From Eledone cirrhosa (lineage: Eukaryota), in contig OZ024745.1 in NCBI GenBank assembly GCA_964016885.1, positions 109,616,001 to 109,680,000 on the forward strand: DNA of 64,000 bases. The letters run 5' to 3'. Shown here piece by piece: positions 1 to 64,000 of this stretch. Within the stretch, counting starts at the first letter, position 1. Each line of letters begins with the position of its first letter. The notes beneath the pieces were generated by a model, which saw only the letters and a program-made list of their open reading frames with translations, was not told where the DNA came from and did no database searches. The translations under genes and the position numbers were made by a program.

Positions 1-117
1 GATGATTTATAAGTGCCCACCTAAATATATTCTTACATGAATATATATTAGGCTTCTAGATAAACTGGAAACATTCTCCCAACTTGTAGAAAACTTATAA
101 TGAAACAATTGTTTGGA
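1..117 (+). ncRNA. Type I hammerhead ribozyme candidate truncated by the window start
   Basis: GATGA at 1-5 (the CT of CTGATGA would lie just outside the window); helix II ttataagt(7-14)/acttataa(93-100) with a long loop; GAAA 102-105; palindromic helix III A-caattg-T followed by T. Helix I cannot be checked. Confidence 0.5.
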
Positions 118-297
118 AAGAGATATACTTTAACTTTAATTATATCTCATAAAATAATACAACTAGCTTTTCCACATTATACATATTGTTAGCACCCCAA
201 ACACTAAAATTGGGTTTATATTTAAATATAACCTAATGTTTGTTGAGTGAGATGGTTACCAGTCAGAGTTTAGTTTTAAACTATCTCTGTTATTGTA

Positions 298-329
<32 letters not shown>

Positions 330-330
330 T

Positions 331-835
331 TAGGTTTGAAGGTTCACCACTGGATAGAGCTGGTCAATTCCGTATGGTCAATCTTGATGTAATAATATGG
401 AGAGTACTCAACGTAAAGCAGCTCAACAGTCTTCGTTTGTGTAGTTGGTGGTGCGAGTATGGAGCTAAATATTATAATAAAATAACAGGAGGCTGGACTT
501 GTGTAAATCCTTGAAAGGTTTATTATACTATGATCATTTCAATGACCGGGTTCCGTATGAATCCGGTGACATCATCAGGTATTCGAAATATAATAAATGA
601 ATGTAACAGATAAAATCCATGGGGCTGAAAATCATAGATCTCTGGACGACCGACCATCTAGCATCTTCCACTTTAGCCGGTCGCCCTCAAGTGCTGGCCA
701 TTCGGTCAACTAAAGGCTATCTTGTGAGGGGGCGAAAGCTTATAATGTGCTACTAACCTCCCGGTCAAAGAGAAAAAAAGACAGAAAGAAAGAAGAAAAC
801 TCAGCATTAATGTCATGCTACAATCAGGCTAGGAA
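331..835 (-). mobile_element. Non-coding HHR-bearing module (PLE pseudo-LTR-like) between (TA)n tracts
   Basis: Bounded by TA repeats; 331-537 is homologous to 49990-50195; contains the HHR at 525-582. Confidence 0.6.
525..582 (-). ncRNA. Type I hammerhead ribozyme, palindromic helix III (AUGAUCAU)
   Basis: Minus strand: atac-CTGATGA-tgtcaccggattcatacggaacccggtcatt-GAAA-tgatca-TA-gtat. Helix I atac/gtat; helix II accgg(a.c)ttc/gaa(c)ccggt with an imperfect base; AUA cleavage triplet. Confidence 0.7.
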
Positions 836-865
836 TATATATATATATACATACATATATATATA

Positions 866-937
<72 letters not shown>

Positions 938-1079
938 TTTAATTTAGCATACGGTATATTGCCAAATATACTATACATACATTCATATATATACATATTT
1001 ATATATACATATTTATATATACATATTTATATATATATATTTATATATACATATTTATATATATATGTATATATGATGA

Positions 1080-1138
<59 letters not shown>

Positions 1139-1146
1139 TATGTATA

Positions 1147-1204
<58 letters not shown>

Positions 1205-1270
1205 TATATATATACATATTTATACATACACATATATATATAAATATTTATATGTGTATGTATATATATG

Positions 1271-1315
<45 letters not shown>

Positions 1316-1580
1316 ATATATACATATACACATAAGCACACACACCTACACATGCATGTATATACACACACACACACACACACACAAAGTACATGTCCCA
1401 TTTCTTTCGGATTTGAATGTTTAATTGTTGTTTCATGTATGGGACACTTAGTTTCATGTCGGTGTGTGTATGTGTATGTTCCAGTGTATATGACAATGTG
1501 TGTCTGTGTGTGTGTATGTGTGTATGTGTGTGTGTGTGTATGTGTGTGTCTGTGTGTGTGTGTGTATGTGTGTGTGCACC
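836..1580. repeat. (TA)n/(CA)n/(TG)n compound microsatellite
   Basis: Dinucleotide runs seen directly. Confidence 0.9.
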
Positions 1581-1734
1581 TGTACATGAATGAGATGTGT
1601 ATTTATGAGATATGTAACACACCCTCCTCACATAATAATAGATTGAGTGTGCTGCATAAAAACAAAACAGACAAAAAAAAAAACAGCAGCTTTATGACAA
1701 TAAATGAAAGTGAGATGTGGGAAGGACAAAGGGA

Positions 1735-1780
1735 GGTGGTGGTGGTGGTGGTGTTGGTGGTGGTGGTGGTGTTGTTGTTG

Positions 1781-1812
<32 letters not shown>

Positions 1813-1846
1813 GTTGGTGGTGTTGGTGGTGTTGGTGGTGGTGGTG

Positions 1847-1878
<32 letters not shown>

Positions 1879-1933
1879 GTTGGTGGTGTTGTTGGTGGTG
1901 GTGGTGGTGTTGGTGGTGTTGGTGGTGGTGGTG

Positions 1934-1965
<32 letters not shown>

Positions 1966-2026
1966 GTTGGTGGTGTTGTTGGTGGTGGTGGTGGTGTTGG
2001 TGGTGTTGGTGGTGGTGGTGGTGTTG

Positions 2027-2058
<32 letters not shown>

Positions 2059-2089
2059 GGTGGTGGTGGTGTTGGTGGTGGTGGTGGTG

Positions 2090-2121
<32 letters not shown>

Positions 2122-2141
2122 GTTGGTGGTGGTGGTGTTGC

Positions 2142-2172
<31 letters not shown>

Positions 2173-3005
2173 GTTGTTGTTGTTGTTGTTGTTGGTGGTG
2201 GTGGTGTTGGTGGTGGTGGTGGTGGTGTTGGTGGTTGTGGTGTTGGTGGTGTTGTTGTTGGTGTTGTTGGTGGTGGTGGTGGTGGTGTTGGTGGTGTTGG
2301 TGGTTGTGGTGTTGGTGGTGGTGTTGTTGTTGGTGGTGGTGGTGTTGGTGGTGGTGGTGGTGGTGGTGGTGGTGGTGGTGTTGCTGGTGGTGGTGGTGTT
2401 GGCTGTGGTGGTGGTGTTGTTGGTGGTGGTAGTGTTGGTGGTGGTGGTGGTGGTAGGGGTTGTGATGCTGGTAGTTGGGGTGACATTGGTGGTAGAGGTA
2501 GATGTAGTGGTATTGGTGATGGTGATAGTAGTAGTGGTGGTGGTTGTTGTAGTGGTGGTTGTGATGCTGTCAGTCGGGGGTGACGGTGGTGGTGGTGGTG
2601 GTGATGGTTGTTGTGGTGGTGGTGATGGTAGTAGTAGTGGTGGTGGTTGTTGTTGCGGTGGTACTTATGATGGTGTCAGTCGGGGTGTATGGTGGTGGTG
2701 GTGATGGTGGTGGTGATGGTTGTTGTGGTGATGGGTGATGGTAGTAGTAGTGGTGGTTGTTGTTGTTGTGATGGTGTCAGTCGGGGGGGGGGTGACATCG
2801 GTGGTGGAGGTGGGGGTAATGGTGGTGATGGTGGTGGAGGTAATGGTGATGGTGGTGGTGGTGATAGTAGCAGTGGTGGTGGTTGTTGTTGTGATGGTGT
2901 CAGTCGGGGAGTGACGGTGGTGGTGGTGATGGTTGTTGTGGTGGTGGAGGTAATGGTGGTGGTGGTGGTGGTGGTGATGGTAGTAATGGTGGTGGTGGTG
3001 GTTGT
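1735..3005. repeat. (GGT)n/(GTT)n compound trinucleotide microsatellite
   Basis: Seen directly; gives homopolymer ORFs in several frames. Confidence 0.95.
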
Positions 3006-3169
3006 AACAACACACTGGCAATCAAGGAAATTGGTTTATATTTGAAACATGGTTATCAACAATCAACAATTCTTACTTAATGGTTTAAGCTGTGGTCATT
3101 GCTACAACCATTAAGTACTCGGAAACCTTATGTTTAACTTTGCTTCACTGATGGGGCTGGGGACAATTG

Positions 3170-3191
3170 GTGTGTGAATGTGTGTGTGTGC

Positions 3192-3274
<83 letters not shown>

Positions 3275-3391
3275 TATATCTACAAATATATATATATATA
3301 TATATGTCTATATATATGTCTATATATATATATATATATATACATGCCTTCATATATATATATATATACACGTCTACATATATATATGTAT

Positions 3392-3436
<45 letters not shown>

Positions 3437-3501
3437 CACGTCTACAGATATATATATATATATATATATATACATGTCTTCATATATATATACACGTCTA
3501 C

Positions 3502-3532
<31 letters not shown>

Positions 3533-3537
3533 TATAA

Positions 3538-3570
<33 letters not shown>

Positions 3571-3985
3571 TATATACACATGCACGTCTACAGATATATA
3601 TATATATATATGCATGTGTGTTCATGTATATGTGTTTGTGTGTCCTCGCCTGTGTGCGTGTCTCCTGTGGATGTTTGTGTCTGTCTGTATGTGTGTAGTA
3701 TGTGTGTGTGCGTGTGCGTGTGTGTGTGTGTGTGTTTCAAAGGAAAAGGTTTTAATTGTTTGAATTAGGGGCAGAGACGTTTGAAATTGGTTAGTAGGGG
3801 CAGGGTAGGGGGGCAAGGTTTGATTTTTTAATTGGTTGGTTCATTAGTTGTTGTTCTTGCATTTTCTCTTTGACTTCACACACACACACACACATACACA
3901 TACACATACATACACACACACATAGAAACACACACACACCCATACACACAAATACATACATACACCTACAAACAAACACACCCAC
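3170..3985. repeat. (TA)n/(TG)n/(CA)n microsatellite with a recurrent cacgtctaca motif
   Basis: Seen directly. Confidence 0.85.
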
Positions 3986-4388
3986 AGCCTAACTCTTTGC
4001 TCTATGTTGTTGATTCACTTTGACATCCATTCCATTGGTATGTGGTTGTGTGATGATTGGTTGTGTTGGTCATTCTAGGGGTACTTCTCTTATAACAATT
4101 CCCTCCATTCACAGTCACCGCACTATACTAACAGTGCCAGATTTTACCATTGTGTTTAGGTGTGCTTAAGCACAGGGCCCTGTTGCCCGGAGGGGACATC
4201 TTCCTGCCATAACATTTTTTTTACATTTACAATGAATTTTTCAAAGTAAGGGGCTTCATAACTTAATTAGCACAGGGTCTCATTTATCCTAACTCCAGCA
4301 ATGTATACTATCATCATTTATATCTATATATTATTTACATCTATATACTATTTACATCACATCTATATACTATTTACATCATCGTCTT

Positions 4389-4736
4389 CATCATCATCAT
4401 CATCATCATCGTTTTTACGTCCGCATTTCCCTGCTTGCAAGGGTGGGACGGGAACTGATTCTGGCTTGATTTTTACAGCTGGATGCCGTTCCTAACACCA
4501 ACCTCATTTACAGTGAGTGCTGGGTGCTTTTTTGCCGTGGCACCTCCACGACCACTTTGCAGTGGAATGATATGGACCCCAGTCCCTATCATCTCATTTC
4601 TACAGCTGAGTAAACTGGAGCAATTTGAAATAAAGTGTCTTGCTCAAGGAAACAACACATCACCCGGTCTGAGAATTGAACTCACAATCTTTCGATTGCA
4701 AGGCCAATGCTCTAACCACTAAGCCATGTGCCTCCA
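4389..4736 (-). mobile_element. SINE family A (tRNA head + CORE domain + RTE-derived tail), full length
   Basis: Minus strand: A box TGGCTTAGTGG, B box GAGTTCAATTC, CORE-like CCTTGAGCAAGACACTT...CAGTTTACTCAGCTGTAGAAATGAG (cf. MIR core), tail matching the RTE 3'UTR near 53443-53592, (GAT)n end. Confidence 0.85.
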
Positions 4737-5194
4737 TCATCATCATCATCATCATCAACGTTTAACGTCCGTGTTCCACGCTTGCATGGGTTTGGACGGG
4801 GGTAGTCCCACTTGAGGCAAGAGTGATTGTCTTGCTCGCATAGGACTGTCTGGCAGGTTTTCTACAGTTGGATGCCCTTCCTAACACCAACCACATTTAC
4901 AGTGTGGGTCTGGGAGGTTTTTACCGTGTTGCCTACACGGCCACATTACAGCGTGGACTGTGTGTTTTTTTGTCGTGACACCTACACGATCTCATTTGTT
5001 TCGGCCTCGATGGCGCGGCACCAACATAACTTTACATAGAACGGGGTGGTGTGGATCGGGTGGGGGTGGTGGTGGTGGGACGGGGTGTATTTTGTTAGAG
5101 ATGCCTACTGGCTGGAGTAGGTTTTACTATATATTTAGGTAAGGCGGGTCTTCTCTGTTACTGAGTACCGCCAAAGGTCTCGGTCCAGTGACAT
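4737..5194 (-). mobile_element. RTE LINE subfamily 2, 3' fragment
   Basis: Near-identical to 27832-28265 and 45533-45975; (ATC)n tail. Confidence 0.85.
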
Positions 5195-5869
5195 TTCCTC
5201 CATCTATATATTATTTACATCTGTATACTATTTACATCTGTATACTATTTACAACACATCTATATACTATTTACATCCCATCTATATACCATTTACATCT
5301 ATTTTCCATGCTTGCATGGGTTAGATAGGTTGTCACATTCTGAGAGTGGCACATGTCAAATGATTGTGTCTTACTCATATGTTGCATTCTGACATGGTTT
5401 CTATGGCTGGATGTCCTTCTTAATGCTAACCACATCCCAGAGTGTATCAGGTGTGGACTTATGGGTACTCATCTAAACATCTGAAATTAATGGACCTCAG
5501 TTGATTTTAATGGTCAGTCTTCCAGTTGTTTGGTTAACAGAACAGCCTGCTTGTGAATTAACAATAAAACAAGTGAGCTTTTCATAGATATATGCATCTC
5601 TTAATATAATTCTCAGGGGGATTCACCAAACTGGCCTTTTGAATTACAAGTACTGTCCATATGACAGGCTTCTAAACAGTCTCTGTCTACTCATAAGGCT
5701 TGGTAAATGACATTTGACCGAGATGACACACAATGGGATTAAATCCAGGACCTAATGATTGAAGAAGCAAACGTCTTAACCACTTGGCCATGCTGCAGCA
5801 CCACACTCATTCTCATACACAAGTATATGGCATAGTCCCTCATTCATTCTGTCTGCCTGCCTGCCCAAC

Positions 5870-6413
5870 ACATCATCAACACCATCTTCTATACCACCAT
5901 CACCATCACAACAAACACTACTGCTACAACCACCATCGTTACCATCACCAGCACCACCATTATCTATAACACCATCGCCACCATTATCACCACCACCACT
6001 ACCATCACATCATCCCCACCACCACCACCACTTCAAATCACATCATCCCCACCACCACCACCACTACCATCACATCATCCCCACCACCACCACCACCACC
6101 ACCACCACCACCACCACCACCATCCCCACCACCACCACCACCACCACTACAAATCACATCATCCCCACCACCACCACCACCACCACCATCACTACAAACA
6201 CCTCCACTACAATAACAACCATCACAACATCACCACCATTAAAACCACTGCCACCAACACCATTATTACCACCTACCACCACGGCCATCATCACCACCAC
6301 CACCACCACCACTACCACTACAACCACCAGCACCACCATCATCATCATCACTACAACAACTGTCACCACTAAAACCATCACCACCATCACCACCATCACC
6401 ACCACAAGTGCCA
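5870..6413. repeat. (CAC)n-rich low-complexity tract
   Basis: Seen directly. Confidence 0.85.
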
Positions 6414-6415
6414 TC

Positions 6416-6604
6416 GTGGACTGGCAGTATTGGTAGAGGGTCGGACGCCATGCTTTGACGCATAGAGTTACGACCCTTGCCATTCTGAGTTCAAATCCCG
6501 CCGAGGTTAACTTTGCCTTTCATCCTTACAGGGTCGATAAAATAAAGTACCAGTAATGCACTGGGATAATTGCTGGCCTTGTGCCAAAAGTAGAAACAAT
6601 TATT
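6416..6604 (+). mobile_element. SINE family B (~190-bp tRNA-derived SINE)
   Basis: A-box-like TGGCAGTATTGGTAG, B box GAGTTCAAATCCC, central GCCTTTCATCCTTACAGGGTCGATAAAATAAAGTACCAG, (ATT)n-like tail; more than 25 copies in the window. Confidence 0.85.
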
Positions 6605-6717
6605 ACAAACACCATCATCATCACTACAACAACTGTCACCACTAAAACCACCACCACCACCACCACCACCACCACCACAAATGCCACCATTACTACAACC
6701 ACCATCATTATAATAAT

Positions 6718-6910
6718 AATAATTGTTTCTACTTTTGGCACAAGGCCAGCAATTACTCAGTGTATTACTGGTACTTTATTTTATCGACCCCATAAGGATG
6801 AAAGGCAAAGTTAACCTCGGCGGGATTTGAACTCAGAATGGCAAGGGCCGTAACTCTATGCGTCAAAGCATGGCGTCCGACTCTCTACCGATACTGCCAA
6901 TCCACCACCC

Positions 6911-6942
<32 letters not shown>

Positions 6943-7113
6943 TGTTTCTACTTTAGGCACAAGGCCAGCAATTACCCAGTACATTACTGGTACTTTATTT
7001 TATCGACCCCGTAAGGATGAAAGGCAAAGTCAACCTCGGCGGGATTTGAACTCAGATCATAAAGGGAAGTAACTATGCTGGAAAGCATGTCCGACCCTCT
7101 ACCGATACTGCCA
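6718..7113 (-). mobile_element. Two tandem SINE family B copies (6718-6910, 6938-7113)
   Basis: Reverse complement of the family B sequence, separated by (AAT)n. Confidence 0.85.
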
Positions 7114-7114
7114 A

Positions 7115-7195
7115 TTATAATGAAATATTGTGTACAGTGCTCAGGTGCACTACAACTCATCAAAAAGTGTATGCATAGTACATAGGGTAATGTAC
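7115..7195 (-). mobile_element. CR1-like LINE 3' end fragment
   Basis: gtgctcaggtgcactacaactc is shared with the CR1-like tails at ~24615-24640 and ~38722-38750. Confidence 0.6.
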
Positions 7196-7509
7196 CACTA
7201 CCATCACTGCAGCCTCCATAGACACCTCCACCTTAACTACCATCCCATTATTCCAGGCCTGACCACTTATACAGTCCAACATTTACTTTGATTTCATCAT
7301 CCAGACACCACCCACTGCCATCTACACCACCAACACCACCACACAACCACCACCCACACCACCACCAACACCACCCCATCCCACCCCCACCACACCTACC
7401 ACCCCCACCACATCTACCACACCCACTACATCTACCACACCCACTGCTATCCCACCATAACTTCCCAAGTTGACTGTCAACACTCATCAATGAATCATTG
7501 AAATATATA

Positions 7510-11930
<4,421 letters not shown>

Positions 11931-12240
11931 AACAGCTAAATCTCCCTCAAATCACATTCTACCATCTTAAAAACAAAACCAAATCAAACAAAACAATGGC
12001 AGGACACATTGGATCATTTTGTTCCAGATTACAGAGAAAACAAAAGAAAGAAACAAACATGAAGATTATATAGCTGCACCGTCTTTGATTATAGATAGGC
12101 CTGCTTGATCAGAGTTGACCTGGGGCTAAACAGCAGCAACAATAACAGCATCAACAACAACCATTATCACTACCCTCACAAGCAGTACTAGTATTTACCA
12201 CCAGAAATCCACCTAGAAACCATAAACTGACCAACAAACC

Positions 12241-13330
12241 AGCCATCAGATGACAGGACTAACCAGCCAACCACACATCCGACCAGCTAACCATCTGACC
12301 AGCCAACCAGCCAACCAACCAACCATCAGATGACAGGACTAACCAGCCAACCACACATCCGACCAGCTAACCATCTGACCAGCCAACCAGCCAACCAACC
12401 AACCATCAGATGACAGGACTAACCAGCCAACCACACATCCGACCAACTAACCATCTGACCAGCCAACCAGCCAACCAACCAACCATCAGATGACAGGACT
12501 AACCAGCCAACCACACATCCGACCAACTAACCATCTGACCAGCCAACCAGCCAACCAACCAACCATCAGATGACAGGACTAACCAGCCAACCACACATCC
12601 GACCAACTAACCAACTGACCAGCCAACCAGCCAACCAACCATCAGATGACAGGACTAACCAGCCAACCACACATCCGACCAACTAACCATCTGACCAGCC
12701 AACCAGCCAACCAACCAACCATCAGATGACAGGACTAACCAGCCAACCACACATCCGACCAACTAACCATCTGACCAGCCAACCAGCCAACCAACCAACC
12801 ATCAGATGACAGGACTAACCAGCCAACCACACATCCGACCAACTAACCATCTGACCAGCCAACCAGCCAACCAACCATCAGATGACAGGAATAACCAGCC
12901 AACCACACATCCGACCAACTAACCATCTGACCAGCCAACCAACCATCAGATGACAGGACCAACCAGCCAACCACCCATCCGACCAACTAACCAACTGACC
13001 AGCCAACCAACCATCAGATGACAGGAATAACCAGCCAACCACACATCCGACCAACTAACCATCTGACCAGCCAACCAACCATCAGATGACAGGACCAACC
13101 AGCCAACCACCCATCCGACCAACTAACCAACTGACCAGCCAACCAACCATCAGATGACAGGACCAACCAGCCAACCACCCATCCGACCAACTAACCATCT
13201 GACCAGCCAACCAACCATCAGATGACAGGACTAACCAGCCAACCACCCATCCGACCAACTAACCATCCGACCAACTAACCATCTGACCAGCTAACCAACC
13301 ATCAGATCACAGGACTAACCAGCCAAGCAC
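12241..13330. repeat. Minisatellite, 80-bp unit shrinking to 76 and 68 bp
   Basis: aaccatcagatgacagg recurs at 12321, 12401, 12481, 12561, then with shorter periods. Confidence 0.95.
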
Positions 13331-14805
13331 CCAACCATCCAACAGATGGCCAATCAACCACCCCAACCATCAGAACAACCTCCCATCCAAACAACACACC
13401 AACCAAGCAATGGGCCAACCCAACCATGCAACAGACCAGCCAATGGACCACTCCAACCCTCAGAACAACCTCCCACCCAACCAATACACTAACTAACCAG
13501 CCAATGGACCAATCCAACCATCAGAACAACCACCGAACCAACACACCAACCAGCCAGCCAAGCAATGGACTAACCCAACCATGCAACAGACCAGCCAATG
13601 GACCAACCCAACCCTCAGAACAACCACCCATCCAACAGAGACCAGCCAGCCAAGCAATGGACCAACCCAACCATCAGAACAACCACCCAACCAGTAGAGA
13701 CCAACCAGCCAGCCAAGCAATGGACCAACCCAACCATCAGAACAACCACCCAACCAGTAGAGACCAACCAGCCAGCCAGCCAAGCAATGGACCAACCCAA
13801 CCATCAGCACAACCACCCATCCAACAGAGACCAGCCAGCCAAGCAATGGACCAACCCAAACATCAGAACAACCACCCAACCGGTAGAGACCAACCAGCCA
13901 GCCAGCCAAGTAATGGACCAACCCAACCATCAGAACAACCACCCAACCGGTAGAGACCAACCAGCCAGCCAGCCAAGCAATGGACCAACCCAACCATCAG
14001 AACAACCACCCAACCGGTAGAGACCAACCAGCCAGCCAGCCAAGCAATGGACCAACCCAACCATCAGAACAACCACCCAACCAGTACAGACCAACCAGCC
14101 AGCCAAGCAATGGACCAACCCAACTATCAGCACAACCACCCATCCAACAGAGACCAGCCAGCCAAGCAATGGACCAACCCAACCATCAGAACAACCACCC
14201 AACCAGTAGAGACCAACCAACCAGCCAGCCAAGCAATGGACCAACCCAACCATCAGAACAACCACCCAACCAGTGCAGACCAAACAGCCAGCCAGCCAGC
14301 CAAGCAATGGACCAACCCAACCATCAGAACAACCACCCAACCAGTAGAGACCAACCAACCAGCCAGCCAAGCAATGGACCAACCCAACCATCAGAACAAC
14401 CACCCAACCAGTACAGACCAAACAGCCAGCCAAGCAATGGACCAACCCAACCATCAGAACAACCACCCAACCAGTAGAGACCAACCAACCAGCCAGCCAA
14501 GCAATGGACCAACCCAACCATCAGAACAACCACCCAACCAGTACAGACCAAACAGCCAGCCAGCCAGCCAAGCAATGGACCAACCCAACCATCAGAACAA
14601 CCACCCAACCGGTAGAGACCAACCAGCCAGCCAGCCAAGCAATGGACCAACCCAACCATCAGAACAACCACCCAACCAGTACAGACCAAACAGCCAGCCA
14701 GCCAGCCAAGCAATGGACCAACCCAACCATCAGAACAACCACCCAACCAGTACAGACCAAACAACCAGCCAGCCAGCCAAGCAATGGACCAACCCAACCA
14801 TCCAG
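13330..14805. repeat. Minisatellite, ~59-71-bp unit (gcaatggaccaacccaaccatcagaacaaccacccaaccagtagagacc...)
   Basis: About 20 tandem units with a variable number of (CCAG) blocks. Confidence 0.95.
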
Positions 14806-14964
14806 CCACTAATCTACCCCCCCACTCCACCCTCACATTACTCCCTCTTTTGTTAGTTGCTGTTGTTTTGCTACACAGTCGGAGGTTTGGGACAACTTAT
14901 TTCAAATGTACACAAACATTTATTGATTCAACAGGCTGGAGATATCTCCAAACCACTGATTTAT

Positions 14965-15742
14965 GTTGTTACTGCTGCTGTTGTTGTTGTTGTTGATATA
15001 GTTGTTGTTGTTAGTGCTGCTGCTGTTGTTGTTGTTGCTGTTGCTGTTGTTATTGTTGTTGCTGTTGCTGCTGTTGTTGTTGTTGTTGCTGTTGTTATTG
15101 TTGTTGCTGTTGCTGCTGTTGTTGTTGTTGTTACTGCTGTTGTTGTTATTGTTGTTGCTGTTGTTGTTGTTGTTGCTGTTGCTGCTGTTGTTGTTGTTGC
15201 TGTTGCTGTTGTTGTCATTGCTATTATTGTTGTTGTTACTGCTTCTGTTGTTGTCGTCGTTGCCGTTGCTGTTGTTGTTGTTGTTGTTGTTGCTGTTGTT
15301 GTTGCTGTTGTTGTTGTTGTTGTTGTTGCTGTTGCTGTTGTTGTTGTTGTTGTTGTTGTTGTTGCTGTTGCTGTTGTTGTTGTCATTGCTGTTGTTGTTG
15401 TTTGTCAATACAATTGAGACTTTTAAATAGTTTTGTTAGCTGGCTGACTATTTCTTTATGGACTCAATTGTTTTTGTGGTGGTGGTGGTGGTGGTGATGG
15501 TCACGGTGGTGGCAGTGGTAGTGGTGGTGGTGGTGGTGGCAGTGGTAGTGATGTTGGTGGTGGTGGTGGTGGCAGTGGTAGTGATGTTGGTGGTGGTGGT
15601 GGTGGCAGTGGTAGTGATGTTGGTGGTGGTGGTGGTGGTGGTGATGTTGATGGTGGTGTTGGTGGTAGTGGTGTAATTGGTGGTGATGTTTGTAATTGAG
15701 GGGGGGGGGTAGTGATGATGATGGTGGTGGCAGTGGTAGTGA

Positions 15743-15794
<52 letters not shown>

Positions 15795-16099
15795 GGTGGT
15801 GGTGGTGGTGGTGGCAGTGGTAGTGATGTTGGTGGTGGTGTTGGTGGTAGTGGTGTAATTGGTGGTGATGTTTGTAATTGGAAGGGGGGGAGGGGTGATA
15901 GTGATGATGGTGGTGGTGACAGTTGTAATGATATTGATGGTGGTGGTGGTGGTGGTGGTGGTGGTTCTGATGATGGTGGTGGTAGAGGTGGCAGTAGTTG
16001 TGATAATGGTGGTAGTTGTGGTTGCAGTGAAAAGTAGAGATGCTGATGGTAATTGTAGTGGTGATAATGGTGGAGACAAGGATAAATGTGTTGTTGTTG

Positions 16100-16131
<32 letters not shown>

Positions 16132-16175
16132 GGTGGTGGTGGTGGTGGTGGTGGTGGTGGTGGTGGTGGTGGTTG
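14965..16175. repeat. (GTT/GCT)n and (GGT)n microsatellites
   Basis: Seen directly. Confidence 0.9.
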
Positions 16176-16567
16176 ATCCCTTATTCTGAAGCCAGGACTG
16201 TTGTATTTATTTCCATATTCTTCCTTATCAAGAATCCAATTCTTCACTGGCATCATCACCATCATCACCAAGGCTGCCACCATAGATCTATACTTGGTCA
16301 GCATCCTTCACAACTACACGACAACCATCCACCACACATGAATGATCACATCATCATCCTCCAGCATCCACCCCTATTCAAGAAATCTCTCTCTCACTCT
16401 CCCTCTTTCTCTCCCTGCTGTCTCTTACAATCTCTGCAATCCCATAAAACCTTAGAAAGCCACCATCTAAAGATAGCCTCTATATGGTTATTAGAGCATC
16501 TAGAAATAACAGTCAAATCTACCTCAAGTTACATCTCTAAAGGTTTCTAAAGGTTTACTCATTATTG

Positions 16568-16669
16568 AAGTTAACTTTGCCTTTCATCCTTACGGGGTCA
16601 ATAAAATAAAATACCAGTAATGCACTGGGATAATTGCTGGCCATGTGCCGAAAGTAGAAACAATTATTA
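16568..16669 (+). mobile_element. SINE family B, 3' half
   Basis: gttaactttgcctttcatcc...gtagaaacaattatt. Confidence 0.8.
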
Positions 16670-17290
16670 ATTTGCCTTTAGTTTAGTGAGAGAACTTTAT
16701 TCCACATGCCACCACCATCGACAGAGAGTTGGCTACCCGCAGGTGTGAGCCTCATGAACGGGAATGGCCCTTCCAGCATGTCTCCCCACCATTCACCATC
16801 CTCCGAAGGGAAATGCCTTCTTTTTTCTGTCCGCGAGGGCCGAGGGTGAGCCATCACAAGGGCCCCCATTTGCTCATAATAGTGAAAGATGAGGATAACA
16901 GGAGAGACGGAGGCAGTGACAGTGGGAGTTTGGTTTCTTTGTGTTCGAACCTGATGTATATTTATGTTTCACGTACACACTCTCACATTGAGGCAATTTA
17001 ATTTGTTATTTAACCACTGGTTTAAGACAAGTACTGACTTGACCATAACCATAAATGAAACTTAAGGGTCAGTCAGCTTCGTGGTCCAGGCAGATAGGTT
17101 GGAGAAGACATTGCCCCAGGCTAACTTCATAAAAATAGAAGACACCTTGTATACTGTAGTTTTAAGATAAAATGCCTGAATACCACAAGGCCAGAATTTC
17201 ATTTGATCATAGATCTGTTTAGAACCAGAGTCAATCTGAAGTTAAACAACATCAACAACATTTAGTATTAAGATATAGTGTCTGAATATA

Positions 17291-17651
17291 ATAAACCTAC
17301 TACAGTCAGTAGGCACCTCTAACAAAATACACTTCCGTCCCACTACCCCCACCCCATCCACACCACCCCTTCCTATGTAAAGTTATGTTGGTACCACAAC
17401 ATCCAGTCTGAAACAAATGAGGTCGTGTAGGTGTTACGACAAAAAAACACACAGTCCACGCTGTAATGTGGCCTTGTAGGTAACACTGTAAAAACCTCCC
17501 AGGCCACACTGTAAATGTGGTTGGTGTTAGGAAGGGCATCCAGCCGTAGAAAACCCGCCAGACAGTCCTATACGAGCAAGACAACCACTCTTGCCTCAAG
17601 TGGGAAAACTCCCGTCCAAACCCATGCGAGCGTGGAATATGGACGTTAAAC

Positions 17652-17683
<32 letters not shown>
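17291..17683 (+). mobile_element. RTE subfamily 2 3'UTR with (GAT)n tail
   Basis: Reverse-complement homologue of 4737-5125; homologous to 30601-30984. Confidence 0.8.
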
Positions 17684-17779
17684 GGATCTTGCTCAAGGAC
17701 ACAACACACTGCCAAGGATCAAACTCAGGATCTTAGAATTATGAACAGAGCACACTAACCACTAAGCCACATGCCTTCA

Positions 17780-18200
17780 CATGTCAGTATGTCAGTATGT
17801 ATGTACGAATGTCTGTATGTATGCATGTGTGTATGTGTGTATGTGTGTAGTATGTCTGTATATGTCAGTATGTATGTATGCGTATATGTGTGTGTGTGTA
17901 TGTATGCATGTGTGTATGCATGTATATATGCATGCATGACTGTATGAATATATGCATGTATGTATGTATGCATGCATGCATGTATGCATGTATGCATGCA
18001 TGACTATGTATGTATGTATGCATGTATTGACTATGTATGTATGTATGCATGTATGCATGTATGTATATATGTATGTATGCATGTATGTATATATGTATGT
18101 ATATATGTATGTATGCATGTATGTATATATGTATGTATATATGTAGGTATATATGTATGTATATATGTATGTATATATGTATGTATATATGTGTGTCTAC
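17780..18200. repeat. (TATG)n/(TGCA) microsatellite
   Basis: Seen directly. Confidence 0.9.
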
Positions 18201-18716
18201 ATATCAATATAGTTTGAAATACAACTAATGCACTGCATGTCCCTTTCCACTTTCTCACACCAAGCCCCTCCTGCCCCCTCCTCACACTGAAAAGATTTGG
18301 CAACATTCCCCTACTCCCTTTATTTGCCCCCCCCCCATCTCACCCCCTCCCCCTCCTCCTTCCCCTCCTCCTCCTTCCTCTGTTAATAAAACCACACCAC
18401 ACCGCCAGCACCATAGCACAGCAACAATTACTACCACTAACTACTGTTGCTGCTGCTGCTGCTGCTGCTACTGCTGTTGTTGCTGCTGTTGCTGCTGCTA
18501 CTGCTGCTGCTGCTGTTGCTGCTGTTGTTGCTGCTGCTGCTGCTGCTGCCACTGTGTCCTATGACTTCCATCACTGCACACTCTAACTACTGACTATTTG
18601 GACAGTGAGAGAAGCTGACAGACAAGTGATATTCTCTTTAACCAATATCACCACATGACATCATATTACTCACACACATTTCAAGCTTAGTAAACCACAA
18701 GGAAACCCAAACATTT

Positions 18717-18766
<50 letters not shown>

Positions 18767-19060
18767 AATGGTGTTGATCTTCACCCCTTTACTTGATGCA
18801 AGCCTCATTCTGTTTTGTCTGTGTCCTTGTATTGTCCCCGATGTTTTTTTTGTTCCAGTGGCCAGCATCCTCATCGTCAATTAACGTCTATCTTCCATGC
18901 TAGCATGGGTTAGATAGGTTTGTTGTCACAATTAGAGGCAAGTTGGGTCGGGTGACCGTGTCTCGCTCATATAGGAGAGTTTTTGGCTAGTTTTCTACGG
19001 TTTGATGCCACCCACATTTACAGTGTGTGCTGGGGGTACTTTTTGTCATGTATTGGCAGT

Positions 19061-19700
19061 AGTGGAAGATTGGCAGAATCAGTAGAATGTCGGACACCCT
19101 GCTTCACAGCATAGAGTTACGGCCCTTTACGTTATGTGTTCGAATCGTGTTGAGGTTAGCTTTGCCTTTCATCCTTATGGCGTTGATAAAATAAAGCACC
19201 AGTATTGCACTGGGATCGATTTAATCGACCCCCCCCTCCTAAATTGCTGACCTTGTGCCTATACTAGAAATTATTTGGCAGTACCGGTAGAGGGTCGGAC
19301 GCCATGCTTTCACGCATAGAGTTACGGCCCTTACCATTCTGAGTTCAAATCCCGCCGAGGTTAACTTTGCCTTTCATCCTTACGGGGTCGATAAAATAAA
19401 GTACCAGTAATGCACTGGGGTAATTGCTGGCCTTGTGCCAAAAGTAGAAACAATTATTGTTAGTATTATTAGAGCAGTGGATTGATAGTATAGGAAGAAC
19501 ATCAGAGGACATGCTTTGCAGCATAAGGGTGGTGGAATGGTAATATCAGGGCGCGTAAAATAATGTACCAGTAATACACAAGGGTCGATTTAAACAACTT
19601 ACCCTTCCCCCCCACAAATGCTTGGCCTTGTGCGGTGGATTGGCAGTAATGGTAGAGCTTCAGACACCTTGCTTTGCAACACATAGTTATGGTCCTTGTG
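19061..19700 (+). mobile_element. Cluster of SINE family B copies (older 19061-19270, young 19276-19458, decayed remainder)
   Basis: Family B motifs; the older form carries an extra atcgatttaatcgacccc segment. Confidence 0.75.
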
Positions 19701-19844
19701 GTCAGTCTCAAAAAAAATATTATTGACATAAACTCTTATACATCTAATAACCCACAAATACAATATTAGATAACTGTATCAAAGAAATATGTAATATGTA
19801 ATTCCAGATAGCAACTTTATGTAAGTGTGATGTAGACATCAGTT

Positions 19845-21330
19845 AATGAGACAGCTACATATAGGCTATAGTGACACTTAAACATAGGCAGTGAGACAGC
19901 TACATATAGGCAATGGGGCAGCTACATATAGGCTATAGGGCAACTAAATATAGGCAGTAAGACAGCTACATATAGGCAATAGGGCAACTACATATGGGCA
20001 ATAGTGACAGCTAAATATAGGCAGTGAGACAGCTACATATAGGCAATGGGGCAGCTACATATAGGCAATAGGGCAACTAAATATAGGCAGTGAGACAGCT
20101 ACATATAGGCAATAGTGACAGCTAAATATAGGCAGTGAGACAGCTACATATAGGCAATAGTGACAGCTAAATATAGGCAGTGAGACAACTACATATAGGC
20201 AATGGGGCAGCTACATATAAGCAATAGTGACAGCTAAATATAGGCAGTGAGACAGCTACATATAGGCAATAGTGACAGCTAAATATAGACAGTGAGACAG
20301 CTACATATAGGCAATGGGGCAGCTACATATAGACAATAGGGCAACTAAATATAGGCAGTGAGACAGCTCCATATAGGCAATGGGGCAGCTACATATAGGC
20401 AATAGTGACAGCTAAATATAGGCAGTGAGACAACTACATATAGGCAATAGGGCAACTACATATAGGCAATAGGACAACTAAATATAGGCAGTGAGACAGC
20501 TCCATATAGGCAATGGGGCAGCTACATATAGACAATAGTGACAGCTAAATATAGGCAGTGAGACAACTACATATAGGCAATAGGGTAACTAAATATAGGT
20601 AGTGAGACAGCTACATATAGGCAATGGGGCAAATACATGTAGGCAATAAGGCAACTAAATATAGGCAGTGAGATGGCTATATATAGGCAGTGAAAACAGC
20701 TACATATAGGCAATAGGACAACTACATATAGGCAATAATTGTTTCTAAATTTGGCACAAGGCCAGCAATTACCCAGTACATTACTGGTACTTTATTTTAT
20801 CGACCCTGTAAGGACGAAAGGCAAAGTTAACCTCGGCGAGATTTGAACTTAGACTGTAAAGGGACGTAACTATGCTAGAAAGCATGGCATCCATCCTTCT
20901 ACCGATACTGCCAGACAGCTAAATATAGGCAGTGAGACAACTACATATAGGCAATAGGGCAACTACATATAGGCAGTGAGACAGCTACATATAGGCAATA
21001 GGGCAACTACATATAGGCAATAGTGACAGCTAAATATAGGCAGTGAGACAACTACATATAGGCAATAGGGCAACTACATATAGGCAATAGGGCAACTACA
21101 TATAGGCAGTGAGACAGCTACATATAGGCAATAGGGCAACTACATATAGGCAATTGTGACAGCTAAATATAGGCAGTGAGACAGCTACATATAGGCAATA
21201 GGGCAACTACATATAGGCAATAGGGCAACTAAATATAGGCAGTGAGACAGCTACATATAGGCAATAGGGCAAATACATATAGGCAATAGGGTAACTAAAT
21301 ATAGGCTGTGAGACAGCTACATATAGGCAA
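19845..21330. repeat. Minisatellite of ~19-21-bp units (gacagctacatataggcaatag / gacagctaaatataggcagtga)
   Basis: Dozens of tandem variant units, interrupted by a SINE. Confidence 0.95.
20736..20913 (-). mobile_element. SINE family B inserted in the minisatellite
   Basis: Reverse complement of family B; satellite units resume at 20914. Confidence 0.85.
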
Positions 21331-21661
21331 CTTAAAGTGTGACATATAGCTCAGATCTGCTGATTCCCATCTCTTGATCTAAGAATATAGTTCCTAAGAA
21401 AATAGTTCCTTATAGAGTGGTAGGTTTGGGATTTGCAATACTTGTCATTTCTTTTGTTATACTCTTCTTATACAGTGATGAGTCAATAATCTTTGCCATT
21501 TCTACAAACTTATTGCCAGTCAGTCTGAGCCTTCCTATGATGCAGAATATAAATGCTGATGCAACAATGGCATGACAGAAGCAATGTCATCAACTTGTGT
21601 TATAAACATGCATTGCATTTCACACAATGATATCACATCCTGTTTGTTACATGCCACTCGT

Positions 21662-21718
<57 letters not shown>

Positions 21719-21934
21719 TCTCTCTCCCTCTCTCTCTCCCTCTCTCTACTTGCCTACTTACAGGAGCTCTCTATTTCTATATGACCTTTTCAATGAAACT
21801 CTATATAAGCCCTGTTTCAGCAAAACTATGACGAAAGGACATGCCAATCATGATGATCCTTCTTTTATAATTTTATTTTGTTTCTACAGTAGAAGCAACT
21901 ATTATCACTATTGTTATTATTATTACTGAAAGAA

Positions 21935-22794
21935 GGGCAGTGGTTGGCAATATCGGTAGAGGGTCGGACACCATGCTTTGACGCATAAAGTTACGGCCCT
22001 TGCCATTCTGAGTTCAAATCCCGCCGAGGTTAACTTTGCCTTTCATCTTTACGGGGGGTTGCTAAAATAAAGTACCAGTAATACACTGGATAATTGCTGG
22101 CCTTGTGCCAAAAGTAGAAACAATTATTAATACTGAAAGAACCAGTCAACTGCTATGGTTGATATAATTGACTAACCACAGCCACCAATTATCTAACTAT
22201 GAGCCTAAATAAGAAGCCATTGTTATTATTGTGGATTGGCAGTATTGGTAAAGGGACAGACGTCATGAATTGCAGCACAAAGTTATGGCCCTTTACGGAC
22301 TGAGTTCAAATCCCGCCGAGGTTAACTTTGCCTTTCATCCTTACGGGATCAATAAAATAAAGTACCAGTAATGCACTGGGGTAATTGCTGACCTTGTGTC
22401 GAAAGTAGAAACAGTTATTATTATTGGTGGTGCATTGACAGTATTGATAGAGGGTCGGACGCCATGCTTTGCAGCATAGAGTTATGGCCCTTTACGTTCT
22501 CAGTTGAAATCCTGCCGAGGTTAGTTTTGCCTTTCATCCATACGGTGTTGATAAAAATAATGCACCAGTAATACACTGGGGGTAATTGCTGGCCTTGTGC
22601 CAAAAGTAGAAACAATTAGTATTATTATTAATAGTGGTATTAGTAGTGATTGTGGTGACGTTGGTGGCAGTGGTGGTGGTTTTGTAAGCAGCAGAAGTAG
22701 TAGTAATTAAGCCCTCATCTTGCAGGTCGATAAAATGAAGTACCAGTAATGCACTGGGTATTTGCTGGCCTTGTGCCAAACGTAGAAACAATTA
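21935..22794 (+). mobile_element. Four SINE family B copies (21935-22129, 22231-22420, 22426-22617, partial 22724-22794)
   Basis: Family B motifs; the first copy is flanked by the duplicated tactgaaagaa (TSD). Confidence 0.85.
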
Positions 22795-23349
22795 TATACT
22801 ATTGTATGTTCACAGTAAACACTTTCATCATCATTTCATCATCATTTCATTTTACGTCCGCTTTTTCCTTGCTTGCAAGGGTGGGACAGGAACTGATGGT
22901 GGCTTGATTTCTACAGCTGGATGCCCTTCCTAACACCAACCTCATTTACAGTGAGTGCTGGGTGCTTTTTTACCGTGGCACCTCCACGACCACTTTGCAG
23001 TGAATGATAGGGACCCCAGTCCCTATCATCTCATTTCTACAGCTGAGTAAACTGGAGCAATGTGAAATAAAGTGTCTTGCTCAAGGACACAACACATCAC
23101 CCGGTCTGAGAATTGAACTCACAACCTTTCGATTGCAAGGCCAATGCTCTAACCACTAAGCCATGTGCCTCCATCTTTATTTCATGTAATTATCTCACAT
23201 AATAATATCGAATCTATGAGATTTTGATATTATTTATTTTGAGAACAATACCTTAATGTAGGTATGAGTGGCTAGTTAGGGTCAGTTTGAATAGAAAGAG
23301 GTGAGAGAATTCTGGCCGGATATGGTCGGTTTAAATGATAAAGGGTTAA
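22793..23349 (-). mobile_element. TTAA-type (piggyBac-like) MITE copy interrupted by SINE A
   Basis: Ends aagggTTAA; 23190-23325 is the reverse-complement homologue of 37735-37867, and tatactattgtat at ~22795 matches 38099-38111. Confidence 0.55.
22824..23173 (-). mobile_element. SINE family A (CORE-SINE, RTE tail)
   Basis: Near-identical to 4389-4736. Confidence 0.85.
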
Positions 23350-24199
23350 TTTCGAAAAGAATAAAATAAAATAAGAAATAGAAAATAGTAATACTACCAA
23401 TCACTGTTACTGTGACAATTTAAGTAATCAGACTTTTATTGATAGTCTCATACATTCCTTCAACATCACCTTATTATTCTGCCCATCTATGCTGTCAGCA
23501 GGAGGTATTGTTTTCGCTATGAGGCAGAGAGTTGTTATCAGAGAGGTCACCCAATGTTTACAGTACACAACAAGCTACTGATACCATGTCAACATACAAC
23601 TCCACTGAGTAAATTTCTATTGAAACCAATTTGGGTTTTGATTGACAATTCACCGGGACAGGCCACGGGGATAAAGTAACAAGAGATGAGGCATGAGGGA
23701 AGATATGTAATCGAAAATAATGAAAGAAAGGCACTCTATGGTGAAAATTGCCTGACAACAACAGGCTACCTTGCTGGTAATCAATAATTTGGAGGGATTT
23801 AGTAGATTATCTAACATTCTCATGATTAAACTGGTGTTAATAATGTCACTTAAAAAAGGTCTTGTACAAAATTATGATGGAAGGTTTTTAAATAAATATA
23901 AACACTTTAAAATAAATAGTTTTTTTTTTATAGTATAACCTCGGGCAGTTTCAGTTGGTTTGGTATCAAAAGGGTTAAAGACATTACATGACCATTCAAA
24001 CCTTTTTCAAGTTTAATGTATGCACTGTGACCTTTATTTAACCCTTTTGTTTCTATATTTCTTATGAAAAACATTAACTGTTATTTTCAAATAGTTTCGA
24101 AAATAATCAAGAATTCGGAGAGATTTAGTGTTCTAACCCTGCTAGCAACAAAGAGACTCTCTCTTCTTGTGAAAGGCATATTTTATGTTTGAATACGAA

Positions 24200-24535
24200 G
24201 GGCAATGTTGCCTGATGGCACTGAATGGGCACTGGATGGTAAGAGATGAGGTGAGCTTTCTCTGATGTATATGTAAATGTTAGTGTCCCTGACTAAAAGA
24301 TCTGAAATAAACTGAGATAGAAGTTGGACGAGACTGTGCTGGTACAGACATGTGATGCATAGATGCATATAGAGGGTGAGAATTGGATAAAGAACCATCA
24401 AGCAATCCAAGAGGAAGATATAGAAAGAAGCAGGGGATACTGATCTTAGAATGTAACACGTGACAGAAGGGTGTGCTAGAGAAGACCCTTTAACCCATGC
24501 AATGATGGAGAAACGGAAAGAAAATGATGATGATA
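24200..24535 (+). pseudogene. Decayed RTE 3' coding end and tail
   Basis: agactgtgctggtacagacatgtgatgcat translates RLCWYRHVMH (cf. [10 protein letters not shown] in the RTE ORF); ends aacccatgc...aaaatgatgatgat. Confidence 0.55.
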
Positions 24536-24589
24536 CATATACATATACACACATATACATGAATATATATATACATCTACATATAAATA

Positions 24590-25061
24590 ATAATAATAAT
24601 GAAATTATTGTGTAAAGTGCTCAGGTGCACTACAACTCGTCAATATAGTACATAGAATAATACACAAATGCCAGGGAAGTACATGTTTGTATGTGTTAGC
24701 TGTAGTGTTGGCGGATCTCGGGAAGCATGGAGGCCTTAAAGGATGCAGTGTCTCGACAGCTAACAACTGATGCAGGTAGTTTGTTCCATGCTTCAGCAAC
24801 TCTGAGCGTGAAAAAATGTTTCCGAAAGTCATGGGAACTGTGCTGTTTTCTTACTTTGTGGGCATGTCCACGTGTGTTAGACACATGGAAATCGAAAAGG
24901 CACTCAGGGTTGTTGTTGGCAACATGGTTAACAATTTTGTGGGTGTTTACCAAGTCAGTTGCCAGGCGTCGGAGCTTCAATGAATCCATGCCCAGGGAAG
25001 CAAGGCGATCAGAGTATGGTAGATGCCTGATGGAGGGTATTCGCTTGGTTGCACGTCTCTG
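24590..25061 (-). mobile_element. CR1/L2/Jockey-group LINE, 5'-truncated (ORF2 C-terminus + 3'UTR + (ATT)n tail)
   Basis: Frame 25061-24696 reads [24 protein letters not shown]...NTRGHAHKV...[21 protein letters not shown]...FK, typical of CR1-group ORF2 C-termini. Confidence 0.85.
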
Positions 25062-25545
<484 letters not shown>

Positions 25546-26094
25546 AATTGAATAATTTTTCTTTAATGCCATAATGAAAATAATGCCTTCCAAATAAATA
25601 TATAAGTAAACAGCATTACAATACATAACAGCAACAACAACATCAACAACAACAACAACTACAACAACAACATCAACATCAACTACAAACAAGAGGGTAA
25701 CACGAAATCATATTAAACATGTTCAGATGATTTTTAAATAGATAATCAATAAATCCAGTGACAGAAACCGATTTCTATGTGAATCCCACCACGACCACCA
25801 CCATCACCACCTTACCTGCCCCCCCCTCTTTCTCTTGTGTCTCTGCCACAACCACCACATCTATCATCACCATCACCTACAACAATAACAACAATACTTT
25901 TATCATTTCATTGCACACACAAAAAAAAGAAAAAGAAAAAAAAAAAAAGAAAAAAACAACAACAACACACACCAACAATATTAACAACAACATCAATAAC
26001 AACAATAACAGGAGAATGATAAATTTTTACAAATGTTGAAATCCACATGAGTATTCAATGGTCATGTGATTCTTTAAACATTTGTGGTTGTGTA

Positions 26095-26442
26095 AGGTAG
26101 GGAAGGGGAGTGGGAATGAGATGAGAGAGAGGGGGAGGGGAGGGGGAGAGAGAGAGAAACAGAGGGAAATAAATTGAGAAAGAGAGAGATGATGGGGGTA
26201 GGGACAAAAAGAGACAGGGGAGGGGAGTAGGAAAGAAATGAGAGAGAGAGAGAGAGAGAGAGTGTGATGATGAAGGTAGAGACAGAAAGAGATGGGGTAG
26301 GAATCAAATGGGAGAGAGAGAGAGAGATAGAGGTCGAGAGAGAGAGGGGGTGGAGGTTGAGAGAGAGGGAGAGAGAGAGCGGTGGCGGTCAAGAGAAACA
26401 GAGAAAGAGGTGTGGAGGTTGAGAGAGATAGTGAGAGAGAGG

Positions 26443-26481
<39 letters not shown>

Positions 26482-26865
26482 GTAGAGGTCGAGATAGAGA
26501 GGGGGTGGAGGTTGAGAGAGAGGGAGAGGGAGAAGGAGAGGGAGAGAGAGAGAGAGAGAGAGAGAGGTCGAGATAGAGAGGGGTGGAGGTTGAGAGAGAG
26601 GGAGAGAGAGGGCGGTGGAGGTCAAGAGAAACAGACAAAGAGGTGTGGAGGTTGAGATAGATAGTGAGAGAGAGGGAGAGGGAGAGAGAGAGGTGGAGGT
26701 TGAGAGAGAGTGATAGAGGTCGAGAGAGAGAGAGGGTGGAGGCTGAGAGAGATAGTGAGAGAGTGTGAGAGAGAGATGGAGGTTGAGAGAGAGAGAGAGA
26801 GAGGTGGAGGTTGAGAGAGGGAGAGGTGGAGGTATAGGTTTAGAGAGATAGAGAGAGAGAGTGGA

Positions 26866-26896
<31 letters not shown>

Positions 26897-27410
26897 GTGG
26901 AGGTTGAGAGAGGGAGGTATAGAGGTCGAGAGAGAGTGGTGGAGGTTGAGAGAGAGAGAGAGAGAGAGGTTGAGGTTGAGAGAGAGAGAGGTGGAGATCA
27001 AGAGAGAGAGAGAGAGAGAGGGGGGTGGAGGTTGAGAGAGGGAGAGGTGGAGGTCTAGGTTGAGAGAGATAGAGAGAGAGAGAGTGGAGGTTGAGAGAGA
27101 GAGAGAGAGAGAGAGAGGTGGAGGTGGAGCTTGAGAGAGAGGGGGCGAGGTCTAGGTTGAGAGTGATAGAGCGAGAGAGTGGAGGTTGAGAGAGATAGAG
27201 AGAGAGAGAGTGAGAGAGATAGAGAGGTGGAGGTTGAGAGAGAGCGAGAGGTGGAGGTCTAGGTTGCGAGAGATAGAGAGAGAGAGAGAGAGTGGAGGTT
27301 GAGAGAGAGAGAGAGCGAGAGAGAGAGAGAGGGAGGTGGACAGAGAGAGAGAGAGAGAGGTGGACAAAGAGAGCGAGGTTGAGATACAGAGACAGTAAGA
27401 GAGAGACTGT
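26095..27410. repeat. Polypurine (GA)n tract with a recurrent gtggaggttga motif
   Basis: Seen directly. Confidence 0.9.
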
Positions 27411-27653
27411 GAAACTTGAGTGAAATGGAGATGGAATGGTCTTGTCCATAAAAGGTTTGACTTAAAATGATTAGATGCGTTGTAATGTGTGTAAGTTTTT
27501 GTGTTTGTGTTTCTATTGTTTTGTGGAATTTAGACTGTCTGTTCAATTGAAATACCCTAGAGTTAACTAAAATTGTATTACCATAATATTTTTTGGCAAT
27601 GTCAAACATATATTAATTAATGCACAACATGACAATAGGATAACAAAGTAAGC

Positions 27654-27685
<32 letters not shown>

Positions 27686-27754
27686 ATATATATATATTAT
27701 ATGTGTATATATATGTGTGTGTATATATATATATATATATAATATATGTGTATA

Positions 27755-27831
<77 letters not shown>

Positions 27832-27835
<4 letters not shown>

Positions 27836-28420
27836 TCATCATCATCATCATCAACGTTTAACGTCCGTGTTCCACGCTTGCATGGGTTTGGACGGGGGTA
27901 GTCCCACTTGAGGCAAGAGTGATTGTCTTGCTCGCATAGGACTGTCTGGCAGGTTTTCTACAGTTGGATGCCCTTCCTAACACCAACCACATTTACAGTG
28001 TGGGTCTGGGAGGTTTTTACCGTGTTGCCTACACGGCCACATTACAGCGTGGACTGTGTGTTTTTTTGTCGTGACACCTACACGATCTCATTTGTTTCGG
28101 CCCGGATGGCGCGGGCACCAACATAACTTTACATAGGACGGGGTGGTGTGGATGGGGTGGGGGTGGTGGTGGTGGGACGGGGTGTATTTTGTTAGAGATG
28201 CCTACTGGCAAGGCGGGGTCTTCTCTGTTACTGAGTACCGCCAAAGGTCTCGGTCCAGTGACATTGTCTTGGAGAGGTGTAAGTGTGTGAGGTCGGAGTT
28301 TATCAGCTCGTCCCAGGTTTTTCTAGGTCTGCCTATTCCGTGGCTACCGTCTATCTTTATTGCCCTGCACTTTGTTATACAGCTATCGACTTTCATGCGC
28401 ATCACGTGTCCATACCAACG
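27832..28420 (-). mobile_element. RTE subfamily 2, 5'-truncated copy in (TA)n
   Basis: Encodes [60 protein letters not shown], homologous to the C-terminus of 51241-53403. Confidence 0.9.
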
Positions 28421-28439
28421 TGCGCATCACGTGTCCATA

Positions 28440-30020
<1,581 letters not shown>

Positions 30021-30600
30021 GAGAAACTTCAAAGTGGCAATGTCCACCTAACGATATTATATACCATTCTCATCATTGACAAGGGATCTTTGTGTTAAAT
30101 TCCCAAGAGTCAGCAGAAAGTTATAATGTAATCTTGATCCTTTAAACCTAAAATTATATTTTTTTCTCTTTTCACACACAAACATCTACACATGTATATA
30201 CAGACATCTACACATGTATATACAGACATCTACACATGTATATACAGACATCTACACATGTATATAAAGACATATACATATGTGTATGTATATATAGAGA
30301 CAAAATGAATATGTCGATGCATGCACAGACTTAACAATATGCACAACATTGTATAGATATGGACATAGACATCATAGAGAAATGCGTAATTAGAAGAAAA
30401 GCTTTACTGTTGATACTTAGAATTAAATGTGAGGACAGTTACGTCTATTTATAGGGAGAACACATTTAAGTTGAGACGTGTTTACATACACACACTTGCA
30501 TACATACATATACACAACCACAAATACATGTATATATGTATAAACATATATTTAAATATGTATATATATATATTTAAATATGTGTATATATATATATATT

Positions 30601-30984
30601 AAAACCTACTACAGTCAGTAGGCATCTCTAACAAAATACACCCCCGTCCCACCACCCCCACCCCATCCACACCGCCTCTTTCAATGTAAAGTTATGTTGG
30701 TGCCACAACATCCAGGCTGAAACAAATGAGATCGTGTAGGTGTCACGACAAAAAACACACAGTCCACGCTGTAATGTGGCCGTGTAGGCAACACGGTAAA
30801 AACCTCCCAGCCCCACACTGTAAACGTGGTTGGTGTTAGGAAGGGCATCCAGCTGTAGAAAACCCACCAGACAGTCCTATGCGAACAAGACAACCACTCT
30901 TGCCTCAAGTAGGAAAACTCCCGTCCAAACCCATGCAAGCGTGGAACATGGACATTAAACGATGATGATGATGATGATGATGAT
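30601..30984 (+). mobile_element. RTE subfamily 2 3'UTR with a long flanking duplication
   Basis: Homologous to 17291-17683; 30536-30600 is repeated from 30983. Confidence 0.85.
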
Positions 30985-31022
30985 GTATAAACATATATTT
31001 AAATATGTATATATATATTTAA

Positions 31023-31054
<32 letters not shown>

Positions 31055-31188
31055 TTTGAATTTGAATTGCTGTAGAAATATAGTATAGTATAATATATGT
31101 CACTCCACTGTACATCAATATATATATATGTATCTGTATGTCTCCTGTGTTGGATAGGAAGTCAATTATATGTACAAACATTGAAAAA

Positions 31189-31235
31189 TGCTCCGAAGAC
31201 TCCAAGCCTAGGTTTGGATGAAACAATTGTAAGTG
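31189..31235 (+). ncRNA. Hammerhead-like motif with a variant core (CCGAAGA)
   Basis: tgct-CCGAAGA-ctccaagcctaggtttggat-GAAA-caattg-TA-agtg; helix II tccaagc/gtttgga; palindromic helix III; in a TA-flanked module (~31055-31275) homologous to 50795-51020. Confidence 0.55.
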
Positions 31236-31270
31236 AATAAATGCTTTGACTATAGCTTTGATTCTTGTGA

Positions 31271-31320
<50 letters not shown>

Positions 31321-31324
<4 letters not shown>

Positions 31325-32055
31325 TAATTTAATATATCAACTAACATAAGCGCACAGATGCACGCCCATGCCAGCAAATACACAGGTTATGTCATAGTAC
31401 CTAGGTGGTTCAATGCAGGAGAATGCAGAACAATAATATAAAGGACGTAAAATAAGAAAATATTTTTTTAAAAAAATTTAAAAAAAATTTTTTACTTACT
31501 TAAATTTTCACTCCAACTAATTAGTTTCTGCAATGGGATAAAGACAGTTACGTAATCCAACTGTCGAGAATTCATTGCGTCATCAGGGAGTCTATTCTCA
31601 GTTAAGTCTCCAGGCAATGCGCGGACACTGGCGGCTCATATAAAAATAATAATAATTCGGTAGATCGAACAGCTTGCGAGGACTGGATTCTATGTACCGA
31701 AATTCTCACTGCTTCAAGTCAAATGGCCGATTCTAAAGAATCAATCACGTGACACAGAGGCTAGTTAGAAGGAATGGGATGGTAAGATGACTGACGCCTA
31801 CTAACACCCCAAAAAAAATTTTTTTAGAAGTGGTTTTGACAAGTTTGCTCGACAAATCAGTGATTTGGAGATAAATATAGATAATTTAATATATCAACTA
31901 ACATAAGCGCACAGATGCACGCCCATGCCAGCAAATACACAGGTTATGTCATAGTACCTAGGTGGTTCAATGCAGGAGAATGCAGAACAATAATATAAAG
32001 GACGTAAAATAAGAAAATATTTTTTAAAAAAAATTTAAAAAAAATTTTTTACTTA
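31321..32055 (-). mobile_element. Non-coding HHR element in partial tandem (557-bp period, 178-bp terminal direct repeat)
   Basis: 31321-31498 matches 31878-32055 (one difference seen, at a T/A run boundary); HHR at 31510-31591; TA-rich flanks. Confidence 0.75.
31510..31591 (-). ncRNA. Type I hammerhead ribozyme, extended helix II, palindromic helix III (ACUAAUUAGU)
   Basis: Minus strand: actcc-CTGATGA-c-gcaatg-aattctc-gacagtt-ggattacgt-aactgtc-tttatcc-cattgc-a-GAAA-ctaattag-TT-ggagt. Helix I 5 bp; GUU triplet. Confidence 0.8.
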
Positions 32056-32198
32056 AAATAACAGATTAAAGTTTAAGCTAAGAATCTATATTTATATATT
32101 TATATATAAGATATATATTTATATATTTATATATTTATATATTTATATTTATCATTATCGAGCCCTCTTTGGATTTTAGTCTTCAAATTTATTATTAT

Positions 32199-32273
<75 letters not shown>

Positions 32274-32442
32274 GTAATATTTATATTTATATTTATATAT
32301 GTTTGATATAAATATGTAGGGTAGTACTAAGTACTAGCCAGTTACCAGTATGACAAAAGGCTCAATGCAAATTTTCATGTGTTTTACAGAGCCGAGATAC
32401 ACAGTGTTAAAACGATCAAATTTTAGTTTAGAACATTTATTA

Positions 32443-32487
32443 GCTGACAATTGTTTCTACCAGAGGGAAGTCTGGAATCATCAGAGC
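32443..32487 (-). ncRNA. Type I hammerhead ribozyme, palindromic helix III (ACAAUUGU), GUC site
   Basis: Minus strand: gct-CTGATGA-ttccaga-cttccc-tctggta-GAAA-caattg-TC-agc; downstream agctaataaatg is shared with the 50795-51020 family. Confidence 0.8.
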
Positions 32488-32604
32488 ATAAGGAATGTTG
32501 AAAACGTGTAACTAGAATCCTAGTCATTTAGAACATTTAGGGTACCTAGTTGTTATTAGTGTCAAAGGCAGCATGTGGAGATTCAGGAGTTAAAAAGATG
32601 TTCC

Positions 32605-32812
32605 GCTTGAAATAACACAATTACAGGCAGCACTGGTTGGAAGTGTAATTGTGCTGCCTGTAATTGTGTTATTTCAAGCATATGTATTGAGTACCTTACT
32701 TACTGTGGTTACCCCCGATTGAACCCGGAATAAACTTATATATATATATATATATAAGTTTATCCTGGGTTCAATCAAGGGTAACCACAGTAAGTAAGGT
32801 ACTCAATACATA
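32605..32812. repeat. Two abutting fold-back inverted repeats
   Basis: 29-bp arms 32605-32633/32651-32679 with a 17-nt spacer; then 32681-32812, a near-perfect palindrome centred on (TA)n. Confidence 0.9.
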
Positions 32813-32842
32813 GCAGAGTATAAATATTTAATATAGACATGG

Positions 32843-32889
32843 CTTCTACAGGATTAGATCTGTTTCTTTCGGGAGAAATCATCAGGAAG
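32843..32889 (-). ncRNA. Type I hammerhead ribozyme with a conventional hairpin helix III, GUA site
   Basis: Minus strand: cttc-CTGATGA-tttc-tccc-gaaa-GAAA-cag-atctaatc-ctg-TA-gaag; all three helices Watson-Crick; related 3'-half copy at 50500-50590. Confidence 0.85.
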
Positions 32890-33070
32890 ACTGATATATA
32901 TATATATATATATGCATACACACACATAATGTGTGTGTGTCTGTGTCTGTGGATAGAAAGACAAGCATATTTTTTGTAAAAGATCAAGGCAGAAAGGACA
33001 AGAAATATGACAAAATTAAATACACAAGCTGAGAGAAGTTGTGAGAGAATGTGATAGACAGATAGAGGAC

Positions 33071-33127
<57 letters not shown>

Positions 33128-33435
33128 GTGGACAGCATATAGATAGATAAAGAATGAATGACATAGAGACTTGGTTGATGTACTTCTGTCACTATTGCTG
33201 TTGATGATGATTGCTATTGTAATAATATGAAGATGACAGTAAATGATGATGATTATAGTGACAGTAATGATACAATGATGATCATAATCATGATATCCAC
33301 ATACCAGAGACTCTTTAAATATCAAAGAATAGAAGGGACAGGTCAACAGATTTTATAACAAGGCCAATGAGGGAATAGATATACTTGAACACCAAATAAT
33401 GTCCAGGTTTTTTTTCAGACTGAACTTCAAGAAAT

Positions 33436-33627
33436 AATTGTTTCTACTTTTGGCACAAGGCCAGCAATTATCCCAGTGTATTTCTGGTACTTTATTTTAT
33501 CGACCCCATAAGGATGAAAGGCAAAGTTATCCTCGGCGGGATTTGAACTCAGACCATAAAGGGCCGTAACTCTTTGCTGCAAAGCATGGCATCCGACCCT
33601 CTACCGATACTGCCAATCCACCGCCCT
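33436..33627 (-). mobile_element. SINE family B with a 15-bp TSD
   Basis: cttcaagaaataatt at 33425-33439 and 33626-33640. Confidence 0.9.
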
Positions 33628-33794
33628 TCAAGAAATAATTTTAGCCAATAAAAGCTAACAAAGGAACTTCTATGTGGTCAATCATTCTACTAGAAATAGC
33701 AGTCATATCATCCCACAAATAATTTAACACTTTAGGAAAAAGAAGTACACATTTCACTAGAGATTCCAAACCTTTTCACTATACTATAAAGTTA

Positions 33795-34000
33795 AAGTCT
33801 GTCCTAAGAGGCTAATCATGTTGGAGTGTATCCTGGTTTCTTTGGTGTTAATTGACTGAAAGTAGAAGACCTTCCTCTGGACAGGACGTCTGTCTATCTC
33901 AGGGTTAACCCCCAGGTCATGGCACTCTTTTCTTTTTAGCTTAGTGTACTAGATCACCACTCAGTCTGGGATTCAAATCTATGACCCCATGATCATGAGC
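33795..34000 (-). mobile_element. Old decayed SINE-like repeat
   Basis: tatcctggtttc...cagggttaacccccag...gggattcaaatc resembles, from memory, the antisense of widespread invertebrate tRNA-SINEs. Confidence 0.35.
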
Positions 34001-34195
34001 CAGACTCAGACTCAGAAGCTCCCGTGTCTTGCGACGCATGAGGCAATCATAGTGTTCCATCGCGTTCGGTCAGCAGCCAGCTGCCCAGCGTCCCGCAATT
34101 GTCTGTTTGTTGCTCGCAGGTCCCTCTCAACTGTCTGGTGCCAGTTCATATTGGGTCGCCCTCTCCATCTGCTTCCCTGCGGGCTCCAGACACTA
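34001..34195 (-). mobile_element. LINE 3' fragment of a separate RTE/RTEX-type family
   Basis: WSPQGSRWRGRPNMNWHQTVERDL...AADRTRW matches the RTE C-terminal W.P.G.R.RGRP...W...DL...A.DR..W pattern; (CTGAGT)n tail. Confidence 0.7.
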
Positions 34196-35393
34196 ACCAT
34201 TAAATCCCATGCCAACACTTTCACTACCAAAGACCACTTTTATTTAAATGACTATTTCTACAGCAACCTCCTCAACTACAATTATTCACTTCTCAGATTA
34301 TTATAAAGTGAGAATAACAATCAACAGAAAAAGTTGTTTATATTTAGAGATGAATGGATACGCAATAGTGTGTGCATATATTTTGAACAAAGTAATTGAA
34401 ATTTTGTACTTAGCTCACAGATCCCCAGCACTAGAGGCTGAGAACTGCTGCACTGTATAACCAAGATAGATAAAATGATGTGAGGATCATGGTTAGAAAG
34501 ACTTTTGATGGTATGTCTGCTCAAGCAGGGTTAAATAAACAAAAACAATCACATATTCAGGTATTAAAGTGTTCACGCATTATCAAAGTTTAGAGTTAGC
34601 AAGGCTTTAACCCTTTCAATTTCATATGTCTAATGAAATATATTGCTTATGTTTCAATTAATTTTGAAAATAAGTAAATATTTGAAGGAATTAAATAAAA
34701 ATAACTACATTTTTCATTAATAAGCTGATATTTAAAACATTACTTTCAAAAAAATCTCTGAAATAAAATTATGATGTAAGGTTTTAATATAAGGACAAAC
34801 ATTTTAAAATTTGCAATTATGGATCATCAAACAAGGGCAGTTTCAGGCAGTTTAGTATTAGAAGTGTCAAGATAGCTAAAATCAGCTTCTAGTTACAGTT
34901 AGACTTTGTTTATCAAAAATGAGGCAGACAGAAATTGTTTAGTTTGGATAACTGATTGTTCAGATACCTGATTGTTCAGATAACTGATTGTTCAGATAAC
35001 TGATATGATCATAAATAAAAGAAGCCAGACAGAATATAATTACATAAAAAAGCATGTTAATGAAACTGTTGTCATTCATTTGATAAAATATTGTACTTTT
35101 GTTTAATATTCAAAGTATTTTCTGCATGATCCAAACACTGCATTCCAAGTTCAAATTGACCATCAATAATATTCACTTTCTCTTCATAGACATGGTAATA
35201 AAAGACTCGATGGTATCAAAGGCATACTTGGCTTAAAGATATAGAATGAATAAAGACACACTGCTGACTTTTTTATGCTGTCAAATCAAGTCATTTTTAT
35301 GTGTTAAAATTATTTTAACATTGTTTCATCCTTTAGCATTTGATCCTTTAGCATTTACATTACTTTCTATGTATTATAATATTTTCACCGTGA

Positions 35394-35789
35394 AGGGCGG
35401 TGGATTGGCAGTATCGGTAGAGGGTCGGACGCCATGCTTTGCAGCATATAGTTACACCCCTTTATGATCTGAGTTCAAATCCCGCCGAGGTTAACTTTGC
35501 CTTTCATCCTTACGGGGTCGATAAAATAAAGTACCAGTAATGTACTGGCTAATTGATGGCCTTGTGCCAAAAGTAGAAAGAATTATTATATAAAGGCAGT
35601 GGATTGGCAATATCGGTAGAGGGTCGGACACCATGCTTTGCAGCAAAGAGTTACGGCCCTTTATGGTCTGAGTTCAAATCCCGCCGAGGTTAACTTTGCC
35701 TTTCATCCTTATGGGGTCGATAAAATAAAGTACCAGTAATACACTGGGATAATTGCTGGCCTTGTGCCAAAAGTAGAAACAATTATTAT
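35394..35789 (+). mobile_element. Two tandem SINE family B copies
   Basis: 35394-35589 and 35595-35789. Confidence 0.85.
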
Positions 35790-36182
35790 ATAAATATATA
35801 TATTTGTATACACACACACATGTATGCAAACATACACAAACACACACATACATGCATAAGTACCCCCACCACCACCACCACACACACACACACATATATA
35901 CACAGGTTCAGAAATTCATGCACATGTACATATACACACACTTCAAACATGCTTGAGATTTTTTTTATACAAAAGAAAAGTTACATCGGATATGAAAGTG
36001 TGTGCATGTATACATGTGAGTGTATGTATGTGTGTGTGTGTGTGTATGTGTGTATGTGTGTATGTGTGTGTGTGTATATATGTATGTGTGTGTGTGTGTG
36101 TGTGTGTGTATGAAAAAGCATATGAACATGTGTGTACATAATGCCTTTATGCATGTGATTGAATGTGTGTACATGTGTGTTA

Positions 36183-36215
<33 letters not shown>

Positions 36216-36257
36216 TGCATGGGAGCTAATGCGTGTGTGTGAACATAGGACCCAATC

Positions 36258-36288
<31 letters not shown>

Positions 36289-37244
36289 ATGTGCATATGT
36301 GCAGGAACGCATGTGAACCAGTGTGTGTGTGTATGTGTATATATAAGCTTTTGTGCTTGTGTGTGTTTGTGTGTTCACTTTAAAGTGTTCATGCAAGCAT
36401 GTTTATAAATTTCTCTCAAGAAAACCTTCAGTTGTATTCTTAAAGTCAGTATGTTATTTTATGCACACTAGCGTGTGCACATACAGCTGTAAATGTGCAC
36501 TCATGCATGTAAATTCTTATGTATATCTCATAGTTTTGTATATTAATTTCTGTGAATTTTTATATATGGCTCTCTTTTACACAAATACATACAGGCACAA
36601 ACTCCGTCATCTGAGAATTTCTACCCATTAATTTAACTATATATATATATATATGTGTACATATGTATGTATATATATATGTGTGTGTGTGTGTACATAT
36701 ATATATATATATATACATACATGTAAGATCATATAAATGAATACAGAAAAAGTTACATAGATTAATATCAACACAACTTTAAGATAAAATGCATATACAT
36801 CCACATTTTTTTTGTTTCAACAATTGGTGCCAGATTTCTCATATATCTAAATTTCAAATAAAGTTACTCAATTGAACAACAACAATAAGAAGAGTGCTAA
36901 CAACTAACTAGATTTAGGCAATTTTTTGGGCAACTACAATTGTAAAAATGGTTGATAAACAAAAATAAAATATTTTAAAATATTCTTTTTCCAAAATATA
37001 TATATCGTTTCTTGGTTTTTGATTTTTTTTCGTTTGTTTGTTTGTTTGTTTGTTTGTCTTTTTAATTAAAATCCAGTTATGGATGATTTCAGCCCAAATC
37101 TTTTCCTGTTTTATTACAGCAGTTCAACAAATGTAGGAGTTGTTAAAGTGTGGTGTTACATGTCCATCTGTTATAGATCCATTTCCTTTCTACTGGTGGC
37201 AATGTTGAAGCTACATATATGATATAGTGATAGTCAGGGACAGA

Positions 37245-38140
37245 TTAACCCTTTAGCTTTTAAACTGTGGGTGACAACAGTGGGAGTTTGGCTCTTCCGT
37301 GTTCGGACACATTGCCCCTGTCAAGAGTGTATTTTCATACTTGTGACCGAATAATTCATTTGGCATGTGGCAGTGGTACTGACTGTGTTTCAGTTAACAG
37401 CTATGAAAGAAAAGCGAAGCTTTAGTCTATAATGCAAGCACATATATGCTCATAATATATCGTCAGTCGATCGACTTTCGTCAAATCGGACCGAGGAAAC
37501 AATGTTTCCATGGGTATTTCCAATTTCTAATACTCTCTACCGGTCGCAACTCCAGGTAGAAGGAGCAACGTGAAATAAAGTGTCTTGCTCAAGGACATAA
37601 CGCATCACCTGGTCTGGGAATCGAAATCACAACCCAACGATTGCAAACCCAATTCTCTTACCACACAGCCACTTACTATAGATACACTTGAAATATCTGA
37701 AGTTGGATTTTACTTCAATTTCTTTGTAGCCAACTGTTTGTATCTGGCCAGAATTCTCTCACCTCTTTCTGTTCAAACCAGCTGTAACTGGCTTCTCATC
37801 CAACATTAAGGTATTCTTCTCAAAATAAATAATATCAAAATTTCATAGATTTAACATTATGTGAGATTAGGGCGGTGGATTGGCAGTATCGGTGGAGAGT
37901 CGGACGCCATGCTTTCCAGCATAGTTACGTCCCTTTACGATCTGAGTTCAAATCCTGCCGAGGTTAACTTTGCCTTTCATCCTTACGGGGTCGATAAAAT
38001 AAAGTACCAGTAATACACTGGGTAATTGCTGGCCTTGTGCCTAAAGTAGAAACAATTATGTGAGATAATTATGTGAGATAATGCCTTTATCACAAAAATA
38101 CAATAGTATATATAGAGTAATATGAATGCTAAAGGATTAA
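37245..38140 (+). mobile_element. TTAA-flanked (piggyBac-like) MITE carrying two nested insertions
   Basis: TTAAccctttagc at 37245 and gctaaaggaTTAA ending 38140; internal sequence matches 22793-23349; inserts at ~37268-37730 and 37869-38054. Confidence 0.6.
37869..38058 (+). mobile_element. SINE family B with TSD attatgtgagat
   Basis: TSD at 37856-37867, repeated twice downstream (38055-38066, 38068-38079). Confidence 0.9.
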
Positions 38141-38477
38141 AGAAGTCTGAAGGGACTGTATCTAGAGTACTAGGGGACCCATAATATTTAAATGGCCTCC
38201 AAATTGATTTTTCTGCTAACATAAATAGTATGTAAGGTATAATGATGGCAGTATTATTAATGGTAGAGTGATGGAACAGTGCTAGTTTGTTATTAACTCT
38301 TAACATCCTGTACCACATGAAACCACATTATTAGTTAAACATTCTTGAAAAGTACAAAACTGTACCATGGCTGCATTATATTAAAAATTAAAGTCTTAAT
38401 TTAGTTTACTGCAAATTTTCACAAATAACAGCTGTGGACATGCTTATAAAACCAGAAAACAGTACAGCTCCCATGAC

Positions 38478-38765
38478 TTTTGGAAACATTTCTTCATGCT
38501 CAGCGTTGCTGAAGCATGGAACAAACTACCTGCATCAGTTGTTAGCTGTCGGGACACTGCATCCTTAAAAACTTCCATGCTTTGTGAAATTCACCAACCC
38601 TACACCTGATATTCCCCGTCCATACACATGAAAGCATGTATCTGTGTATACATCATGACTCAAACACTGTTCACTTTCCTGACATTTGTACGTTATTCTA
38701 TGTATTACACATGCACCTTTGATGAGTTGTAGTGCACCTGAGCAGTGTACACAATAATTTTGCAT
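38478..38765 (+). mobile_element. Decayed CR1-like LINE 3' end
   Basis: Homologous to the reverse complement of 24606-24835 (catttcttc...gaagcatggaacaaactacctgcatcagttgttagc). Confidence 0.8.
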
Positions 38766-39099
38766 TTGTTTTATTTGTCCAGTAGTAAAGATACAGTAAA
38801 CAGTTGAATTACTGAACCTATTTTTAACGATATTTTCTTCTAAGTCATTACATGATGTTAAGAGTTAATTGCAATGTTTCGATGTTCTTTACTCAATTGG
38901 GGTGAAAAAAAAAAGAAGACAATTAGAAATACAAAGACAGCAAGTGAGTGTTAATGATTTAAGTGTTGAATAAGAGCAGCGACAGCAGCAACTCTAATAG
39001 CAACAGCAGCACTGTCAACAGCAGCACTGCCAACAGGAGCACTGTCACCAACAGCAATCAAACAGAATCTTTGCTATAGCAGCAATAGCATAGGAGTTA

Positions 39100-40080
39100 A
39101 TGATGGGGTAGGGAGTGTTTGTGGTTGTGGTTGTGGTTGTAATGGTAAGGATGGTGGGGGGAGTGATAGCAGTAGAAGTGGGGATGGTAGTGTTGGTGGT
39201 TGTGGTGACAATGGTGATGAGTTATAATGGTGATGATTGTGATGGTGTTAGTGGTGGTGGTAGTGGTGATGGTAGTGGTGGCGATGATTGTGGTGGTGGT
39301 AGTGGTGATGGTAGTGGTGGCGATGATTGTGGTGGTGGTAGTGGTGATGGTAGTGGTGGCGATGATTATGGTGGTGGTAGTGGTGATGGTAGTGGTGGCG
39401 ATGATTGTGGTGGTGGTAGTGGTGATGGTAGTGGTGGCGATGATTATGGTGGTGGTAGTGGTGATGGTAGTGGTGGCGATGATTGTCGTGGTGGTAGTGG
39501 TGGTGGTAGTGGTGGCCATGATTGTCGTGGTGGTAGTGGTGATGGTAGTGGTGGGCATGATTGTGGTGGTGGTAGTGGTGATAGTAGTGGTGGCCATGAT
39601 TGTGGTGATGCTAGTGGCGATGATTGTGGTGGTGGTAATGGTGATGGTTGTGGTGGTGGTAGTGGTGGTGGTGGTGGTAATGGTGATGGTTGTGGCAGTG
39701 GTGGTGATGATTGCAGTGGTAATGATTGTGATGGTAGTGATGATGATTGCAGTGGTGGTAGTGGTGATGATTGTGGTGGTAGTGGTGATGATTGTGGTGG
39801 TAGTGGTGGTAGTGATGGCAGTAGTGGTGATGATTGTGGCAGTGGTGGTGGTGGTGGTGATGATTGTGGTGGTGGTAGTGATGATTGTGGCAGTGGTGGT
39901 GGTGATGATTGTGGCAGTGGTGGTGGTGATGATTGTGGTGGTGGTGGTGATGATTGTGGCAGTGGTGGTGGTGATGATAGTGGTGAGTTATAATGATGGT
40001 GGTGGTGGTGGTGATGATAATGGTGGTGAGTTATAATGATGGCGGTGGTGGTGGTGGTGGTGGTGGTGAAGGTAATGGTG
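39100..40080. repeat. (GGT/GAT)-based micro/minisatellite (~39-bp unit in 39250-39600)
   Basis: Seen directly. Confidence 0.9.
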
Positions 40081-40349
40081 TAGTGAAGGAGTGGTTAAAG
40101 ATGATTTAGGTTGTCGTTTTCCCATTGTTAGTCGTCAGCATGCCCCCAGTGCACCCGAAAGACTGGCATTAAGTATGCATTTATAAGTGATATTAAGGAA
40201 GCTGGGCAAAGGACCCCGCTAATCCGCAGTCAATTCCCACATATCAAGACATAAATATAAACATAAATAGAAATGGAAATAGAAAAAGAAAAAAAGAAAA
40301 AAGAAAAGAAAAAGTGTCGGGTTGAGTGTGAATCTTAAGAGGTGAGACA

Positions 40350-43050
<2,701 letters not shown>

Positions 43051-43619
43051 TATTCACTAATATAGAAGAATGAGAAGATAATGTTTACCGTTTTTCTGTC
43101 GAAATCAATCAGCTATTTATTTCCTCCAATTAGTCTGCGACAGAAAAGCAGGAAGACAAATCAAAGAGATGTTAAATTGTCTGAACAACTCCCTTTATTG
43201 CTAAACAGTTAACATCTTTCATTAGTGTCGTGGCTGTAAATCCAAGGTCCCTGTATGCCAACCAATAGTGCCTCTAATCGCTGCTCGGTTGCTCATAATA
43301 AATGGAGCCATTCTAACAGTCAACTACTCAACTCTGTCTCGTCTTTCACAAATATCTTTGAGAGGAGGTTAATTTTGTCTGATTAGCATTGACATTCTGC
43401 TAAATCCTCTTCAGAAATTGAAAACAATAAAAAAATATTTTTAAAATGTTTATAAAACACATTGAGAATAGATTTATAATAATAAAAACAACAAAAAAAC
43501 AACAACAACAACAAAAAAAGAAGAAAAAAAACAGACACATACACACATAGAGAAAAATGGACGGAAATTGTGTGCGTGTGTGTATATATATGTATATATT
43601 ATATGTATATATATATATA

Positions 43620-44779
<1,160 letters not shown>

Positions 44780-45179
44780 CATATAAATGAGAGGTATAGA
44801 GATTGTTTTAGCAAGAAGCTAACGGCATTCTATAACATATATGCGACTATAACGTCAAGATGGGAAAAGTAGTTAACGAAAGATTTAGGAAATACATATA
44901 TATATATATATGTATATATATAAATGGAAAAAATGAAATTTCACTTCTCACTCTAAGTACAGCTGATACTTAAATATAAGTATGTTTACATACATACATA
45001 TATGTATACAGACCTACAGTAGTATGTATATACATACATGCACACACATATATATATGTACGTATGGGTTTACTGAACATTTATTATAATGTTCGGTTTG
45101 TTTGTAAACAAACATCCCGAATTAAGCCGTACAGTGTTCGGCAACCATCGTTGCCCTTTTGCTCAACACTGATAAAGGA

Positions 45180-45222
45180 ACGATGAACTAGTTTCTAGCT
45201 TATTAGCTGTCATCAGCACCAT
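45180..45222 (-). ncRNA. Minimal type I hammerhead ribozyme, palindromic helix III (ACUAGU)
   Basis: Minus strand: atggtg-CTGATGA-c-agct-aata-agct-a-GAAA-ctag-TT-catcgt; helix I 6 bp with two G.U pairs. Confidence 0.75.
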
Positions 45223-45274
45223 ATACCTTCCTGTCAGTCGATTGAACGTTTGAAAGTATATACTTTCCTTATGC

Positions 45275-45520
45275 ATATTAACGGCTGAGCAGCCTAATTT
45301 GCATATCGAGTGAGTTAGTCAGCCGGGCATACAGAAAACGATAAATGGAAAAAATGAAATTTCATTTCTCACTCTTAGTACGGCTGATACTTAAATATAA
45401 GTATGTATATATCAGACGTACTTAGAGTGAGAAATAAAATTTCATATTTTCAATTTATCGTTTTTGGTACGCCCAGCCGACTAACTGACTCGATATGCAA
45501 GGCTGCTCAGCCGTTAATAT
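45275..45520. repeat. Diverged fold-back inverted repeat (~110-115-bp arms)
   Basis: 45275-45389 versus 45410-45520; part of the left arm is also repeated directly at ~44921-44984. Confidence 0.85.
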
Positions 45521-45532
45521 ATATATATATAT

Positions 45533-46170
45533 ATCATCATCATCATCAGCATCAACGTTTAACGTCCGTGTTCCACGCTTGCATGGGTTTGGACGGGGGT
45601 AGTCCCACTTGAGGCAAGAGTGATTGTCTTGCTCGCATAGGACTGTCTGGCAGGTTTTCTACAGTTGGATGCCCTTCCTAACACCAACCACATTTACAGT
45701 GTGGGTCTGGGAGGTTTTTACCATGTTGCCTACACGGCCACATTACAGCGTGGACTGTGTGTTTTTTTGTCGTGACACCTACACGATCTCATTTGTTTCG
45801 GCCTGGATGGTGTGGCACCAACATAACTTTACATAGAAGGGGGGTGGTGTGGATGGGGTGGGACGGGGTGTATTTTGTTAGAGATGCCTACTGGCTGTAG
45901 TAGGTTTTACTATGTATTTAGGTAAGGCGGGTCTTCTCTATTACTGAGTACCGCCAAAGGTCTCGGTCCAGTGACATTGTCTTGGAGAGGTGTAAGTGTG
46001 TGAGGTCGGAATTTATCAGCTCGTCCCAGGTTTTTCTAGGTCTGCCTATTCCGTGGCTACCGTCTATCCTTATTGCCCTGCACTTTGTTATACAGCTATC
46101 GACTTTCATGCGCATCACGTGTCCATACCAACGTAGCCTTCTCTCGAGTAAACAACATCTGATCCCTCTT
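45533..46170 (-). mobile_element. RTE subfamily 2, 5'-truncated copy in (TA)n
   Basis: Encodes [26 protein letters not shown]...DRDLWRYSV; homologous to 27832-28420. Confidence 0.9.
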
Positions 46171-46180
46171 TATATATATA

Positions 46181-46224
<44 letters not shown>

Positions 46225-46226
<2 letters not shown>

Positions 46227-46574
46227 GAGGCACATGGCTTAGTGGTTAGAGGAGCATTGGCCTTGCAATCAAAAGGTTGTGAGTTCAATTCTCAGACCGG
46301 GTGATGTGTTGTTTCCTTGAGCAAGACACTTTATTTCACATTGCTCCAGTTTGCTCAGCTGTAGAAATGAGATGATAGGGACTGAGGTCCCTATCATTCC
46401 ACTGTAAAGTGGTCGTGTAGGTGCCATGGCAAAAAAGCACCCACCACTCACTGTAAATGTGGTTGGTGTTAGGAAGGGCATCCAGCTGTAGAAATCAAGC
46501 CAGAATCAGTTCCTGTCCCACCCTTGCGAGCAGGGAAAAAGCGAACGTAAAAATAAAATGAAATGAAATGAAAA
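46225..46574 (+). mobile_element. SINE family A (CORE-SINE, RTE tail)
   Basis: A/B boxes, CORE-like domain, RTE-like tail, (GAAAT)n end. Confidence 0.85.
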
Positions 46575-46619
46575 TATATATATATATATATATATATGTG
46601 TATATATATATATATATCC

Positions 46620-46904
46620 TCCACATGGGATAGCCCGACCTACCCATTCTAGCGTGGAAGATGGATGTTAAACGATGATGATTTTCATCATCATCATCGT
46701 TTAACGTCCATCTTCCACGCTTGCATGGGTTTGGACGCGAATTTTCCCACTTGAGGCAAGATTGGTTGTCTTGCTCGTATAGGACTGTCTGGCGGGCTTT
46801 CTATGGCTGGATGCCCTTCCTAATACCAACCACGTTTACAGTGTGGACTGGGAGGTTTTTACCGTGTTACCTACACGGCCACATTACAGCATGGACTGTG
46901 TGTT

Positions 46905-46939
<35 letters not shown>

Positions 46940-47172
46940 GGAGATAGAAAGAGAATTTTCCCACTTGAGGCAAGATTGGTTGTCTTGCTCATATAGGACT
47001 GTCTGGCGGGTTTTCTATGGCTGGATGCCCTTCCTAATACCAACCACGTTTACAGTGTGGACTGGGAGGTTTTTACCGTGTTACCTACACGGCCACATTA
47101 CAGCATGGACTGTGTGTTTATATATATATATATACGTATATATATATAGAGAGAGAGAGGGAGATAGAAAGA
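46620..47172. mobile_element. Tail-to-tail RTE 3' ends plus a 214-bp tandem duplication of the minus-strand fragment
   Basis: gatgatgattttcatcatc junction; gaattttcccacttgagg at 46739 and 46953. Confidence 0.8.
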
Positions 47173-49087
47173 GAGAGAGAGAGAATGTAAGATGGATTAT
47201 GCACTTTAATCTTGTCTGAACTAACAAACCATTTCTCATGATTATTATAATGTAACTTGGACCGATCTGGTTAGTCATTACTCTCTATTTTACATTACTC
47301 TCTCCTATACTATCTTGTTTCTCTTACCTGTTTCTCTACACCCTGTCTCTCATAGTATAGCCCTTAAGCTTGAGAAAAACTAACTTCTTTAAATTCATGA
47401 AGGAAAGGAATGGTTGAAGTGATTTGATCATGGATCTGCTTCATCAGGATCAAACAATGAGATATACATTGTTGCTGTTGTTTAGATCTATATTCACATT
47501 AACCTAAGTGCCCTGATTCGTTTAAGACAGAAATATATGATTTGAGAGTGACCTATCTGCTATTTTTAGCAGGTCAAGTGATTGATCAGATGTTCTGATG
47601 TTGGCTCAACTTACATTACAATAGATCAGTGTGTATTTGGCTCTGCAGAGAACTGAAATTTGGAGGAAACTGTATTAGAGAAGACAGCCAGTAGACAGTC
47701 ACTGATGATGAATTTTCATGGTTGCTTTCACATGATTGTATCTCAGCTCATTGTTTAAATTTATGACTGGTTCATTAATTAATAGTTCTCAATTTTAATC
47801 ATGCAAGGAGATTAATTTACAGATAGATTAACGAAACAGAGGGATCTTATTGATGTGTTAAAATATTCTCTTTTAGACCATTCTATGCTGTCCTGCACAT
47901 TGGGCTATCTTTGGACAATTTCAATAGTATTCAAGTTTTTCTATGAGAGGAAGAGGCTACTGACTCCTTATTCAATGCTTCTCCATTTCTTGAGAAAGTG
48001 GCACTGAAAATGGTCTCCCATGATCTCCCTTGTGGTGCCAAATAGTCAGCGCTAGATTAACCATTTAGCAAAATAAGCACAATCTTAGGACATCAAAGGA
48101 AGAGGAGCACGATTTTATTCAAATTGTATTTGTTATTAAAAAAAAATGTTTTTCTGCAGACGTTACATGTCGGCTTGACACATGATGATGCTTTGTGATC
48201 ACTGGCTGAGGATGAGATCGGCCTTGTCAAGCAAGAAGAAGAAGAAGAGACTTTATATGATTGGGTGTTGGAGGCAGACACCACAATCTTTTAAGTGCTT
48301 AGGGTCCGAAAAGAACTTAATCTGGTCCTAAACATATGCAATTGAGAAAGAGAGAGGGCATGAGTAGGAAAGAGAAAAGGAGAAAGCAAGAGAAAGACAT
48401 AAGACTTGATTCCTGTACTTATCTGATATTTGCAAACATTAATTACAAGGGTATGGGCAAATATACCAACCCTTAATACTTATAAATTGCTACTTATTTC
48501 ATTTTATGTAGCTCAGAATGATAAAACACAAAGTTAACTTTTTATAGGATTTGAACTCAAAATATAAGCAGCTGTAACTAAACACCACCAGATATTTTTG
48601 CACGATGGTTCTACCAATTCTACCATCTGGCATTATATTACAGGAAATAACTTTAGCTTAAATAATGTCTTGACTAAAAAGAAAAGAAGAAAAAAAGAAG
48701 AAAATAATGAAAACATTGTTTTCCATTTGTATCTTACAGGAAACTGTAATTGAGTGAAAACCCCTCCAAACAGAATCTGTTGAAGATAATTACACAGACA
48801 TAATCAACAATGCAGAAAACAAAGAAACATGGAGAAAGAAAAGTACTTTCTGGTTGGTGTTCAGACCTGTCTCAATTATGCATATATGTTGAGGCAGACG
48901 TTGATATTTGCCCCTTATGTGATCAATAAAGTAAACTTCCAGACAAAGTAGTGGGATTGATACAATGCTGAACTTACTTATAAACTAAATAAGCTATAGC
49001 TTAGGGCCAATTTATTAAAGTATATATGTATTTTATCATTAGTTCTTATTCTTTAACAGTGAATCATCAAAGGTTATATATATATAT

Positions 49088-49482
49088 GAGGCACATGGCT
49101 TAGTGGTTAGAGCATTGGCCTTGCAATCGAAAGGTTGTGAGTTCAATTCTCAGACCGGGTGATGTCTTGTTTCCTTGAGCAAGACACTTTATTTCACATT
49201 GCTCCAGTTTACTCAGCTGTAGAAATGAGATGATAGGGATGGGGTCCATATCATTCCCCTGTAGAGTGGTCGTGGAAGTGCCACGGCAAAAAAGCACCCA
49301 CCCCACACTGTAAAGTGGTCGTGTAGGCGCCACGGAAAAAAAGCACCCAGCACTCACTGTAAATGAGGTTGGTGTTAGGAAGGGCATCCAGCTGTAGAAA
49401 TCAAGCCAAAATCAGTTCCCGTCCCACCCTTGCAAACAGGGAAAAGTGGACGTAAAATGAAATGATGATGATGATGATGATG
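49088..49482 (+). mobile_element. SINE family A, long-tail variant with two RTE 3'UTR repeat units
   Basis: 49266-49420 is collinear with RTE 53443-53592, including the internal duplication. Confidence 0.85.
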
Positions 49483-49901
49483 ATTGTTATACTTTGGGAG
49501 GGTCATGTTGCCAATAAGAAACACACGCACCAGTTGATTTCACTTCAATTTATTATAATAAATTTATAAATTTAGGAATTTATAAATTTCCGGTTGGTTG
49601 GTTCCACAACCAGATGATTGTTTATATATTGTCAAAAACACACAAAAACAAGATGGCGTAGGACAGAACAAAGGAGAGGCACAAAAAACAAAGAAAAGAA
49701 TCCCCAATCACTGAAAAGGTCACAGAATGTGTGACGAAAGAACTTTGACAATATATAAACAATCATCTGGTTGTGGAACCAACCAACCAACCGGAAATTT
49801 ATAAATTCCTAAATTTATAAATTTATTATAATAAATTGAAGTGAAAGCAACTGGTGCGTGTGTTTCTTATTGGCAACATGACTCTCCCAAAGTATAACAA
49901 T
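49483..49901. mobile_element. Fold-back element: ~155-bp inverted arms around a spacer containing a degenerate HHR
   Basis: Arms 49483-49636 and 49744-49901; tca-CTGAAAA-g-gtcaca-gaatg-tgtgac-GAAA-gaac-TT-tga at 49708-49748. Confidence 0.75.
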
Positions 49902-49989
49902 ATCGGTTTCAACACACGTTTTCAGATAAAGAATCTTGCTAAACAAATTCAGAAACGAAATATATATATATATATACATATATATATTC

Positions 49990-50253
49990 AGGTTTGAGGT
50001 TCACCACTGGATAGAGCTGGTCAATTCCGTATGGTCAATCTTAATGTAATAATATGGAGAGTACTCAACGTAAAGCAGTTCAACTGTCTTTGTTTTTGTA
50101 GTTGGTGGTGCTAGTACGGAGTTAAATATTATAATGAAATGACAGGAGGCTGGACTTGTGTAAATCCTTGAAAGGTTTATTATACTATGATCATAGTATA
50201 ATAAACCTTTCAAGGATTTACACAAGTCCAGCCTCCTGTCATTTCATTATAAT
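49990..50253. mobile_element. Second copy of the 331-835 module, ending in a perfect 126-bp palindrome
   Basis: 49990-50190 is homologous to 331-533; 50128-50253 is a spacerless palindrome centred at 50190/50191. Confidence 0.85.
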
Positions 50254-50274
50254 TATATATATATATATATATAA

Positions 50275-50464
50275 GGGCGGTGGATTGGCAGTATCGGTAG
50301 AGGGTCGGACAACATGCTTTCCAGCATAGTTATGTCCCTTTATGATCTGAGTTCAAATCCCGCCGAGGTTAACTTTGCCTTTCATCCTTACGGGGTCGAT
50401 AAAATAAAGTACCAGTAATGCACTGGGATAATTGCTGGCCTTGTGCCTAAAGTAGAAACAATTA

Positions 50465-50466
<2 letters not shown>
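50275..50466 (+). mobile_element. SINE family B in (TA)n
   Basis: Family B motifs; attataattatatata on both sides. Confidence 0.85.
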
Positions 50467-50494
<28 letters not shown>

Positions 50495-50495
<1 letters not shown>

Positions 50496-50593
50496 GAATG
50501 AAACAGTTCTAGTCCTGTAGAAGCCTTTTCTATATAAACATCTGTCTTTACTCTACCTATGCATCGAGTTCCTTTACTGTGGCTACCCTGAAC
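50495..50593 (+). mobile_element. Truncated HHR module (3' half of the 32843 family)
   Basis: GAAA-cag-ttctagtc-ctg-TA-gaag followed by sequence homologous to the reverse complement of 32776-32850. Confidence 0.65.
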
Positions 50594-50610
50594 ATATATA
50601 CATATATATA

Positions 50611-51020
50611 TATAGAAATTACATGAATCAAAGTTCTGTTCAAACCATTTATTAGCTTACAATTGTTTCGTCCAAACTGAGGTGTAACTATTGCATACAC
50701 TAACTACTTCAAACTATCCTCTTGCATTATCTTCGTAAACTGCCGATGTTGTATTTTAACTTTAATTTTGTTTTAATTTTCTTTTAATATGATTTTAATT
50801 TTTGAATGTAAATTGCCATACTAAAATATTATAATGGATGTCACCCCACTGTGCATCGATATATACATATGTTTCTGTATGTCTCTTGTGTTGGAAAGGA
50901 GGTCATGTATGTAAACAATCATTGAAAAATTGCCCCAAAGACTCCAAATCTCGGTTTGGAAGAAACAATTGTAAGCTAATAAATGGTTTGAACAGAACTT
51001 TGATTCATGTAAATTCTATA
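50611..51020 (+). mobile_element. HHR-family module with an inverted copy of its 3' end at its 5' end
   Basis: 50611-50681 is the reverse complement of 50950-51020 (3 mismatches seen); degenerate HHR 50932-50976 (CCAAAGA...GAAA-caattg-TA-agc). Confidence 0.7.
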
Positions 51021-51206
51021 TAACTGCTCTGTAGAACAACTGATGTTATTACATTGAGCTATTTATCTTACTGGTAATAAGGTAGTAATAAATTACTGTC
51101 TTTCACTGTTTAAGGTTTAAAATATATATAACTATAAAAAGTTTTAGTATATACATAGCCATAAATAGTATCCTTAATACTATATATATATATATATATA
51201 TATATA

Positions 51207-51240
<34 letters not shown>

Positions 51241-51243
<3 letters not shown>

Positions 51244-53403
51244 GAAGAGAACTGGGAGTTCCTAAAAAATAACTTACTAGAGGCGACGGATGAGGTTTGT
51301 GGCTGGAGTAAGACCTCAAGCAGGAGGAGAGTGACTTGGTGGTGGAACAATAAGGTAGATGAAGCAGTCAAGGCCAAGAGACAGGCATGGAAAGAATGGA
51401 AGAACGGGGGGAGCAGGGTACATTACATAGAGACCAAGAGGGAAGCTAGGCGACAAGTATACTTAGCTAGGAGGGAAGCAGAGGATAGAAAATTCAAGCA
51501 TGTTTTACAACGTGAGGACCAGAAACAGGAGGTATTCAAGATTGCGAGGCAGTGTGTCAGAGATAGTTGTGATGTCATTGGAGAGAAGTGTATCCGGAAT
51601 GATAAAGGTGAGCTTGCCCTCACAAGTGCTGAGAAGAAAGATGCATGGAAGAGTCATTATGATAGATTACTAAATGAGGAGAATGCATGGGAAGAAGAGA
51701 CCCTACCCCACGTAGACCCTATAGAGGGACCAGCAGTACAAGTCAGCGGCAGCGTAGTAAGTAAGGCAATCAGAGATATGAAGATAGGGAAGGCAACCGG
51801 TCCATCGGGTATAGCTGCCGAGATGCTGAAGGCATCTGGGTCTGTAGGTCACACTATAACCACACGTATCGTTAACCAGGTAATACTAGAGGGGGCCATA
51901 CCAAAAGATTGGTGCAGTAGCATCATTGTCAACTGCTACAAAGGTAAAGGCGATGCACTAGATAGAGGAAACTATAGAGGTATAAAGTTGATGGACCAGG
52001 TCATGAAAGTAACAGAAAGAGTTATAGCACAGCTGATTAGGGACCGGGTGAATATAGACGAGATGCAATTTGGGTTTGTTCCAGGGAAAGGCACCACTGA
52101 TGCGCTCTTCCTTGTGAGGCAATTACAGGAAAAGTACCTAGCTAAAAGTAAGCCACTCTACTTGGCATTTGTCGACCTTGAGAAAGCCTTTGACAGAGTT
52201 CCACGTGCAGTAATCTGGTGGGCTCTTAGAAAACTAGGAGTAGATGAATGGCTTGTGAAAGCGGTACAAGCCATGTATAGGGGAGCAGTCAGCAAAGTTA
52301 GGATTGGCAATGAGTATAGCGAGGAATTTAGCGTACGGGTTGGGGTCCACCAGGGCTCTGTTCTTAGCCCTCTCCTGTTCATCATAGTCCTGCAGGCAAT
52401 AACGGAGGAGTTTAAGACCGGATGCCCATGGGAACTCCTGTATGCTGATGACCTCGCACTCATAGCTGAATCTATGGTAGAACTAGAGAATAAATTCCAA
52501 ACCTGGAAGCAGGGACTAGAGAGAAAGGGCCTCAAAGTCAACATGACAAAGACTAAGGTCCTTATAAGTAGACGAGAAAACAGAACCCAGATCCCCTCAG
52601 GGAAATGGCCTTGCTCAGTATGTAGGAAAGGTGTAGGTAGGAACTCCATTCTTTGCCCCAAATGCAAACAATGGGTACACAAGAGATGTAGCGGGATCTC
52701 AGGAAGCTTAATTAAGAATGTAGGATTCACATGCAGCAGCTGTGCTGAAACAGCAAGCAAACAGCCACAGGAAACAAGTACCACCAATCTCTGGGAGGGC
52801 CCTGTAGAAACAGTAGACAGCTTCTGCTACCTAGGTGACCGAATTAGCAACGGAGGTGGGTGCTCAGAAAGTACAATAACTAGGGTAAGAACGGGATGGA
52901 AGAAGTTTAGGGAACTACTACCACTGCTAGCTGCAAAAGGCTTCTCCCTCAGAATGAAAGGCAGACTGTATGATGCGTGTATCCGAACAGCGATGTTGCA
53001 TGGTAGTGAGACCTGGGCGCTGAAGGTGGAAGACTTACGTAGATTAGAGAGAAACGAAGCCTGCATGCTCCGATGGATGTGTAACAGTAATATACGTGAA
53101 CGACAAAGCATAAATGAATTGAGAGAGAGACTGAGCATAAGAGGAATCAAATGCTGCGTGCAGGAGAGGCGGTTACGCTGGTATGGACATGTGATGCGTA
53201 TGAAGGATGACAGCTGCATAAAAAGGTGCAGAGCACTAGAAGTTGATGGAAACCGCGGAGTGGGGAGACCCAAGATGACTTGGGATGAGGTGATAAAAGC
53301 CGACCTTACCCAACTACACCTCTCAAAGTCAATGACACACGACCGTGACTTCTGGCGTCACGCAGTAATACAGGGTACCCGACCTCCCATGGGTACATGC
53401 TGA
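51241..53403 (+). CDS. RTE reverse transcriptase ORF (lacks the N-terminal AP endonuclease; internal PHD-type zinc finger)
   Basis: RT motifs QFGFVPGKGTTDA, LAFVDLEKAFDRVP, GVHQGSVLSPLLF, LLYADDL, GLKVNMTKTK, FCYLG; RTE C-terminal [30 protein letters not shown]. The frame is open from 51241 (the track starts at GTG 51331); no native start. Confidence 0.93.
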
Positions 53404-53701
53404 AGCATATAAACAATATGCCCCCCCCCCCCCCACCGCAAGGTGGTCGTGGAGGTGCCACGGCAAAAAAGCACCCAGCCCACACTGTAAAGTGGACGTG
53501 TAGGCGCCACGAAAAAGCACCCAGCACTCACTGTAAATGAGGTTGGTGTTAGGAAGGGCATCCAGCTGTAGAAATCAAGCCAGATCAGTTCCTGTATGAG
53601 CAAGGCATGGTCAGCCGACCAGACACTGCCCACAACAGGACAACCCGTCTAACCCATGCTAGCGTGGAAGAACGGGCGTAAAACGGTGATGATGATGATG
53701 A

Positions 53702-53705
<4 letters not shown>
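51241..53705 (+). mobile_element. RTE-clade non-LTR retrotransposon, 5'-truncated, young, inserted in (TA)n
   Basis: Uninterrupted RT ORF, ~280-bp 3'UTR, (GAT)n tail; (TA)n on both sides. Confidence 0.95.
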
Positions 53706-53747
<42 letters not shown>

Positions 53748-53833
53748 TAGATTGAGTTATAAACTCAAAATAGTCTTTTACGATTAAGTAGCTCAAAGAA
53801 GGGAATCTTTCCGAGCCGTGTAATATAATTGGA

Positions 53834-54126
53834 TATATGAGAGGGACGAACACAGATATAACTATACATGTGTTCCAATTGCAAATGACCAAGTTAGTTA
53901 GGTTGAAAAAGTACTAATTTAATAATTCTTGCGAAACAGATTTTGGTTTGTCCGGGTATCGAAGGCTATTGCCCAATATAGGTTTGTTGTTTTTATTGAT
54001 TTATTACTTTAAATCGAGTCAGGCAAACCATATTGTTTTAAATTAGTATTTTTTCAACCTAGCTAACTTGGTCATTTACAATTAGAACACATGTATAGTT
54101 ATATCTGTGTTCATCCCTCTTATATA
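53834..54126. repeat. Inverted repeat, ~89-bp arms with a ~115-bp spacer, in TA-rich context
   Basis: 53834-53922 versus 54038-54126, about 6 mismatches. Confidence 0.85.
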
Positions 54127-54426
54127 TATATAGGTGGTCTTTATTCTCTCGTTCACGATTCCACCGAATTTATATTCATAGAAATCTGGGACTTGTTTCT
54201 TTCTTCTTCATCACTTTCTGTTGCTTAAACCATTTTGTTTGTTTACCCTAGCGTCCCCTTTATTTACGTGTCCCAACGACTTTTTTTAGCCGTTGCTCGC
54301 ACCAACCTGAGGTATATGGCCTTTAAAGCGACGAAATGCCTACGACGGTTGGAAGGCCACTGATGAAGGACAAACTTTTTCATATGTAACCCATTTGCAA
54401 CGCCGCAGCTCCATTATTATCATATT

Positions 54427-54502
<76 letters not shown>

Positions 54503-54633
54503 TATATAAAAAGTGTGGTTAATATTAGATATTATCCAATTACAAGTATGAGAATAGCTCAATGTAAAATATCAAATATAATACAGAGCTGAAGTACTTT
54601 ATATATATATATATATATATATAGTGTGTGTGA

Positions 54634-54670
<37 letters not shown>

Positions 54671-54893
54671 AATAAATGAAACAAACAAAATACAGGAGGC
54701 AATTTTACAAGGTTATATTAGGTTCATGCTAGGAGGAAGCGAAGGATGTTTCAGTGTTTCGGACAGAAGTCCTTTTTCAGGAAAGTTTGGATAAGGAGAG
54801 CCCATGAAGATCCGCATAAGGTGAAACAATTGTTCTCGGTATGTTGTGTTACTACTGCTATATACTCGTATATATATATATAGAGAGAGATAA

Positions 54894-54963
<70 letters not shown>

Positions 54964-54982
54964 GAGAAAAAAAAAGAAATAT

Positions 54983-55308
54983 ATCATCATCATCATCATC
55001 ATCATTTTACATCCGCTTTTCCCTGCTTGCAAGGGTGGGACGGGAACTGATTCTGGCTTGATTTCTACACCAACCTCATTTACAGTGAGTGCTGGGTGCT
55101 TTTTTGCCTTGGCGTCTACACGTCCACTTTACAGTGGAATGATATGGACCCCAGTCCCTATCATCTCATTTCTACAGCTGAGTAAACTGGAGCAATGTGA
55201 AATAAAGTGTCTTGCTCAAGGAAACAACACATCACCCGGTCTGAGAATTGAACTCACAGACTTTCGATTGCAAGCCCAATGCTCTAACCACTAAGCCATG
55301 CGCCTCCA
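54983..55308 (-). mobile_element. SINE family A (small internal deletion in the tail)
   Basis: Homologous to 4389-4736. Confidence 0.85.
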
Positions 55309-55856
55309 TATATCTATATATACATATGTTTATATATATATATAACCATCTAACCCATGCTAGCGTGGAAGATATACATTAAACGATGATGATGATATAC
55401 ATACATTCGTGTATGTATGTTTCCAAGAATCACAAGAGAGACAGTCTAAGAAATAGTAAGAAAAATTGAGATGAAATGAAATAAATAGAAACCAAAAGTA
55501 ATAAATTGTCTTGAGAGAGAAAATAACAGAAGAAATGGAAGGGAATTATTAAGAATTAATGGGAGAGAATCGGAAGAAATCTTTTAAATAGCTTTTAATA
55601 ATTGTTTTTTGTTTGTGTGTGTGACAGCATTTCTTTATTCTTGTAGTTTTATTGTTTTCTATATCAGCTATTTTATTTCATCTTTTTTTTATTTGGTGGG
55701 GTGGGGTTGGAGTGAGGGTGAGGTGGGTGGTGTGATGGTGGGGTGTGGTCAAATTATTTTTTGTTTAAATTTCTTTATTTTCCCTTTGTTGTATGTCTCT
55801 GTTTGTTGTTGTTGTTCTTTTTCTTCTTCTTCTTGTTCTTGTTGTTCTTCTTCTAC

Positions 55857-55892
<36 letters not shown>

Positions 55893-55906
55893 TTCTTCTT
55901 CTTCTT

Positions 55907-55937
<31 letters not shown>

Positions 55938-56100
55938 TTATTATTATTATTATTATTATCATCATCATCATCAACAACAACATACTCATTATTATTACTA
56001 TTGTTATTATTGTCATCATTATTAGAATTACTATTGTTGTTGTTGTTGTTGTTGTTGTTGTAGTTGTTGTTGTTGTTGTTAGTAATCGTCATTATTATTT

Positions 56101-56535
56101 TGGCGGTATCGGTAGAGGGTTGGACACCATGCTTTGATGCATAGAGTTACGCCCCTTACCATGTTGAGTTTGAATCCCGTCGAGGTTAACTTTGCCTTTC
56201 ATCCTTACGGGGATCAATAAAATAAAGTACCAGTAATACACTGGGATAATTGCTGGCCTTGTGCCAAAAAGTAGAAACAATTATTATTTTTGCCCTTGTG
56301 GCCAATAAATGAAATCATTATTATTATTATTATTATTATTACAGGGCGGTGGATTGGCAGTATCGGTAGAGGGTCGGACGCCATGCTTTCCAGCATAGTT
56401 ACGTCCCTTTACAGTCTGAGTTCAAATCCCGCCAAGGTTAACTTTGCCTTTCATCCTTACGGGGTCGATAAAATAAAGTACCAGTAATACACTGGGTTAT
56501 TGCTGACCTTGTGCCTAAAGTAGAAACAATTATTA
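56101..56535 (+). mobile_element. Two SINE family B copies (56101-56287, 56344-56535)
   Basis: Family B motifs. Confidence 0.85.
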
Positions 56536-56753
56536 TTATTATTTTTCATATAGCATTTTCATTATATATCATCATCATCATCATCATTATCAATATCATT
56601 CTTGTTGTTGATGTTATTGTTTGATTATCGTTTTTATTGAACTTTCATTTTCTACATAACCTATGTATTTTGTGCTCTTTCTCTTTCCTTCTTGCTTAAT
56701 ATTTAACTTTCACTTATGTGTATGTATAAACACACACACAAATATATATACAT

Positions 56754-56787
<34 letters not shown>

Positions 56788-56794
56788 CATATAT

Positions 56795-57250
56795 ATCATC
56801 ATCATCATCATCATTTTACGTCCGCTTTTCCCTGCTTGCAAGGGTGGGATGGGAACTGATTCTGGCTTGATTTCTACAGCTGGATGCCCTTCCTAACACC
56901 AACCTCATTTACAGTGAGTGCTGGGTGCTTTTTTGCCGTGGCACCTCCACGACCACTTTGCAGTGGAATGATAGGGACCCCAGTCCCTATCATTTCCTTT
57001 CTACAGCTGAGTAAACTGGAGCAATGGGAAATAAAGTGTCAGAATCCATTCCTGTCCCACCCTTGCAAGCAGGGAAAAAGTGGACGTAAAATGAAATGAT
57101 GATGATGATGATGATATATACATATATAATACATATATTTATATAATATATATAATATATATACATATATAATATTTTCATTTCATTCATTTCATTTTAC
57201 GTCCGCTTTTCCCTGCTTGCAAGGGTGGGACGGGAACTGATTGTCCCACC
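56795..57250. mobile_element. Truncated SINE A copies with inverted tails
   Basis: Minus copy 56795-57040 fused to a plus-strand tail 57041-57115; second minus tail 57175-57242 followed by the inverted gtcccacc. Confidence 0.8.
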
Positions 57251-57269
57251 AGATTGTCAGACATCAATT

Positions 57270-57335
57270 TATTTTATCTGATGAGGACGTACTGAGGAAA
57301 CAGCACAGTACCTCTGAAATATATATAATAAAATA
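57270..57335 (+). ncRNA. Type I hammerhead ribozyme, helix III = (AU)4 palindrome
   Basis: tattttat-CTGATGA-ggac-gtactg-aggaaacagca-cagtac-ctct-GAAA-tatata-TA-ataaaata; helix I 8 bp; predicted cut after 57327. Confidence 0.8.
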
Positions 57336-57727
57336 TATTTGATCACATGAATGTCTATATTTATTAATATTTTGAATTAATATATATATATATATATTTG
57401 ACGTGTGCATCCCAATACAAATGATTGTAATATTAGTTAATCGCTATAAATAATAATTAAAAAACTGAAAATATATAACCCTGGAGAAGGAAAAACGTTC
57501 ACAAAGACACCTATGAGGAATAGAACCTCACATCCCTCAGATACTGGCAAGTGCACTAGCTAATGTGTGAAAGAGCCACTGGCCACCAATTCATTAAAAA
57601 AAAAAAAAGATTTTAAGCCTGTAACTAAAACAGTTGATTTAGGAAGCATTGAAAAAATTTGAAACTTATTGGAAATTCTGCACAATTGTAGCCTTCTCTC
57701 TCTCCCCCCGCTCTCTCTCTCTCCCCC

Positions 57728-57824
<97 letters not shown>

Positions 57825-57961
57825 AATCCAAGGGTAAGATATGGACTAGACAAATGTATCCACATTATGCATGTTTGTATGATTATACTGGCACAATGGT
57901 ATAACAAGATCTTAGAGAAAAGTTGTTATAAGATCGATTCTTACCATCCACACACACACAG

Positions 57962-58005
<44 letters not shown>

Positions 58006-58390
58006 AGGTGCATTACCAAAGAAAAACGGTATAACAAATCAAAGAACCTATATAGATGGTAAAATTTCGATTATTTTCAAATCGGATAGCAGGTAAAAAG
58101 ATACTTACTTAAGAATGGTAAAATACCAAGATTCTGCTCCTAATGAAATTTTAAAATTTATATTAATAAAGCTGACTTTAGGTTCTAATAGTGACTACCT
58201 GTAGCACTTTGATTAACATCTACTTTTGTCAGACAGTAGGATTAATTACTCTACATATTAATCAATATTTTAATTAATAATCAATATTAATCAATATTTT
58301 AATACATATATATATTTTTTCTATTTTTTACTTTTTAACTTCCTTTCTTAACGCTCCCTTACACCTCGGTCTGTTCTCCCCTATCCGAAC

Positions 58391-58426
58391 TTTCCTGATG
58401 AAGGACTTCTGTCTGAAACGTCGAAA
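58391..58426 (+). ncRNA. Minimal type I hammerhead ribozyme, GAAACGUC type
   Basis: tttc-CTGATGA-a-ggac-ttct-gtct-GAAA-cg-TC-gaaa; helix III palindrome ACGU; GUC site; typical PLE minimal HHR. Confidence 0.85.
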
Positions 58427-58495
58427 CCTCCTCCATTTTCACCAATCGTGAACATAATATAACTTCTGTGTTTTGTTTGTTCATTTTCAAAGAAG

Positions 58496-58875
58496 ACCCA
58501 ACTTCCCATGGGTACAAACCAAAGCTGAAGCATATAGACAATATGCCCCCCCCCCTCCCACTGCAAAGTGGTCGTGGAGGTGCCATGGCAAAAAGCACCC
58601 AGCCCACACTGTAAAGTGGACGTGTAGGTGCCATGGAAAAAAAGCACCCAGCACTCACTGTAAATGAGATAGGTGTTAGGAAGGGCATCCAGCTGTAGAA
58701 ATCAAGCCAGAATCAGTTCCTGTATGGGCAAGACAAGGTCAGCCGACTGGACACTTCCCACAACAGGACAACCCATCTAACCCATGCTAGCATGGAAGAA
58801 TGGATGTAAAACGGTGATGATGATCATCATCATTTTACATCCGCTTTTCCCTGCTTGCAAGGGTTGGATGGGTCC
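58496..58875 (+). mobile_element. RTE subfamily 1-like 3' end, tail-to-tail with a SINE A tail
   Basis: Homologous to 53377-53695; junction gatgatgatcatcatc. Confidence 0.85.
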
Positions 58876-59486
58876 TATTCAGCACAGCATCTCTCCATAT
58901 ATATATATATGCTAAAAGATGATACACATATAACATAAACTAGGAGAAAACCAAACAGTGCATTGTCACTCTTGACAGTCAGCTTCACAGTTTCATTACT
59001 AAATGTCACTCACAAAGCTTTGCTCAACACAGGGCTATGGTAAAAGATACTTGTCAAAGACACTACATAGTGGGCTAGACCGAACATGGAACCATGTGGT
59101 TGTGAAGCAAACTTCTTAACCATATAGTTATGGCTGCACCCTAATATAACTAGAAAACTGACAAAGTTCAGCCATTATCAATAATTTTCAACTTGGAACA
59201 GTCAAGTGGTAATTTGGCATTTTCTATATGTCAACAACTACTTAAAGTTACTGATCCAAATATTAGATTAATAAATCGAAGTAAAACAAAATGCAAATGT
59301 TAAAAGAAATGAATAATCAAAAACAAAAAAACAAAAATCAAACAACAAAAAAAGGAAGCACTGTTGATATCTGTTACGACATTCAAATGTTAGTAGCTTC
59401 TCATCAAATAATTTGAAGTGGGGTCTGGAATATAATTATATTATTAACTGAATTCAGAAACTCTCTTTTATAGATGACCAAATAAT

Positions 59487-62400
59487 AATGGTTTCTAATT
59501 TAGGGACAGGGCCAACAATTTTTGGGAGAAGAGGAAGAGGATAATTGATTAAATCAACTGTAGTACTTGACCAGTACTTTAATTTATCAACTCTAAAAGG
59601 ATTTAAGGCAAAACTTACCTTGGCAGGATATGATCTCAGAATCTAAAGAGACATAACAAATACTGCTAGACATTTCCTTGAAGCTCTAACGATTCTGCCA
59701 ATCCACCACCCTCAGGTGACCAACTAATAATAATTGTTTCTATTTTTGGCACAAGACCAGCAATTATTCCAGTACATTACTGGCAAAGTTAACCTCGATG
59801 GGATTTGAACTCGGATCGTAAAGGGGTATAACTCTATGCTGCTAAGCATGGCGTTTGGCCCTCCACCAATACTGCCAATCCGCCGCTTAATAATAATGGT
59901 TTCTGATTTAGGCACAAGGCCAAACACTTTTTCGGGAGGGGAAAGTCGATTTAATCGACCCAGTGCATTACTGGTATTTTATTTCATCAACTCCGTAAGG
60001 ATGGAAAACAAAGCTAACTTTGGTGTAATTTGAATTCAGAATGTAAAGAGCCATAACTGTATGCTGCAAAGCATTTTGTTCGACGCTCTACCGATTCTGC
60101 CAATCCGCCACCCTTGACCAACTAATAATGATAATAGTTTTTGAATTTAGACACAAGACCAACAATTTAGATAAGAAGGGGAAATCGATTATACCCATTC
60201 CTGTAATTGACTAGTACTTTATTTTATTGACCCCTGAAGGATGAAAAACCAAGTTGACCTGGATAGGATTTGAACTCCGAATGTGAAGAACCAGAACAAA
60301 TGCTGCCAAGCCTTTCATCTGACACTCTAATAATTCTGCAATTCACAATATCCAATGTGATGAACTGGTTAAAGTCTGAAGATCAGACATTGTTATTCTA
60401 AATAAATTGAAAAACCCTGCACAATGTGACAAGGGTTTATATAAGAAAGAACAAGAAAAGATTAAGAAATACAACATCTGAAAAGAGAAATCGCAAGAGT
60501 GTGTAACATAGAAAATATTGAAATTGTGCCAGTTGTAGTGGGCATTATTGGCACAATCTAGAAGACAAGGAAATCAATGGTTCGAGAAAATATATATTGA
60601 ATTTTGAACAGAACTATTAAAAACAAAAGCCACATTATTAAGAACTACAATGACTTTAAAGAAGGCGGTTGAAAGAATACAAAAGGACATTTGGGCAAAT
60701 GAACAATAACAATCTGAGACCAACACATATGCAAGAAGAAGAAAAGGAAATAAGAAAGGCAAAGCTGATATAGGTAGGATTTGAACTCAAGGCAGAGAGA
60801 GCTAAAATAAAAACTGTGAAAAATTATTTCTGATGTTCAATGACTCTGACACTTAACAAAAACAATATCTGCATATGACCTGGATGACCTGCTGTAGCTT
60901 ACCCAAGTTGACATTGTTGAATGGTGTCTTCAAGAAATCCAAGGGAGACCTGTCACATAAGCTGGAACTGACAGAGCAGGTTTGCACGGATTTTGCATCA
61001 TGTTTTACTGGCTACTTTTGATAATAATTGTTTCTACTTTTGGCACAAGGCCAGCAATTATCCAGTGCATTACTGGTACTTTATTTTAGCGACCCTGTAA
61101 GGATGAAAGGCAAAGTTAACCTCGGCGGGATTTGAACTCAGAATGGCAAAGGCCATAACTCTATGCAACAAAGCATGGCATCCAACCCTCTACCGATACT
61201 GTCTGTTTTTTTTTATTTGGGCTCAAGGCCAGCAATTTTTGGGGAGGGGCAAAGTCGATTAAATCAACTGCAGTGCATTACTGGTGCTTTATTTATCGAC
61301 CTCATAAGGATGGAAGGCAAAGCTTACTTCATGGGATTTGAACTCAGAATGTAAAGGGATGTAACTCCATGCCATAAAACATGGTGCCCGATGCTCTACC
61401 GATACTGCCAGTCCACCGTAATAATAACAATGATGTATGTTCTCCAATGTGTATCTAATCCTTGTTTTAAGAAAAGAAACTCCTGGTGTATTTCTCAAAA
61501 CAAAAATAATATCAATAAATATTATTTCTAATGTAAGTGGTGACTTGGCAGAATCGTTAGAGGGTCTGACGCCATGCTGTGCAGCATAGAGTTACGGCCC
61601 TTTCCATTCTGAGTTCAAATCCCGCTGAGGTTAACTTTGCCTTTCATCCTTACGGGGTCGATAAAAGAAAGTACCAGTAATACAACTGGGATAATTGCTG
61701 GCCTTGTGCCAAAAGTAGAAACAATTATTTCTAATGTAAGTACAAAGCTAGGAATTTAGAGAAGGGATAAGTCAATTATATTGACCTAGCACATGATTTG
61801 TACTTTATTTAATCAACTCTGGTGGAAGGGTGAAATGCAATTTTGACAACCATGGGATTTGAACTCAAAAGTTACAGAGCGAAGTGACATTACTTGATGC
61901 TCTAATAATTCTACCAATCCCATCACACCAGCAAACTCACAATATAAAGAACTGTAACTATATGCTGCAAAGCATGTTGTCCGACACTGTACCGATATTG
62001 CCAATAGCCTGCCCTTATAAAATTAGCAGACTGTCACATATTTGTAACTAAGAGATAACCTGATCAAATTACTATTATTTTGTTCATCAGCTTTCATTGA
62101 GATGACTAAGTTGACCTCAAGTAGGATTGAATAAACGAGACATATTGAAACAGATCTGGACATTTAGTCTAATACTCTAATGTTTTTTTTCATCCTAGCA
62201 CTGTAACAACAACAACAACAACAGGAGGAGGAATACCAGCTCCGCCAACAGGAGTCTCTATGTTATCACTCAAACTGCTAGAAATAGCAGTTAAATCCCC
62301 CTCAACCCACTCCCTACTATCTTGGGCAGGGAAAACACATGCTGGATACTGTGTGTGTTAGATATACTGTTTAAATAAAATACATGATGATCATAGCTGA

Positions 62401-63615
62401 AACACTTTTGATCATAGGTTGGCTCAAATTACTGATCTGGAGTTAAATAGTATAATGATTGATTCTACTTTTTGGCACAAGGCCATCAATTTTAAGAGAA
62501 GGAGAAAGTTGACTTCCAGTACATTACTGGTACTTTCATTTCATCAAATCTAATCTAAGCAGGATTTGATCTCAGAACATAAAGGGTCATAACTATATGC
62601 CACAAAGCATGTTGTCCAATGCTCTACCAATACTGCCAATCCACAACACTAAATTATATTGTTTCTACTTTTGATACAAGGCCAGCAATTCAAAGAGAAG
62701 GGGAAAGTCAATTATCGACCCCCATAAGGATAAAAGGCAAAGCTAATCTCAGTGGGATTTGAACTATAAATAATATAATTGTTTCTACTTTAGGCACAAG
62801 GCCAGCAATTACCCAGTGCATTACTGGTACTTTATTTTATCGACCCCGTAAGGATGAAAGGCAAAGTCAACCTCGGCGGGATTTGAACTCAGATCGTAAA
62901 GGGACGTAACTATGCTGGAAAGCATGGCGTCCGACCCTCTACCGATACTGCCAATCCAAATAATATAATAATAAGGTTTTTGATTTAAGCAGTAGGCTAG
63001 CAATTTTGTGGGAAGGGGAAAGTCAATAAATCAAACCAGTGCATTACTGGTACTTTATTTTATCGACCTGCCTAAGGATGAAAGGCAAAGCTAACCTCGG
63101 CAGGATTTGAACTCAGAATGTAAAGGGGCGTAACTCTGCCACAAAGCATGTTGTCCGACGCTCTACCGATACTACCAATGTCCATCAATATAATAACTGT
63201 TTCTATTTTTGGCACAAGGCCAGCAATTATCCCAGCGCATTACTGGCACTTTTATTTTATCGACCCCGTAAGGATGAAAGGCAAAGTGAACCTCGGCGGG
63301 ATTTGAACTCAGATCGTAAAGAGCCGTAACTCTACTGGTGTCTGATCCTCTACTAATACTGCCAATCCACTGTCCATCAATATAATTGTTTCTACTTTTG
63401 GCACAAGGCCAACAAGTACCCCAGTATATTACTGCTACTTTATTTTATTGACCCCGTAAGGATGTAAGGCAAAGTTAACCTCGGTGGTATTTGATATAAT
63501 AACTACTTGTTTCTATTTTTTGGAACAAGGCCAGCAATTACCCAAGTGTATTACTGGTACTTTAATTTATCGACCCTGTAAAGATGAAAGGCAAAGTTAA
63601 CCTCGGTGGGATTTG
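59487..63615 (-). mobile_element. Dense array of roughly 15 SINE family B copies of mixed age, nearly all minus strand
   Basis: Repeated ttgtttcta...ggcacaaggcc...gatttgaactc...tgccaatcc units; one plus copy 61537-61729 has the 18-bp TSD attatttctaatgtaagt. Confidence 0.85.
60347..60680 (+). pseudogene. Decayed R4/Dong-type (restriction-like endonuclease) non-LTR retrotransposon C-terminus
   Basis: With frameshifts reads IQCDELVKV*RSDIVILNK...KKEQEKIKKY/QHLKREIARVCNIENIEIVPVVVGIIGTI...ATLLRTTMTLKKAVE, matching the RPDIV...KE.EK..KY..L..EI...VPVVVGALG pattern. Confidence 0.7.
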
Positions 63616-63802
63616 ATATAATAATAACAACAATTAACTAATGATGTGCTTATAAACAATTATTAAGACCTCTACAAATAACAAAATTGTCCCCTAAAAC
63701 CTCACAAGGTTGTCTTTAAAAATGAAGATCACATATGATATACCTTGAAATACAATGGTTGAAAAAAATAAAAACAGATTGGTCCATGTTGACCAATGGC
63801 TA

Positions 63803-64000
63803 AACAACAACAGCAACAGCAGCAACAGCAACATCAACAACAGCAGCAACAACAACAGCAACAACAACAACAACAGCAACAGCAACAACAACAGCAACAG
63901 CAACAACAACAACAACAAAAGCAACACCAACAACAACAGCAACAACAACAACAGCAACAACAAAAGCAACAACAACAACAGCAACAACAAAAGCAACAAC
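63803..64000. repeat. (AAC/AGC)n microsatellite
   Basis: Seen directly. Confidence 0.95.

What the first reader, a model, noticed from the sequence alone, without database searches (positions are those of the whole stretch)
49990..50253. Perfect 126-bp palindrome that pivots exactly on the ribozyme's helix III
This copy follows 331-533, then reverses at atga|tcat (50190/50191), the centre of the AUGAUCAU helix III of the intact HHR at 525-582. The rest of the ribozyme is replaced by a 63-bp mirror arm with no spacer. Inference: cDNA ending at or near the ribozyme snapped back on the palindrome and self-primed, or two cDNAs annealed through it, so the palindrome may act in integration as well as in catalysis.
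Basis: partly seen in the sequence, partly recalled or inferred. Interest (0 to 1): 0.78.

Follow-up and report, generated by a model that had tools for sequence, protein, structure and literature searches.

The report
Two-armed Penelope insertion, microhomology joint
The perfect hairpin is a real, short insertion of a Penelope-like jumping-gene family whose two mirror-image arms were likely copied separately and joined where 8 self-complementary bases could pair; the same joint recurs in about a dozen copies but is only about 1% of such insertions, so it is an ordinary product rather than a special role of the ribozyme.

Summary
The 126-bp perfect palindrome (50128-50253, centre 50190/50191) is there and pivots on the hammerhead's helix III (ribozyme on the minus strand). 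It is a two-armed, head-to-head insertion of a non-coding Penelope-like family (5,484 exact anchor matches in this genome). The same pivot occurs in 12 loci, made independently, but is 11 of 801 inverted copies; most junctions lie far upstream and keep the whole ribozyme on both arms, with 29 of 50 longer arms ending at a fixed point about 160 nt upstream of the cut site. A microhomology preference fitted on control windows predicts the pivot's local share (0.41 predicted, 11 of 25 seen). cDNA ends do not pile up at the ribozyme. Snap-back is disfavoured: in 20 of 50 copies neither arm contains the other. Best reading: two cDNAs, primed from two fixed start sites on uncleaved RNA, joined by microhomology. 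The architecture is known; this two-cDNA reading was not found in the papers searched. The scan noted similar fold-back insertions in other genomes. Autonomous partner, RNA ends and raw-read support were not obtained.

The parts
49990..50190 (-). Long (tail-bearing) arm: 3' 200 bp of the Penelope-like element, element sense on the minus strand; equals 331-533 of the copy at the window start
   Evidence: 94% to 300-537; family copies
49990..50127 (-). 'Tail': about 135-140 bp present on one arm only
   Evidence: 89 of 114 inverted loci have one arm from <=335 and one from 466-473
50187..50194 (.). Junction ATGATCAT, the 8-bp palindrome of hammerhead helix III; inversion centre 50190/50191
50185..50186 (-). 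Position of the predicted hammerhead cleavage site (UA^GUAU), 5 nt from the pivot; the catalytic core itself is missing from this copy
   Evidence: sequence; cleavage not tested
50191..50253 (+). Mirror (tail-less) arm, 63 bp, identical to 50128-50190; outer end at family position 471, the second fixed start
49958..49989 (.). (TA)n target, left flank; no target-site duplication can be read
50254..50273 (.). (TA)n target, right flank, followed by an unrelated SINE-like repeat at about 50274-50466
331..836 (-). Second family copy, 5'-truncated, not inverted, between (TA)n runs; used as coordinate reference
525..582 (-). Hammerhead motif, type I, with palindromic helix III (530-537); activity untested
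   Evidence: no Rfam hit
672..700 (-). Dominant 5' end of arms in the family (about 683-692, at a CACT Inr-like motif); likely the RNA 5' end / pLTR boundary
   Evidence: 29 of 50 longer arms end here; RNA not tested

Best explanation
This is a short head-to-head insertion of a non-coding Penelope-like element into a (TA)n run, with one tail-bearing and one tail-less arm, and it likely arose when two cDNAs, primed on the two cut target strands from the element's two fixed start sites, stopped near helix III and were joined by pairing of their self-complementary 8-base ends. Shown: the structure, the two fixed outer ends (331 and 466-473, one of each per insertion), the scatter of inner ends with a cap near 690, the general excess of microhomology at joints, and that both arms come from the same subfamily. 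Inferred: that the outer ends are reverse-transcription starts (by analogy with PAc), that the template is uncleaved RNA starting near 692, that one RNA (by strand displacement) or two sister RNAs serve both cDNAs, and that joining is done by the RT or by host microhomology end-joining. Helix III is palindromic for ribozyme dimer folding; at the DNA step it would act only as the longest microhomology in reach.
For: One-of-each outer ends: 89 of 114 inverted loci, against 2 tail/tail and 2 tail-less/tail-less (12 other, 9 unresolved). Neither arm contains the other in 20 of 50 (tail-less arm longer by >=15 nt; tail arm longer in 8, within 15 nt in 19, both tailed in 3; among 42 well-mapped 17/7/18). 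Arms of one locus differ at 0.05 of subfamily-diagnostic columns against 0.42 between loci (31 loci). Microhomology weight fitted on 22 of 27 control junctions (0.64 per base, 0.38-0.84) predicts a helix III share of 0.41 (0.18-0.64); seen 11 of 25 assignable. Two cDNA ends pair through the palindrome at -7.9 kcal/mol, whereas the single strand has no 3'-paired hairpin (-1.0). In vitro, PAc cuts and extends both target strands, starts RT at two internal sites that bound the tail, uses uncleaved RNA and is predicted to be a dimer (PMC11167929). A second family next door shows the same layout.
Against: No RNA or biochemical data for this family; no autonomous partner found. The microhomology model is simple and fitted on few junctions; fitted only on the 14 non-pivot junctions of the same window it predicts 0.23 and the observed 0.44 is then in excess (p 0.03), and the other 8-bp palindrome (567-574) has 1 symmetric joint against 11, so a modest extra preference for helix III is not excluded. 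The tail here (about 135 bp) is longer than the 30-40 bp described. The 50 mapped wide-gap loci are the first 50 listed on one contig, of 772.
Confidence: 0.65

Rival explanations
1. Snap-back self-priming: one cDNA (or an antisense RNA template, as Arkhipova et al. proposed) folds back at its 3' end and copies itself; the mirror arm is then cut or stops at 466-473.
For: Published interpretation of palindromes at inverted junctions (PMC3846280). Arms always share the subfamily. Some joints use native hairpins (e.g. the 6-bp inverted repeat at about 496-511, 3 identical joints among 50). It can account for this locus alone and for the 8 of 50 copies whose tail arm is longer.
Against: A copy of the tail arm cannot reach further 5' than the tail arm, yet it does in 20 of 50. 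A no-spacer pivot at helix III offers only a 2-bp stem; no 3'-paired fold is predicted. An antisense-template variant is not excluded by these counts.
Confidence: 0.15
2. Helix III has a specific role in integration beyond microhomology: RT stalls in the folded (dimeric) ribozyme, or the palindrome is selected as a joining site.
For: It is the most recurrent exact junction among those counted (11-12 loci; others at most 3-4 in the listings). Excess over the within-window fit (p 0.03). One copy has both arms ending exactly at the cut site. An earlier scan note reports over-use of the cut site in another genome (e1-9822609, not checked).
Against: 11 of 801 (1.4%), about 0.8% if wider-spaced pairs are added (8 further pairs per 12 among the first 100 rows). 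Near-symmetric joints are about as dense just 3' of the ribozyme (12 of the first 50 of 101 loci, about 24 in all) as at it (29). Fisher 11/29 against 7/34 at control palindromes p 0.17. Family B: none of the first 50 of 762 pivots at its helix III. Naiads make the same inverted structures without canonical hammerheads (PMC8557442).
Confidence: 0.1
3. The fold-back arose after insertion, at the DNA level (replication template switch or break repair at the small palindrome of a normal copy).
For: Short palindromes are known to seed fold-back inversions (recalled). Arms are of one subfamily.
Against: It would not stop at the fixed 466-473 boundary and run straight into (TA)n target in all 9 exact-pivot loci, and cannot give copies in which neither arm contains the other.
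Confidence: 0.05
4. Assembly or library chimera.
For: The arms of this copy are identical; no read spanning this junction was seen (could not show one).
Against: 12 loci with the junction in different subfamilies and flanks, 8 with diverged arms; mirror arm ends at the biological boundary rather than continuing into the tail.
Confidence: 0.03

Closest known systems
EN+ Penelope-like element insertions with an adjacent inverted 5'-truncated copy and an optional tail (Arkhipova et al. 2013, PMC3846280; Craig et al. 2021, PMC8557442; passages read)
   Same: Head-to-head inverted copy at the 5' end, tail on one arm only, palindromes at the inverted junction, (TA)n targeting that hides target-site duplications, hammerhead in the terminal repeat.
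   Different: Here both arms are stubs, no ORF is linked, the tail is about 135 bp rather than 30-40 bp, and the junction counts argue for two cDNAs rather than the self-priming proposed in 2013.
PAc (Poseidon-type PLE of the green anole; Frangieh et al. 2024, PMC11167929; main text read)
   Same: Two fixed start points bounding the tail, AT-rich targets, ribozyme left uncleaved in the template; both target strands extended in vitro.
   Different: PAc's ORF starts inside the ribozyme; this family's ribozyme-to-tail region shows no ORF start and no tblastn match to two local PLE proteins. The paper does not analyse inverted junctions.
PLE hammerheads with small palindromic helix III (Cervera and de la Pena 2014, PMC4209133; passages read)
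   Same: Type I motif with palindromic helix III that is thought to fold as a dimer.
   Different: Longer, bulged stem II region (31 nt) and a long AU-rich stem I extension; activity untested here.
L1 twin priming (5' inversions; search listing only; mechanism recalled)
   Same: Both target strands prime cDNA; the two cDNAs are joined with microhomology.
   Different: In L1 the two cDNAs cover non-overlapping parts of the RNA; here they overlap, which gives mirror arms, and both start at fixed sites.
Animal non-LTR retrozymes (bioRxiv 10.64898/2026.07.22.740005; abstract and outline seen)
   Same: Non-coding, hammerhead-bearing, proposed non-autonomous derivatives of PLE terminal repeats.
   Different: Retrozymes are tandem arrays of short monomers; this family is dispersed as single or inverted copies, up to about 1.3 kb.

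Membership tests
Penelope-like element (EN+), insertion architecture | Inverted 5'-truncated copy adjoining the 5' end | tested here: met
   This locus; 801 inverted pairs within 330 nt
Penelope-like element (EN+), insertion architecture | Tail extension on one end only | tested here: met
   89 of 114 loci; about 135 bp, longer than the described 30-40 bp
Penelope-like element (EN+), insertion architecture | Hammerhead motif in the terminal repeat | tested here: met
   Core kept in 102-111 of 115 arms; by motif only, no Rfam hit
Penelope-like element (EN+), insertion architecture | Insertion into microsatellite / AT-rich targets | tested here: met
   (TA)n at the arm ends of the 9 exact-pivot loci and of the full-span copies shown
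Penelope-like element (autonomous) | ORF with telomerase-like RT and GIY-YIG endonuclease in the same element | tested here: not met
   A 1.3-kb copy has no long ORF; 1 of 50 GIY-YIG loci has a family copy nearby, 1.2 kb from the ORF and not in terminal-repeat position. RT+GIY-YIG ORFs exist in the genome, so the family is filed as non-autonomous, partner unknown
Penelope-like element (autonomous) | Partial tandem pLTR-ORF-pLTR | tested here: inconclusive
   The tandem-pattern search did not run; one tandem pair fetched (L110) had no PLE ORF between the copies
Active hammerhead ribozyme | Self-cleavage at UH | not testable with these tools
   No RNA run holds the stretch in the listing; needs an in vitro assay
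Non-LTR retrozyme | Tandem arrays of short hammerhead monomers | tested here: not met
   First 100 anchor matches are single or inverted, with one same-strand neighbour 3.1 kb away
MITE / fold-back DNA transposon moving as a unit | Fixed palindromic unit shared by all copies | tested here: not met
   Junctions differ among copies, and pivot copies belong to different subfamilies with arms matching within each locus

The most novel reading that the evidence does not exclude
Every two-armed Penelope insertion is made by a protein dimer that primes both target strands, one from each fixed start site, on a pair of sister RNAs held together through the palindromic helix III; the ribozyme would then be an RNA-dimerisation signal for integration rather than a cutter, and the perfect pivot marks the events in which both polymerases stalled at that RNA-RNA contact.
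Probability: 0.1. Interest if true: 0.7.

Novelty: new member of a known kind. Interest (0 to 1): 0.3.

Why it matters
The locus itself is one ordinary product of a known architecture. What is useful is the family: about 800-1,300 inverted insertions with mappable joints in one genome give a natural read-out of how Penelope-like elements build inverted ends, a step that the 2021 and 2024 papers leave open. The strict one-tail, one-tail-less pairing, with either arm longer, favours double priming plus microhomology joining over self-priming and can be tested directly in the existing PAc in vitro system.

Tried and rejected
Rfam: no hammerhead hit. Free folding of 515-600 on the + strand was the wrong strand and gave z about -1.3 to -1.7. 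Reads: no RNA holder listed; laying four runs on 49900-50420 was swamped by other copies and listed no piece across the junction, so it says nothing either way; the locus stays unconfirmed in raw reads. An extrapolation from 3 of 50 copies that a junction at about 687 would outnumber the helix III pivot was wrong: genome-wide it occurs 3 times among 16. The CCATGG control anchor matched one subfamily only, so its count of 12 is partial. Automatic junction mapping against a single reference was noisy at 630-690 because of subfamily divergence; one search used several real copies and is the one cited for arm lengths. Enrichment of arm ends at the cleavage site: not seen (2 of 50 short arms at 528-531; 2 of 23 simple truncations). 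Two templates from different subfamilies within one insertion: not seen (1 of 31 loci above 0.3 diagnostic difference). Autonomous partner: not found in 50 GIY-YIG loci of 150 listed and 10,596 candidates. Propagation of the palindrome as a unit: rejected. PMC9977147 (passages) added nothing on junctions. Supplements of the papers were not opened; PAc Fig. S2 on insertion ends may bear on the start-site analogy.

Full report
Observation. The palindrome is as described: 63-bp arms, no spacer, 50128-50253, centre 50190/50191, and the left part aligns with the copy at 300-537 at 94%. The centre ATGATCAT is helix III of a hammerhead motif that reads on the minus strand of 525-582; the predicted cut (UA^GUAU) falls between 529 and 528, five bases from the pivot. 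Rfam does not recognise the motif; the core letters are kept in 102-111 of 115 arms examined. Cleavage is untested.

The family. The window lies on G000:C5 of a 3.0-Gb genome. A 24-base anchor ending in helix III has 5,484 exact matches. Copies end in (TA)n; the longest followed run about 1.3 kb without a long ORF. RT plus GIY-YIG ORFs exist in the genome, but none of 50 such loci carries this family in terminal-repeat position. I file it as a non-autonomous Penelope-like family with unknown partner.

The exact 30-base pivot occurs in 9 loci. With a 15-base anchor ending at 528 and its mirror, 29 loci have a gap of 0-30 nt, 11 of them the helix III pivot (8 exact, 3 with one mismatch; 12 loci), and 772 loci have a gap of 31-330 nt. 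The pivot is thus 11 of 801 (1.4%); among the first 100 anchor rows I count by eye 12 close pairs and 8 wider ones, which would bring it to about 0.8%. The pivot copies belong to different subfamilies and their two arms share the subfamily letters within each locus, so each was made anew. I mapped the first 50 of the 772 (all on contig C1): the longer arm ends at 672-700 in 29 of 50, at a CACT motif near 692 that I infer to be the RNA 5' end; shorter arms are spread from 528 to about 690. Most inverted copies therefore hold the whole ribozyme on one or both arms.

Is helix III special? Against a null without microhomology preference it is enriched (6.3% expected, 11 of 29 seen, p 7e-7). But other small palindromes of the element also give symmetric joints: TGATATCA 1 of 6 loci at gaps up to 30, CCATGG 3 of 12 (one subfamily), CTCGAG 3 of 16; pooled 7 of 34 against 11 of 29, Fisher p 0.17. 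A weight per base of microhomology fitted on 22 assignable junctions of 27 in two control windows is 0.64 (0.38-0.84) and predicts a helix III share of 0.41 (0.18-0.64); 11 of 25 assignable junctions (4 with insertions dropped) is 0.44. Against this reading: fitted only on the 14 non-pivot junctions of the same window, the prediction is 0.23 and the excess has p 0.03, and the other 8-bp palindrome has one joint only. Near-symmetric joints are about as dense 3' of the ribozyme (12 of the first 50 of 101 loci have gaps up to 30 from an anchor ending at 497), where they recur at short native inverted repeats. Simple 5'-truncated copies joined to (TA)n end evenly across the ribozyme (23 distinct loci in the first 100 rows, read by eye: 2 at 528-531, 1 at 532-537). 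All 45 combinations of arm ends that give the pivot need both arms to reach 529 or beyond, so RNA cut by the ribozyme cannot template it without added bases.

Mechanism. The outer ends are fixed: in 89 of 114 inverted loci one arm starts at the tail end (<=335) and the other at 466-473; 2 are tail/tail, 2 tail-less/tail-less, 12 other, 9 unresolved. In PAc, the two RT start sites bound the tail, both target strands are cut and extended, uncleaved RNA is the main substrate and the protein is predicted to be a dimer (PMC11167929, main text read). Snap-back of one cDNA requires that the tail arm contain the other arm; in 20 of 50 copies the tail-less arm runs at least 15 nt further 5' (tail arm longer in 8, within 15 nt in 19, both tailed in 3). 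The arms of one insertion are of one subfamily (0.05 against 0.42 diagnostic difference, 31 loci whose arms were long enough). Two cDNA ends pair through the palindrome at -7.9 kcal/mol; a single strand ending there has no 3'-paired fold. The simplest reading is double priming: one cDNA from each start site on each target strand, from one RNA by strand displacement (PLE RTs lack RNase H; recalled) or from two sister RNAs, each stopping at random or at the RNA 5' end, then joined by microhomology. This locus is the case in which both stopped at 529-537. All steps after the counts are inference.

Generality. A second family sits next to the finding (49483-49960). It has a hammerhead on the + strand, 762 inverted pairs within 260 nt, none of the first 50 pivoting at its helix III (smallest gap 49), a tail-less arm ending at 49903 in 14 of 15 loci and, in 8 of 15, a longer arm ending at 49638-49647 directly at the joint.

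What is known. Inverted 5'-truncated copies, tails and TA targeting are standard PLE features (PMC8557442, passages and section 15). Palindromes at inverted junctions were noted and read as self-priming in 2013 (PMC3846280, passages). Palindromic helix III is a described feature of PLE hammerheads (PMC4209133, passages). I found no paper that maps inverted joints against helix III or states the double-priming reading, in seven searches of the open-access library; subscription papers, including the early Penelope reviews, are not covered. Earlier scan notes on other genomes (unchecked, seen after my reading was formed) report similar fold-back insertions.

Verdict. Interest 0.3.

Noticed in passing
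window 49483-49960: Second Penelope-like family: 158-bp inverted arms (49483-49636 / 49744-49901, 96%), hammerhead on + at about 49705-49749 (this copy has A at the core G8 position; most listed copies have CUGAAGA), tail to about 49960; 762 inverted pairs in the genome. In this copy the short arm stops at 49744, within 2 nt of the predicted cut; enrichment at that site was not tested.
   Followed up: partly
window 43874-44664 and 52662-53452: 791-bp inverted repeat, 99% complementary, 8 kb apart, overlapping LINE-like ORF fragments and flanking a 731-codon open frame at 51208-53400.
   Followed up: no
window 50274-50466 and at least 28 other places: Abundant 190-bp SINE-like repeat, 70-97% alike; the pivot copy abuts one.
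   Followed up: no
window 55241-55298 (-): Weak Rfam tRNA match (29.6 bits), probably the head of a second SINE family.
   Followed up: no
window 58391-58430 (+): Another hammerhead-like motif (CUGAUGA...GAAAC GUC^) with 3-bp stem I, found by a descriptor scan.
   Followed up: no
L054 (G000:C6:61942227-61942256): Inverted copy in which both arms end exactly at the predicted ribozyme cut site with no microhomology; 1 of 801.
   Followed up: partly
L069, L075, L082: Arms with G at the cleavage position 17 (which should block cutting) still occur in inverted insertions, and a subfamily has a non-palindromic helix III.
   Followed up: no
L215, L216 (G000:C1:83811500-83818500, C1:145869800-145876800): Long open frames (1096 and 938 codons) with RT and C-terminal GIY-YIG-type region and a Cys-rich linker: apparently intact autonomous Penelope-like elements of other families.
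   Followed up: partly
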